NCBI GenBank assembly: GCA_025558095.1 | Contig: JAIVFI010000013.1 | Coordinates: 558,001-622,000 of the forward strand | DNA from: Hyaloraphidium curvatum SAG 235-1 | Taxonomy: Eukaryota > Fungi > Monoblepharomycota | Reading direction: 5' to 3' | DNA length: 64,000 nucleotides | Position numbers and translations under genes: made by a program | Notes under the pieces: generated by a model | Seen by the model: only the letters and a program-made list of their open reading frames with translations | Databases searched by the model: none | Told to the model about the DNA's origin: nothing | Part shown: piece after piece, positions 1 to 64,000 of the stretch | How positions within the stretch are numbered: the stretch's first letter is position 1 | Layout of the letters: each line of letters starts with the position of its first letter

Positions 1-790
1 CATCCACTCTTGCATCCGAAAGCAGGAGCTTCACAACGTCCGTGCTGTTCGCTCTGCACGCCTCGTGGAATCCTGTTTCACCGGCAAATTCGTCCTGTGC
101 ATTGACATCCACACGTGCATCGGCCAGCAGGAGCTTCACGACATCACTGCGATTCCACGAGCAGGCCTTGTGGAAGCCCGTCGCGTTCCGGGTCGGAAGT
201 ATCCAGCCAGACCTGTCCTTGGCGTTGACGTCCACCCTCGGGTCCTCGAGCAGGAGCTTCACGACATCCACATGGCCTTGCACGCATGCTCTGTGAAATC
301 CTGAGGAGGAGACATTGACTCGTTCATCGGCCAACAAAAGCTTCACGACATCCGCAAAGCCGTTTCCACAAGCATTTTCAAATGCAGACGTGAGAGACTC
401 GCTGCTCGCTGAGGACCTCGGGTCCGCCAGCAGAAGCTTCACAACCTCCCCATGGCCCATAATGAATGAGTCGTCCAACGCCGTCATCCCCCATTTGCCC
501 CGTGCTGCACTGACATTAACCCTGTCGTCTGCAAGCAGGACCTGCACAACGTCCGCGTGGCCGGCTTGACACGCGTAGTGGAGCGCCGTCTTGTCGTCGA
601 TGCTGTTCCTCGCGTTCACGTCCAAGCCCGGTTTCGCGAGCAGATGGCCGACCCAAAACGCGTTCCCGGAGCTGCACTGGAGCCACAGCTGGTGCTCGTC
701 CCTCCATCGAGCCTCCACTTTCCACCGCCAGAGTAGCACCATCGCCGCGCCGAGGAACGCAGCGAGCAACAACTCCAGGATTCGGGACAT
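1..790 (-). CDS. Ankyrin-repeat protein with hydrophobic N-terminus (3' end runs off the window)
   Basis: Manual translation from ATG 790: MSRILELLLAAFLGAAMVLLW, then repeated TALHYACQAGHADVVQVLLAD / TGFHKACSWNRSDVVKLLLADARVDVNA ankyrin units. Frame open to position 1. Confidence 0.85.
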   Translation of the reverse strand, partial: MSRILELLLAAFLGAAMVLLWRWKVEARWRDEHQLWLQCSSGNAFWVGHLLAKPGLDVNARNSIDDKTALHYACQAGHADVVQVLLADDRVNVSAARGKWGMTALDDSFIMGHGEVVKLLLADPRSSASSESLTSAFENACGNGFADVVKLLLADERVNVSSSGFHRACVQGHVDVVKLLLEDPRVDVNAKDRSGWILPTRNATGFHKACSWNRSDVVKLLLADARVDVNAQDEFAGETGFHEACRANSTDVVKLLLSDARVD

Positions 791-1311
791 AGCGGTTCCG
801 TCCGCCGCGGCCCCGCGGCCCCGCGGCCCCGCGGCCGTGGCAAGAACGATGTGCCGGCCCGCGCGCGCGATTATTTCTCTCGCGCAGGAGACGGACGGCA
901 GGGCGCCGACGAGCAGTCCGGGCTCGACGGGGTGCGCACGGCCGTTTCGCGGGAAAACCGCGCCTCAAAGCTGGCATGGCGCACGTGGAGTTGCGCGCAC
1001 GGACGCGATCCGCGGCACAAATCCCGGCCTGGACAGTGGGAAAGTGTTTCGGACCTTGCGGTCAGGTGCTCGGGGTCGCGATGCTCGGGATGCGCTGGGT
1101 GGGGCTGTCGGAATGTTGGGCGGAGCGTGTCGCCGCGCGCGGACGCGGCCGTTTCCCCGGCCGGGAATCAATTGCAGTCCGTCACCTCGGTAGTTTAGGG
1201 CTCGGAAGGCGTGGTCAAAGGAATCGGGACTTGCCGTCGCATCGGGGACGGGATCGACGGCGAGCCTCGCCGGCCAGCGATGGTCCGCGTCTTTCGACCG
1301 GAACGAATCCC

Positions 1312-1480
1312 TTCCGGATCCGGGCGGATCGCTTCTCCATCATCATCCAGTGCATTCTAGAGACGGGCCCGCTTGATCACGCCGCCATCCTTGCGAGAGA
1401 TCGAGGGATTGAGGGACGGTGGGGATCGCAGCGACAGCCGCAGCCCTGCTTCTCTCCTCGTGGGACGCGACCCGTTAGCC
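1312..1480 (+). repeat. Diverged direct repeat of ~3330-3510 (sequence upstream of the EamA gene)
   Basis: Shared blocks ccggatcc(c/g)ggcggatcg, gatcgagggattgagggacg and gtgggacgc occur in the same order at both sites. Confidence 0.7.
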
Positions 1481-1549
1481 CGTGACTGCTAGATGTTGGT
1501 AATAAAGATCTTCGCCGGACTCGGCCAGCTCGGGCGTGCTGGTGATTCG

Positions 1550-3040
1550 CTACAGCTCTTTCCGCAGCGCGCGCTCGGGCCCCTGCAGCTCCAGCTCCTC
1601 CTTCTTCAGCTCCAGCTCGCTCTTCTTCGCCGCGAGCTCCTTCTTGGCGGGCTCCGCCCCGCGCGCGAGGATTTCCGCCTCCTTCTCCTGCGGCCCGTCC
1701 GCCCGCTTCCGGGCGGCGATCTCGTCGAGCTTGGCCTGCACGAGCTTCCTGATCTCCGGCGGCCCGACGTCCGCGGCGGATTCGCCCGCCTTGTTCCGGA
1801 TGGTCATGTCCACGCGGTCCGTGCGGTCCAGGAGGTCGCGGACGACGTCCCCGTGCCCCTGGCGGCACGCGTGCACGAGGCCCGTGTCGCCGCCGGCGTC
1901 GACGGCGTCGGCGTCGACCCTTTTGTCCGCAAGCAGGAGGTCGACCACCTCCCGGAGCCCCTGGTAGCATGCCACGACAAACGCGGTGGGCCCGTCGAGC
2001 CCGATCAGCGCCGCCAGCATCGCGTCGAAAGCCCCGCCGTTCGGACCGTTCGGATCGATGCGCGCATCGCCCAGGAGGAGCCCCACCAGATCCGGCTTCT
2101 TCGCGAGGACCGCCGCGACCAATCCCGAGGGCCCCTGGCCGTCCCCCAGGAACGCCTCCGCGGCCCGGGGATGGGCGAGCAGGAGCTGCACGACGTCCGC
2201 GTGCCCGTTCAGGCTCGCGTAAGGGAACCCCGTGGCCCCGTCGTTGTCCCTCGCACCGACGTCGACCCGCGGATCCGCAAGGAGGAGCCGTACGATGTCC
2301 GCCCTGCCGTTGCGGCAGGCATCGTGGAGCGCCGTCTGGCCCGCGCCGTTCCTTGCGTTCACGTCGACCCTCCGGTCCGCCAGGAGCAGCCGTACCACCT
2401 CGGCGCTGCCGGCTGGAGAGCAGGCAATGTGGAGCGCCGTGGACCCCGCCCCGTCCTTGGCGTTCACGTCGAACCTGCCGTCCCCGAGCAGAAGCCGCAC
2501 GGCGCCGGCGTTGCCGGAAGCACAGGCCTCCTGGAAACCGGTCCACCCGCCGCCCGTTTTCGCCGACACGTCGACCCTGGGGTTGCCCAGCAGCAGCCGT
2601 ACGATGTCCACCTTGTTCGGAGGGCACGCGCGGTACAGCGTCCGCACTTTTGCGAGGACGCCGGCGGCGCCGTAGGATTCGTCGAGGTCGGCCGCGGCCG
2701 CGGCGGCCAGCCTGTAATGATCCCGGCAGGCGTGGTGGAAGCCCGTGGAACCGTCCGGCCCCTTGGCGTCCGGGTCGATCGCGGGGTCGTCCACCAGCAG
2801 CCGCACCACGTCGATGTGGCAATGCCGGCACGCCAGGCGGAAGCATTCCCCCCATTTGCGCCGATCCGAAGCGGCAGCAGGGTCCCCGAGCGCGCCGCCG
2901 ACGAATGTAGAGTCGCCATTGCGGCACGCATGCCGGAGCTTGTCCTGCGGCACGGGCCCCCCGTCGTTTTGGTTCCGTTGGATGAGCACGGCATCTGCAC
3001 CGAGCAAGGCGGCAAGCACCACGACAAGAATGCGGCTCAT
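1550..3040 (-). CDS. Ankyrin-repeat protein with hydrophobic N-terminus and C-terminal coiled coil; tandem paralog of 1..790
   Basis: ATG 3040 gives MSRILVVVLAALLGADAVL. About 9-10 ankyrin units (e.g. GQTALHDACRNGRADIVRLLLADPRVDVGARD) and a K/E-rich tail. Confidence 0.88.
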   Translation of the reverse strand: MSRILVVVLAALLGADAVLIQRNQNDGGPVPQDKLRHACRNGDSTFVGGALGDPAAASDRRKWGECFRLACRHCHIDVVRLLVDDPAIDPDAKGPDGSTGFHHACRDHYRLAAAAAADLDESYGAAGVLAKVRTLYRACPPNKVDIVRLLLGNPRVDVSAKTGGGWTGFQEACASGNAGAVRLLLGDGRFDVNAKDGAGSTALHIACSPAGSAEVVRLLLADRRVDVNARNGAGQTALHDACRNGRADIVRLLLADPRVDVGARDNDGATGFPYASLNGHADVVQLLLAHPRAAEAFLGDGQGPSGLVAAVLAKKPDLVGLLLGDARIDPNGPNGGAFDAMLAALIGLDGPTAFVVACYQGLREVVDLLLADKRVDADAVDAGGDTGLVHACRQGHGDVVRDLLDRTDRVDMTIRNKAGESAADVGPPEIRKLVQAKLDEIAARKRADGPQEKEAEILARGAEPAKKELAAKKSELELKKEELELQGPERALRKEL

Positions 3041-3516
3041 CGCGATGTTCCGCAACGCCTCGCTGCGACGGAGGGCAGGTGAAGGCCTGTGGCGCCGGAC
3101 TTGAGTCAGGCGTCGGGTGTTTGGCTCCGGGCCGGCCGGCGGGCCCGGCTGAGCCACGAACCCAATCCCACGGATTCCTCAAGCTCGACATTGGGATATG
3201 GACCGCTTGCCGAAAGCTTCGGGATCACTCGTTGGATCCCCTGTGCTTCTTTGGCCGTGCTTGTCCGGCCCGTCCGACGGAAGCACATGCTCGGGCACCC
3301 CCCGGGTGCGCGTTTCGGGAGCGAATCCGCTCCGGATCCCGGCGGATCGCCTTCTCCAACGTCCACTTGGTGCTCTCCGCGATGGAGCTGCTTGGCTTTG
3401 CCACCGAGCGTGCCAGGGATCGAGGGATTGAGGGACGCTGGGGACGGGGTCTGCGGCGCCGCAGCCGCACCGCAAGCCAACTTTCTTCTGGTGGGACGCA
3501 CCCCGTCCCTCCCACG

Positions 3517-4710
3517 ATGACCGCGGGAGGCGAGGGCGACGCGGCGGCCGGCACCCGCGCGGCGCTGCTCTCCGCGGCGGCGCACACGGCCATGTCCGCG
3601 TGCCTCAAGGCGCTGCTGGGCGGCGGCGCGGCGGGCGCGGGGTCCCTCGGCGTGCCGCGCAGCGCGCCGGCCCTCGCGCTCGTGCGCTCCCTCGCGGCGC
3701 TCGCCGTGCTCGCGCTGTTCGTCTACGCGCCGCGCCCGGCGTGGCTCGCGGTGCCGCGCCCCGCGCGCACGCTGTTCCCCGCCGGCGCGCGCGCGCTGCT
3801 CGCCGTGCGCGCCGCGCTGGGCGGCCTGGCGAACCTGTCGCACTTTGCCGCCGTCTCGCGGCTGGACCTCGGCGTGGCCGCCGTGCTGGGCGGCCTCGGC
3901 CCGCTGATCGCCGCCGCCGCCGGCTGGGCCCTCCTGGGCGAGGCTCCCGCGCGGCACGACCTGATGGGCATGGCCTGCGCCTTTTCCGGCGTCTGGCTCA
4001 TCTCAGGCATGCCGCTACCGTTCGCCGGCAGCAGCCCCCGCGCGGCACCCGCGGTCGGCGTCGCCCTCGCCGTCCTCGCGTCGGCCGCCAAGTCGCTCGG
4101 CGCGGTGCTGGTCCGCATGCTCGCCCGCCGCCAGGGCGACCGGATCCACCCCCTGCACCTGGTCTCGGCCTACTCGATCGGCACCGCGGCGGTGGGCACC
4201 CTCGTGCTCCTCGTGCAGCCCACCCCGCCGCCCTCCCCGGGGGTATCCCCCCGCGAGCTCCCCCTCCTCGCCCTGCTCGCCCTGTCCGGGTTCGCCACGC
4301 AGCTCGCGCACGTCGTCAGCCTCTCCCACTTGCCCGCACACCGCGCCCTCCTCGTGACCTCGGCGCAGGCGGTCGCCGGCTTCGCCGCGCAGGTGGCCTT
4401 CTGGGGCACCTGGCCCGACGCAAGGACGGCGCTGGGCGGGCTGTGCGTGGTGGCGGGGGTGGCGATGGCCAGCGGGGCGGGGAAGAAGGGGTTCAAGGGG
4501 GAGAGGGAGAGGGGGGAGAACGGGCACGTTTTAGGGGTGGAGAACGGGCACGCAAAGGGGGAGGAGGCCAAGCTGGTCGCGCCGGCGGCGACGTTCGTGC
4601 CGCCGCAACTCGGAGGGGACAAGGAGACGGAGGCGCCGCTGGTCGTCGTCGAGCACGGGAGGCCGCATTCGGCGGATCCGGGGAGGGAGGAGAAGGAGGC
4701 CGTGGAGTGA
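3517..4710 (+). CDS. EamA/DMT-family drug-metabolite transporter
   Basis: About 10 hydrophobic helices in two repeats; RAALGGLANLSHFAAVSRLDLG, PLIAAAAGWALLGE and FWGTWPDARTALGGLCV are typical of EamA proteins. Confidence 0.8.
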   Translation: MTAGGEGDAAAGTRAALLSAAAHTAMSACLKALLGGGAAGAGSLGVPRSAPALALVRSLAALAVLALFVYAPRPAWLAVPRPARTLFPAGARALLAVRAALGGLANLSHFAAVSRLDLGVAAVLGGLGPLIAAAAGWALLGEAPARHDLMGMACAFSGVWLISGMPLPFAGSSPRAAPAVGVALAVLASAAKSLGAVLVRMLARRQGDRIHPLHLVSAYSIGTAAVGTLVLLVQPTPPPSPGVSPRELPLLALLALSGFATQLAHVVSLSHLPAHRALLVTSAQAVAGFAAQVAFWGTWPDARTALGGLCVVAGVAMASGAGKKGFKGERERGENGHVLGVENGHAKGEEAKLVAPAATFVPPQLGGDKETEAPLVVVEHGRPHSADPGREEKEAVE

Positions 4711-4903
4711 TGATGGAGGCGGACATGGAGGAGGCCGGACGGGATGGATGGGTGAGTGGGACGCGATCAGAACGCTACTGCATGGGGGCTGTAGATGGTG
4801 TGATCCAGAACTAGAATGATGATCCAGAAGGGAACAGTCTAGATCTTCAGTCGACCCACGTGTCCGGGATTCGCTCCACGGCTCGCCCACGTGGGCGAGG
4901 GAT

Positions 4904-7900
4904 TCACATGCCCAACAAGGTTGCCGTTGCAGCGCCTATAGGCAGAACCTCGGCCTTCTTCGCCAACTCTAGAACCTCTTCCTGCTTCTCCTCCGGAAGC
5001 GCATTCAGCCACCCCTGAAGCTCCTCTTGGGCCTTGATTCTCCGCTCCCTCCGCGTGCGAATCTGTTGTACCACGTCCGCTGGGAAGGTAGCCTCCAGAT
5101 CCCGCACCTCCCATCGCCAGATCGACAACGGCTGTGGTCCGGTGCCATTTCGCTGCACCCCATAGTTCTTCCTCTCCGCAACGGAAGAGATGGCTTCCGC
5201 AACCACAGATGCAGACAGGTACGGCGGTGTCGGCGCTAGTTGGGGAGCTCAGAGGCGCTCGCTGGGCTTCGGATGCGAAACCCACGGTCATGCGACTCCT
5301 CCTCCTCGTAGGCACAGAGTTTCCTGAGCACTTCCTTTGCCAGCACCTCCCTGCTGGTCGTTTTGTCCTGGACCAGCCTGCCCAGCAGCGGCAGCCACTG
5401 CTCCGGAAACGTTGCGGCTGATTCAGTCTGCGTCCCGCTGAACTCCAAGAAGGTGAACATATCTTCGTGCGGGAACCTGTGAGTCGCGCGGTAGCAGAAC
5501 CAATGCACGCGAGGTGGGAACCTTTCAGGTTGTACGGAGCTGATCCGTAATCCACCTTGCTCTCTTTGAAGATGACCCTCCCATTCTCCACTTGCGCCGC
5601 CGTCGACTCCAGGATAGCCTCGTGAACAGGCGCGCGGCCTCTCTCCGCGCTCTTGCCGTCGCCGGGAGCCCGCCCTGCCCGCGTTTCGGCCTTGGTTTGC
5701 CGGCGGTGTCTTCTCTGCATCTCCTTCAACCTCTCTGCTAACATGCCAGGATCCTTGACTGTCGCGCAAAGCCGCTCAACCAACGAGATACCAATCTTCT
5801 CTACGTCCAGCTGGAACGCTTCCATCGGGGAGGCTCTGCCTTCGATCGCGGACAGGAGCGCGCGGGCGCCATCGTCCCCGATCGAGTTCTTGCGGAGGTC
5901 CAGAGATGTCAGTGCCGAGCTCTCCTTCAACCCCTCTGCGAGCGCCACGGCGCCCTCGTCCCCGATGGCATTCCCGCCGAGGTCAAGGTTGGTCAGCGTC
6001 GAGTTGGCCTTGAGCGCCTCCGCCAGCGCGCGTGCGCCGCGGACCCCAATCTTGTTGGCGGCCAGGTTGAGGGTGGTCAACGCCGAGTTGACCTTTAGCG
6101 CCTCTGCGAGTGCTTGCGCACCGTCATCCCCGACCTTGTTGCTGGCCAGATACAACGTGGTCAGCGTCGAGTTCGCCCTCAGCGCATCCGCCAGCGCGAG
6201 GGTGCCGCCATCCCCGACTTTGTTCGTGTTTAGGTCAAGGCTGGTCAGCATCCAGTTTGATTTCAGCGCCTCGGCAAGCGCGCGGGCGCCCTCGAGCCCG
6301 ATGGAGGTCGCGCTCAGGTGCAGGGTGGCCAGCGACGAGTTCCCGTTTAACGCCTCTGCGATTGCGCGAACGCCCTGGTCTCCGACGCGTTCAAAGCTCA
6401 GATTTAGCTCCTTTTGCTTTGCCAGCTCGGCGCGCCAATCAGCCGGATCGTGAAGAGACACAGAGGGAATGCGCGCCCGAACTCGTACAACTTCGAGATC
6501 AAAACGCGGGGTGCCAGTGACCGGGATGCACGCCACGCCCAGGTGGTGATTTGCCCAGTAGAAGTCAAGTCCGGCGACGGAGCGCTCAGTGCCACAGCGG
6601 CAGCAGCCCGACAGGAAGCCCTTGTCGCCCGGCGGGCGGCGCAGCAGGTGATGCACGATGAGGCCCCGCCAGTCCCTGTACACTTCGAGTTGGTCGATTG
6701 GCAGAGGCCGCAGCTGCGGGAGGGAGCCGGATGGCGCGTTGGCCAGCGCTTCATCGACCCGCTTGCGGTCGGCAGCGCTAAGGCTCGCTACCGTGGCCCA
6801 CCCGCGGCCCGCGGTGCGGGGCGCCGCATCGTCCGAGGACGACGAGTCGCGATTCGCCGCGGACACCGCGATGCGTTTGCTACCTAGGTGAATTCCCTTC
6901 TTCTCTGCAAGTTTGCTGCTTGAGTACGCTTCCTCATCACTGGCAAACAAAGATTCCGAGTCGGAGCTCCCCGAAACGTACGAGCTCCCGTCCGAGCTCC
7001 CTGTGTAGACCGAGCTCCTCGAAGGCGAGTCACGCGTTGAAGAGTCCACTGGTACCGGACCGAGATGAAACGCAATATTGTCCACTGCACCCGGATCAAC
7101 GTTGTAGCTCCTGAGCACGGCTTCCTTCACGAATCCAAACACCATCTGATGCGGGTCGCGAAGCACCAGGCCCGGCGTGTCGTACAGCCGCGGCCTTGAG
7201 GGGAAGAGTAGCCGAACGACCGACAGGGCAGTATCTCTGTAGCTGCCACAGGTCCTGTACAGCTCCAGCAAGAGGTCCGTAGCCGTCCACGTCCCGTGGC
7301 TCCCTTCCCACGTTCGTCCATCCGAGAAAGCCATCTCGAGCCGGTACTCCCCAGTGAACAGGTCCTCCATGTACGATGCCAAAGGATAGATCTGCTGAAG
7401 GGTGTCTTGGTTCACCAAGTCGCGCGAGTGCTTCTGGAACTGTCCCTTCACGCTTTGTCGGATCACGTTCTCTATCGTAGAGGATGACTTCAGACGTGGC
7501 CTCTGGACCGGCATGGCGTTAGACGCCTCGCAGGACCGGGAAACTCAACTCACAAGCTTAAAGACGTCCAAATCAAACTCGACTCGGCCTCGCCCAAGAT
7601 TCATTCGCCGCGGTCTCTGAACCAATGGACCTTCCGTCGGCTCATTGCTCTGTGCGTGGCGCGCGGCGGCCGTTGCATCCGCCGTCTCCAAAAAGATCCG
7701 ATACTCCACGCGGTCCAGGAGCGCGGGCCACGTGAAGCTCTTCTCTTGGCGGTCGAATCGCTTCCAAAGCTCCTCCGCGAGTACAAAAGTGAACAGGCAC
7801 CCGTACGCCTTCTCACCGTGTTGAGCGGCGAATCCGAGGATCACATTGTCCCTGTCCACGTCGAATGGTCGGTCTTCCGTGCCCATGGATCCGCGACAAC

Positions 7901-9545
7901 AATCAAGGAGCACGACCACGAGACCGCGGTGGTCTTCCGGAATCTGGGAGACAACATCGCGTTCCAAATCAACTGTGTTGTGGTCAGCTAGAAGCGTGGT
8001 GTCCCCAGGAGCCGCGGAGACTCCTTCAAACACGAAGCGGCCCTGGCGATCCCCGCCATGCCCAACAAAATGGATGACTGATGTCCCTCGAGTATAACGC
8101 AAGCTCGAAAGCGCAGGACGAGTTGTCGCTCGGATAGCTTCGGCCGTCCAATCAGAGTGCGAACCGTTCGAAGGCAGTTCCGAAAACCCATAGAACGACG
8201 CCAGCACGATGCGCAGCAAATCAGCGCTCTCCAATGCCATGGGCAAGTTCTTTGGATGATCTGCCGGTCCAAAAGCGCCGTTGGCCACCTGCAGCACAAT
8301 GCGATTCACAGGAACTCCTGTCTCCTCGCTGGAATCGCTCGTGCTGGTCACCGCGATATCCGGGGCAGGAGCTGATTCGGTACGCGCAGGGGAGCTGAAA
8401 GAAGCTTGATTGCCAGCAAGGGTCGCTGCCGAATGCGAGTGGCTCGGGGCACTGAGGCTTCCAATGTCGGGAGCCGATGCGGCGGGACCGGAAGCCGCGT
8501 TCGAGATATCCAAGGTGCGTTGCTCAGGTCCAAGAAGCTCATCAACAACGTCGGCGAAGGAAGGGCGTTCGAACCGATCAATCTTGGCGCAGGCCGCCAT
8601 TAGACGCCACGTTTGGTCGTCGTTCGCGATCTCGTACGGACGGGTGAAGGGTAGGTCGCTCAATGAACAACGAACCACGTCCTGGAGTAAAGGAGTAAGC
8701 TCCCGCGACACCAGACTCCCAGCTACGTACCACGTTCGGACGCCCTCCGCACGACATCTCGTACGCGATCACGCCGAAGCTGTACACATCAGCAGGCTTG
8801 TCCCGCTTCGCCGGTGGTCTCCGCAGCGCTTCCGGGGGCATGTAGGATTCGGTGCCCGCGGCCGACGTCCCAGCGAGGTTGCGCAAAGTCGACAGGCCGA
8901 AGTCTGCAATCTTGTACATGCCGTCGCGGATCAAAATGTTGGCAGGCTTCAAATCGCAGTGCAAGACGCCCATCGAGTGAAGGTAAAGCATGCCCCGAGC
9001 CACCTGCAGCAGGCACTTGCGCCGCCCAGCCCACGGAAAAGCTTTTGCGCGCCCCACGTCCTCCAGTACCCTGTTCAGGTCCCCTCCATCGGCGAATTCT
9101 GACACCAGGGCGAGAGGTTCCAGGCAGTAGCCGTGGAATCGTAAAACTGAAGCCAGATCATGGGTCAGGAGGCGGCGCTGCGACGGCGGGGAAGTTCACC
9201 ATTGTCGTCGGACAGTCGCTGCCATATCTCGACTTCCTTCCTCAATGATTCTCGTAGCTCATCGTTCGAACGCGATTCCTTCAGCCTCTTGACCGCGACC
9301 GGAATGGCATGGCGAAGCTTGGCTCTATAGGCGACGGCGAAGGCACCCTCCCCAAGCTTCACGGGCTCCAGTTTCTCCATGTCCAACTTGATGTCCCCGC
9401 AGTATGATAAGAGGAAGCGAGGTCTTTTGATCCGGACGGGCCTCTCTGCACGTGTAGCGCCCGCTCCGGCCCCAGGCGGCGGTGGAGGGGAAAGCGCGTC
9501 GAGAGAGAGAGAACTCCCTCCATCACGGCCCAAATTGCCGGCCAT
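4904..9545 (-). CDS. Multidomain protein: TKL-type kinase + caspase-like C14 protease + domain X + Cys/His motif + RNI-like LRRs + CAF-1-large-subunit-like C-terminal domain (spliced)
   Basis: ATG 9545. Introns 9147-9199, 8682-8730, 7503-7553 (GTGAGT..CTAAC..CAG), ~5477-5535 and ~5236-5285 join the separate ORFs in frame. Kinase motifs GEGAFA, VAVK, HCDLKPAN, DFG, PPE, DVYSFG. Caspase motifs HFVGHGG and LLDCCRG. Seven 28-aa LRRs. Confidence 0.8.
5850..6410 (-). repeat. Seven 84-bp (28-aa) RNI/NLRC3-type leucine-rich repeats
   Basis: LTTLxLxxNxIGxxGAxALAEALKxNS repeated in tandem. Confidence 0.9.
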
Positions 9546-9899
9546 CGCAATGACCACAACAACGGCAACGGGCTCAGAGCCGCCCCGCGGGCCCGGAGGG
9601 CCCCGGCCGAGGAACGGGGAGGCGGGATTGATGGTCTCTACGCGCAAAGCGTCCTGAAGAGGGATCGACTCCAAGTCCCCTGTTCCATCGCCCTTCGCCG
9701 GGTGAGGAGGAGAGTTGATGCAATTTTCAGCTTGTTTTCTCATCCAACACTCAAGCAGGGCTTGAGATTGTTCCGACGACGTGCCCGGGCAGCGAGCTCG
9801 AGAACGGCGCACAGACGTTCGCGGAGCTTCTGCGTCGTCGAAAGTGCCGTAGCAGTAGATCGATCTGAGCTAGGACATACGTGGCAGACATGGACGCGG

Positions 9900-10320
9900 C
9901 CCTTGATTCAGCAGCTTTTACATAGCGTCGAGGATCGCCAACAGCCCATGCGCCACCTCGGCAGACTCCGGCTGCGCCGACAGGCCGAGCTCGCGCGGAT
10001 CGAAGGTATCTGGCCATGCCAGAGGAGTTCTGAGGCGGTCATGCCGAATGCATAAACGTCCGTTGTCGCTGTGCCCGGTCTAGGCGGCCTCGCAAAAGCT
10101 GGAAGTGACTGGTGGATCATTTCAGCGATTTGATGGAGCAACACACGCACGGATCCACCCACCCTCCTGCGCCACGGACACCGGCATTACTCCACCTGCT
10201 TGGTTGCAAGACTGCAGATGGCCCACCCCGACATCGTCCAAGAGATTGTTCTCGCTTGGGGTCGAGATCCACAACCGGATTCGGCCTCGAACGAAGGTGG
10301 TCCATCCCGAGCTCAACCCG
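9900..10320 (-). pseudogene. Decayed protein-kinase remnant
   Basis: Fragments TDVYAFGMTASELLWHGQIP (subdomain IX) and LLDDVGVGHLQS (aligns with LLKEVALGMAYLHS of the adjacent kinase) lie in different frames with stops. Confidence 0.5.
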
Positions 10321-10336
10321 GAAAGGGATGGAATGA

Positions 10337-12220
10337 TCACGGCAGCTTGGCCTCCAGCGCCCACAGCCGCTGGTACACCTCCGGGAACCGCGGCCGGTCC
10401 TCGGGCTTCTCCTTCCAGCAGTCCCCCATGATGACCCACAGCTCCTCGTTCGCGCCCTCGGGCTTGCTCGGCCGCTTGCCCTCCACCCTCACCAGCTTCA
10501 TGATCTGCACGGGGGGCGGGGTCGTAAGATGCGGCGGGCACGGAACGCGAGGGAGGACCCACCATGGGCTGGTTGCCCCTGGCCTCGTAGAACGGGAAGA
10601 GGCCCTTGCTCACCACCTCGTACGCCACCATCGCGAAGGCGTAGACGTCGGCCGGCGGCTTGAGCGACTGCGTGTACCGCTCGGGCGCCTGGCGGCCAAA
10701 GATGGATCAGCGCCCCGACCACGAACGCCAGCTCCCACCCGAACGAACCATGAAACCGGGAGTCCCGCCCCATCCCTGCCCCGACATCGTCAGCGCCACC
10801 CGATCCCTCAGCCTCGACATGCCAAAATCCGTGATCAGCGCTCTCCCGTCGTCCACCAGTATGTTGTGCCCCTTCAAGTCCCCGTGCAGCACCGGCGTTG
10901 GCAGCGAGTGCAGGTAGGCCATCCCCAGCGCGACCTCCTTGAGGAGCTTCACGCCGATTTTGAGGTCCCAGTTGCGCTTGGAAAGGTACGTGCGGAGGTT
11001 GCCCTCCCGGACGAGCGCCGAGATCATCATGGGAGGGTCCTCGCAGTAGGCCATGAGTGGGAGCACTGCCGGGCCTCAGCCGCCGTGCGAGAGGTTAACA
11101 CCGGCCGTGAGCGACCCACCGTGCCTGTGCCGCAGCTTCTGCCACATCCGCACCTCCTTCTTGAAGTCCGCCCGCGTGCGCTCGTCCACGTTGCCCTTGA
11201 TCACCTTGACCGCAACCTTGTTGGACTTGAACAGCACGCCCCGGTACACCACGCCGAACCCGCCCGCGCCGAGCTTCTGGCTCTCGTCGTAGACCACGTC
11301 GTACGCCTCGATCCGCAGTTCGTCGGGCTCTTCGGAGCGGGGGCCGGAGCCGCCGCTCGCGGAGGTCGGGGGGGTGGCGGGGGAGCTGCCGGCGGCGGCG
11401 GGGGAGCCATGCCGGTCCGGTCGGGGGGGGTCGGGGGAGATGAGCATCACCGGGGGGGAGGCCGGAGGGACGACCACGGGCCGCCGGACGGGCGGCGCGG
11501 GGGGCGGGTAGACGGGTTTGGCGGGGATGGCGGCGGCTTGCGCGGCGGGGGCGTCGTCGGGCCGGGGGCGGAGGTTGGCGGGGGCGGCGACGGGTGGGGG
11601 GATAAATTGCTGCGGGGGGCGGAAGACGGGGGGTTGCAAACGGGGGGCGGGGATCGGGGCCGGCGGGCCGTCGATTGGCGAGAACGGGACCCCGGCGGGG
11701 GTCCCCTGCTGGAGCGGCATGGCGATCGGCGCCGGGACGGGGCCCGCGGCGCCGACGACGGGCGACTGGGGGACTGGGGCCTCATCCGACTTGCGGTCGT
11801 CGATCTTGCGGTGCCCAAAGATCTTGCCCAGGCCGCCAAAGAGCTTGTGGCCGCCGGCGGGCGCGGGCTTGTCTGATCCAGCGTTGCTTCCCCCAAAGAG
11901 GGCGTTCCACTTGGCGGCGACATTGCCCGCGGAAGGGCGGCCCGCGGCGGCGGCGGGAGGAGACGGTGGCCGGGGGATCTCAGGTTGGGGAATGTTGGAG
12001 TACCGGTTCGGCTCGAGGCGCGAAATCTCAGGTTGAGGAATGTTGGAGTACCAGTTCGGCTCGACGCGCGAGTTGAGCTTCTCGAGCAGGTCGGTCGAGC
12101 GCTCGATGAGCGAGTTCCAGCGGTCGAAGAGGGTGTACTCTGAGATGGGCACGTCGAGCGAGGCGATGGACGCCTGGATCTCGCTCAGCTGTCGCCGCAT
12201 GGTATTGAACGACACGTTCT
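10337..12220 (-). CDS. Helical + Pro-rich region followed by a TKL-type kinase; probably the 3' part of the gene starting at 15262, possibly a separate gene
   Basis: LGAGGFGVVYRG, VAVK, HGDLKGHN, DFG, GTPGFM|APE, DVYAFAM. Three GT-AG introns (~11066-11119, ~10689-10747, ~10505-10563). Stop after EAKLP at 10337. Confidence 0.8.
11975..12070. repeat. Two-copy 48-bp tandem repeat encoding EPN(W/R)YSNIPQPEI
   Basis: atctcaggttg(g/a)ggaatgttggagtacc(g/a)gttcggctcga appears twice with a 48-bp period. Confidence 0.85.
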
Positions 12221-12234
12221 GAGTGGTTGATCGA

Positions 12235-15200
12235 TTAGCGATAGGAGGGCAACCGATGGTCTGGACAACCCATGTTCGGGGTCGTGGCCGGCAGCTCGCC
12301 CTCAAGTGCGCCGCGGAGGTCGCTCGGCAGTGACAGTGGCATCGTGGGCGCCTGGTGCATCGCCTGGCGACTGAGCGTGTCGAGGAGGGCATCGAACAAG
12401 TTGATCCGACTCCTGACAGAGGCGAGTTCGCTGTCCTCGACATCCTCGACTGGGGCGAAGACGGGCAACTGGGGCGGCACCACCTCGTTGGACTCGCGCT
12501 CCCCGGCCTTGCGGTGCTCAAAGACGTTGCCCAGACCGCCAAAGAGCTTGTGGCCGCCGGCGCGCGAGGTTTTGGCCTGACCAGCGTTGTTGCCCCAAAA
12601 GAGGGCTTTCGGCTTGGTGACGGAGAAGAGTGCGCCTCCAACGGCATCCTTGACCGGGGAGGAGGCAGGCAGACCATGCGATCGCGGAAGGTGTGCGGAG
12701 AAAACTTCTGATTCGGGCTCCAGTGGAGCCGCCCCGCGGTTGGAAAGCGAGTGATCAAGGAGAAACATCGTCTCCAGCTGGCCCGTTGCAGTTGGATCCC
12801 GCGTATCACGATAGCTTTCAAGCACGGCTTCCTTCACGAATCCAAACACCATCTGATGCGAGTCACGAAGCACCAGACCCCGCGTATCGTACAACCGCGG
12901 TTCGGAGGAGCAGAGCAGCCGTACGACCGACACCGAAGCATCACGGTAGCTGCCACAGGTCCTGTACAGCTCCAGCAAGAGGTCGGTCGCCGTCCACGTT
13001 CTGTGGCTCCCTTCCCATGTTCGTCCGTCCCAGAAAACCATCTCGAGCCGGTACTCCCCAGTGAACAGGTCCTCCATGTACGTTGCTAAGGGATAGCTCT
13101 GCTGAAGCTTCTCCAAATCCTGAAGGTCTTGCGCACGAAGCCGGAACTCCTCGCCCAGCCGGGCCCGCTGCCGGTATTCTTTCGCGTCAGTGGTCTTAGA
13201 ACGAGGATTCTGTGAAGAAGGCGCTCAGAATCATCCTGGGCAAGACTGACCGGGACCAAGTCAACTCACGAGTCGAAACGAGTCCTTCTCCCAGTCAACG
13301 TGACCACGACCGAGATTCACATGCCGTGGCTGCTGAACGAATGCAGGCCCGGTTGGCGGTCCGCCTTGCGGAAACGCAGCCGCAACAGCTGTTCCGGCTA
13401 CAATCCGCTGGTCCACGTCATCAAGAAGCGCGCGCCACGTGAAGCCCTGCTCCTGTCGGTCGAACCGTTTCCAAAGCTGCTCAGCGAGCACGAAAGTGTA
13501 CAGGCACCCGTAAGCCTTCTCCCCGTGCCGAGCGGCGAAGCCGAGGAGCACATTGTCCCTGTCCACGTTGAACGGTCGGTCCTCGGTGCCCACAGATCCG
13601 CGACAGCAATCAAGTAGCACAACGACGAGACCGCGGTGTTCTTTCGGAATCTGCTTAATGATATCGCGCTCCAAGTCCAGCGTGTTGCGGTCGGCCGGCG
13701 GGGTGCCGTCCGTCGCGGGTGACGAGACTCCTTCGAACACGAACCGGCCCTGTCGATCCCCTCCATGTCCAACGAGATGGACAATCGACGTTCCTTGAGC
13801 AGCCCCGAGACTCGAGAGCGCAGGACAAGCAGCAGTCCGGATAGCTGCGGCACTCTGATCGTACGACGGCGATCCATGGAACCCGTAGAAGGACACGAGG
13901 ACCGTCCGCAGCAGATCGACGCTCTCAGAGGCCATCGGCAGGTTCTTGGGATGATCCGTTGGTCCGTAGCCACCGTTCGCAACTTGGAGCACGATGCGGT
14001 CCGCGGCCCGTTCCTCCTTTTCGGGCCGGCCGGTCGCGGCCATCGATAGGCTGCTCACATTCGGTAATGACAGGCTGCCCACATCCGGTGCCAATAAGCT
14101 GCTCACGTCCGGTACAGATCCGCCTTGAGCCAAACTAGACGACGGAGCATTGCCCACGGAAGGCGAAAGCATGTGGGATTGCGGTGCAGGAACTTCAATC
14201 CGGGGTTCCGAGAGCGCGCTCTCCAAGCTTTGGACAATGGCGAAGAAGGAAGGGCGGAGGAAGGATTCCACGTGCGTGCAGGCTGTCATGAGCCGCCACG
14301 CTTGTTGGTCGTCCGAGATTGCGTACGGGGGTCCCGGTGCCAGTGAGCTTCCACTGATGAGGAACTCCACCCGATTCTGCAAGCCGCCGTGTTACGAGAC
14401 GAGGATCTCATATCGAATTGGCCCAAGAGACGTACCACAGGTGGGCGCTCCCCGCAAGCAAGCTCGTAGGCAACCATTCCGAAACTGTACACGTCACCAG
14501 GTTTGTCACGTGGTGCCGGTGGACTCCGTAACGTTTCCGGAGGCAAGTATGAACGAGTTCCCGCGCTCGACCTCCCCGCAAGATCCCGCAGGGTCGAGAG
14601 CCCAAAGTCCGCGACCTTGTAGACGCCATGGTCGACTAGGATGTTGGCGGGCTTCAAATCGCAATGGAGAATGTCATTCGAATGAAGGTAGCGCATGCCC
14701 CGGGCAACCTGGAGCAAGCAGTCCTTGAAACCCGAAATCGGAAAACAATCCGGCCGTCCCGAAGCCCTCAGCTCCCTCAACAAGCGATCCAGGTCCCCGC
14801 CACTGGCCAGCTCCGATACCATCGCAGGGGGATCGTCGCAGTAGCCGTGGAAAATGAGCACTGGAACCCGAGCCCGATGAGCAAGAAGGTGGGCGCGTCG
14901 CACAGCGGGAGCCCACCGTTCCTGTCCCTAAGCTTCTGCCAGACCTCGACCTCGGCTTTCAGTCCTTGCAGAAGCTTCTGTCGGTCAGCTCCAGGCCTTT
15001 GGTGGAGGATCTTCACGGCGACCGGCGTCGCCCGTTTGAGCTTCGCCCTGTACGCGACCCCGAAGGCTCCCTCGCCGAGCTTCACGGGCTGCAGCGTCTC
15101 CAGGTCCGTGTCAAGCTCGACATGGTCACGGAAGGAGAGGAAGAAGTCTGGCCGTTCCACCCGGACGCCGTCTCGAAGCACTGAGCCCGCCGCGGCGGCC

Positions 15201-15262
15201 GGCGGGGGAGGCAACGGCTGCTCGCCCAAAGGGCGCGGATCCTCGCCCGGGCCATCGGCCAT
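12235..15262 (-). CDS. Paralog 2: TKL-type kinase + caspase-like C14 protease + domain X + linker (likely continuing into the 10337-12220 kinase)
   Basis: ATG 15262. Introns 14861-14916, 14377-14435 and 13210-13269 fall at the same positions as in copy 1. Motifs GEGAFG, VAVK, HCDLKPAN, DFG, HLVGHGG, LLDCCRG and YPLATYMEDLFTGEYRLEM. Confidence 0.8.
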
Positions 15263-15613
15263 CGCGACGGTAGCAACCTCCGCGACGGGCTCGGAGCCAC
15301 GGCTCGGGCCCTCAGAGCCCCGGCCGTGAGGAACGGGGCGGCGGGATTGTGGCGGTCTCGACGCGACAGCAGGGTCTCGCCCACGCCGCGCCCAATCTCT
15401 CGCCGCCGACATGGCGACCGCGAGAGCAATTGCAGCTTTGTTTCCAGGCAAGCACCCAAGAAACGCTCAAGGTTGCTCGAACGATCGTTCGTACCTGCAA
15501 CTTGATTGGGCAGCACCTGAACCGCCGGGGTCGTAATCTTGACAGCTACCAAGCCGATTCGGACCGCGATCGGGCATCAAGGAAGACAGGAAAGCCAGGC
15601 ATTTCTGCATCAG

Positions 15614-17383
15614 CTAAGACGGGCACATGCTCTGCACGGTGAACGACACGCCCGCGCCGCGCAGCACGCTCCACAGCGCCACGCCCAGCGTCACCGCCGT
15701 CACCGCCAGCGTCTTTGCGAGGCCCCACGTCACAGGGATACCCAGGAAGGTAGCCCTGAGTCCCTCTGCGGTGCCGAAGGCGGCCAGGAACCCCGCGTGG
15801 GCCTCGAGCTCCGCAGCTGCTTGCGCACGGCGGGGATCGGGCGGCAGCCGCGCGGCCTCGGCCAGCATGCCGCGGATGGAAAAGACGGCGTCGGTGTAGG
15901 TCCTCGAGAGCGCGTCGATCTGCTGGTTGATGGCCGGGAGGTCGGATGTATCCACGACGATGATGTAGAGGGCGACAACGATGTTGAGGATGCACCAGAG
16001 GGTGATGCAGCCGCCAGCAGCCAGGTTCACGGCAATCGCGACAAGCTGCACCACCGGAAAGAAGGAGATGATCAGGCTCATGAAGGTTGGGGGCCCGGCA
16101 AACACCTTGCGCGGGCCTGTGCGCTCCCATTTGGCGCGATAGCCCAGGTGCAGCCGGACGTAGAGTTCGGAGGTGGTGGTTCCAGCCTCGGGGACGCCGC
16201 CACTGGGATCGTCCGAGGTCGCGAAGAGCAAGCGCCGGCGGTAGCGATCGAGCAGGTCCTGGATCGCGCGGAAGCTGGCACGGAGGTAGATGCGGGTCTC
16301 CAGATCTGTCTCGGCGGAGCTGTCCGAACCAAAACGCATGACAATGCCCGACAGGTTGTACACTAGAATGGCGGCGACTTGCGGCCCGGGAAGAATGATG
16401 TCGGTGAATGTGACGATGACCGCCGTTCGCAATCACTCACATAGCAAAACTCCCAGGGCCACGTAGGCTCCCGACGCCCAGAAAAAGGAGCCGTAGTATA
16501 CAAGGGGCGTCCAGCACGAGGCAAACAGGACGAGCACGTTGAACCCGTTCAGCGGAACGGTCCGCAATGTGCGCTCCCAGAAGCTCCAAGCAAGAACTGT
16601 GCGGGAACAGCACGTATGACATGGGCACGCGTCGTCGCCGTCCACGTGGGCCAGTAGCGGCGCCCCTGCTAAAACCGCCTGGCCCCAGCGGTGGAGGCCC
16701 GAGAGCGCGCGCGCCAGGAGCACTTCACGCCTGGGCAAGCCGCGCGTGGCGGCGAGCATAAAGACGTGCATGACGATGCCGGCAGCCATCACCATGGCCA
16801 GTGCGGTCATGCCCGCGGCGAGCTGCGGCGTCCCGAAGGTTCCGCCGCCGAAGGAGAAGACGGCGGCGTTGGCGGCCAACGTGCACGCCGTGCAGGCCGC
16901 AAAGGTCAACAGGAACGTACGAGATGTTCCGATATGCAGCGCCGCCGCTGCGGCGACCGCGTCCACCATGCGGAGCAGTCGAATCTCGCCCAGCGCTGCG
17001 AGGGTCGCGCGAAGTTCGTCCGGCGTCGGCGGCGCGGCGTCCTCCGCGGTCAGCAACTCCTTGGCGTCGTCCGGCTCGTCCGCGAGGGAGATGGGGAAAG
17101 ACGGCCGCGCACTGACGGCCGGCGGCGGCGGCGGGAAGATGGCGGCGAGTTCGACCGCGCTGAACTCCAGCGGTGCCGCGCCGGGGGCGGGCTGTCCGTT
17201 CATGCCCGCCGGGTCACGATCCAGCTCGATCTCCTCTCGATACGAGACGGGAATGCCGGCCGATTTCGGACTCGTGGGCCGAAAGCGTGGAGATTCGTCC
17301 GCCAACGCGTCCCGAAGAGGGGCCGACGGCGGCGCGTCCTGCGGGTGCGGCGGCCCGCCATCGCGGCCCAAACCGCCGGACAT
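15614..17383 (-). CDS. Multi-pass membrane protein, possibly 7TM ion channel (gustatory-receptor-like/DUF3537-like)
   Basis: ATG 17383; intron ~16378-16440 (GTGAGT). About 7 hydrophobic segments and a C-terminal ATFLGIPVTWGLAKTLAVTAVTLGVALWSVL motif. Confidence 0.6.
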
Positions 17384-17758
17384 CGCAGACTGCGTTGCCC
17401 TCAACGGGCGGGAGCGTCACCTCGACCCCGCAGCGGCGCAGTGCGAGGAACGGGGCGGCCGGGGGATTGTTGTCTCGAACGCTGCCTCGGTCTGGACCGC
17501 CTGTACTCACCGGACAACCCCTCAGACTAGGCAGGGTCCTTTCCATCGCGAGAGCACAAGGCATTGCCCGACCTTGCTCCGACGACCTTCCCTCCGGACC
17601 CTGGCCGGACAGCACCTCGAATGAGAACGACCGCCTTGGCCGCACATGAACAACGGACGGGTCGGACGCGCAGCGGCGAGAAAGCCCGGCATCCCTGCAT
17701 CGCCACCCGGGTGGCATTCCTTCCATTCACGTCCCATCCGCTCGCACGTCCGCCCCCG

Positions 17759-18910
17759 TCAGTGCACCGCCATCCCCGCGACCTGCGGCCGCCCCTCCCC
17801 CACGCTCACCTCCACCCTCCCCTCCCTCCCGTCCGCCAAGCCCGCCGGAACGGGACACCCGCACACCGCCCTGTACACCGGCGCCGAGTGCTTCGAACTG
17901 TGGGCGAACCTGCACGCCGGCACCCCCGGTGCGTCCGCGAACCGCGCGAGGAGCTCCTCGCCCGCGTCCGCGTGGATGACCATGCAGAGGGTGCGGGCGC
18001 CGCTGCGGAGGGGGATGGAGAAGACGGCGGTGGCGTTCGGGGCGAGGGGGACGTAGGTCCGCTTCACGTCCGTGCGGCCGAAGTGCAGGGTCGAGTGCGT
18101 GCGGAGCTCGAAGCCAGCGGAGGAGAGCGGGACGAGGTCGGGGGGGCCGAGGTGCGTGAGGGTGAGGCGGCATTCCAGGGGTGCGGGGGGTGAGCCGGGG
18201 CGGAGGGAGCCGGTGATACTGGAGAGGATGCGGGACGCGTCGGGGGGGAGGGGGGGGAGGTCGGGTGGGGGCAGGTCGTCACTTTCCAAGGTTGAAGGAT
18301 CGCGATCGGGATCCGGCGGCCTGGGGGGCACCGGCGAGTCGGGGTCGAGGGAGGCGGCGCGCACGAAGAGGGCGAAGAGGAACTCGGCCATGACGCGGTG
18401 CCCGTGGGCGCTAAAGTGTGCGTCGGTGCCGTTGTCCGCGCACAGGCTGCGCAAGTACGCCGACCGCGTGGCGTTGAGCCCGCGCTCGTCTTTGGTGCCT
18501 TCCATTGAGATCTGGGCGTCGAACGCCGCTCTCACGCCGTGACCGTAGGCCACCGACGGGGCGCCGGCCTGGGCCGCCGATCGGAGCGGCAGCTGCGTCA
18601 GCGTGGAGCCGAGCTCGCTGTCGAACCCCTGGGGATCCCTCAGGAGTTTCGAGGTGGAGACTATAACGTTGATCGCGGCTGTCCACGGATGCGCGCGCGA
18701 CGGAGCCCGCATGAGCGACGCCAGCAGGGCGGCAAAGTCGGATTCGGGCGGTTCGCCGCGGTCGTTGCGGCCGAGGTTCGGCGCGAAGTCCGCGAGCCAG
18801 ACGTCCGGCAGCACGGGCGTCCCGTTGTTGCGCAGCGCCCACGAGCGCTCCAGACAGAGCAGCGGCATCTTGAGCGTGCTCGCGCCCTGGGCGAACCGGG
18901 TCGGGATGAA
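17759..18910 (-). pseudogene. 5'-truncated SGNH-hydrolase-like gene
   Basis: AQGAST (block II-like), DVWLADFAPN (block III-like) and DAHFSAHGH (block V, DxH). No block I or proper ATG; homology stops at ~18910. Confidence 0.55.
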
Positions 18911-19697
18911 GCACCCCAAGTCCGGGATATTATTGCGGACGTGACGGATCTGGGACAGGTGTTCTCCGCGTTCCAGACCTACGCGGGCTTCGCCGAGATC
19001 GACGACGGACAGGGGCCACCGGGGTTTCGACGCCGTTGTCCATTTCGCGGCGAGCGTGCCCCACGGCCCTTTCCCGGTCGACAGCGAATGCTACCGCATC
19101 AACGTCATGGGAACCTTCAACATTCTCGAAGCTGCGGCCAAGAATCGGGTCAGGAAGGTCATCTTTGCCTCCTCCGAGGTCACTTACGGCATCTGCCTCG
19201 TTGACGGCGTCGTGGATCCCAAATGGCTGCCTTTTGAAGAAGACTACCCTATCGATCCGACGGACGCGTACGGCATTTCGAAACGCGTCAGCGAGGTCAC
19301 GGCCGAGGGATATCAGCGCCGCACGGGGGCCGACATCATCGGCCTCCGGATCGGGAACGTCATGACGCCCGAAGACTACGTGCGGTTTCCGGGCTTTGCC
19401 AAGGACCCCGGCAGCCGGCGGCGCCTGGCCTTCTCGTACATCGACGCCCGCGACCTGGGCCAGATCGTGGACCTGTGCCTGCAGCGGACGGGCCACGGCT
19501 ACGAAATATTCAACGCGAGCGCGGACAACAACTCGGTCCCGCAGCCCAATTCCGAGCTGCTGGCGCGGTTCTTTCCCAACGTGAAGCTGCGCCGTCCGGT
19601 GACCGAGGAGGAGGGGCTGCTGTCCAACAGGAAGGCGCGCGAGGTGCTCGGGTTCAAGATGCAGCACAATTGGAAACAGTACGCGGCAGTGGAGTGA
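18910..19697 (+). pseudogene. Bacterial-type NAD-dependent epimerase/dehydratase, 5'-truncated and frameshifted
   Basis: IADVTDLGQVF..., frameshift at ~19024 (ggggttt), then FDAVVHFAA, NVMGTFNILEAA, ASSEVTYG, YGISK (YxxxK) and FSYIDARDLGQ. The N-terminal GxxGxxG motif is absent. No introns. Confidence 0.75.
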
Positions 19698-19989
19698 ATG
19701 CAAGTGTGGATCGAGAGATGTATCATAGTAAACGAATAATCGTCGGCTGCACGCGAGAGGAGTTTGGCAGGACGCGTCGGCGCGCCTCCATCGGTGGAAG
19801 CTTGCCGCGCCGCGTTGTTGTCCAAGCGCGGAGCCAAGAAGGCTTTGAAGGTCAGCGAGATGCTCTTGAGATCTTCTTCTTCTCCGCCGCTTTGGTATCG
19901 ACGCAGGTCCTCGGGCGGCCGATCTCGGGTGCGGACCGAGCCATCGCGAGGGAGCTCCGGGGAAAGATCGACGAACGGATCGGGGACAT

Positions 19990-20125
19990 TGCCGACAGCT
20001 GCGACCGCTGCGGGAAGGAAGCGGCCGATCTGATGCGTTGCTCGGGCTGCAAGGTCGAGCGGTACTGCGGGCCGGGATGCCAGCACGCGGCGTGGGCAGG
20101 GCACAAGGCGGCCTGCAAGGGGTGG
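19990..20125 (+). other. MYND-type zinc-finger coding segment (gene model unclear, possibly a remnant)
   Basis: CDRCGKEAADLMRCSGCKVERYCGPGCQHAAWAGHKAAC. Confidence 0.6.
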
Positions 20126-20265
20126 TCGACCTGTTTGGGAGCATTCCGCAACACTAGACGGCATTTAAGTGGCCCAAAGTTCGCTTGTGATCCGAGGCGC
20201 CCCGAGCTCGTTGCACGGCTCCGACCAGCCACGCGCCCGCCACACTCCAAACACAGGCGTCCAAA

Positions 20266-21807
20266 ATGTTCTCCGCGCTCTCCTCGTGGTACCGCCAGCG
20301 CAATTTCGAGCAGGCCGTGCTCGACTTCCCGCCCGACGCGGCGCCGGCGGCGGTGTCGCGCGTGTCGGCGCTGCTGGCGGCGGATCCGAGCCTCGTGCTG
20401 CACGCGATGCCCGGCCGCTCGGGGCGGCAGGCGCTGGGCTGCGCCGTCGAGGCGGGCGCCGACGCGCTGGTGCGGCTGCTGCTCGGCACCTCCCCCGACG
20501 GCCCGGCCGCGCCCGCGAGGAAGCTGCCGCCGCTGCCCGAACGGCTGGCCGCCGCCGCGGGGGCGCCCCTCCCGCCGACGCCCCAACAAACAACAGCCGA
20601 AATCAAGACGAATCCGCTGCTGACGGCGCAGCTGGCACACCGCGACGCGCTGCACCGCACGCCGCTGGTCATTGGAATCGAGGCAGGCGACCCCGAGATG
20701 GTGGAGATGCTGCTGCGGGCCGGCGGCGTGGGCCAGCTGACGGGCCGCCACGGCATGGACTGGACGCCGCTCATGTGCGGCTACGCGTCGCTGCCGGCCG
20801 TCAGGGCGCTGTTCGAGGTGCTGGAGGACATGACGCGGGCAGGGCTGGGGGCCGACGAGGGCGCCCCCGGCGCGGCGCTTCCCCCGCACACCGATACGCC
20901 TGCCGCTTCCGCCAGCCAGGTCTCGGGAGAGCACACGATCGACGTCGGCAGCACTCCCACGAGCCCGACCGCGCACATCACCCCCGCCCTGCTCCTCTCG
21001 CACACCAACGAGCAGGGCCAGACCCTCCTCCACCTCGCCGCCCTGCACGCCTCGGCCGACCTCGTGCGCTACCTCCTCGGCGAACGCCGTGCCGACCTCG
21101 TCCACGGCTCCTCCCTCGAGGCCGTACTGCGGCAGCGCGACGCCTCGTCCCGCACCCCGCTGATGCTGGCCGCCTCCGGCGCCGGGTACGGCGAGGATGA
21201 CGCGCAGGCCGCCCGCCGCGCCGACGTCGTCCGCACCCTCCTCTCTGCCGCCGCCTCCGGGCTCGCCCCCGACGCTGCCCGCGATGCACTGCGCGCCCTG
21301 CTCCTCGAGGACCGCACCGCCCCTGGCGGCCGCACCGCCCCCATGCTCGCCGCCGAAAACGGCAACACCGAAGCCCTCTCGATGCTCCTCACCTTCCCCG
21401 CCCCGTACGACCCCGACCTCCTCGACGAGCAGCTCCTCGCCTCCGACGCCCAGGGCATGGGCATGCCCTCCCTCGCCCTCGCCGCGCGCCACGCCAAGCC
21501 GTGGCTCCGCGGCCGCGCCGACGCCGTGCTGCAGCTCCTCTCGCAGCTCCGCGGGTCGTCCCCCACTTCGGGCTCCCCGGGCACACCCGTGCTCCCCCCC
21601 GGCGCGGCACGCCCGCCGCTCGCGCCCCTGGTGGTGGCCAACCCCAGCCGCGCGGGACGGCAGGGCGGGACGAGCCTCGAGACGGGGATGCCGGAGATGG
21701 ACGGGAGGGGGAGGAGCGCGAGCCCCGGGGCCGCGGTGGGGGAGGTGCCGGGGGCGCCGGGGCTGAGGAGGAAGGGGAGCAACGGGAGCCGGGTGGGCGA
21801 GGAGTGA
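20266..21807 (+). CDS. Ankyrin-repeat protein
   Basis: HRTPLVIGIEAGDPEMVEMLL, GQTLLHLAALHASADLVRYLL and SRTPLMLAA repeats. Confidence 0.8.
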   Translation: MFSALSSWYRQRNFEQAVLDFPPDAAPAAVSRVSALLAADPSLVLHAMPGRSGRQALGCAVEAGADALVRLLLGTSPDGPAAPARKLPPLPERLAAAAGAPLPPTPQQTTAEIKTNPLLTAQLAHRDALHRTPLVIGIEAGDPEMVEMLLRAGGVGQLTGRHGMDWTPLMCGYASLPAVRALFEVLEDMTRAGLGADEGAPGAALPPHTDTPAASASQVSGEHTIDVGSTPTSPTAHITPALLLSHTNEQGQTLLHLAALHASADLVRYLLGERRADLVHGSSLEAVLRQRDASSRTPLMLAASGAGYGEDDAQAARRADVVRTLLSAAASGLAPDAARDALRALLLEDRTAPGGRTAPMLAAENGNTEALSMLLTFPAPYDPDLLDEQLLASDAQGMGMPSLALAARHAKPWLRGRADAVLQLLSQLRGSSPTSGSPGTPVLPPGAARPPLAPLVVANPSRAGRQGGTSLETGMPEMDGRGRSASPGAAVGEVPGAPGLRRKGSNGSRVGEE

Positions 21808-21998
21808 TCCCGGGAATTGGATCGGGCTGAAGATACCACGCGAGGGCGGGCAGGAGCAACGGCGCCGCGGTGTAAAATTAGTTGTGATTCCCGGCTCTCC
21901 TGCCTTCCGGCGGCATAGATTTATCGACATAGCAAAAGAAGCGTCCGCCCACCCGCGATCCCGACCGTGATCCAGCCAACGGGGCGCCAGCAACGCGC

Positions 21999-22901
21999 CT
22001 ACAGGCATGCTCCGTACCCGATCAGCAGCTGCGCGAGGTAATAGGTGACCATGATAAAGTCCTTCGGGCCGGTTGTGCCCGGTTCGCCAAAGACGGGGAG
22101 GTAGCTGTTCAGGGTGGACAGGAAGGCGGGGTTGAACTTGTCCACGGCCTGCGGGGGAACCGAAAGGTCAGATGACGGCGGCGAGGCGGAACGGCAAGGC
22201 AAGCCCACGATGGTAAAGTCGCTCAGGCAGAAGAGGAACGCCCCCACGGCGGTCGCGTACCACTGCGCGCTCCTCCCCCTCCCCTCCCCGTCAGCCTTCT
22301 CGGGCCTGCTCCCATCTGCCCCCCTGCTCTCCCTCCCCGCGCTCGCGATCGCCTTGTATAGCATCGTCCCGATCGCCGCGTTGTACGCCGCCACGGGGAG
22401 CTTCTCCGCCCGCGGCACGTGCGGCCACACCGCGCTGCCGCAGCCCGCGATGAACGCCAGGACCCCCGCCGCCGCGGCCCAGTCCGTGGGGCCGCCGAGG
22501 GAGGCCATCCCGCGGACGTAGCACAGGTGGCCGAGGAGGAAGCTCGACAGGCCGGCGGTGAAGAAGCGGTGGTCGAGGGGCGTCAGCTCCATGAACACGT
22601 CGCCCAGGGCCGAGGCGGCCAGCCCGGCGGCGACGGAGGGCGTGTGCTCGTCCCTCTGCGGGCCCCTGCGCGGGCCCGAGCGGCGCGCGGCGTCGGCGGC
22701 GATCAGCGCCACCGGGAGCGACTTGACCAGTGCGCCGAGGAGGAGGAACTGCGTCGGCGTGAGGCCGAGCCGTGGGTTGCGCGGGAACAGCAGCCGCGGG
22801 AGGCGCGGCTCGTTGAAGGTCGAGAGGTACAGCGCCATCAGCGAGGCGACGAGGGGGAGCCGCGTGCCGGCCGGGAACGGCGGCGCGGCGGGCGCGGACA
22901 T
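21999..22901 (-). CDS. YhhN/TMEM86 lysoplasmalogenase-like membrane protein
   Basis: LVKSLP, SALGDVFM, GLSSFLLGHLCY, GAFLFCLSD and IMVTYYLAQLLI. Likely in-frame intron at ~22149-22208. Confidence 0.88.
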   Translation of the reverse strand: MSAPAAPPFPAGTRLPLVASLMALYLSTFNEPRLPRLLFPRNPRLGLTPTQFLLLGALVKSLPVALIAADAARRSGPRRGPQRDEHTPSVAAGLAASALGDVFMELTPLDHRFFTAGLSSFLLGHLCYVRGMASLGGPTDWAAAAGVLAFIAGCGSAVWPHVPRAEKLPVAAYNAAIGTMLYKAIASAGRESRGADGSRPEKADGEGRGRSAQWYATAVGAFLFCLSDFTIVGLPCRSASPPSSDLSVPPQAVDKFNPAFLSTLNSYLPVFGEPGTTGPKDFIMVTYYLAQLLIGYGACL

Positions 22902-23781
22902 CGCGGCGGAGGCGGCGGGCGGCGGAAGTCCGGTGTCGGGCTATTCGAAACCAGGCTCCGGATGGCCGGGGCCGCCGGGTCAGGCGCCCTCTGGGGGATG
23001 ACGGGGGATGAGCCTATTGTTTGTGCGGCAAGCGGCAAAGCGGCGGAGGCGGCGGGACCCGCCTGACTTTCCCCCGCGTCCTAGCATATACCTGGGGGAA
23101 CATCTTCCTTCCTCATGGTGCAGGCCGGGACAGTGAGCACGCCGGGACGGAGCCGGCGACCGTCGGGCCGGCAGGATGCCGCGACGTGCGCAACGAAAGC
23201 GTCGCACAGGCCCGGGGCACATCAAAGCACTCTAGAAGCTCTTATCGAGGTCGTGGATGGGGCATTCGACGCGTTGCGGGGCTGAGGCCCGCCGATCCCA
23301 CGTACACCACGTCAAGCCCACCATCGGCCGAGGCCAAGGTCAGGGCTCGACGCGAAGTCGCGGCCGCCCGGCGAGCTGGCGGATCATTATCGGCGGCATC
23401 CTCCCTGCTCGGTCGCGCGGAAGGACATGTCATCCGCCCAGGCCGGTCAGACGACGGAGCGGGCGGGGTCTCGGGCGGAAAACGGCAATTGCTCCGATCC
23501 CACTCCGCATATCGTCGGCCCTCGTCCGGCCACCCGACCGCCTGGCTCCGGGAGAGCCCCACCGCCGCAGCCTCCGTCTACCAAGCGGCCCACGGCTCGC
23601 GCTCGCAGGTTGGACGCCCCGTCCGCCTTGGGCCGGGCCAGCTGACGGCGGCATCATCCTCCCGCGCTCCACCTCCCCCGCGAACTCCCCCGCGCCCGTT
23701 GCCCGTCCCTCGCTCATCAGCAGACTCAACATCCAGCAAGGTCCCGCGCCGCACACCCGCGTCCCTCCTGCTTCGGGCGCA

Positions 23782-24056
23782 ATGCAAATCTTCGTCATGA
23801 CATCGGCGGGCAGGACCCTGACGCTCGACGTCGCGCCGTCCGACGCCATCGAAGACGTCAAGGTGCGCGCGCCGTGCCGCGATGTCCGTCGGTCCTGACC
23901 CCGCGCTGGGCGCAGGCCAAGATTTTCGACAAGCAAGGCACGCCGCCGGATCAGCAGCGCCTCAGCCTGTACGGCAAGCAGCTCGAGGACGGGCTGACTC
24001 TGGCCGAGTACAACGTGCAGCCGGACGCGAAGCTGCACGTCGACCTGCTTTACTGA
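23782..24056 (+). CDS. Divergent 73-aa ubiquitin-like protein lacking the C-terminal di-Gly
   Basis: [27 protein letters not shown] | intron 23863-23915 | [46 protein letters not shown]. Confidence 0.85.
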
Positions 24057-24162
24057 GCGGATTTTTCCGGGGGCAGGGGAGTCGACGAAAGGTTTGGGGG
24101 CTGTTGCCTCGGATGTCACCGATGTTTCATTCGAACAGGTCATCCCGGCAGGGGTAGACGCC

Positions 24163-24957
24163 TCAGAGCAGCGAGCTCCCTCCTCCAGTCCTCACAGTCG
24201 TCCCCGTCGCAAATCCGTCCTTCATGATGTAGAGATACGCTTCCGCCACGTCCTCCACCCTTCCCATCCGCTTGGTCAGAGTTCCCTTGGCGAACCCTTC
24301 GACGGCCTTGGCATCCAGCGGCCCCCACATCTCCGTCAGCACACCCCCCGGCATCACGAGGTTGGCCCTGATCGGCGCCAACTCCACGGCCAGCCCGCGC
24401 GCGAGGCCCTCCATCCCGGCCAGGAACCCGGCCATCACCGCCCACCCCTGCCGCGGCTTGTCCCCGCCCAGGCCCGAGGTGACGGTGAAGGTCGAGTCGG
24501 GCGACACGGCGAGGAATTTCCCGGGCGAAGCCGACAGGTGCCGCGCGATCGCGACGGGGGCGAAGAAGCGCACCTGCCCCGCCGCCTGGACCGTCGCGGC
24601 GTCGAAGGAAGAGAGCGGGCCGATGCGGAGCTTGTCCCCCGCGGTGTGGGCGATGTGGTCGCACGCGCCGCCGAGCGCCGCCACCGCGTCTTGGAGCAGC
24701 TTGAGCGCGTTGGCGTCGGCCGTCGCCGGGTTTCCGAGGTCGGCGGCGGAACCCGTCGCGTGGCCCTGCGGGTACGCCTCCTTGAGCCGGCGGACGGCGT
24801 CGTCCACGCGTTGGGGGTTGGCGGACGCGACGTGCACGCGGGCGCCGGCGGCGAGGGAGGCCAGGGCGACGCCGAAGCCGATGCCGGAACTGCCGCCGAC
24901 GACCAAGACGCGCTTGCCGGCGAGCTTGGAGGTCGGGAACGGGGCCTGCGGGGCCAT
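24163..24957 (-). CDS. Short-chain dehydrogenase/reductase
   Basis: VVGGSSGIG Rossmann motif, GLAVELAPIRAN, RMGRVEDVAEAYLY and TGTTVRTGGG. Confidence 0.9.
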   Translation of the reverse strand: MAPQAPFPTSKLAGKRVLVVGGSSGIGFGVALASLAAGARVHVASANPQRVDDAVRRLKEAYPQGHATGSAADLGNPATADANALKLLQDAVAALGGACDHIAHTAGDKLRIGPLSSFDAATVQAAGQVRFFAPVAIARHLSASPGKFLAVSPDSTFTVTSGLGGDKPRQGWAVMAGFLAGMEGLARGLAVELAPIRANLVMPGGVLTEMWGPLDAKAVEGFAKGTLTKRMGRVEDVAEAYLYIMKDGFATGTTVRTGGGSSLL

Positions 24958-25138
24958 CGTTTGGAGGAAAAGGAAAGGCACGGGAGACACACACTGGGCG
25001 ATCGGCCGCCACCACCTCCGTCCTTGAGAGCGGTGTCGATCAGACCGCATTGCTCGTTTTTCGGATGATTTTCTTCGGATTTTGCAGGGGCCGGCGGCGT
25101 GGCGCCGCCTGCTCCATGTTCCATGCCCGACGTCTAAT

Positions 25139-26770
25139 CTACACGTGCATCCAGCGCCAACCCTTCCCCACCCGCAGCCACACCGTCATCGCCACCAGCA
25201 CCACCTGCGCAGCCCCGCCATAGGCGATCACCGGTGCCCAGTTCGTGGACAGCCGCGCGCCGCCCTCGCCAAAGGCCGAGTTGGCGTCCGCAATGGCGCC
25301 GAGCACGGCCCCGGCGACCAGCGTGCCGGGCGCCATCCAGACGAAGATCATGCCGACGGTCGAGGCGAAGTTCTTCTGCCCGAATGCGCCGGCGGCGATG
25401 TTGGAGACGAGCACGGGGAAGGGCGCGCCGAAGTAGCCGGTCATGATGCAGAAGGCCAGCAGCCCGGCGCCGGTGGTGGAGACGCAGAGGATGTAGACGG
25501 GGAAGAAGGAGAGCAGCACGCCGATGTTGACGAGGACGGCGAAGTTGAGGATGCCCAGGCGGCCGATGACGAAGCCGGAGGTCAGCTGTCCGATGCCGGT
25601 GCAGACGTTGAGGACGGCGAGGCAGACGGCGGCCGAGATGCCGTTGGCCAGTGGCCCGAGATCCGACATTTGCTGCGGGAGGAAGAACAAGGGCACTGCG
25701 AACCATGACCGCGAGGCGTCAGAGGAATTTTGGGACCGGTCCGGGGCCCGGTCACCCACCAAGAAAGTTCGAAGGGAAGAAAAAGCACATGGCCGCGAGC
25801 TTCCAGTAAGTGGCGTTCCTGAAGAGCGTCGCGTCGATGAGCTTCCTGCCCGCCTTGCGCGGCGGCAGGTCCTTGCGGGTCCGGAGCATCAGGGCCGCGC
25901 AGAACAAGATGGCACCTCCGACGATTCCGATCCCGCGCATTGCCCACCGCCACCCGAAGCTGTCCAGCAGCACTTGGCTGACGGGGGTCAGCACCGCGCC
26001 GCCGAACCCTACGCCGGACATCCCGATCCCGATCGCGAGCGGCAGCCGCCGATAAAAGTACTGCCCGGGCAGCCCGAGCGCGGGCGTGATGAGGCAAGAG
26101 AAGCCGAGGCCTTGGATGATGGTGCCGACAAAGAGCGTCCAGACTTGGTTCGCAAACGAGTTGGTGACCCCCGCGACCACCGTCAGGATCGCTCCGGTGC
26201 AAGCCACTCCGCGGTACGAAATCCGGTCGGCCAGGGCGCCCGTTACAGGGCCATCTGGTTGGCGGAGGGGTGAGTGGGGAGCGGCGCGGCGGTTGCTGCG
26301 GCCGACGCACAGAGGTTCATGCCGACCATCGTCAGGGACGCACACAGCGAGAGCTGCGTGTTGGCGGCGCCCGGGAACGTCCCCGTGTTGACAAAGTAGC
26401 CGATGAAGACGCCGACGGAGTTGGCGATGCCGCAGACAAAGAATTCTACGAGGAACATGGCGAAGACGACTGTCCACGCCACGAACCCGCCGTCCGGGAA
26501 GTCCGGCGTCGGGGGGGCTCCCTCGACGTCGGCATCCTTGTCGATCGCATCCTTGCCGGGGCCCTCCTTGGAGTCGTCCACCACGACGGTGTCGTCGTCC
26601 GAGGGGAGCCGTGCTGTGGCAAAAGTGCCCTTTTCCGGACCCGCCGGGAGACACACTTCGCCCGGCTCGGGTGGGGGCGCCGCGGCCAAAGAGGCGACCA
26701 GCGCCTCCTCCGCAGCTGCCGGAGGCTCGGCATTGCCGGATCCGTCCCCGTTTCCGTCGGCGGGTGCCAT
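25139..26770 (-). CDS. MFS monocarboxylate-transporter-like (MCT/MCH) permease, spliced
   Basis: PDFPDGGFVAWTVV, GALADRISYR, QYFYRRLPLAIGIGMSGVGFGG and FGWRWAMR. Introns near 26250-26310 and 25680-25760. Confidence 0.85.
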
Positions 26771-27114
26771 CGCTGCGAATGCGGCCAAGCCCTTCGGTGC
26801 CTGCGCCAACGCCGCTCACTCACTCGCCTCCGCGATTTAGCACCTCAGTTCGACGAATTTCTTCTAGGAGACTGAAGAGCCCCATCGATCGGCCTGCTCC
26901 TATTGCAGCGAAGAACACTCGGACCCGATGTCTCCCATCCATCCTCCCGAAGCAAAATAACCTGGAGTCAGCGTCGGCCTGTTGTGGAAAGGGAAGCACC
27001 CAAAGTTGATGATTGGTCGGCAGCGAAAGCATCAATTCACATTATCGCAACTTCTTTGCCATCCGCATGACTATCTGTCTCTCCTTCCGATTCGCGAACT
27101 CGTATTCTGGTCCC

Positions 27115-28151
27115 TCACTCGCGCATCTGCTTGCACTCCTTGTGGTGCCTCTCCATCCAGTCCGTAGTCTGGCAGACGGGACCGCAGTAGAAGATCGAGT
27201 GGCACTCGGAGCACGCGCTGATTCCGTCCTCTACCCCGCAGACCCGGCACGCGAGAGCAGGGAAGCCGCCGACGTCACCGCCCGAGTCGGTTCCCTTGGG
27301 GAAGAAGTCGACTTCGATCGCGCAGATCAGGCCCCTGCAGCGGAGAATGTTAGTGATCGTGCATCATGCTGTGGAGTGCCGAGCTTACTTGGTGTCGCGG
27401 CGGAGCTTGACGGGGTAGAGCCCGTCCCCGAGTCCAGTCTTGACCGACAGCGTCTTCTGGCCCTCAGTGACGAAGTCCTCTTCGAAAATCTCGTCGTGGA
27501 TCGCCACCTTGCCCGACTCCAGCCTCATCGACCCGACGAAGAGGTGCCCGCGGCTCTGGTCCTCCTCCCCCGCGCACGATCGGAAAACGAAGTCGGGCCT
27601 GGCGAGCCACGCGCTCCCGACCCTGATCCCCTTGTCGGCGAAGTCAATCAGGCGCACGGAAAGCTGCCAAACCGTGCCGGGCTGCGCGGAGTCGACGACG
27701 GCGGCATCGAAACCTCCCTGGTTGTACGTCCCGTCGGTTGCGAAGGCCCATTCGCCGTCCTTCCCGGTTCCCATGTGGTACTGTCCGTGGGCCAGGTCGC
27801 GATCGGTAGGCACCGCGGTGAAGCAGACCTGCGCGGAATCAGCCGATACGTGAAGTCCGACGTCTCCCTTCTCGCGGGCGGCCAGCGCGTGGGGCATCGC
27901 ATGGTCGGGCCGGTTGACTTCGAGGGTCGTCGCAGTAACAAAGGTCGGCAGGACGTCGGCGTAGGTGGGCACGGGACTGCCAGGAGGTGCAAAGCCGTTG
28001 ACGACGGGGAGGTTCTTGCGGAGGCGCAGCTCAGCGGTGGTGAAGAGGCGAGTCGCTGAAAAGGGCGGCGTGGGAGGTGCAACGAAGGCGGGAGCCGTCA
28101 GCTGCGCAGGAAGGGAAGCTCAAGGAGCTCATTACAAGCGGCGTCGGTCAT
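27115..28151 (-). CDS. DUF4241-like domain + C-terminal MYND zinc finger (spliced)
   Basis: ATG 28151 (MTDAA|STRLF); introns ~28056-28135 and ~27335-27388. GLGDGLYPV..GLICAIEVDF, then CRVCGVEDGISACSECHSIFYCGPVCQTTDWMERHHKEC. Confidence 0.7.
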
Positions 28152-28298
28152 TTTTGTCGGCCAGCAGCTGGAGGAGGCGGGATTTCGTTTCGGAGGTGAA
28201 AGGAGAAAATGATGGAGGCGCATCGACGCGTTCTGCCAAAAAGAAACCGAACGCGTCGAGCCGAGCGCAAAAGACGCGTCTAACATCTCTAGAAAACC

Positions 28299-29547
28299 AT
28301 GGATGATCTGTCGTCAAGTACCAGCGACGGTCGGCCGGCCCCGGGCACGGAGGACGCCTCGCCGCCGCGCCCCGCGCAGACAAAGCCCGCAGAGAAAATC
28401 CTCGACCTCTTCTGCAAAGCCGTAGCGGACGCTGACCACGCCGCGGCAAAGATCATCGAAGTCGCGGGACGGTGCGATGCGGGCGAGGCGGACCCGGCGA
28501 ACGGCCAGAACGGGACGCGTGCGGCTGCCGGATTCTGGGGCGCCGTTACCGCCGACGAAGGGCCGGGGTTTCAACTGCAACGCGCTGCGGAGCTCATGGA
28601 GATGCTGGGCATATTGGACTAAATTCCTTCCACGTTTCTGGCCTCCAAAGTGAAGGCGAGCGCGGCGATGCTCGGGATGCCGGAGATCGAGCTCCTCCAG
28701 CTGATGCGGCGTCCGCTGGACGAGGGTGACCTCCCCGATCTCTTCGACCGTGCCTTGCTGGCGACGTGGCCGGCATTGAGGAGGATCTGCATGTTTCGGC
28801 TGAACCTCTGCGTGCTGCGCGCCTTGGGAGTACCGATCGATCCATCCGCCGTCTGCAAGAAGCTTTGGACTCCACTCACCTTTGGCGGAAAGCACCCGTT
28901 CAACACGGAATGGATCTCGTTGCGCCTCGCCGAAGCTCTCTTTACCCAACGGGCTTTCGATTTCGCGGAGAACAGCATTTACCGTTGCATCCATGCCTTC
29001 GTCCAGGCAAAGAGCGCACGCCGGCGGATCAAGGCCGACGTGGACTTTGCGGATCTTATTGTTTTTTCAATGATCGATCTCTGCCGTGTGTGGTGCTGCA
29101 TCCTCGTCCTTCACCCGGCTCCGAACACGGTCGTGAATCCCATCTCGTTCCTGTCGCACCTCAAGTCGCCCTGCGACCTCGTGCAAACCGCCGTGAACTA
29201 CGCAAACGCGGTCTTCTTCCCCAACCGCATCGGTGGGAGAGTCCGGATGCCCGGGGGAGGGACTGTCGAGGATTGCATCAACGAGATCATGTTCGGTCTC
29301 GGCTTCATCAGCGGATTTGTTCACGAGGAGTTTCCCCGCGGGCTCGAGAAGAATTGCCCGGCGCCGAAACCTGTCGTCCGAAACGCACGCTGCCACGTGC
29401 GACGAATGCGGGCGAGCCGCAGCCGATGGGGCCAAGCTGATGCGGTGCGGGAGGTGCAAGGCGGCGCGGTACTGCAGCCGGGCGTGCCAGCGGTCGGCGT
29501 GGAAGGAGCACAAGGCCAACTGCGTGGACGTCTTCCGATCCGCGTGA
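28299..29547 (+). pseudogene. MYND-finger protein, probably disrupted
   Basis: In-frame TAA at 28620-28622 and a frame change near 29370 before CDECGRAAADGAKLMRCGRCKAARYCSRACQRSAWKEHKANC. No clear GT-AG introns at either site. Confidence 0.55.
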
Positions 29548-30832
29548 CGCGCGCTTCGGATGATCAGCTAGCTGGTTCAGTCTACGTCGATGTCCGGATA
29601 TCAGCTAATCGAACCATACCCTCACTCGTCCCCGTTCCTGCTACATCGATCATCCCCCCGCCGCCTCCTTCTTCCTCAACTCCCCCGCCAGCGCCGCCAT
29701 CCCCACCCCCACGAACGCCGCCCACACCCCCCTGACCACGCCCCACTCCTCCCATACCACCCAGAGCAGGTGCGCGGGGCTCGCGATGCCGTTGCACAGC
29801 AGCGCGGTCTGCGCGACCGCGGCGGAGGCCCTGTCCCCCGGATCGGGGAGGGAGAGGGAGGAGAGGAGCGTGGAGAGGCCGAGGAGGAAGTAGCCGGTGG
29901 CCTGCGAAGGCGTCTTCAGGGCTTCCGCGGGTGTGGCAACACCGGACTCAGACTTACTTCAAGCAAGGCTAGAGAGCGGCCAGTGGAGATGGAGAATGCG
30001 GCGAGCATCTTGGAGCCCCTGGGTCCTTTGCCGAGGTCCTGCAAAGAAATCGATCAGCTCGTGTCTTGGTGGCGTCGGTGAGGAAGCCCGCACCGCCAAC
30101 GCCTGCACGCAGTGGACCCAGAGCGCAATGCCCGCCGACCCGAGCTCGGCGCGGATAGCAGCACGAGAAAGGTGCTTCCGGTCGTCGGCGGCGAGGTCCA
30201 TGTGCAAGCACGTGGTTGCGAGGAGGAGCGACGAGTGCAGGACGCAAGGCGGGAGACAGATGATGACGGGGTGGACGAGGCCGAAGTCCGAGGCGGCTGG
30301 CCGATCGTTCAGAGCTCCGGCAGCATCGAGTCAGGAGATGGGAAGCAACTGACCGACGGAGAGCGCGAAAGACAGGGTCCCCGCCGCGGCGAGCTGCGCG
30401 GCGCTGCGGCCGAGGCGGAGCCGCCAGGGCGCGGGGAGGAGGTGGAGGAGGCGTTCGGGCCAGAGCGGGAGCAAGTAGACCTGTTCCGATATTTGGAAGC
30501 TTGCCATCCCCCGGGGCCGGCCGCAAACGAACGGGAAACAGAATGGCAGAATGGCTGTGCGCGATTACGTGGCGCGAGGACTCGACCTCGGCCGCTTTCG
30601 CCGCTCCCGCGGTAAAGAACTCTCGTATCCTGAAAAAGATGCTTGTCGGACTAAACAAGCTCGAGATTCAGCGACGCAATGCTTCGATCTGCAGGCTTGT
30701 GCCTTCGCAGATCAGCTTCTCATGCGGACAGGTGACGGGGACCTGCGTCCCCAGCTTGGAGACCTCGTTCACACCCCTCAGAGTCGGACCAGGCGCGATA
30801 AGGCCACGTCATCGACCGCCGCTTCCACGCCA

Positions 30833-32069
30833 ATGCCGCCCGCCGCCGCCATGCCCGCGGTGTACGCGCGCGCCGGGCTGGGCTCCGTGCCGCCGGAGCT
30901 CGTCGAGCAGATCCTGCGGCACCTGCCGCTCCCCGCCGTCGAGGCCACCGCGCGCCGCGTCAACAAGCGATTTCGGGCCGTCGGCGGCCGTCGGCGGCGC
31001 GCACGTGCGGCGGCGGCTCGGCGCGCTGCGACTGCACCCCCTGCCCCACGCGGACGACGCGCTCGTCGAGCTCGGCCGCTACATCGCCGCGCTGCCGCCG
31101 TTCTCCTCCCAAAGGCCGCTTCCGCGCTGCTGGCCGCCGTCGGCTCCGGTTGCGGTGGGGCGCCGTGCTGCTGGCCTGCCGCCGCGATCGTTGCCGTCGT
31201 CTGCTCCGCGTTCAACCTGGCGAGCCACCGCTTGGTCTCCGTCGACACGCAGGGCGTCGCCAGCTTCATCAGGGCCGCCTCCGAGGTCTCCGGCCTGCCC
31301 GTGGCCGCGTACGTCAGCGATGTTCTGGCCGCGGCGTTCAAGGTCTCCGGAGCGAGGTTCCTCGCGCACGCATGCGGCGTCGCTGGACGAGCTCGCGCGC
31401 CACGCCAACGATGCCCTGCGCGCCAAGGACAAGGCGTTTCTCCGCGCATGGGAAGGCAAATGGTTCGACAGCAGGAAGAAAATCTCGGCCACGGCGCTGA
31501 AGCATTACCTCGGCGAAATCACCGGCCGGGGGCCGCACCGCCCCACCGTCACGGAAGTCTTTGCCGGACTCATGGAGTCCACGGCGGCGAGGGGATACGG
31601 GAATGTCGAGCAGGAAATCCGCAGCCTCCTGGCGTCCGAGTGGCCCACGGTCGGAGCCCCTCCCGAAGGGAGCGAGCTGCGCGAGGCCAACCCGTTCTCG
31701 GTCGGCCGTTGGATTCCGGTCGGCGTCGGGACCCCCGAGGCCGCGGCTGCCAACGCCCTGCTGGACCGCTGGGAGAAGAATGCGCGCTGGGCGCTACCGT
31801 GGATGCACGTGGAGCGCTTCTCGATCCTGTGGAAGCCGGACGCCGGCCAGACGGCCGAGGTTACGGCGCACGAGGCGTTCATCCTGCAGGCCGCCAAGGG
31901 TCTGCTGGATTCCGCCCGGCGGTTCTCGGCCGCGCCGTTCGACTGGGTCGGACACGTGCGGGGGATGGACTTCGAGGAGACGGACCCCGGCAGGTGGGAG
32001 GCGTGGTTCGCGGAGGGCGTCGAACGGTTCCGATTCCAAGGCGGGAACGGCCCACTGCGGAGCGCGTGA
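30833..32069 (+). pseudogene. F-box protein gene with about three frameshifts
   Basis: F-box LGSVPPELVEQILRHLP..RRVNKRF. Protein-like sequence alternates between two frames; the first shift coincides with a 10-bp duplication gccgtcggcg at ~30977-30996. Confidence 0.65.
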
Positions 32070-32196
32070 TTGCTTCGGCCGAAGAGCTCGACAACGAACG
32101 GAGATTCTGATTATCAGCGACATGAGCAACATGGATTATGAATGACTACATTCTCCATTCCTGACTTTCCGAGTCCTCGCCGACGCCCCTCGAGCT

Positions 32197-32719
32197 TCAT
32201 TGCTTGGTCACGTCGGCAGGCCCGTCAACGGGAGCGTCCAGGTACCCTTTCGCGTCCGCCGCGCCGTCCTCCATCGCCGGCCCGGCCTCGTTGGGGACCA
32301 CCCGGATGGGCCGGCACGTGATGTAGGTGAAGAGCGCCAGCAGGGCGGCACCGACGCCGACGAGCAGGAACCCGACGAAGAAGAACCCATCGGCCTGGAA
32401 ACAGGGCGTCAGCACCGTCCCGGCCGTCCGCCGGGAGCAGCAAGCCCACCTCGCACCAGTCGTCCCCGTCGCAGCCGTCCACCTCGCTGAACGACACCGC
32501 CACGCAGCCCATGCCGACGAGCAGGAACAGCGTGCCGAAGGGCATCGCGAGGGCGAACGCCATGGCGCGGCGGAGGTGCTCCCGCGAGGGGGGGGCGGCG
32601 ACCGCGCGGAGGGGGATGATGTCGGGGATGATGTCGGTCATCGCCGGCGCGGCCGAGTAGGCGGGGAGCTGCTCCGCGGGCGCGGGGGAGGAGGGGGAGG
32701 GGAGCTGCTTTGTGTCCAT
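32197..32719 (-). CDS. Small two-TM membrane protein with an LPAY motif (spliced)
   Basis: MDTKQLP..LPAY..TM1..CDGDDWCE | GTGGGC..CCAG | ADGFFFVGFLLVGVGAALLALFTYI. Confidence 0.6.
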
Positions 32720-33017
32720 GTTTCGGGAGCTGCGATGGTGTCCGAGTGTGCTCGGGAGAGGTGAAGTGGGTCTGCGGCGAATCAGCAGGGGCCAACGGCG
32801 CGCCCCGGCGAGTCGGGGCTTCGTCCTCAGCTGCCTCGATTCGCGGCGAGCAATGCCGCCGGTCTCTCCCAGAACAAGAAACATGAGCATCAGTATCGAA
32901 TCCATCTCCGAGGTTTACATGCGCTGCTCGCAGTCACTCTATGCTCGTTCGTCCGTCGACGCTCTACACCTTACGAAGCATCAATCGAGCGTTCTGATCG
33001 GCCGCAGCAACAAGCGG

Positions 33018-33653
33018 TCAGTTGTCGGGCCGATAAGGCTCCTCGCGCACGGCGTGGGCGAGAACCAGCTTGGAGAGAAAGATCGGCGCGAACCAGGCCC
33101 ATCCCCCGGGCGCGGGGAGGTACTCCTGAAGCGACATCGCGGTGACGAGAAAGAGCATTGCCAGCGGCCTGGCGAGATAGAGTGGAGAATAATGGACGGC
33201 AGCAGCGCCGGCCAGAGAGTAGGAGTACAGCGCGGAACCCCAGAGCAAGTGCCTGCCGGGGTAGAGGGCCGCGACCACGATCGGGTGGACGTGCAGGGCC
33301 GTGAATCCCATGGTGTTGTGCAGGAATCTGCCGAGCCGCGTCGCCGATGCCGGAACCGGTCCGTGATACAGCCTCTTGCAGGTCGACAACGAGTTGGCGA
33401 CAGCTCCGCCGGCGACGTCGAGCACCATCGCGGCCGCGAAAGCATAATGCCACCACCGCCAGCCGACAATCGGCGAGAACGATGCCCGATACGCGAGCGA
33501 CGCGAGTCCGGGGACCGCAGCAGCCCACAGCAGCGCGTTTTCTGCCGCGGTCGCGCCCGGTCCGACGAGCCAGTCGTCCACGCTGTCGGCCGCCCCATCG
33601 GGCAGGGACCAGTCGATGTTGGCATTGGGGGTATGCGAGGGGCCTTTGACCAT
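33018..33653 (-). CDS. Intronless membrane protein resembling an uncharacterised bacterial family
   Basis: LVGPGAT..E, DVAGGAVANSLSTCKRLYH, LHVHPI and KLVLAHAVREEPYRP, recalled from bacterial hypothetical proteins. Confidence 0.65.
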   Translation of the reverse strand: MVKGPSHTPNANIDWSLPDGAADSVDDWLVGPGATAAENALLWAAAVPGLASLAYRASFSPIVGWRWWHYAFAAAMVLDVAGGAVANSLSTCKRLYHGPVPASATRLGRFLHNTMGFTALHVHPIVVAALYPGRHLLWGSALYSYSLAGAAAVHYSPLYLARPLAMLFLVTAMSLQEYLPAPGGWAWFAPIFLSKLVLAHAVREEPYRPDN

Positions 33654-33794
33654 CTCGTAAAGAGCAGATTGGGAGCTTCAGCCGAACTGATGGGCCACGG
33701 AATGTTGGCTTCGGCACGGATCCGCGGGCGGGTTTCAGTTCTTCCGCAGCGGACAAACAAGCGTTGATATTGATTCACCATCGTTTGTAGTTGT

Positions 33795-35063
33795 TCACGC
33801 ATCACGCCTGCGCAACACGCGGATGAAGCAACGGAAGTCCTCGATCCGCGCAGGGTACCAGGCCTCGACGTCCTCGCGCTCCGCCTTTGGCAGCCTCCAC
33901 CACTCCCCGTCCCTGGCCGAGACCTCCTCCCAGAACGGCCCCCGGGAAAGCAGCAAAAGAAGCATCGGCGCCGGATACACCTTGCCTTCACCGCCGCCGG
34001 ACGAGAGCTCGAGGTCCGAGAAGGAGCCCGCGGAGTCGATGGTCGCCAGGATCGCGCCGGGCTTGGTCCGGGAGGTGAGGCGCTGGAGGAAGGCGGCCGT
34101 CCGCGATTTAGACTGCGCGAGGAGCTCGTTGAGGGTGAAATTGAGGGTGATGAGGTCCGCACCGGAGAGCAGCTCGTCCAGGCGAGACGATGCCGGATCG
34201 GTGGCTTCCGCGAGCAGATCCGCACGTTCAAAGTGGAAAGCGGCGACAGAGTACAGCTCGCCAAAAGAAGCGTACAGAGACGACTCCACTGTGGAGAACA
34301 CGGCTGAATAGTCGGCGTAATCGGCACAGGTAATGGAGATTGATGGGGCGGGGGCGTCCAAAATCAGTGGCTGTCCATTTGAAGCATTCGAGGGCCCGCC
34401 ATCGGACAACGTGAGGCTAGCAGCGGCCGAAAGGAGCTCCTTTTCTCCCTGCCCGGCTCGGGTAGAGCTTTCGTCGGTGCTCTTTCCTTCCGCCGCGCCA
34501 GTGCCAATGTCCGTGCCTGCAGCCTTCATGTCTTCAAGCACGCGGAGCAATATGCCAGCAGCAGCCACCGCTTCGGCCCCTGTGCCCGCCCCGAGGCACA
34601 GGATCCTCGTATGCTGCCGCAGCTCGCGCGAGGGTGCCCCAACACTGTCCCGACCTCGAAGAGCTCGACGAAAGACACTCCGTATGGAGTCTTCTTGAGC
34701 CCAAAGTTCGCAGTACCCGACAGCTCTCCCCCCGGCATAGTCCGCCGCGTACACGGCGAGCCGCTCCCGTTCCTCAGCTCCGGGACCGAAAATCTTCTCG
34801 TATTGTCGCGCCGCAAAGAAGCTTTTGATCTGCCGCAGCGTCGGTACGTAGGAAGGCGACGCGAAAGTCGGTTCGAAGGCCGCATGGAGGCATTTCAGGA
34901 GGGCATGGGCGGTAGTCGGGGCGAGAGGGGGGAGCAAGGAAGGAGGAGCATCCCGACGCGGCTCTTTCCCTCCCCGAGCAGAAGGGGCGGCATTTTGGGG
35001 CCGAGAGGTAGATATCCGGGCCTGCGGACGCGCCTGCCGCGGCGCAGAGTTCGTCTGGGGCAT
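33795..35063 (-). CDS. BMT6: 25S rRNA uridine-N3 methyltransferase (DUF3115 family)
   Basis: LRQIKSFFAARQYEKIF, ILCLGAGTGAE (SAM-binding), DLITLNFTLNEL and IDSAGSFS. Confidence 0.75.
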   Translation of the reverse strand: MPQTNSAPRQARPQARISTSRPQNAAPSARGGKEPRRDAPPSLLPPLAPTTAHALLKCLHAAFEPTFASPSYVPTLRQIKSFFAARQYEKIFGPGAEERERLAVYAADYAGGRAVGYCELWAQEDSIRSVFRRALRGRDSVGAPSRELRQHTRILCLGAGTGAEAVAAAGILLRVLEDMKAAGTDIGTGAAEGKSTDESSTRAGQGEKELLSAAASLTLSDGGPSNASNGQPLILDAPAPSISITCADYADYSAVFSTVESSLYASFGELYSVAAFHFERADLLAEATDPASSRLDELLSGADLITLNFTLNELLAQSKSRTAAFLQRLTSRTKPGAILATIDSAGSFSDLELSSGGGEGKVYPAPMLLLLLSRGPFWEEVSARDGEWWRLPKAEREDVEAWYPARIEDFRCFIRVLRRRDA

Positions 35064-35139
35064 TCGTGTGTGCTTGTTGACAGTCACCGATCGTCCGAGG
35101 CGCCGCGTTACCGGCCGGCCTCCTTCTGCCCCGTTCTTT

Positions 35140-35951
35140 CTACTCTACTTTGCCAACAGGTACCGGAGCCACTTTCGAGCCCATCCGCCAAGACCAGTAC
35201 CACCGTTCCGCTTGGCCATAGGCCGTCAGACCCGCCCAGCCAACCAAAGCAGGTCCGAAGAGTACGGCCCACCAAAAGAAAGTCCGGAACCTTCCAGGCA
35301 CGACTTTCCGCAGCAGATCCTCCGTCTGCCGCTCCGCGTCCTCTTTGGAGCCGGTGTTGTCGATCACGTGCGTCGCCCGGGCGACTTTGGCGTCGATTGG
35401 CAGCTGGGAGGCAATCCGTTGCCGAGCGGCCTCTTCCGTCAGCTGCGGATTCCGCGAGAGTAGGCGGAAAAGTTGTTGCTCCGGCGTGCTGGGACTCGTT
35501 TAGAAGTTGCTGGCTTCCCCGGAAGGGCGCCGACCTACCAACGAACCACGATGACGACAGGTAGCCAGCGATCCATGTTTCCCTCGATCAGCAGCGGAAC
35601 GTCCCACAAGCAGGCGCGACGGCCAGTGAGCATCGCCCAAAGTGTTCTCCGGACCATCTCGCGAATGACGAAAGGATGCGTGGCCGCATTCAAGACGCGT
35701 CGCTGTCCCGGATCCGCGAAAATCGCGGCCCCGAGCTTGTCGCGATCAATGCCGCCAGAGGGGAGGAGGATTCCGCGGCCAAAATGGGCCACAATTTTGC
35801 AGAAAGAGGGCTGTCCAGGTTCGGTCACGTCGCGCGCGATTTCGTCCGCGTCGACGTGTTCCAGGTAAGGGGACACGGCGGAGCGCATGGCGGCGAGCGC
35901 GACCGAGGATTTTCCTGTGGCGATTCCGCCCGTCAGGCCGAGGAGTAGCAT
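35140..35951 (-). CDS. CAB5: Dephospho-CoA kinase with C-terminal membrane anchor (one intron)
   Basis: GLTGGIATGKSS P-loop, DADEIAR, LNAATHP, DVPLLIE and RIASQLPI. Intron ~35489-35538. Confidence 0.9.
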
Positions 35952-36092
35952 GTTGGGCCAAGTTTTGTCGATGAGAATCGAAGAGCCAGGCAAGGCAACC
36001 CACGCGAAGGTGAAGACTCGAGATCACTCAATCATCTACGGTATCCAGGGTCATACAACACATTCTGAAGTTAATCCGAGGTGAAACGCATC

Positions 36093-36800
36093 CTACTTGG
36101 ACTTTGGAGTGTCTGCAGCCACTCGTTCTTTCTTCGAAGGGCTCTTTGTCGCCTTCGAGGACGTCTTGACCCCGACAGCCGAGTCCAAAGAGTCCATGGT
36201 GTCGCCAAGGAGCGCCACCAGGCCCAGCACCCCGCAGACGGCCGCGATCACGTTCGAGGTCGCGATCCGGCGGAGCACTTCCGCCTCGTCGTCGATCCGC
36301 ATCGAGTTGCCCAACAGCTTGCGGTCCGGAAGAGCACGGAAGTAATAAACTGCCGCTCCAGCAGCGGAAGACAGAAATGTAAAGACTGGGCTCAGGGAGA
36401 ACCGCGAGGTGACGGCGCGGTACACCGCGCGTGCCAGGAAGTAGACGACCAGAACGGTGAGCACATTGCTGATGAATTGGGCCCGCGGGAGCTGGTAGAA
36501 CGACTGAAAAGACGCGTCAGACGCGTGCTTTTGAAAAGCAGTCGCGCCTACTCACGGCCTGCGCTCGCCTGTCAGCCGACGTCACTTTGGACTTCAAGAT
36601 CGACTTCTCCAGCGACTGAAACAGCAGAGGATGCCAGTTTGAGTCCGCCGCGAGCGACGGAAAGAGAGACCCGATGAGCACAGAGAGCGCCGAGATGTCC
36701 AAGGGCAGGAACGCGTCCGCCATGATTAGCACGAGAGTGAGCAACGCGTACACGACGAACAGCGCCATCACCAACACTACTACGGCCAAGTGCGCAGCAC
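36093..36800 (-). CDS. Hypothetical membrane protein (spliced, 5' end uncertain)
   Basis: Two hydrophobic ORFs (36517-36789 and 36093-36464) separated by a GTGAGT donor. Confidence 0.4.
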
Positions 36801-37069
36801 GGTCAAGGAACGCGTGAATTCAGGAGCTCCCCGTCCCTGAATCAATCCAAGTCCGAAAGGAGATCGAGGCCGCGATGGCCGCGGAGCTCTGGGATGGAAT
36901 CTCTGAGGCGCGTGACATGGCGAATCGGCAACTGAACACACGTCATGGGACGTTCGCGGATTAACCGACAAGGCTCAATTGTCGGTAAGGTGAAGTGATG
37001 CGTAACTCGATCGACTTTCGTGTGTTGCGGCGGTCGCCGATCCCGCTCGCCACGTCACGGGTCGGCAAA

Positions 37070-39030
37070 ATGCTCCTGGCCATCCCCCCCGAGGTTCTCC
37101 TTCTCGTACTGTTATTCCTCCCCGCCGATGACCTCTATTTCTTGCGCTTCGTCTGCCGGGGCATCGGGAGGCTGGCTGGTGTCGCTTTTGCGGAGCGTTT
37201 CCGCGTCCTCGTGGGGGGCGTCGGCTTCGACTTTGTCGACACCGTGAAGGCTATCCGAACCTCGGGCCCGCACCGCGTTGGCACCGACGACTGCCTCGGC
37301 TCCTTGGCGCTCGGGAACTTGTTTCGTTCGTCCGGCGGAAACTACCATTCGACTTCGCTTCAAGTTCTCGTCCACCGCTCGCTGTGCGAAACTCGGGACA
37401 GCGTGGGCATGGGGGAACTGTTTTCTGGTATCGGGATCCCGGCGGCGGACACCCTGCGATACTACCTGGAGTTTGTGTTCCCCAAGGAAGTTTCGTTCCT
37501 GCTCGCCTTCTTCCGTGCGACTGGGTTCCATGTCGGCCTCGTCAACGATGCCGTCTTTAGCTGCAGCCACGTTCCTTTCTTTGACCGGTGGCACATCCGA
37601 ATCCAGTTGGAGCAATGGGATGAATCGCGCTGGAAGGCAACCGGGATGGCCCTGGTGTTTGCGATGTCTTCCGTTCGTACGGTTCCCTGCTCACCGGCGT
37701 CAACGCGGTCGGAGACCTTTTTGCCCGCCATTTGCCCCCCGCTCTACGGATGGACGCCGTTTGCAAGTTTCGGGGAAGCTGGGAAGCCAAGGGCAAGCTC
37801 GCGTGCAGGCTTTTGGTCGACTACCGGCTTTTTGGCGTTCCTTGGCTCGTTCGCACCTTGAGAGGCGTCTTTGTCGACGCCACGGACGTCGAGAATCCAC
37901 CATCACGTGAAGATCGCGTGAGCTTCCTCGCCGGGCTGCGCGATCACCTTCGGATGGTGCTGTACAACGAGGAGTACAAGGTGCAGCCGACCATACTGCA
38001 AGCCTTTCTCGACCCCGAGCAGGGCTGGCCGTCCGATCTGCCGCTCCAGGCAGCGGATTTCCTGCAGCCTTCCGACATCGAGCCTGCCCATGTTCGCGGT
38101 TTCCTGCGCGGCACTACGGCCGAGTGGACGCCGAGCTGGCGGACGCCCCTGCCGATCGGCTTCAAGCTGGATCCCGTGCGGCTTGCGGAGCTTATCCGGG
38201 CCGTTCGGGGTGCGGGCCCTGCGCTGCATGACTATTACCTTTTGGTTTTCGGAGACCCTGTTTCTTGGATCGACTACCCTGTTGGGAAGGTCGCGCTGCT
38301 TCTTGCTCATTCAGGGATGAGCTACAGTGCTTTGGCGGATCTCATCTACGGAGAGGAAGATCTCTCGGATGACGAGGTGCACTTCAACCCTGTCGCGTTG
38401 ATTGCCGAGGTCGACGGGCGGGAAGCATTCACCATCGAACTTGCTGCCTCGGTGTTGGTCTACTGCTTCGCCGACAACTTCTTCATCTGCAACAATCGAG
38501 TTCTGTGTCTGCGCAGAATCGCCAGGCTCGGGACTTCGTGGGCCCAAGGATGCAGGTCCTTCTACGACGACCCGAGTTCTCTGGCGGCATTCATGGACCA
38601 CGCTGCGGACATTCTGGAACACGTCGTGCTCGGCGGAGTCGTGCCGGTCGAGTGGACGCACGGCTTTTTCTATCTGATGGGTCTGGTTCTTGGAAGCAGC
38701 ACTGCGGATCGACCCCTTTTCAGACGCTCCGATGTGCAAGCCGCACTCTTTTGCTCTTCGGCATGGTTACGAGCCCGGCTGCGGAGCTATGGCGATGTTC
38801 GCGACCTCGTTCTTGGCCACTTCGTTGCTTCGGGAGCGATTCCGGTTCCCGGAGATCTTCGTATCGATCGCGAATCTTACCGTTTCAGCAGAGCCTCCGC
38901 ACTGAGAAGCGTTGGGCTAGCTGACATGCACAGGCCTGTGGAAGGCGAGGAGAAGGACCGCTTGGTTCGTATTCTGAGCTCCTCGTTCGGTTCGCTGGGG
39001 GTGAAGCGGCTTTGGGAGACGGCGAAATAG
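37070..39030 (+). CDS. F-box protein; frame break near 37700-37740 (frameshift or unrecognised intron)
   Basis: MLLAIPPEVLLLVLLFLPADDLYFLRFVCR F-box; continues as ORF 37732-39030. Confidence 0.55.
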
Positions 39031-39217
39031 GCTCATGGAGACCCGTTTAGTCAAACAATGATCTTCCTTACGCTTGCTGGTAATGACGCTCGCATTACCG
39101 GGGCGGACGTGAGCCGTGATTCGGGGCGCAGAAGTCAACGGATCAACGGAGCGACGCGGCCGCGATGTGATCGCGAAGGGCTCCCAAACACGACTTCGAA
39201 CCGGTCCCCCTCTCGCG

Positions 39218-41640
39218 ATGCCGGGAGAGCCGCACAATCAGGACATCGTGCATGCGCTGCAGTCCCGTCGCAACGTGGCCGATGCCCTGAACCAGCGCAA
39301 AAAGTTCCAATACGACCGTGCCATCGCGGCGGTCGAAGCTCATCGGGGAAACATTACGCGGGCCGTGGACGTGCCGACCAAGAACATCACGAAGACGATC
39401 CTCAAAGAAATTGAAGACGTTATCAATGAGGTCAAGCCTATCGTGGTCGCGATGCCGACGCCGGCGCAGATTCAAAGGGCGCAGGCGAGAGGAGCGCCCG
39501 CGGAGTACAGGTGGGCTCCTTGACGCCATGCGGCGGGGGTCTCGTACTAAAGCTGTCGTCCGTCCGCACTTCGGGATGAAGACCGGGATACAGGACCGCG
39601 GCGTGGGCCATTCTCGTGGCCATGCGGCGAGCCTCTCTGGATCCACTATCCGCGGGTTATTTGACGAAGGACCAAATCGTCAGGCGGGCGCAACCCCTCG
39701 CGCAGCACGCTATGGTGGGCCACGGTCGCACGGGATGGATGGCCATGAAGCACACGCTGGAGCCGAAGCACCTCGTTCGGCGGGAGGCCTTGTCACGCCA
39801 CCACGGCAATTTTGGGTTGCAGAAGGACCGGTTCTACCTGACAGAAGAAGGAAAGCAGCCAGCGGAGAGCCTGGAGGACGACGAAGGGAACGGTTTGGCC
39901 TACGGTGCCGGGGGCGCGGAGAGCGAGAGCGATGTTGACCTCGACGCAGCAAGTGACGGGCCGGAGGAGCCTGGCATCGCGGGTGGACCGAACGGGCCGA
40001 CGATCTTGGACGACGAGGACTTCGATGTGGAGTACAAAGCACAGCTGCAACGTGCCATCGAAGTGTCCCGTCGGGAGGCACGTCAACGAGATAGCCCCGG
40101 ACCCTCCCGCAACGTCGGCCCTCCTCGTGAGCGCGCTTCCCGTGCCGGAACGGCGCACCCTACGCCCCCGACGACTCCGTCGCCGAGAGCCCGCATGGTT
40201 ATGTCTCCGACGCATGCCGCAGGCCAAGCTGCGCTGAAGCGTCAGATGGAATCGAAGCAGCTACGGGAAGCCCCCCCTCCCGATCCAACGAGCGAGACCA
40301 AACGAAGCAATGGGGCTGCACCTGCAGCCGCCGCGGGCAAGGCTTCAACAGTTGCTTGCGTCGTCGATTTGCGTGAGCGACTGTCCAACAAGTCGCCAAA
40401 TGACGTGTACCTGGCCGTTCGCGGCCGCCATCTGGAGCTCTTTCCCCTTGGTTCCCAGCCTGCGGTGCAAACCGGACGACGGACGTTGCCCATCGCAGAT
40501 TACCTCTGGGTTTCCTATCCTTCCGCGTCGCATTCGGGCCCTCCAGCCGAAGAGGCCGATTGGGTCGCGCTCGATCCGGAGGCGGTGCTGCTTCCCGTCG
40601 CCGTCGAGCGCAAAACTCTCGCGGACCTTGCGGGCCGCTCTCACGACCGCGATCATCTCAAGCAGCTGTCTGCCCTGTGCTCGCCCGGCATTGTCACTGC
40701 CTTGACGCACCGCATTCTGTTGGTTGAGTCGTCGGGGACCGCCGGCGTGAAGACTCTTGAGGGCCTGCGAGCCCTGGATGGAGGTCCGAATCCGGAGCCC
40801 GGCACCAAGATCACGTCACCTCAGGAGTTCTTTGCTTTGGTGTCGGACCTAATTCTGCATTCGAACGAGGCGGCGAGGCAGATCAAAGTCTTCAACACTG
40901 CCGACAACGAATCATCGTCGAGGTTCTTGGCGGCGCTTACCAAATGGATCGTGTCAAAGGGAGCATCTGCAGTCGGGTCGAGGCCCAAGCTCGGCAGCTT
41001 TGGGGCTGTCGTCGCGGGATCCCGCCCGAATGGTCCCGATCTGTCAGAACTTGGCCGGCATCCTGCTGGCGGCGCAGTGGCGCTTGCATTTGACCACAAA
41101 GTGCTGAACAAGGCGGCCGGCACGGAGCTCTGGAGCTCTAGCCTTGCGGGGCCAAAGCGTCTGTTCGTCTGCAAAGTTCAGGGCTCCCATTTTGTGAAGG
41201 CAGCAGTCCAAGCCTCCGCAACTGGGTCCCTGGAATGGATCCGTAAGACCTTTGGCCTCCCACAGGACCCGCGCGTTGTCCTGGTCGTGCAATCGCTCGA
41301 CGCCGGGGTGTCGCACTTCAATCGCTCCAAGGAGTTCCGCGCGGAGCACGATGCCGCCGGCTCTGCGTACTCTTGGCTGATCCAGCTCATGCTGGGCAAG
41401 GGCGTGCACGTGCAGCTGACGGCGAGCAAGGAAGAGACAGCCTTGTTCGTGGCCGCGCTTGCTAGGAACATTGGACGCGCGTTGGAAGTGCATGCCGTTG
41501 CCCACGCGGCGCCCGCTGCCGCAGCTCGCGAAGATAGGATGGATGAAGACGAGGTGCAGATCGTCTCGGAGAGGCCTGCGACCGCTAACCGCTCGCCTCC
41601 TCGAGCACCATCAAAGGCGGCACCAATCGTCATTGATTGA
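39218..41640 (+). CDS. MUS81-like ERCC4 endonuclease with an extra C-terminal EME1-like domain
   Basis: N-terminal helical domain (YDRAIAAV); intron 39511-39581; winged helix (YRPGYRTAAWAIL, GWMAMKHTL, FYLTEEG); nuclease motifs VDLRE, ADYLWV and VERKTLADL. Confidence 0.75.
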
Positions 41641-41688
41641 TTGATTGATCATCTTGACACTTCATTTCTATGTCAGTTCAACGAAAAT

Positions 41689-43324
41689 CTATACCACCTC
41701 TGCCTTCTTCTCTTCTTTCGAGCCGTCCGCTGCCCCGACGTGCACGTCCGACTCCTCCACTTTCGGCGCCTTCCACCTCAAATTCCCCTTGGCATCCAGC
41801 AGCAACCACGTCCCCATGGCGGCCGTACCGAACGCGAGGGCGGTGTAGCCCACGGCGTACCATCCGCCGTGGACCCAGGCCTGGACGCCGACCACGGAGC
41901 CGATGCTCATTCCGCAGAAGCCAATGACCTGAGCACACGAACAGTCAGTTCCAAAACTGGCTGCGAGCAGCAAGAAAACCAACCATGTACACGCTGTTGA
42001 GCCGCGATCGCGCCTTTGCATTCAGCGCGAACACCCGCACCTGGTTCGGCAGATGGATCATCTGGAGCGACAGTTCGCCGATGAGGGTGCCGATGACCAC
42101 AGCCCAGACGCCCAGCGGCGCCGTAGGCGTGAGGAACGCCCAGGCCAGCAGGAGCCCTGCAATGCCGCTCCCGATAAGAGGCATGGGTCCGATGCGGTCC
42201 GCGAGCGCGCCGACTCCCGACGTGAAGAGCATGCCGGCGATGCCGATGATGGAAAACAGTCCGATGATGCTCGGAGAGTAGGAGTAGGGCGGGTTCGAAA
42301 GGAGGAAGGTGAGCGTCGTCCAATACAAAGAGAAGACGGCGAAGGCGAAAAGGGAGATGAAGGAGGATTGGAGGAGCGCCGGTTGCGTCCTCGCAAGGGT
42401 GACCAAGCTCCAGAGGAGCTTCGGGTAACTGATGTTGGCGTTGTTGGCCGGCGTTTTGGGCAGCAAGATCCAAAAGAGGACCAGCATGGAGAAGTTGAGA
42501 ATGCCGGCGCCCCAGAACACGCTGTTGGTTGCAAGAGCATTCAGCGAACCTGGCTCAGTGCGGAATTGGGGTACTCACATTCTCCAGCTGAAGTACTGGG
42601 TCACGATGCCCGAAATCAGGCGGCCGAGGAGCGAACCGACTTTCATTCCCGTCAACACGATGCCCATCATCAATCCCCGACGCGCCGGCGGCGCAATGTC
42701 GGCCGCGAAAGGCATAAGAATTTGCGGCGTCACGGTCGTCAGGCCGATGAAGAAAGCAAACACTTGGAACATCACGAGGTTAACCGACAACCCGCGAACG
42801 ACGTTGATGACGCTCGTGATTGCCGTGAGGGTCAGCATGAGGGGTTTGCGCGGGAGCAGGTCCCCAAGGGGCGTGAGGAAGATGAGGCCCGTGGCGTATC
42901 CCCCTTGTTCGAGCGATACCACGGAGCCCACTTCGGCGTCCGTGGCGTTGAAGTCCCGCTTGAGAGCGTACAGGATCGGCTGCGTAAGGTAAAGGTTGGC
43001 GACGGTAATGGCGCCGCCAAAGGCGAAGAGGAGCGCCAGCCCGAAACCCATGACGACGGCGGGCTGCTCCGGGGCCGGCGCGGGAGCAGGCGGCTCCTCC
43101 ATGCGCGGGTACTCGTCCAGGATGTCAATCTCCCCTCCTTTATGCGAGCTCGGGTCGCCGTGGCCGACGGCTTCTTGGTCGCCGCCGTTCCGATCCTCAG
43201 GCGCAGCATCGCCGGCCGTCTGGCCTCCCAAAGACGGCGTCGACGCGCGGTCCAGAGTCGTTTCGGCGTCCGCCGCTGCGGCCTCGGCCGGCCTGGCGTC
43301 GGCGTCTCCCGAGCCGTCGGCCAT
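41689..43324 (-). CDS. MFS transporter (spliced)
   Basis: VANLYLTQPIL, QGGYATGLIFLTPLGDLLPRK, TVTPQILMPFAADIAP, WTTLTFLLSNPPY and ARSRLNSVYM. Confidence 0.88.
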
Positions 43325-43615
43325 GGGGACACCGAGGGCGCGGGAACGGGGGCAGAATCGCGGGGATCCAGGCGGCCACGTGCAGTCCCTGTCCAGAAAT
43401 TCGAGTAGCGATGGCTTCAGCGAGGAGCCAGGCAGAGGGCCGAGTGAGTGGTGGCCGCGGGGCAAAGTGGAGCCGCCGCGGAGCCGCCCGCCGCCCTTGC
43501 CACCTCTCTCGCACCATCGATCGATCCGCTCGCGTGCTGCTCGTGCGCAGCAATCCATAAAAGGTATCGCGTCTTCCTTGGACCCATAAGCTACATAAGC
43601 ATGTCATCCGCGCCC

Positions 43616-46258
43616 TCAACCCGCGAGCGCATAAACCGCCTGGCACGCCGCGACCACGGCCGCGACGGCCGCCAGCCTCCTCACCATCCCCGCCTCGCCC
43701 CCCTTGATCCCCGCCCCCGTGACCCAGTCCACCGCGGCCCCGTTCGCCCGCCCCGCCGCCTCGCAGGTCCACAGGAAGAACCCCGTGGCCGCGGCCAGGT
43801 TGCCCCAGAAGGCGCCGGGCCCGGGCCAGAAGGCCAGGATCGCGCGGGTGTCCATGGCCAGCCAGACGTGGAACTGCAGGATGAAGGTCTCGAGCGAGAT
43901 CTTGCCCACCCACGCGGCGAACACCGAGTGCGACCGGCGCAGCGCCGCCGTCGCGTTGCGCAGGGCGCAGTACCCCAGGATCGGAAGCAGCGAGGCCCAA
44001 GGGTGCCGCGTGTTGTAGTCGAACTTGTCCTTGCTGGCGTACCAGACGCCCAGCCACGCCAGCATGCACAGGGCGCCGCCCACCAGCGCCGCGCGGACCG
44101 TCACCAGGCCGTTGTCCAGGCCGTTGGAGAGGGGGGTGAGCGAGATCAGCGCGCACATGCGCTCCCAGTTGATCGTGGCCCATGCTACCGCCACGCCGAG
44201 CAGCGGGGCCCAGCAGTCCAGCGCGACGCGGAAGCACCATTCCCTTGCGTCCCAGTCGATGCCCAAGGAGCGCAGGGCGGCGAACGCCGCCACGACGAGG
44301 CGGGTGTCGGCCGCGTGGAGGTACCACGTCACGCCCCAGACCACGGCGCACTTGGCGAGGAGCACGGGGAGGCGGTCGTTGTACTTGCTGGCCGGCCAGA
44401 AGGCGAGCCAGATGGCGACAAAGTAGAGCGAGACGAGCGGCGAGAAATAGTAGCCCAGGAAAGGGGCGTCGAGGACGTACGCGAGCAGGATGGGGAGCAG
44501 GTTCAGCCGCAAGAGGAGGTTGACGAGCCGGGAGAGGGGGAACTGCTTCTTGGTCAGGAAATAGCTCGCGTGGCCGTACCTGGAGCGTCGAAGGTCAGCA
44601 CGAAGGCGCGCCGTGCTCGGCATCGAGCGACCCACCCCGTCATGAACAGATACGCGCCCACCAGCACCCTCACCACGGCGTAAACCCACCCCACCTTGCT
44701 GGTCCCCGTGTAATGGTACACCAGGATGGCCACCTGCATCCACCCCCGCCACTCCTCGGTCTGGTCCCGGTTCAGGAACCCCGCGTCGCGCTGCTTCGCC
44801 TCGGGCGCGGATTTCCACGTGAGCGCCGCGGGGATGCCCGACAGCGCGAGGATGATGGCAAGGCGAGGGACCGAGACGAGCTTGGGCGCCGCGGCGAGCC
44901 ACGGCGTGCGGTCGGCAAGGAGACTGCCCATGACGGGGACGAGGAAGTCAAAGAGGCCGTGCCCGAGCTTGGGGGGAAGCCAGGAGAGCGAGGACGGCGG
45001 AGGATGGTTGGCGCGGGAGACTTGGCGGGGGGCGGATCAGAACGAGACGGGTGGGAGGAGCGAGATGCGACCTACCGAGAAAGCCCGCGGCACCCAGAGC
45101 GAGCAGCACAAGGATGCTCAGAATCTGCCCCCCTTTCCAGCCACCTCCGGCGCCGCACACGCTGCTCTTGCCGTTGACCCCGGCAAGCACGCGTCGGTTG
45201 CAAAGATGGTTGAGGAAGTAGTCCGCGGTCCCGCGCACCAGAACGGGGGAGTAGTGCAGCCCGTCCGTGGTCGCTTCCAGGCGCCCGCTGGCTTCGAGCG
45301 CGATGCCCCGGTCGAGGAGGTCCTTCCACGTCCAGGGCAAGTGGACGGAAGGCTGCACCGGCAGCTGGTCGGCCCGCAGCGCGGCCGCCAGCTCGTCGAT
45401 CTTTGCGTTGGTCATGGTCCGCCGCCGCTCCTCGTTCAGCTTGAACGGCTGCACGTGCCCGGGCGGCCAGAAGTAGAGGGCGCTTTCGGCCGCGACGGGC
45501 GACTGCGCTAGCGCGTCCCGCGTGGCCTTGAGCAGGGCCAAGTACAAGGGCATGGCCGCGTCGGGCTCGTAGCGCAGAAACCACAGACCGTGGCTGGCAA
45601 TCACAACGGTGCGCCGGTCCGTTTGCGCGGCCCGGGCCAGCACCTTGGGCAGCGTGATGTTGCCGAACGGGTCCCAGTCGAACTTGATCCTGCCCGTGCC
45701 CACGTCCCGGTAAAAGTCCTGGTGCTTGCCGTACGTAATCTTCTCCTCGCCCTTTTGCAGCGTCCGCGAAGCGACGTCGAGCATGAGCTCGCGGGCGCGC
45801 GAGTCGCCGACAAAGTGCCACTCCGTGTTTTCGACGCAGGCGGCAATGTCCTTGCCGGTGTACGCGTGCAGCACGCCCGAGTTCTGCGGCACGTAGAAGG
45901 TGCCCGCCGGCGGGCCCTGGCTCGGCGAGATTTCCCAGGCGCCCCCGCCGTCGACCAGGTCGGGGCACGAGCGCAGCGACGAGAGCGGGCCGGGTGCCAG
46001 CGGGAAGAGCCGCAGCACAGCGAGCAGCGCGGCAAAGGCGAGCGAGGCGCGCGAGAGCACCGCGGGGAGGACGTTGAGGGCGCGCTCGAGCGGCGTCGGC
46101 GTCGGGGCCGCGGCGGTGACGGGCGCGGGCAGCACCGCCGACGCGTCCGCCGCCTCGCCCCGCGGCGGCGCTGCCTTGGGCTCGGCCGCCTCGACCAGCG
46201 GGACGGATTCCTCGCGCGGCGCGGGCACCGGCGACCCCTCGCGCGCGTGGGACGCCAT
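43616..46258 (-). CDS. CAS1: Cas1p/CASD1-family O-acetyltransferase (SGNH-like lumenal domain + 10-TM acyltransferase)
   Basis: FVGDSRAR, DGLHY, GFLNRDQTEEWRGWMQVAILVYHY, AYLFMTG|YGH and WVGKISLETFILQFHVWLAMDT. Confidence 0.88.
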
Positions 46259-46393
46259 TGTTTGGGCAGGGACAGAAGAGCGTTTGCGCCGGGCGGGCGC
46301 CCCGCGACGCCCCCGCTCAACGTCCTTGATCAAACGGGACTCCGTTTGCAGAACGGCTGGCTACTCCCCGGATTCGATTCTGTTTGGAGCAGG

Positions 46394-46933
46394 CTACGGA
46401 CGGTCCTCGACGCCAATGTCCTCGTTCCACACCCCCGGTTTCTCGGCGATGAACTTGTTCATCAAGTCCTTGCACTCGGCCAGGTCCAAGTTGATGACCT
46501 CGACGCCCCGAGAGCGCAGCAGGTCTTCGCCGCCCACGAACGTCGCGTTCTCGCCCATGACCACCCGGGGGATGCCGTAGAGCATGATCGCGCCCATGCA
46601 CATGTCGCAGGGGCTCAACGTCGTGTACATTGTCGCCCTCTTGTAGCTGCACGCCAACGACAAAGACGAAATCAACGAGAATGAGCCGGAAGTTTCGGTC
46701 TGGCCAGGAAGCGACGCCCACACGCTCGCCGGCAGCCTCCCCGCGTTCTCCAGCGCGTCCGTCTCGCCGTGCCGGATGGCCGAATCCATCTGCACCCGCT
46801 TGTTGTACCCCGAAGCCAGCACGGTTCCGTCCGCGACCAAGCACGCTCCGATGGGCACGCCGCCTTGGGACGCGCCCTCGCGTGCGGCATCGATTGCCTT
46901 CTGCATGAATGCGAGGTCTTCGGGGCGGGCCAT
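46394..46933 (-). CDS. FCY1: Cytosine deaminase
   Basis: GGVPIGACLV, RHGETDALENAGRL, MYTTLSPCDMC and WNEDIG. In-frame intron ~46648-46722. Confidence 0.92.
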   Translation of the reverse strand: MARPEDLAFMQKAIDAAREGASQGGVPIGACLVADGTVLASGYNKRVQMDSAIRHGETDALENAGRLPASVWASLPGQTETSGSFSLISSLSLACSYKRATMYTTLSPCDMCMGAIMLYGIPRVVMGENATFVGGEDLLRSRGVEVINLDLAECKDLMNKFIAEKPGVWNEDIGVEDRP

Positions 46934-47168
46934 GTCCGTCGCCGAGGGGGGAGCTGGCAAAGAAACGCGACAAAAAGAGTCTTTGGAACCGCAGATAGAA
47001 GAGGAGACGCTTTCCGGCTCGAGACACGAGGTGTGACTCGCTCGATCCCGGGGACGCGATCGACCGACACGGCGACAGGGTCATCCTCCCTGACCCCGAA
47101 TCCCGGCCCTCGAGCAGCGAATCCCGGCCGCCGCGCCTCCCTTTCGGAATCCATCCCCTCCCGCCGCG

Positions 47169-48179
47169 ATGCGCGGCCCCCGCCTCGCGCAGCACCTCGC
47201 GGAATCGCAGCGCCGCACCCCCGGCGCCTCCGGCTCCCTGACCATGCTCCTGAACGACATCGCGTCGGCCTGCAAGGCCATCGGCCACGAGGTCAACCGC
47301 GGCGCGCTCAACGGCAACCTGGACGTCGCGGGAACGGAGAACGTGCAGGGGGAGGTGCAGAAGAAGCTGGACGTGCTTTCGGACGAGATTTTTGTCAACG
47401 AGCTGGCCTGGACGGGCAGGTTGGCGGCCATGGCGAGCGAGGAGCACGAGAAGATCCTGCCCATCCCGCCCGAGTACCCGCGCGGCAAGTACCTCGTCGC
47501 CTTCGACCCGCTGGACGGCTCCTCCAACATCGAGGTCAACCTCTCCGTGGGCACCATCTTTTCCGTCCTGCGCGCGCCCGACGGACGGGAACCCACCGCG
47601 GAGGACTTTCTCCGCCCGGGGACGGAGCAGGTCGCCGCCGGGTTCTGCATCTACGGCCCCACCACCATGCTCGTGCTCACCACGGGCCACGGCGTGGACG
47701 GCTTCACCCTCGACCGCGACGTGGGCGATTTCGTGCTCACGCACCCGGGCATCCGCATCCCCGAGGACACGGCCGAGGTGGCCGTCAACGTTTCCAACCG
47801 CCGGCTGTGGGAGGAGCCCATGCGGCGCTACGTGGACGAGTGCTTCGCAGGGACCGAGGGCGGCCGCGAAAAGGCGTTCAACATGCGGTGGCTGGCGAGC
47901 ATGGTCGCCGAGGTGTACCGGATCCTCATGCGGGGCGGGATTTTCGCGTATCCGATGGACGAGCGGCTCAAGGACAAGGGGGGCAGGCTCCGGCTGCTGT
48001 ACGAGGCCAATCCGATGGCCTTCATCGTGGAGCAGGCGGGAGGGGCGGCGTCGACGGGGAGGGAGAGGATCATGGGAGTGGTGCCGGGGAGCGTGCACCA
48101 GAGGGTGCCGGTGGTGCTGGGGTCCAAGAACGAGGTGGAGCGGATCGTTAGATACCACCTGGAGGCGGAATCGGGCTGA
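47169..48179 (+). CDS. fbp: Class 1 fructose-1,6-bisphosphatase, proteobacterial (fbp/cbbF) type, intronless
   Basis: [43 protein letters not shown] and [20 protein letters not shown]. Confidence 0.93.
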
Positions 48180-48506
48180 AAAAAAAACAGTACAAGGTGA
48201 AGGTGTTCCGGGGCCGGTTCCTGGGTTCGTGGTGGACTTCGGGGTGCTGCCTGAGGACCTTCCTCGTGACCGTGTTTACCCTGTTGATTGGGCTCTGGTC
48301 GATCCTGCGGGGGTCCGCGTTCTTCTCGCTGGACTCGATCTGCCCGACGCGGTGATCCGGTGCCGGCTGCGGTTCGCGGACAGGGCAGGGCCGAAAGACA
48401 GTCGGCGGCGTGGCGATTGAATGTCGAGCGGTGGCAGCCGACCACGGAGGCCAGGAATGCAAAACCGGGGTTCAGATTCATCGCCGCGTACGCAGGCATC
48501 AGTACA

Positions 48507-49418
48507 TCATGGAACGGCGTAGCTCGCCGCCAGCACCGCCAACCCCCGCTCGGCCTCGCACTTGACGGGGTGGTACAGCTTCCCCGGCCCAACCGTCCCG
48601 TTGCCCAACTCCGCGAGCCTTTCCAGCGACTTGGGCTCCAGCAAAGGGCCCCAGTGGCCGTTCTTGTAGGTCCCGATCATATTCGGATCGAAGGGGGCGA
48701 AGGAGCAGTCGGGGTCGCGGTCGCACACGGCACCGGCCAGCGCCTCGTGGTGTCCCCTGGCCCCTGCTTCCACCGCGGCGAGGATGTTGGTCGCCAACCG
48801 CCGCGAGACGCGGGACACGGCCCAGTAGAACTGCGTCAGGTTGCGGCCCCCCGCGGGGTCGAGGCACGGCACCTCGCCGGGCAGCACGCACGAGGGCGCC
48901 CACCACCACGATTCCGGGGTCGAATGGGAGTCCCAATTGCCGGTGGCGTCGGCTGGGGAACCCCTGTGCCCGCCGAAAAAGTCCTCCCACTTTCCGGTGA
49001 AGAGCGCATCGTGCTCGACGAGCCAGGCGTGGTCGTGGTCGCTGGCGCGGAGCCACCGGAGGAAGTCCCGCTTGGAGTCGCCCGAGTAGGAGCGGAAGTG
49101 GGTCCAGTTGCCGACGGCGACGGGCAGCGCGGCGGGGTTAATGAACTGCACGCCGCGGGCACGCAGCCGCGCGAGGAGCGTCCGCGACACGTTTGCCACG
49201 CCGACGAGCGCGAGCACGGGGTGCGCCGGGCCGGCCGTGGCTGCTAACTGCAGCAAAGTGCCCGCCGAGCACGAATCGAGCGTCCCGGCCACAAACACCG
49301 CGGGCTCCGCGGGGCGCGGGTCGCCGCCAGTCCGCGCGAGGGACCCGGCGGCGCCCGCAGCGAGCACGCCGAGCGCCACGCCGCACGCAAGGGTAGCGAG
49401 CGTGCAAGCTCTACGCAT
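48507..49418 (-). CDS. Type II membrane/secreted DUF3405-like putative glycosyltransferase
   Basis: N-terminal TM segment, AWLVEHDALFTGKW, GHHE and C-terminal LYHPVK. Confidence 0.6.
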   Translation of the reverse strand: MRRACTLATLACGVALGVLAAGAAGSLARTGGDPRPAEPAVFVAGTLDSCSAGTLLQLAATAGPAHPVLALVGVANVSRTLLARLRARGVQFINPAALPVAVGNWTHFRSYSGDSKRDFLRWLRASDHDHAWLVEHDALFTGKWEDFFGGHRGSPADATGNWDSHSTPESWWWAPSCVLPGEVPCLDPAGGRNLTQFYWAVSRVSRRLATNILAAVEAGARGHHEALAGAVCDRDPDCSFAPFDPNMIGTYKNGHWGPLLEPKSLERLAELGNGTVGPGKLYHPVKCEAERGLAVLAASYAVP

Positions 49419-49599
49419 TCGGCCCCGGTCGGGCAACGCGAAACAAGGGCAGGGGTGCCGCGAGTTTGGTTATTTGGGGGGGATGCTGCACGACCCCTCT
49501 TCCTTCCCCGCCCTTCCTCACGTCTAGCCCACACCCACCACCACTCCGCTACATCGAAGCAGAAGCCCGATTCCTTGCGTGAACGAATAGATACGAAGC

Positions 49600-49945
49600 A
49601 TTCTGACGCCGCCCCGCACCGCATCCCCTTGTACCCCTCCCACGCCCTCACGGCCTGCACGGCGCCCCACGTCCGCCTCCACGGCCAGCAGCAGCGCCCC
49701 CAACCTCGCGCACTTCCCCTCCGGCCCCTCCCACGCCCCGCAGTCCCACCCCCTGCCCAGGATCCGCGCCAGCTCGCACGCCTCCCTCGGGTCTCGCACG
49801 CCTCCCTCGGGTCCGCGACCTTGCGCGCCGACAGCGCCAGCAGCCCTGGCCCTCGTATCGTGCCCCAGGTCCGTATCCGCGTCCACCCGCGCCCGCTTGT
49901 CCCCCAACAGAGCCTTCTACCCCCCCCTTGATGTCGATCTTCCAC
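49600..49945 (+). repeat. Direct duplicate of the 3' end of the GT14 gene (~53200-53530)
   Basis: Near-identical runs such as cgcatccccttgta(c/t)cc(c/t)tcccacg and gtccacccgcgccc..ttgtcccc. Confidence 0.85.
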
Positions 49946-49949
49946 CCCG

Positions 49950-50260
49950 CAGTTCACCAATCGGAGAAAGCCTGGAAATGCGATGTATGCGGCGATACGA
50001 GCGGACGCCGGGACTTTACACCCGGTGCTACAAGCCGGAAACTAGGAAGTCCGGGTACCGTCCATATCGGCGCATCAGGCCCGCAAAACCGTCACGGGAC
50101 GGCGTAGCTCGCCGCCAGCACCGCCAGGCTCCGCTCGCCCTCGCACTTGACGGGGTGGTACAGCTTCCCCGGCCCGACCGTCGCCTTCCCGAGCGCCGCG
50201 AGCCCCTCCAGCGACATGGGCTCCAGAAACGGGCCCTAGTGCCCATAGCTGTACGTCCCG
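49950..50260 (-). repeat. Inverted duplicate of ~58980-59290 (3' end of a DUF3405-like gene plus downstream sequence)
   Basis: ccaatcggagaaagcc..aaatgcgatgtatgcggcgat..gagcggacgccgggactttaca matches the reverse complement of 59180-59290; encodes ...KLYHPVKCEGERSLAVLAASYAVP. Confidence 0.85.
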
Positions 50261-51011
50261 CCAAGGCGACGCACTGGGCTTTTGATCTCATCCATTTCCG
50301 CGGTGCACTTTAGCGTTTCGACGACCGGCGAATCTGACGGCTATCGCCGCCGCACCCTGCCGCTCCCCACGATCGCGCAGATGTGCGCACAACGGGGTGA
50401 ACCGCGCGGAAACTGGTGAGCCTACCGTGCTTTATGCGCGCCAAGCTCCGCTTTGCCCGGAGCGATCGTCGTCACAGGCCGACGGCAATGCCCGACGGTG
50501 ATGCCCGACGGCGGTACGGCCATTTCGCGCACGCGTTCGGTTTGCCGCCGGGGGGCGAGGTCGGCGATCGCGGATACCGGTCGGAATCTCGTCCAATTCA
50601 TCACCCTTGATGGAGATCCCGGAATTCTCGGCCGTGGCCGCCCCGCCGATTTGGGGAATTCGACGGCGAACTGCTTAAAATTCACCGTGCCTGGACAGAA
50701 CCCGCCGAGGTGGGTCCAAAGGGCCAAGCCCGCTCCCCTGCCAAAACTTTACCGGATTTCCAAAGGCAGAGATCTTCCATATGTCGCCAGTTTCCACATG
50801 TTCTTCCCCGCGTCTGCCTCCTGATTCGCTTACAAACCACGGTGGCATGAGCACCACCAGCCGAAGCAGCATTGGACCCGTTTATAGCCCCCGCCTCGCA
50901 AACCCCCGACCAATCGATCGCCGGCAAGGACAGGCCCGCCTCGATAACTACCCCGGCACCCGATCTCCGTCCGCCCCAACCGCCGCCAACCGCGACCGGC
51001 CTGCCGCCAGC

Positions 51012-52918
51012 ATGCCCCGCCCCGTTCGCGCCGCCGGCCGCCTCGCCGCCTGGGCTGTGTGCGCGCTCCTCGTCGCGTCCTGCGCGACGGGGGCCGCCGC
51101 CGTCTTCATGCGCGCGCTCGTGGAGTACGGGCCCTCGCCGTTGGGACCTTGCGGAGGTGGGCGCACGTGGCATCCGGAGCCCGCCAAACACAGGGCGAAC
51201 CTCACGCGTTCGGGCAGACAACTCGACGATTCTGCGCGTTTACACCATCTTCTCGGTTTCGTCCTCGCTCTGCCTGCCCTCCGATACCCCGTCCTTCGCC
51301 GCCAGCTCCTGCGTAGCGGCGAACGGCGAAACCCACGCCCGAACCTTCTGCACCGACCTGCCCTCGGTCCCCGCAGGCCGCGGCCTGCCCGGATGGCCGT
51401 TCGATGATCCCATTGAGCACCTGGGTAGGTTCAGCGGGCTCACCGAGCCATGGTCCTCGACGGCTGACGCCGTTTGCAGAACCGTCCCCCACGCACATCG
51501 AGCTCGTTTACGAAGGCGGCGCCCTGACCTGCCGCGGCTCCGACGGCGGGGCGGACGAGCCCCCACGGATTCCCTCAAGAGCGCCGACTTTGTTTTTTCC
51601 GGATGCGCGGACGCGGCCGGCGTCGTGTGCGAGCCCAGCGCCCGCGGCGGGCGCGACGGTCTCGAGTCGGCTTGCGGAAGATTTGGTGGGTCGCGGCACG
51701 CCCCGGACTAGCGTGCGTCATCTCACAATTCGCCCTGGTGCAGACAAGCATCCTCTGCGCGCCCAGAGGCGGTATGCCAGCTCGCTCCAACTGCAGTTTC
51801 CGCACCTTGCTCCGCGCGATGTGTCCTGCGTCGTAATGCAGACTCTCGACCCATCGGGCGATGCGGAAACGAGCTGCCCCAGAGCATGCATCGTCGGTGG
51901 AGCGGGCAACGCGTGCTACGGTTATTTTCCAGACAACAGATTGTGCACTATGGTTCAGTGCCCCGCGCCCCTTTCGCCTTCGAACTTTGTTTCGTGCGGA
52001 TCTGGACGTACCTGTGGAAAGCGTGAAAACGGCTTCACGTACGGGTTTTACGCTACGTCGTTCGAGAACTGCCAGCAGGTCTGCCGAATCCTGACTGGCA
52101 CTGAGCCCTTCATGTGCGACACCGCAGTATACAACACAGCGTCGCAGAAATGCACTCTCTTCGCCAAAGAGGATTGCAATGGCTACTGGACGCCCTCGGA
52201 TCCAGCCGATGGTCCCGTGGTCCTGACGGCCCCTACATGCCCGGAGGAGCTGCCTCCGAAGGGTACACCCTTTGTCAGCTGCGGATCGGACAGAGCATGC
52301 TGCGGATCAAGTTTCCATGACAATTCTACGTTCGAGAACGTGTTGTCCCTCGCGGATTGCGAGGCCCTCTGCTACGACGACGGCCCTCGCTGCGCTCTTG
52401 TTACGTACAACACAACCAGCCGGCAGTGCAGGCTCCATGGAAGCCGCTCTTGTGACGGCTTTGGCTACTTAAACGCCCCAGGCGTCAAGATGACCGCGAG
52501 GGCTTCTCGCTTCTGCGTATCGTCGGAGAGCCACAAGGACGAGGATGGGGGCTGTCGCCCCGGGGCATTCCCCCCTCCCCCCCCGCCTCCCCCGCCGGGC
52601 TGGCCCAACGGCACGTACGGCATGACGGCGACCTTCTGCGGACAGCAGACGTGCTGTCGGCCTGCGCCGGGCGTTTTCCTCGGTTACAAGGAGCGCGCCG
52701 GTGGGTATTGCCCGGACAGAGACGGGGGATGCGGAGTCGTCGAAACGACCAGGCCGGTCGCGAGGCGCACGACCTCGGCGAAGCGCACCAGCATCAAGAG
52801 GCGTTCGACGACCAAAAAGCTCATTGCGACCAAGAAGCGTACCACGATCAAGAAGCGGACGAGCACCAAAAAGCGCACGACCACCAAGAAGCGCCGGACG
52901 ACCACGAGGAAGGGATGA
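51012..52918 (+). CDS. Secreted Cys-rich protein with PAN/apple-like modules and a basic K/R/T tail; 5' part broken or multi-exon
   Basis: Signal-like MPRPVRAAGRLAAWAVCALLVASC; SFENCQQVC..CDTAVYNTASQKCTLF and SLADCEALC..CALVTYNTTSRQCRLH. Confidence 0.55.
52760..52915 (+). repeat. Imperfect 18-bp tandem repeats encoding KKRTTT-type units
   Basis: aagaagcg(c/t)ac(g/c)ac(g/c)acc-like periodicity. Confidence 0.75.
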
Positions 52919-53206
52919 GGGGGGGCAGGGGCGGGGGCATTGGAGCGCATCCAGGGGGTGTCCACGGCGGCTGGGAGGGCGGCCGGTGAGGTAAGTCGTC
53001 GGGTGGAGGGCACGGCTCAGTGGCTCTACGAGATGGAAGGGTAAACTTCGGGGGGCAGGGGTTCGCTTTTCGTGTATATTGTCTTCTGATCGAGAACTGC
53101 ATCCAGTCACCGTGTCCATAAGTCGTACCGAAAAATGGGTCTATGGTCTAGCGGCAATGGAACGTGCCAACCATGCATCACGGGCCTGTCCCCACAGCCC
53201 AGACGC

Positions 53207-55849
53207 TCACGCCGCTTCGCATCGCATCCCCTTGTATCCTTCCCACGGCGTCACCGCCTCCACGGCGCGCACGTCCGCCCCCACGGCCAGTAACAGCGCC
53301 CCCATCCTCGTGCACTCGCCCTCGGCCCCCTCCCACGCGCCACAGTCCCCGCCCCTGCCCAGGATCTTCGCCAGCTCGCACGCCTCCCCCGGATCCGCGA
53401 CCTTCCTCGCCGAAAGCGCCAAGAGCCCCCTCGCCCTCGCGTCGTGCCACAAATCCGTATCCGCGTCCACCCGCGCCCTCTTGTCCCCGGCCACCGCCTT
53501 CTGGCCCCCCTTGATGTCGATCTTCCACCCCCCTCCCTCCTCGTGCTCCCAAAACGCCTCCCTGAGCCTCAGCGCGCCCTCCACCCACCCCTTCCCGACC
53601 GCCCTGGTCATCTGCATCCGGTCCCAGTCCCAGTACTTGAGCGTCTTGCCGCAGACCTCCCCCCCGGGCCCGGCGCCGCCCAGCTTGCGGCGGAAGGCGA
53701 GGTGCAGCGCCGCCGTGGTCACGTACCCCTCGTCCGGGATCGGCCGCGTGCGCCAGGCACCCAGCAGCAGCGCGCGGAGCTCCGGGTCCTCAAGCAGGCT
53801 GCGGACGAGGGCGCGGGAGAGCACGTGCCACTGCGAGAGGGACGAAGACAGCGGCGGGTTCACGGGCAGCGGGGGCAGGAGCCGCGTGCGGGGGGGGAGC
53901 TGCCACGTGAACCCGCCCTCCCTTGCGGCGCGGGCGACGTCCTCCCTGTCGGCCTCGTGGAAGATGTACGAGAATTTGTGGGGATGGCGGGACGCCGGCA
54001 GGGGGTGGCGCAGGTCGTCGGGGAGGTCGTGCAGGTACGGCCCGCGGTGCAGGCGGCCCGAGGGGAACGGCGTCCGCCAGCCCTCGCCCGGATCGGGGAT
54101 GGGGATCGCGCGGGTGGGGGTGGAGCCGGGTCGGGCGGCGAGCGGCATGCGCAGGGCAGGGCCGTGGACGTCGGTGTGCAGCCCGACGAACGACACCCCG
54201 CCGTCAGCATTGCCGGCGAGGGGGTGGCACGGCGCGTTGCGGAACGGCCGGTGGTGCCGAACCAGCGCGTCCCTGACCGCGTGGAGCCACTGCGCGTCCA
54301 GGTCGTCCGGGGGCCACAGGAATAGGTCGGTGCCGGCCATGTTGACCACGTGCGTCCAGGCGCCCGCGGGCCCGGGGATCTCCAGGCCGCGGGCGTCCGA
54401 CGTCCGGGGGAGGAAGGCAAACATCCAACACGAGGCTTCCATGTACAGCAGCGGAATCCTTGCCCACGCCCCGCGGAAGGACATCCTCTTGGGCATGATC
54501 CACAGGTTGCGCGGCAACCCCGCGCGGCGGTTCGACTCGGCGAGCACCTCGGCGAGGAGCCCCAGCGAGTGCCTCAGGCGGGGGGACGAGTTGGCGTCCA
54601 CGTGCACGGCGAACTTGTGCCTCCGCGGCGTGTAGTAGGTCGGCAGCAGGGCCAGAAGCAAGGGGAGCGCGCGGCTGCGGGGCACGTCGCCCGTGCCGCT
54701 GCCCGACGCGAAAAGGTGGGCTTCGGTGACGTAGATGCAGAAGAAGATGTCGGTCGAGTTGGCCGCGTCCTGCGGGGGGGGCAACGGGGTGTGCCGCGCG
54801 AGGAGGCGGAGGAACTGGACGTCGCCCGCGTCCAGCCAGGGGCCGTACGAGGCGGCCTCGGCCGCGACGGGGTTGGCACCGGCCTTTTCGACCAGGCACG
54901 TGGCATTCAGGGGCAGGTAGTACCCCTCGGGCACCATGTCCGGGCCCTTGGAGCCCTCGCCGACCGCGTTGAACAACTCCCCGGCGGGAATCCTGATCTC
55001 CCCCCCACCGGGTGGCCCGCCCCAGGCTAGGAGGCACAGCAGCGCCGCCGAGGCCGAAGAGGTGCAGTCCCTGGGCCCGGTGCCACGCCTGCGTTCGCCG
55101 ATGGCCGCCGCCATAAGCGCGGTCTGCGTCCGGTTGAGCCGGAACCACGCGGGCAGGTAGAGCTTTGCGGGCCGGCCGTCGTCGAGCGTGACGCCGACTG
55201 TCGCCTTGTTCCCGCCGCGTGCCACTTGGACGTGCTCTGGGCGGAGCTCGGCCCAGGAGGAGTTGACGAATATCCGCCCGCTCTGCTCGTCCACCTCGAC
55301 GGTCGGGAGCAGCCCGTGCGTCCACCACACCTGCCCGCAGTCGGCGCAGAGGAGCACTCGGCTCGCGATGGCTGCGGCATCGGCGTCGGGCGTCGACGTT
55401 GCTGTCCGCCCCCACGCGCTTCCGTGTGTCGACCCCGCGTCGGAATCCAGCGGCAGCAGGTGCCCGCAAAACGCGCCTGCCGTCCGCGGCGGGCACGCAC
55501 AGGGGCGGAAGCCGTCCAACAGCGATCGCAGCGCCGGCCCCAGCGCGGCGGCGGGCACGGGAGCCCCGCCCAACGCGCACTCCGTCTTGCCGCCCGACGC
55601 GCGGCCCCCGCCGTGCCGCCACGCCGCCACCCGCCCGCGCCCGCGCTCAGCCCGCGGCGCGCACTCCAACCACTCCGCCGGCGGCACCCGCACGCCCCAC
55701 TGCGGCGCCCCGGGCGGCCCGCGCAGCCCAACCACAAACCCCCCCTCCCCGCCTCGCCGCCCGGCAACGAGCGCCCGCACCGCCGCCCACGCACAGGCAA
55801 TGACGACGAGCAGCCGTGTGAGCCGCGTGCGCCACCGCCGCGGCGGCAT
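53207..55849 (-). CDS. GT14 (core-2/I-branching, xylosyltransferase-like) glycosyltransferase
   Basis: N-terminal TM segment; AVHVDANS, AWARIPLL, WTHVVNMAGTDL, SQWHVLSRALV and IPDEGYVTT. Confidence 0.78.
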   Translation of the reverse strand: MPPRRWRTRLTRLLVVIACAWAAVRALVAGRRGGEGGFVVGLRGPPGAPQWGVRVPPAEWLECAPRAERGRGRVAAWRHGGGRASGGKTECALGGAPVPAAALGPALRSLLDGFRPCACPPRTAGAFCGHLLPLDSDAGSTHGSAWGRTATSTPDADAAAIASRVLLCADCGQVWWTHGLLPTVEVDEQSGRIFVNSSWAELRPEHVQVARGGNKATVGVTLDDGRPAKLYLPAWFRLNRTQTALMAAAIGERRRGTGPRDCTSSASAALLCLLAWGGPPGGGEIRIPAGELFNAVGEGSKGPDMVPEGYYLPLNATCLVEKAGANPVAAEAASYGPWLDAGDVQFLRLLARHTPLPPPQDAANSTDIFFCIYVTEAHLFASGSGTGDVPRSRALPLLLALLPTYYTPRRHKFAVHVDANSSPRLRHSLGLLAEVLAESNRRAGLPRNLWIMPKRMSFRGAWARIPLLYMEASCWMFAFLPRTSDARGLEIPGPAGAWTHVVNMAGTDLFLWPPDDLDAQWLHAVRDALVRHHRPFRNAPCHPLAGNADGGVSFVGLHTDVHGPALRMPLAARPGSTPTRAIPIPDPGEGWRTPFPSGRLHRGPYLHDLPDDLRHPLPASRHPHKFSYIFHEADREDVARAAREGGFTWQLPPRTRLLPPLPVNPPLSSSLSQWHVLSRALVRSLLEDPELRALLLGAWRTRPIPDEGYVTTAALHLAFRRKLGGAGPGGEVCGKTLKYWDWDRMQMTRAVGKGWVEGALRLREAFWEHEEGGGWKIDIKGGQKAVAGDKRARVDADTDLWHDARARGLLALSARKVADPGEACELAKILGRGGDCGAWEGAEGECTRMGALLLAVGADVRAVEAVTPWEGYKGMRCEAA

Positions 55850-56451
55850 CGGGCGTGGGCCGCGGGGCGGCGGGCAAATTGTTTGTGGAGGAACCGCCGG
55901 CCCCGCCGCCTTGACGCAATCGCGGACGGCCAACAGCCGGCATCCGGGGAATCGGCAGGAAAGAACCGATTCCAGCTCGGATGCATCCTTTTGTGCGGCC
56001 AGTGGGCACCCAGAGTCCGCTGCCCCCCAACTCCCCACGCCTGCAAAGCCACCCTTACGCCCCGGCCCAAACTGACGCCGAGAATAGCATTCCCCTCCCG
56101 TGTCACCATACGCGACGGGATGGAAGAGGATGGAAGCCGAATCCGTGCGCCGACAGCGCGATTCTCGCTCCCCCGGCCAAGTTGACTTGCTTGGCCCGGC
56201 CTCGGCCTCACTCGGCCGCGTTGCTCGCTCGCCCATACCGAAAACGGGGGCAAACACCAACCTGGCAGCCTAAAGACGCATTGAAAGCCTTGCTTTGGTC
56301 ACTGAGAGGCAGCAGTATTGGATGTCCGGCGTAGTGGATGAATAGTTCCCGGGGAGCGATCGACGCTTGCCACGCCAACTCCTACTACGCATCCTGCCAC
56401 CTCCGGTGTGCGCCTTGGCCCGACTCGGACCGGCCCGGGGACGCGCCGGCG

Positions 56452-58290
56452 ATGGTCGGCCGCACGCAGCTCGCGGCGCTGCTCCTCGCCGTCGCCCTGA
56501 CGGCCGTCGCGGCGCTGCTCACCGCGGGACCGTGGGCGCGCGCCCGTTTGGCGGACGAGGGCGCGCCGCGGCCGTTCAAGGGCTGGGGCGGGACGCGCGT
56601 CCCCGCGCAGAAGGGGGCGTCGGAGGGGGCGGAGGGCGAGGAAGCGGGGGAGGGAGGGCCGCCGGGGCGCGTCGGGGCGGGAAAGGACCCGCCGGGTGGG
56701 GGGGCCGAAACGCCCCTCCCTGGCAATATTCCTGGCATTGGGGAGCCATTCCCAGCCTCGGACTTCTTGCTGCAGCAGGCCGCGGCCTTCCGCACCCGCC
56801 AGGCCGCCGCCGAGAAGGACCTCCGGACCGTCCTCCTCGCCCTGCGCTCGCGCACCCCTCCCCCCGAACCCGCCCTCTCCGCGGCCCTCGCCCGCAGCTA
56901 CCTGCACATCAAGTGCATGTGCTACACTGGCCTTGGCAACCGCATCCCCGGGATCGTCGCGGGGTTCGGGCTGGCCCTCGTCGCGGGGAGGGTGGCGGTG
57001 CTGGATTACCCCCTTGGGGGGTGCCAGGGGGCCGGGAGGTGGTGGGAGCACGATGCGATCGAGTGGGAGTGGCCGAGAAGGGGCAATTGCTCCGCGAATG
57101 AGGAGGGGGCGGGGGTGGAGGAGCTGGATCCGGCGGCGGCGGCGGCGGACGGGCCGTTCGAACCCGACGCGGAGGGGGAGCCGCCGGTCCCCGAGACGCT
57201 GGGCCAGCTGGTCCTCCTCATCACCTCGGGCAGGCTGCCACCCCTGCTCCGGAAACTGTTCCCCGCGGAGCACCCCAACCTCCCAGCTGCGGACCCGCCG
57301 CCGCGGCGCCCGCGCTCGTGCCCCCCCGTCCCGCGCAACATGGACTCGTGGATCTTCCACGACGACAACCACCTCCCGTCGCACGCGCTCCCGCTGCTCA
57401 GGAGCAACCTCACGCTGTGCCATCCCGAAAGGCTGTGGCGCCTCTACACGGGGGACTACCTCCTCCCTTTGCTGGACGCCAACCCGCACTACGCGCCGTG
57501 GTTCCGCAGCGCGTTTCCCCGCGGGGACGCGTTCTTCCAGCTCGCGAGGCAGTTCTGGCGGCCCGCGACGAGGCTGAGGGAGGAAGCGGGGCGGTTCGCA
57601 AAGGAGGAGTTTGGCCTGCGCACGGTCGGGATGCACGTAAGGACGCTCAAGAACAGGGAGACGGCGCCGCGGATGGAGGTGTTCTTGGACGCGGCACTGA
57701 CGGTCGCGAGGCAGATGGGCGTGCTGCCCGCGGACCTGCTCCCTTCCGCGCACTCGGACGCCCCGAAGGCAAGCAAACCCGCGCGAGCCGCCGCCCGCCC
57801 CGAGTTGCGCCTCTTCCTCGCCACCGACACCCCCAACGCCACCATCCCCGCGCATCTCCTCCCCTATGTCGTCACCCACACCCCCCCCTCCTCCCTCGCC
57901 GTCCTCAACCCGCAGGACAACCCCTCCACGGACGACGAAGCCATGTCGGACCTCCTCCTCCTCGGCCTCTCGGACGCCGTCGTGACCACCTTCGGCTCCT
58001 CCTTCGGCAACGTCGCCGCCTCGCTCGCCGGCCTCGTCCCATACGTGGCCATGCACGCCGGCACGGGCGGCCTGCTGACCGTCTCGCGGGCGTGGACCGC
58101 CGAGCCGTGCGTGTTCCATTCCTCCGCCTTCCTGGGCTGGGCGCGCGACGGGGAGCCGGGGATCGAGTATCCGCCGTGGTGGAACGGGACGGAGGGGGAG
58201 AGGAGGAAGGAAGAGGGGTGGGCGAGGGAGGTGGGGAGGAGGTGGGGGGGTTACTATGCCCACAGGGCGGTGGGGGAGTGCCATTGGTGA
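56452..58290 (+). CDS. Fucosyltransferase, GT37 (plant xyloglucan FUT)-like
   Basis: N-terminal TM segment; GLGNRI, VGMHVR, LFLATD, AMSDLLLLGLSDAVVTTFGSSFGNVAASLAG and EPC.FH. Confidence 0.78.
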   Translation: MVGRTQLAALLLAVALTAVAALLTAGPWARARLADEGAPRPFKGWGGTRVPAQKGASEGAEGEEAGEGGPPGRVGAGKDPPGGGAETPLPGNIPGIGEPFPASDFLLQQAAAFRTRQAAAEKDLRTVLLALRSRTPPPEPALSAALARSYLHIKCMCYTGLGNRIPGIVAGFGLALVAGRVAVLDYPLGGCQGAGRWWEHDAIEWEWPRRGNCSANEEGAGVEELDPAAAAADGPFEPDAEGEPPVPETLGQLVLLITSGRLPPLLRKLFPAEHPNLPAADPPPRRPRSCPPVPRNMDSWIFHDDNHLPSHALPLLRSNLTLCHPERLWRLYTGDYLLPLLDANPHYAPWFRSAFPRGDAFFQLARQFWRPATRLREEAGRFAKEEFGLRTVGMHVRTLKNRETAPRMEVFLDAALTVARQMGVLPADLLPSAHSDAPKASKPARAAARPELRLFLATDTPNATIPAHLLPYVVTHTPPSSLAVLNPQDNPSTDDEAMSDLLLLGLSDAVVTTFGSSFGNVAASLAGLVPYVAMHAGTGGLLTVSRAWTAEPCVFHSSAFLGWARDGEPGIEYPPWWNGTEGERRKEEGWAREVGRRWGGYYAHRAVGECHW

Positions 58291-58468
58291 CCGGCGGGGA
58301 CGGGTCCGTGGCACGCAGGGTTGACCTTTGGGCGATTGGAGCGCCTTGCATCGGAGGGGATCCTCCTTTCCCGCTTTCGCATTTTGGGGTTCAAGGAGGC
58401 GGGGTCGGGACCTTGCGGGAGCGTACCACCTGTAAAGACCTCTACGTCCCGACGTCTGCGTCGCCCGG

Positions 58469-59147
58469 ATGCGCTGCACGCGCCCCATCGCTGCCGCGAG
58501 GAGCCTGGCGCTGTGCATTGTGACTGCCGCCGCGGTCTCGGAGATCGCGGGGGCGGCGCCGCCGGCGGGCTCTTCCGGCCGCGCGACCGCGGGCCCGCCG
58601 AGCCGTCGTGTTCCTCGCGGGAACGCTCGATGCGTGCTCGGCGGGCACTTTGTTGCAACTGGCGGCCACTGCCGGCCCGGCGCACCCCGTGCTCGCGCTG
58701 ATCGGCGCCGTCAACGTGTCGCAGACTCTTTTCTCGTGGCTGCGTTCTCGCGGCGTCGAGTTCGTGTGTGCTGGCGGGCGACTTGCCCTGCCTCGACCCC
58801 GCCGGGGGCGCAACCTGACGCAGTTCCACCATGCCGTGTCCCGCTTCTCGCGGCGGCTGGCGACCAACATCCTCGCCGCCGTCGAGGCCGGCGCCGTGGG
58901 GCACCACGAGGCGCTTGCCGGCGCCGTGTGCGACCGCGACGCCGGGTGCTCCTTCGCGCCGCACGACCCGGGGAGGATCGGGGCGTACAGCTCCGGGCAC
59001 TGGGGCCCGTTCCTGGAGCTTATGTCGCTGGAGGGGCTCGCGAAGCTCGGGAACGCGACGGTCGGGCCGGGGAAGCTGTACCACCCCGTCAAGTGCGAAG
59101 GCGAACAGGGATTGGCGGTGCTGGCGGCGAGCTACGCCGTTCCGTGA
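58469..59147 (+). pseudogene. Internally deleted, frameshifted paralog of the 48507-49418 gene
   Basis: Near-identical AGTLD.CSAGTLLQLAATAGPAHPVLAL and GRNLTQF..LYHPVKCE. About 85 central codons including WLVEHD are missing; frameshift at ~58605. Confidence 0.8.
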
Positions 59148-59547
59148 CGGTTTGGCGGGCCCGATGCGCCGATATGGACGGCATCCTACTTGCTAGTTTC
59201 CGGTTTGTAGCACCGGCTGTAAAGTCCCGGCGTCCGCTCCACATCGCCGCATACATCGCATTTCCCGGCTTTCTCCGATTGGGGAACTGCAATCCACGTC
59301 TGTTGATGAAGCGGACCCAAACGTCGTCCAGCTTCGGTTTGTTGCGCGGTGCGCGGAGGAGGCTGTCGCATCCGTTACTCCACCGGTCCGCTGACCGGGC
59401 GAACAACCCAAAGACCGCGGCCAACAGCACATCGCGGTCCAGTCTCCGAGGAATATCGTCTCTTTTCTCGCCTTGACGTCTTGTTGCGTCGCCGCGTGGG
59501 CCGTTACCACCCCGCGATCCGTTGTCCCCGACGCGTCCTCCGCTGCG

Positions 59548-60054
59548 ATGGATCGGACTTCCCCCCTGCGCGCGTTCCGCACCGTGCGCCTGCCGGTGCA
59601 CGCGCCGCTCCTCGTCTCCGATGCGGCGCCGGGCTCGTGGCGGGGTGATGTGCCCGCGCTCGTGCGCCGGGGGGTCGTGTGCTACGCGGGCATCTCGGGC
59701 CGACCGCCCCAAGAAGGCGGCGCGGCCGGCGGACCCACCGTTCCTTGCTTTGATGAATGGAAAGCCGAGGTAGTCAGGACGTGGAGGGAGGAATCGTGGG
59801 CGTTCGAGTGGGGAGAGCAGGAGGACGAAGGCGGCCCCGAGTTCGCCGAGTTCCGCGTCGGGAACCCGGACGAGGCATCAGAGGCCGCAAAGTCGCTTGC
59901 GGAGCGGCTGTTGGCCAGGAGAGGGGTCCTGCTGTACCCCGTTTCGGATGCCGAGGGAACGGTCGCGGCGGTGCAGGAGGTTGCCGGGGCTGTTCCTGGA
60001 CTCGTGGCCGAGATGGGCAAGGCCAAAGCCGATGCCAAAGCTGCTCGGCTGTGA
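59548..60054 (+). CDS. Hypothetical protein
   Basis: 168-aa ORF from ATG 59548 with protein-like composition; no recognised motif. Confidence 0.45.
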   Translation: MDRTSPLRAFRTVRLPVHAPLLVSDAAPGSWRGDVPALVRRGVVCYAGISGRPPQEGGAAGGPTVPCFDEWKAEVVRTWREESWAFEWGEQEDEGGPEFAEFRVGNPDEASEAAKSLAERLLARRGVLLYPVSDAEGTVAAVQEVAGAVPGLVAEMGKAKADAKAARL

Positions 60055-60387
60055 AACCGCATTGAATTCGCGACTTGAACCACCCTCCCTGGCCCCGCTG
60101 GCTGCGGGCGGCGATCGGCCGGTTGGCTGTGCAGGGCTGGTGCACATGCCGATGCAACGTGGATCGCAGCATCCCCCAAGCCCAAACGCAAACCGGCCGA
60201 ATTCCCGGCGGCTGGGCATTTCCTTCCCCGGTGCCGAATTCTCCGGACGTCTCCCAGCCTAGATTCACGAGGCCTCGCCTTCCAGGCCCCCCGCGAGCTC
60301 CACGTCGCCCCCCTCGCGCGCTGAAGCGGCCTCGCCGAAAGCGCCATGACGCCCGTCCCGACCTCCCTCTCCCTCCCCTCGCCTGCC

Positions 60388-62358
60388 ATGGAGCAACTCA
60401 ACCCCACAAGTGGCGAGGAACTGCTCGTCCAGCTCAAGCTCGGCGCGCTCCTGGGCCGCCGCGACGAACACGGCGGGCGGTGCTTCCACGGAGTGCCCTA
60501 CGGGCGCGCGGGACGCTGGGAGCTCCCCGTCGAGGCTCAGCCCTGGGACGGCGTGAGGGATGCCACGGAAATGGGGTGCGATCTCTCGCAATTCCCCTGC
60601 CATTTGAACTGAACGCGGTTGCTCGCAGGCCAATATGCCCGCAGCTCCCTTCGGCCTACATGGAACCCCTCGAGGCCAAGATCCGCGCTCTCGGCAGGCT
60701 GGACCGCGAGGACGATCCCGTCGAATCCAGGCGGCCGTCACGCGAGGTTCAGGACGAGGAGCGGTGCCTCAACCTCAACGTCATGACGCCCGGCCAAGGA
60801 GCCGTCGAGCAGGGCAAGCGCAAGGGCGGGCTGCCTGTGGTGGTGAGTTCGACGTCGCTCGTACCTCACTTGGGATTATTTGCTGATCGCGTTGCTTTAA
60901 GTTCTGGATCCACGGCGGCAGCTTTCGCCAGGGGCACGCGAACCATCCGACATACACCCGTTCGCCCCTTGCCGTTCGCGAGAACCTGATCCTTGTCGCC
61001 GCCAACTACCGCACGTCTATCTTTGGCTTCCCGTCGTCCGCCGACCTCAAGATTCCCGGCAACCACGGCCTCCACGACCTGCGCCTCGCCCTGCGGTTCG
61101 TCGCCGAGAACATCGACCGGTTCGGCGGTGATCCCTCCAACATCACCCTCCTCGGCGAGTCCGCCGGCGCCATTCTCGCCTCCTACATCCTCCTCGACCC
61201 CCCGGTGCCCGTCGCCGGCGCCGTCCTGATCTCGGGCTCCGCAACCTCCGTGGTCCCCAAGGCTCCCGGCACCCTCGGCGACTCCTCCCTCTTCTCCCGC
61301 CTCGCCGCATCCTGCCTCGCCGACGCCAAAGCCGACCTCCCCCTCCCCCCCGCCCCGGGCCTCGAATCCCCCGTGCTGGGCCCGCAGAGGATCGACACCT
61401 TCGAATCCGCCGACGACGCCGCGACGCTCTACGTGCCCTCGCCGCCGCTGGCGGCCTCGCGGCCGGATCCGGTGGCGGCGATGCGGGCGATGCCGGCACG
61501 GGAGCTCTTGAAGCACCTAGAGCGGGTCGAAGCGGAGGGGGATGCGGCGTTCGCGCCGTGCTTCGACGGCGCGCTGATCGCGCCGACCGAGGCCAGCCAT
61601 CCGTTCTTGCGCATGGAGGACGGGTTCGAGGGCGTTAAGAGGGTTGCGATGGTCGTCTGCGGCGACGAGGGAACCATGTTCGGTGGGCACCCGCTCGATC
61701 GCTGCTCTGCGGATGAGGAGCGACCCGTCGTACCTGCCAGTTCCCCAGGTCCCTCTTTCCAACCCCCACGTGCTCGACGCAGCCCTCGGCGCCCTTCTTC
61801 CTCTACCCGCGCTGCGGGACCACGCCAAAGCCATGTACGGTCTCAACGACGTCCTCTCCGAAACCGAGGCGCGCGAGAAAGCCGCACAGCTGATCGGCGA
61901 CATGGGTGAGTAAGACCGGGGCCTGAACCAAATGACCGTGACTGACGACATTTGTTGTAGCATTCTATGCCCCGACGCTGCACGCCCTGCGCTCCCTCGC
62001 CCAGCAGCCCTCCCCGCCCACCCTCCACGGCATGCTGCACCTGCGCCCGCTCTCCTGCTCCCCCTTCCCCGAATGGGGCGCGCACCACTCGTCCCCCCTG
62101 CCCTTCATCTTCGCCGCCGACGCCGTGCTCGACGCCTCGGAGAGGCGCATGGCCGCGGCCGTCGGGAGGTGGCTCGGGCGGTTCGCGCGGGGCGAGCGGG
62201 TCCCCGCGACGCACGAGGGTTGGACGGTGGCGGACGACGGCACGGATGCGGTGCCGGAAGATGCGGTCTGGGGCGCGGGGAGGCGGGAGAGGTGCGGGTT
62301 CTGGATCGGGGTCGCGGCGGGGGTGGCGAGGATGCAGGTGCGGGCCGCCAGCGGCTAG
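60388..62358 (+). CDS. Type-B carboxylesterase (multi-exon)
   Basis: FHGVPYG, PWDGVRDATE, ERCLNLNV, WIHGGSF, NYRTSIFGF, GNHGLHD, FGGDPSNITLLGESAG (nucleophile) and WGAHH. Confidence 0.88.
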
Positions 62359-62578
62359 GCCGGCTTCCGCACGCGAAATTGGAGGTCGGAAGAGCGTGAG
62401 AGATACAGACGTGACTGCCATCTTTAGAATAATGACTTTGTGTAACCGCGAGAGAAGGTCCATTTAAAACAGAGAGGTACACAAACCACTTCCAATTGTC
62501 AGCATTGCTCCCCAGACGCAAGCAGTCAGCGCACTTCCAACATTCAACAAGCTCCTGAAGACGCAAGCAGCCAGGCGG

Positions 62579-63534
62579 CTACGAATCCGAATTCCCATTG
62601 TACCCCTGCAGCAACCTCAGCACCGCATTGTCCGCATCCGCCCCCGCATACGAGTCCTCCCCGATCCAGTACCGCAAATCCGTCCAGTCCGCGCCCTGGG
62701 CGTCGGCCAGCACCGGTCCGAACCCGCGGCCGTCGAACGCGGGCGGCGGTGCGAGCGTCGCAGCGGGCAGGGCTAGGCTGCCGCCCTGCAGCGGAGAAGG
62801 GTACCCCACGGGGCCGGCCGGAATCTCCGGCTCCGCGGACCAAGACTCCTGCCCGTGTCCGTGGGCGCATCCCCCGTCCCCCCGCTGGCTCCAGACGGCG
62901 GCATCCGCCCCGACGCGCGCCCTGCCGACCTCGGCCTCGCGCTCGCGCTGCCATTCCAGGAGCCCCTCTATCGTGCTCCGCGCGCGCTGGATGATGGCGA
63001 TCTTGGTGTTGGGCGCGCCGGGGGCCGCCGGGGGCAGCACGGCCTCGAGCAGCTCGATCTCCGCCTTAAGGGCGTCCCGCTTGAGCTTCTCTGCGTCCTG
63101 CCGGGTGCGGGTGAGCGGCGGTGCGCGCCGGGAGCTGCGCGGGGGAATCCCCCGGGTTAACGGACCTTTTTCTGGATGCGCGGGCCCGGCTTGGGCGGGC
63201 GGCCGGGCCGCGCCCTGGGCGGCGCCCGTGCCTGAACCGGCGCTTTGGGGTCCGGATAAAGGGGCGTGTCCGGGCCCGGGCGGTGCGGTCCCGGGCCGGG
63301 CTGCACATCCGGCGGGGCGCGGCCGGGCGCGCCGGCGGCGAGATGGGCGTAGTCATCCGGCAGCACGGGCAGCGCCGGGCCAGCACCGCCCCTCGCCAGC
63401 ACGCGCGAGAAGGCGCGCGCGACGGCGGCGGGGCCCGAGGCGGGGCCGGCCTGCAGCGCGGCGTCGTCCGCGTCGCCGAACAGTTCCCGCAGCCACGCGC
63501 GCCGCGGCGACGGCGTCCGCGGCGGCCCGTCCAT
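62579..63534 (-). CDS. bHLH-like transcription factor (spliced)
   Basis: PRIQKK | GT..CAG intron ~63099-63165 | DAEKLKRDALKAEIELLEAVLP..TKIAIIQRARSTIEGL matches the HLH pattern. Confidence 0.6.
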
Positions 63535-64000
63535 CGAGGTGGGCCTGAATGTGTCTAGCGCGGCGTGGCTGGAAACACCGACAGGGGAAAGCTCCTAGTG
63601 ACGTGACTCGAAAAAAACCCCGACTCCAGATGATTCGAGGCGGGAATGCAAAGAACGGTTGCATCGCAGACGGGGCGATGAGCCGGATGATCTGCTCGGA
63701 GGATTCGTTCGGCGCGTTGGAATTCTTCCAGCCAGAGATCGCCGTGCAGCAATCAAAAGGTTTCACCACCTTGCATGTGGCGACATGGGTGTTCTCCCGC
63801 AGCACAGGCGACTCGTCGCAATCGTGGGCCTCGCATGCAGGTCGGTGCTGGTGACGGCGACCTGACACCCTTCATGGCATTTCCGGCGGAGACCAAATCG
63901 GAGATCAACAATGCGGTACCGGCGCGGCCGGGCCGATTCCGAGGGCCTGCGCCGGGGCGCTCCTCGGCCCCGGGTCCGCGGTCGCATGTCCCGTGGCGTC

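Follow-up and report, generated by a model that had tools for sequence, protein, structure and literature searches.

MALT1 of humans (MEROPS C14B) combines a caspase fold and a His-Cys dyad with a small domain that follows the protease; its S1 pocket for Arg is formed by the acidic residues Asp365, Asp462 and Glu500, and it acts in NF-κB signalling without killing. Fungal immunity is, to our knowledge, known almost solely from Dikarya, with NOD domains alongside WD40, TPR or ankyrin repeats and with CHAT or S8 proteases. Known fungal cell-death sensors join caspase-like proteases to repeats, and the HET-Q2-like gasdermin-activating sensors unite a protease with repeats or kinase-like domains in one chain, in variable architectures (PMC8851545, PMC12881547). 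Among fungal caspase-fold proteases, metacaspases are the only ones listed in a review (PMC4357240). The plant tandem kinase(-pseudokinase) resistance proteins, for instance WTK1/Yr15, pair a non-RD kinase, a class tied to plant immune receptors, with a C-terminal pseudokinase (PMC6170490), and kinase-fusion resistance proteins carry extra integrated domains under a decoy logic. In bacterial EACC1-associated caspases a constant caspase domain is followed by highly variable C-terminal domains (PMC7159879). Here we describe a small, apparently undescribed family from Hyaloraphidium curvatum, an early-diverging water fungus, that shares with MALT1 the fold, the dyad and the small domain after the protease, and with the HET-Q2-like, plant and bacterial systems the named arrangements of domains, the plant pairing being found in several members and the likeness to kinase-fusion proteins being one of architecture. 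A literature search, outside which most subscription papers lay, returned nothing on a kinase-protease architecture or on Hyaloraphidium caspases. The architecture seems new, as a sequence-only reading of the locus had suggested, whereas its design principle is not, since all-in-one sensors with caspase-like proteases of the CHAT type are known there.

The window, the whole 64,000-nucleotide stretch analysed, holds two family members, which like all features below lie on its reverse strand. Copy 1 (4904-9545) encodes 1459 aa in six exons (9545-9200, 9146-8731, 8681-7554, 7502-5522, 5462-5286 and 5235-4904) and copy 2 (12235-15262) encodes 950 aa in four (15262-14917, 14860-14436, 14376-13270 and 13209-12235). 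As had been proposed, both splice to stop-free reading frames and their three common introns match in position and phase; the kinase motifs, C14 protease, domain X, LRRs and decayed kinase remnant reported earlier are likewise there. RNA contigs from one run exactly skip 9147-9199, 8682-8730 and 7503-7553, the last a junction singled out beforehand as a check. Because these are introns 1-3 of copy 1, its kinase, protease and domain X lie on one transcript; the copy 2 introns and the last two of copy 1 fall outside the coverage. For intron 4 of copy 1, 5535-5477 is an equally in-frame alternative, and alignment with the donor gene favours 5521-5463. The NCBI model of copy 1 (P0013, 698 aa) stops shortly past the protease, apparently owing to a different splice choice, and the locus corrects this truncated public model. 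KAI9024169.1 matches copy 2 in splicing and end, with a start further upstream. Bacterial contamination was rejected, given the spliced introns and the NCBI organism name.

The N-terminal kinases of both copies contain the motifs VAVK, HCDLKPAN and DFG, and that of copy 1 (8545-9375; Pfam Pkinase, E 1e-32 on exon 2) is a TKL-type, non-RD (HCDLKP) kinase with intact catalytic motifs. The non-RD trait is found in all family members and also in unrelated kinases of the H. curvatum genome, and hence discriminates little. Next in the chain is a caspase-fold protease (C14B, paracaspase-like), located at 7554-8303 in copy 1 (His462 at 8060, Cys516 at 7898) and at 13998-13270 in copy 2 (His461 at 13767, Cys515 at 13605). 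In Pfam scans run on single exons, Peptidase_C14 exceeds its cut-off of 21.4 bits in both protease exons (22.3 and 24.5 bits); both copies carry the dyad motifs GHGG and LLDCCR, and the dyad is invariant at all eight family loci. The best 22 matches to the predicted structure comprise clan CD proteins only, which together with Pfam upholds the earlier placement of the middle domain in the caspase fold.

Human MALT1 is the top match both by profile (E 0.001) and by predicted structure (Foldseek E 9e-7), where the VIA alignment gives Z 13.3 over 145 residues, with an rmsd of 2.9 and 25% identity. By Z alone MALT1, caspases (13.1) and the type I metacaspase Yca1 (12.6, 14% identity) are tied, and it is identity, 25% against 9-16%, that favours MALT1. 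The closest Atlas clusters are bacterial caspase-domain proteins, and the NCBIfam model of EACC1-associated caspases (NF047832) matches at E 4e-4 to 7e-4 with 19-20 bits, well under its cut-off of 140. H. curvatum has its own Mca1-like genes, whose similarity to the family is remote (hhalign probability 22%); fungal Yca1/Mca1 share clan, fold and dyad with the family, which has no Pro/Gln-rich prodomain. A length-limited protein homology search with the protease alone gave none or one match. Sequence and structure thus support the proposal that the protease is nearer to paracaspases and bacterial C14 domains than to Mca1 metacaspases. In contrast to MALT1, the family has no death or Ig domains and carries a kinase in the same chain. 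The S1 pocket also differs: only Asp462 is kept, with Asp365 replaced by an invariant Ser and Glu500 by an invariant Gly in all eight sequences, so that protease activity is not assured. An altered pocket predicts a clan CD protease with a new specificity, expected to favour a residue other than Arg at P1. The same two substitutions, and a pLDDT below 50 in the C-terminal half of the protease model, would also suit a weak or inactive scaffold that serves as a dimerisation module controlling the kinase, the latter being the real output. We regard this as quite unlikely, as His, Cys and Asp462 are invariant at all loci, while it is the kinase that degenerates at one of them (L042, HFDLNLNN, without the catalytic-loop Lys), and dN/dS is lowest in the protease (0.12-0.20). 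Across kinase, protease and domain X it ranges from 0.12 to 0.33, which shows purifying selection on the core, with no sign of diversifying selection there.

Domain X follows directly (7100-7502 in copy 1; 13209 to about 12810 in copy 2). Pfam, PDB sequence, Atlas features and three fold searches yielded nothing usable on its family or fold, the Atlas features giving a weak BEN lead with a low recognition score. It is modelled as a small alpha/beta domain with no Ig fold and no fold match above Z 4.6, and may represent a new small fold.

Beyond domain X, the tail of copy 1 is stitched together from three donors. After a Ser-rich linker comes domain Y (6504-6800, containing CCRC), which matches a stretch of an otherwise unrelated contig C4 gene at 62% identity, and then about seven 28-residue, RI-type LRRs (5860-6407; Pfam LRR_6, E 5e-32) that most resemble those of the large LRR(-ankyrin)-kinase family of H. 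curvatum. The genome has at least 60 LRR matches; four loci were read, and all proved to be LRR(-ANK)-kinases. These arrays and the CAF-1 donor gene were read as 3-4 kb loci. Close to the end of copy 1, at 4982-5617, stands an internal fragment of the CAF-1 p150 gene, captured together with its two introns and 82% identical in nucleotides and 80% in amino acids to the donor on contig C34. Its dN of 0.11 (dS 0.54, dN/dS 0.21) is well under the roughly 0.27 expected with one neutral branch, which shows purifying selection on the fragment.

In copy 2, the earlier reading had, as an alternative to the end at 12235, continued the gene to 10337 through a Pro-rich linker and a second kinase. This extension fails: a single protein was rejected on account of a stop at 12235, where the public model also ends, a dead splice donor and ungapped RNA. 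The Pro-rich kinase, k3 (10337-12218; exons 12218/12200-11120, 11065-10749, 10688-10563 and 10504-10337), is a separate unit, a duplicate of a standalone gene on contig C6 to which it is about 90% identical in nucleotides. Between the two lies a dead intron (12219-12273), homologous to intron 1 of the C6 gene, with the donor ATGGGT in place of GTGGGT; it contains the copy 2 stop. An RNA contig spanning 12162-12850 runs across it unspliced and matches without gaps or differences, by which an assembly error at this site was rejected. Twelve other in-frame GT/GC-AG joins from copy 2 to k3 exist on paper and none was seen in RNA, but since RNA contigs drop rare forms, a minor isoform may still join them. 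Copy 2, whose end consists of k3-derived pieces (12617-12456 and 12435-12274), is best read as a capture event that stopped a single base away from fusing with the kinase in frame, and it now encodes a tail-less form. Further on, a decayed C-lobe of an LRR-kinase-family kinase (10000-10335) is transcribed as part of the 3' region of the adjacent kinase gene, and the intron within it (10109-10162) is spliced in RNA.

A genome-wide search, as the sequence-only reading had called for, added three more copies with their C-termini, and the kinase-protease-X core is kept at eight loci, five in H. curvatum and three (L042-L044) in other eukaryote samples. At least five kinds of tail occur among them, including kinase, ankyrin-pseudokinase, pseudokinase, an acidic tail and none. 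A C-terminal (pseudo)kinase shares the chain with the N-terminal kinase in copies 3 and 4 and L044, and in L042 across a frame break within domain X; copies 1 and 2 have none. The idea of a fixed core with a variable C-terminus therefore stands, whereas that of a receptor with a swappable sensor is weakened, since LRRs occur in one of eight members (copy 1), kinases or pseudokinases make up the most frequent tail (4/8) and a folded tail is absent from two members. The kinase of copy 1 is nearest to that of copy 4 (81% aa) and its domain X to that of copy 2 (83%, dS 0.37), which speaks for a mosaic ancestry with recombination between domains and capture of modules. The tails might instead be neutral by-products of a rearrangement-prone locus that sense nothing beside a functional core: the kinase that copy 2 captured is not in frame with it, no tail follows the core of copy 5, the remnant of a decayed kinase sits between the two window copies and L042 is broken inside domain X. 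We consider this very unlikely, given that the copy 1 tail of about 690 codons is free of stops across three junctions, that its CAF-1 piece has the low dN given above and that copy 4 and L044 have pseudokinase tails which cluster, if weakly (85/94).

No relatives were found in scans of bacterial and archaeal genomes, viral contigs and phages, PADLOC gave no match, and a scan of JGI metagenomes returned a single weak match (26%) not tied to the family. No gene neighbour is common to the family loci. Pfam found no NACHT or NB-ARC in those exons and public models that were scanned, and neither gasdermin nor CHAT in the genome; both of the latter are weak negatives, the gasdermin model being animal-based and liable to miss fungal gasdermins. 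Compared with the HET-Q2-like sensors, the family has C14 rather than CHAT or S8 proteases, LRRs rather than TPR or WD40 repeats, a constant, active-looking N-terminal kinase, and no gasdermin neighbour found by that model. Unlike in the plant tandem kinases, the two kinases flank the protease and domain X, with no known NLR partner, and unlike the EACC1-associated caspases the family places a eukaryotic kinase in front, in a spliced gene.

Our best inference, drawn from architecture, is an immune or cell-death role, and we lean somewhat towards lineage-restricted, cytosolic all-in-one switch proteins for surveillance of non-self or damage. Binding or modification of the variable tail, the LRRs and bait-like host fragments of copy 1 or the pseudokinase and ankyrin-pseudokinase modules of others, would bring two chains together, upon which the non-RD kinase would trans-phosphorylate. 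By analogy with MALT1, the paracaspase-like domain would require dimerisation and release from the adjacent C-terminal domain, domain X being placed where Ig3 sits in MALT1; the activated protease might then cut its own linkers or a partner, with a defence response or regulated cell death as the output. In its favour are the conserved core with its invariant dyad, the match to MALT1, the low dN/dS, the mosaic ancestry, the captured tail of copy 1 with its constrained CAF-1 piece, the LRR repertoire of the genome, the non-RD kinases and the precedent of fungal cell-death sensors. Points against the immune reading are that Pfam models of gasdermin and CHAT found no executioner and no neighbour recurs at the loci, that LRRs occur in one member, that the altered S1 pocket leaves protease activity unassured, that the core shows no diversifying selection, that the non-RD trait discriminates little and that the family is small (five copies). 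An active kinase-protease switch could also work without killing, carrying stress, nutrient or developmental signals, while its tails determine where it acts or with which partners: MALT1, the closest relative by structure, serves as a signalling protease and scaffold, the surroundings of the genes yielded no pore-forming effector, the single RNA run contains the transcript and the core is under purifying selection. This we hold to be rather unlikely, because it leaves repeated tail capture, the kept host-protein fragment, the LRRs and domain-level recombination unexplained.

Returning to the surveillance switch, its boldest form can be put forward only tentatively and with some doubt: an independently evolved class of fungal immune receptors, whose single chain would unite a RIPK-like kinase with a paracaspase-like protease of novel specificity, and which would be armed by captured LRRs, pseudokinases and host-protein baits (CAF-1 p150), would draw on the large LRR-kinase repertoire and would operate without a NOD domain or gasdermin. 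As single-chain proteins, the members are testable in yeast, and the locus shows module capture in progress. If the proposal is true, a MALT1-like protease coupled to a kinase in this early-diverging lineage, together with LRRs and a conserved host-protein fragment, would reveal one more independent way to reach the kinase-plus-caspase logic of animal immunity and the integrated-decoy logic of plants.

Hyaloraphidium curvatum is an early-diverging fungus (Monoblepharidomycota), and its genome as searched here comprises 31.9 Mb in 55 contigs, with the window located on contig C13. Joining of GT-AG exons on the minus strand yields stop-free ORFs of 1459 aa for copy 1 (9545->4904) and 950 aa for copy 2 (15262->12235), and introns 1–3 of the two genes match in position and phase. 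In copy 1, segments 9147-9199, 8682-8730 and 7503-7553 are precisely spliced out in RNA contigs from one RNA-type run, of which a single contig spans the kinase C-lobe, the protease and the adjoining domain X, and a second extends X towards the linker. Hence, the kinase-protease-X join, including the removal of intron 7503-7553, is supported at the transcript level for introns 1–3 and up to the linker, as expected from the sequence-only reading, which had placed kinase and caspase on one chain. The public copy 1 model (698 aa), which ends directly after the protease, is contradicted by the RNA protease/X joint. In each copy, the protease/X intron (7503-7553 and 13210-13269, respectively) is in frame and contains an early stop codon. 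A kinase-protease protein lacking X would result from its retention; in the copy 1 RNA contigs this intron is only seen spliced out.

Database searches were done with single exons or public protein records instead of joined spliced models. The N-terminal kinases retain the glycine loop, the VAxK lysine, HCDLKP and DFG, and therefore look active and of the non-RD type. The predicted caspase fold of the middle domain is borne out, as it lies above the Pfam C14 cut-off in both copies and MALT1 is the sole PDB match of an eight-homolog protease profile (E 0.001). MALT1 is also the best structural match of the AlphaFold model (Foldseek E 9e-7; VIA Z 13.3, 145 residues, 25% identity), which has a mean pLDDT of 66 and poor resolution over the protease's C-terminal half; caspases and metacaspases rank lower. 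In the Atlas, the closest clusters consist of bacterial caspase-domain proteins, and the Mca1-like metacaspases of the same genome are only remotely similar, in agreement with the proposed distance from fungal Mca1. The protease His and Cys are invariant in the family alignment; that the protease domain is an inactive scaffold appears rather improbable. Among the acids forming the MALT1 S1 pocket, Asp365, Asp462 and Glu500 (PMC4357240), only Asp462 is kept and the other two positions are an invariant Ser and Gly, so that Arg specificity is not predicted and the protease is only putatively active. In its model (pLDDT 77.5), domain X (~125 aa) is small and of the alpha/beta type; family and fold searches gave no match (best Z 4.6), although such weak matches would not prove a new fold. 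Kinase, protease and X are all under purifying selection (dN/dS 0.12-0.33).

The H. curvatum genome contains exactly five detectable family copies, all intact. The three outside the window differ in their tails, which consist of a second, duplicated family kinase (copy 3, C30), ankyrins and a pseudokinase (copy 4, C30) or a short extension (copy 5, C23). About 9 kb from copy 3 lies an intact 644-aa tandem kinase-kinase gene (C30: about 408000-410050) without protease or X, whose first kinase is sister to that of copy 3 (99/98). Seven family proteins were found among 1.84 billion representatives searched, three of them from other samples, and the prokaryotic genomes, viral contigs and phages searched yielded no relative. 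The outside loci L042, L043 and L044 are spliced eukaryotic genes (52-54% GC) that share the kinase-protease-X order; L043, which shares one source metagenome with L044, has an acidic tail, and the other two end in a pseudokinase. L042 has a degenerate kinase and a frame break inside X (L042:11605-11695), making it a candidate pseudogene or assembly error. Common intron positions, a housekeeping neighbour 92-94% identical and a common ankyrin type suggest that these organisms are relatives of H. curvatum. Core domains have unlike histories: the copy 1 kinase is closest to copy 4 (81% aa; tree support 100/99) but its X is closest to copy 2 (83% aa, dS 0.37), a pattern suggestive of recombination or conversion among paralogs.

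The second kinase previously read as a copy 2 module is instead a separate gene duplicate. The Pro-rich kinase unit (12218-10337) is ~90% identical to a standalone C6 gene with its own start codon, and, after X, the reading frame of copy 2 crosses a duplicated segment of the C6 gene before entering the homolog of that gene's first exon. The first splice donor, GTGGGT in the C6 gene, is ATGGGT in the window; copy 2 is thus read on into the former intron, up to a stop at 12235, where the NCBI model likewise ends. Removal of 12273-12219 on paper gives a 1507-aa fusion, a candidate rejected on the altered donor, that NCBI end and an ungapped, identical RNA contig covering 12162-12850. The two paralogs differ at 41 exon sites, and at 11 of these the spliced kinase contigs show the C6 allele, so that they merge both paralogs. 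Transcription of the window unit is shown by RNA from a 3' region that is specific to the window and has an intron of its own. At about 12442 the unit (12442-11120, minus) retains its ancestral start ATG, which reading through the dead, unspliced intron now places in frame with exon 2. A further ATG, at 12200, is a gain relative to the GTG of the paralog, and independent translation could begin at either of the two.

The copy 1 tail has three parts, each with its own donor, and contains the LRRs and integrated domain proposed earlier. Domain Y is 62% identical to a portion of an unrelated C4 gene. The LRRs (about seven, RI-type) resemble a large family of the same genome with at least 60 matches and clusters on C6, C33 and C15, whose members, where read, are LRR(-ankyrin)-kinases. 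The loci L054, L055, L056 and L059 belong to this extensive, clustered set of genes for cytosolic LRR(-ankyrin)-TKL kinases, with HLDLK in those kinases that were read; since LRR sensors are said to be uncommon in fungal NLRs, this repertoire may merit separate study. The C-terminal 180 residues are encoded by a copy, 82% identical in nt and with both introns included, of an internal piece of a C34 gene; the Pfam CAF-1 p150 domain of that gene lies further down. Its dN of 0.11 (dS 0.54), against a neutral expectation of about 0.27 or more (an estimated gap of about three standard errors if rates are equal), indicates that the captured piece is probably constrained, although an intermediate functional duplicate could also have kept dN low; that the tails are neutral is improbable. 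The piece resembles the integrated decoy pattern. The decayed kinase remnant noted between the copies is the C-lobe of a kinase from the LRR-kinase family. Upstream, a multi-pass membrane protein gene (17354-17476, 15614-17400, minus; no match in a Pfam search) shares N-terminal leader DNA with the copy 1 start (71% over 127 nt). Downstream of copy 1, past an EamA transporter gene, lie two ankyrin-repeat genes (1550-3157, 2-589, minus) with repeats of the lineage-typical type. An ankyrin-FHA-caspase gene elsewhere in the genome (C4:293689-297009), whose dyad is intact, does not belong to the kinase-protease-X family.

The kinase-protease-X architecture is real and expressed, and apparently undescribed: a literature search reaching few subscription papers found no fungal kinase-C14-X protein, in line with its suggested novelty for fungi. 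Fungal HET-Q2-like proteins, which combine an S8 or CHAT protease with either repeats or domains resembling kinases (PMC12881547, PMC8851545), share the all-in-one protease-sensor design, bacterial EACC1 caspases share variable tails (PMC7159879), and plant tandem kinases with decoys (PMC6170490) are similarly designed; the window genes belong to none of these groups, nor to the NLRs. A fixed core with varied tails stands, but the copy 2 kinase, one of the two tails highlighted earlier, is not attached to it. The variable-sensor reading is weakened, as LRRs occur in only one of eight family members. This also counts against a role in defence or cell death, as does the abundance of non-RD kinases in the genome; Pfam gasdermin (an animal-based model) and CHAT scans of the genome revealed no executioner, and no neighbour is common to the loci. 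Non-lethal signalling is an alternative we consider unlikely. Building on directly supported features, namely the architecture, copy 1 core splicing, intact motifs, constraint, capture and recombination, we slightly favour a model in which the tail would detect a foreign molecule or its tampering, the chains would dimerise and the kinase would trans-phosphorylate, freeing the protease from X, as MALT1 is released from Ig3 (PMC4357240), to cleave itself or a partner. The family would work like an all-in-one protease sensor, with defence or cell death as the outcome.
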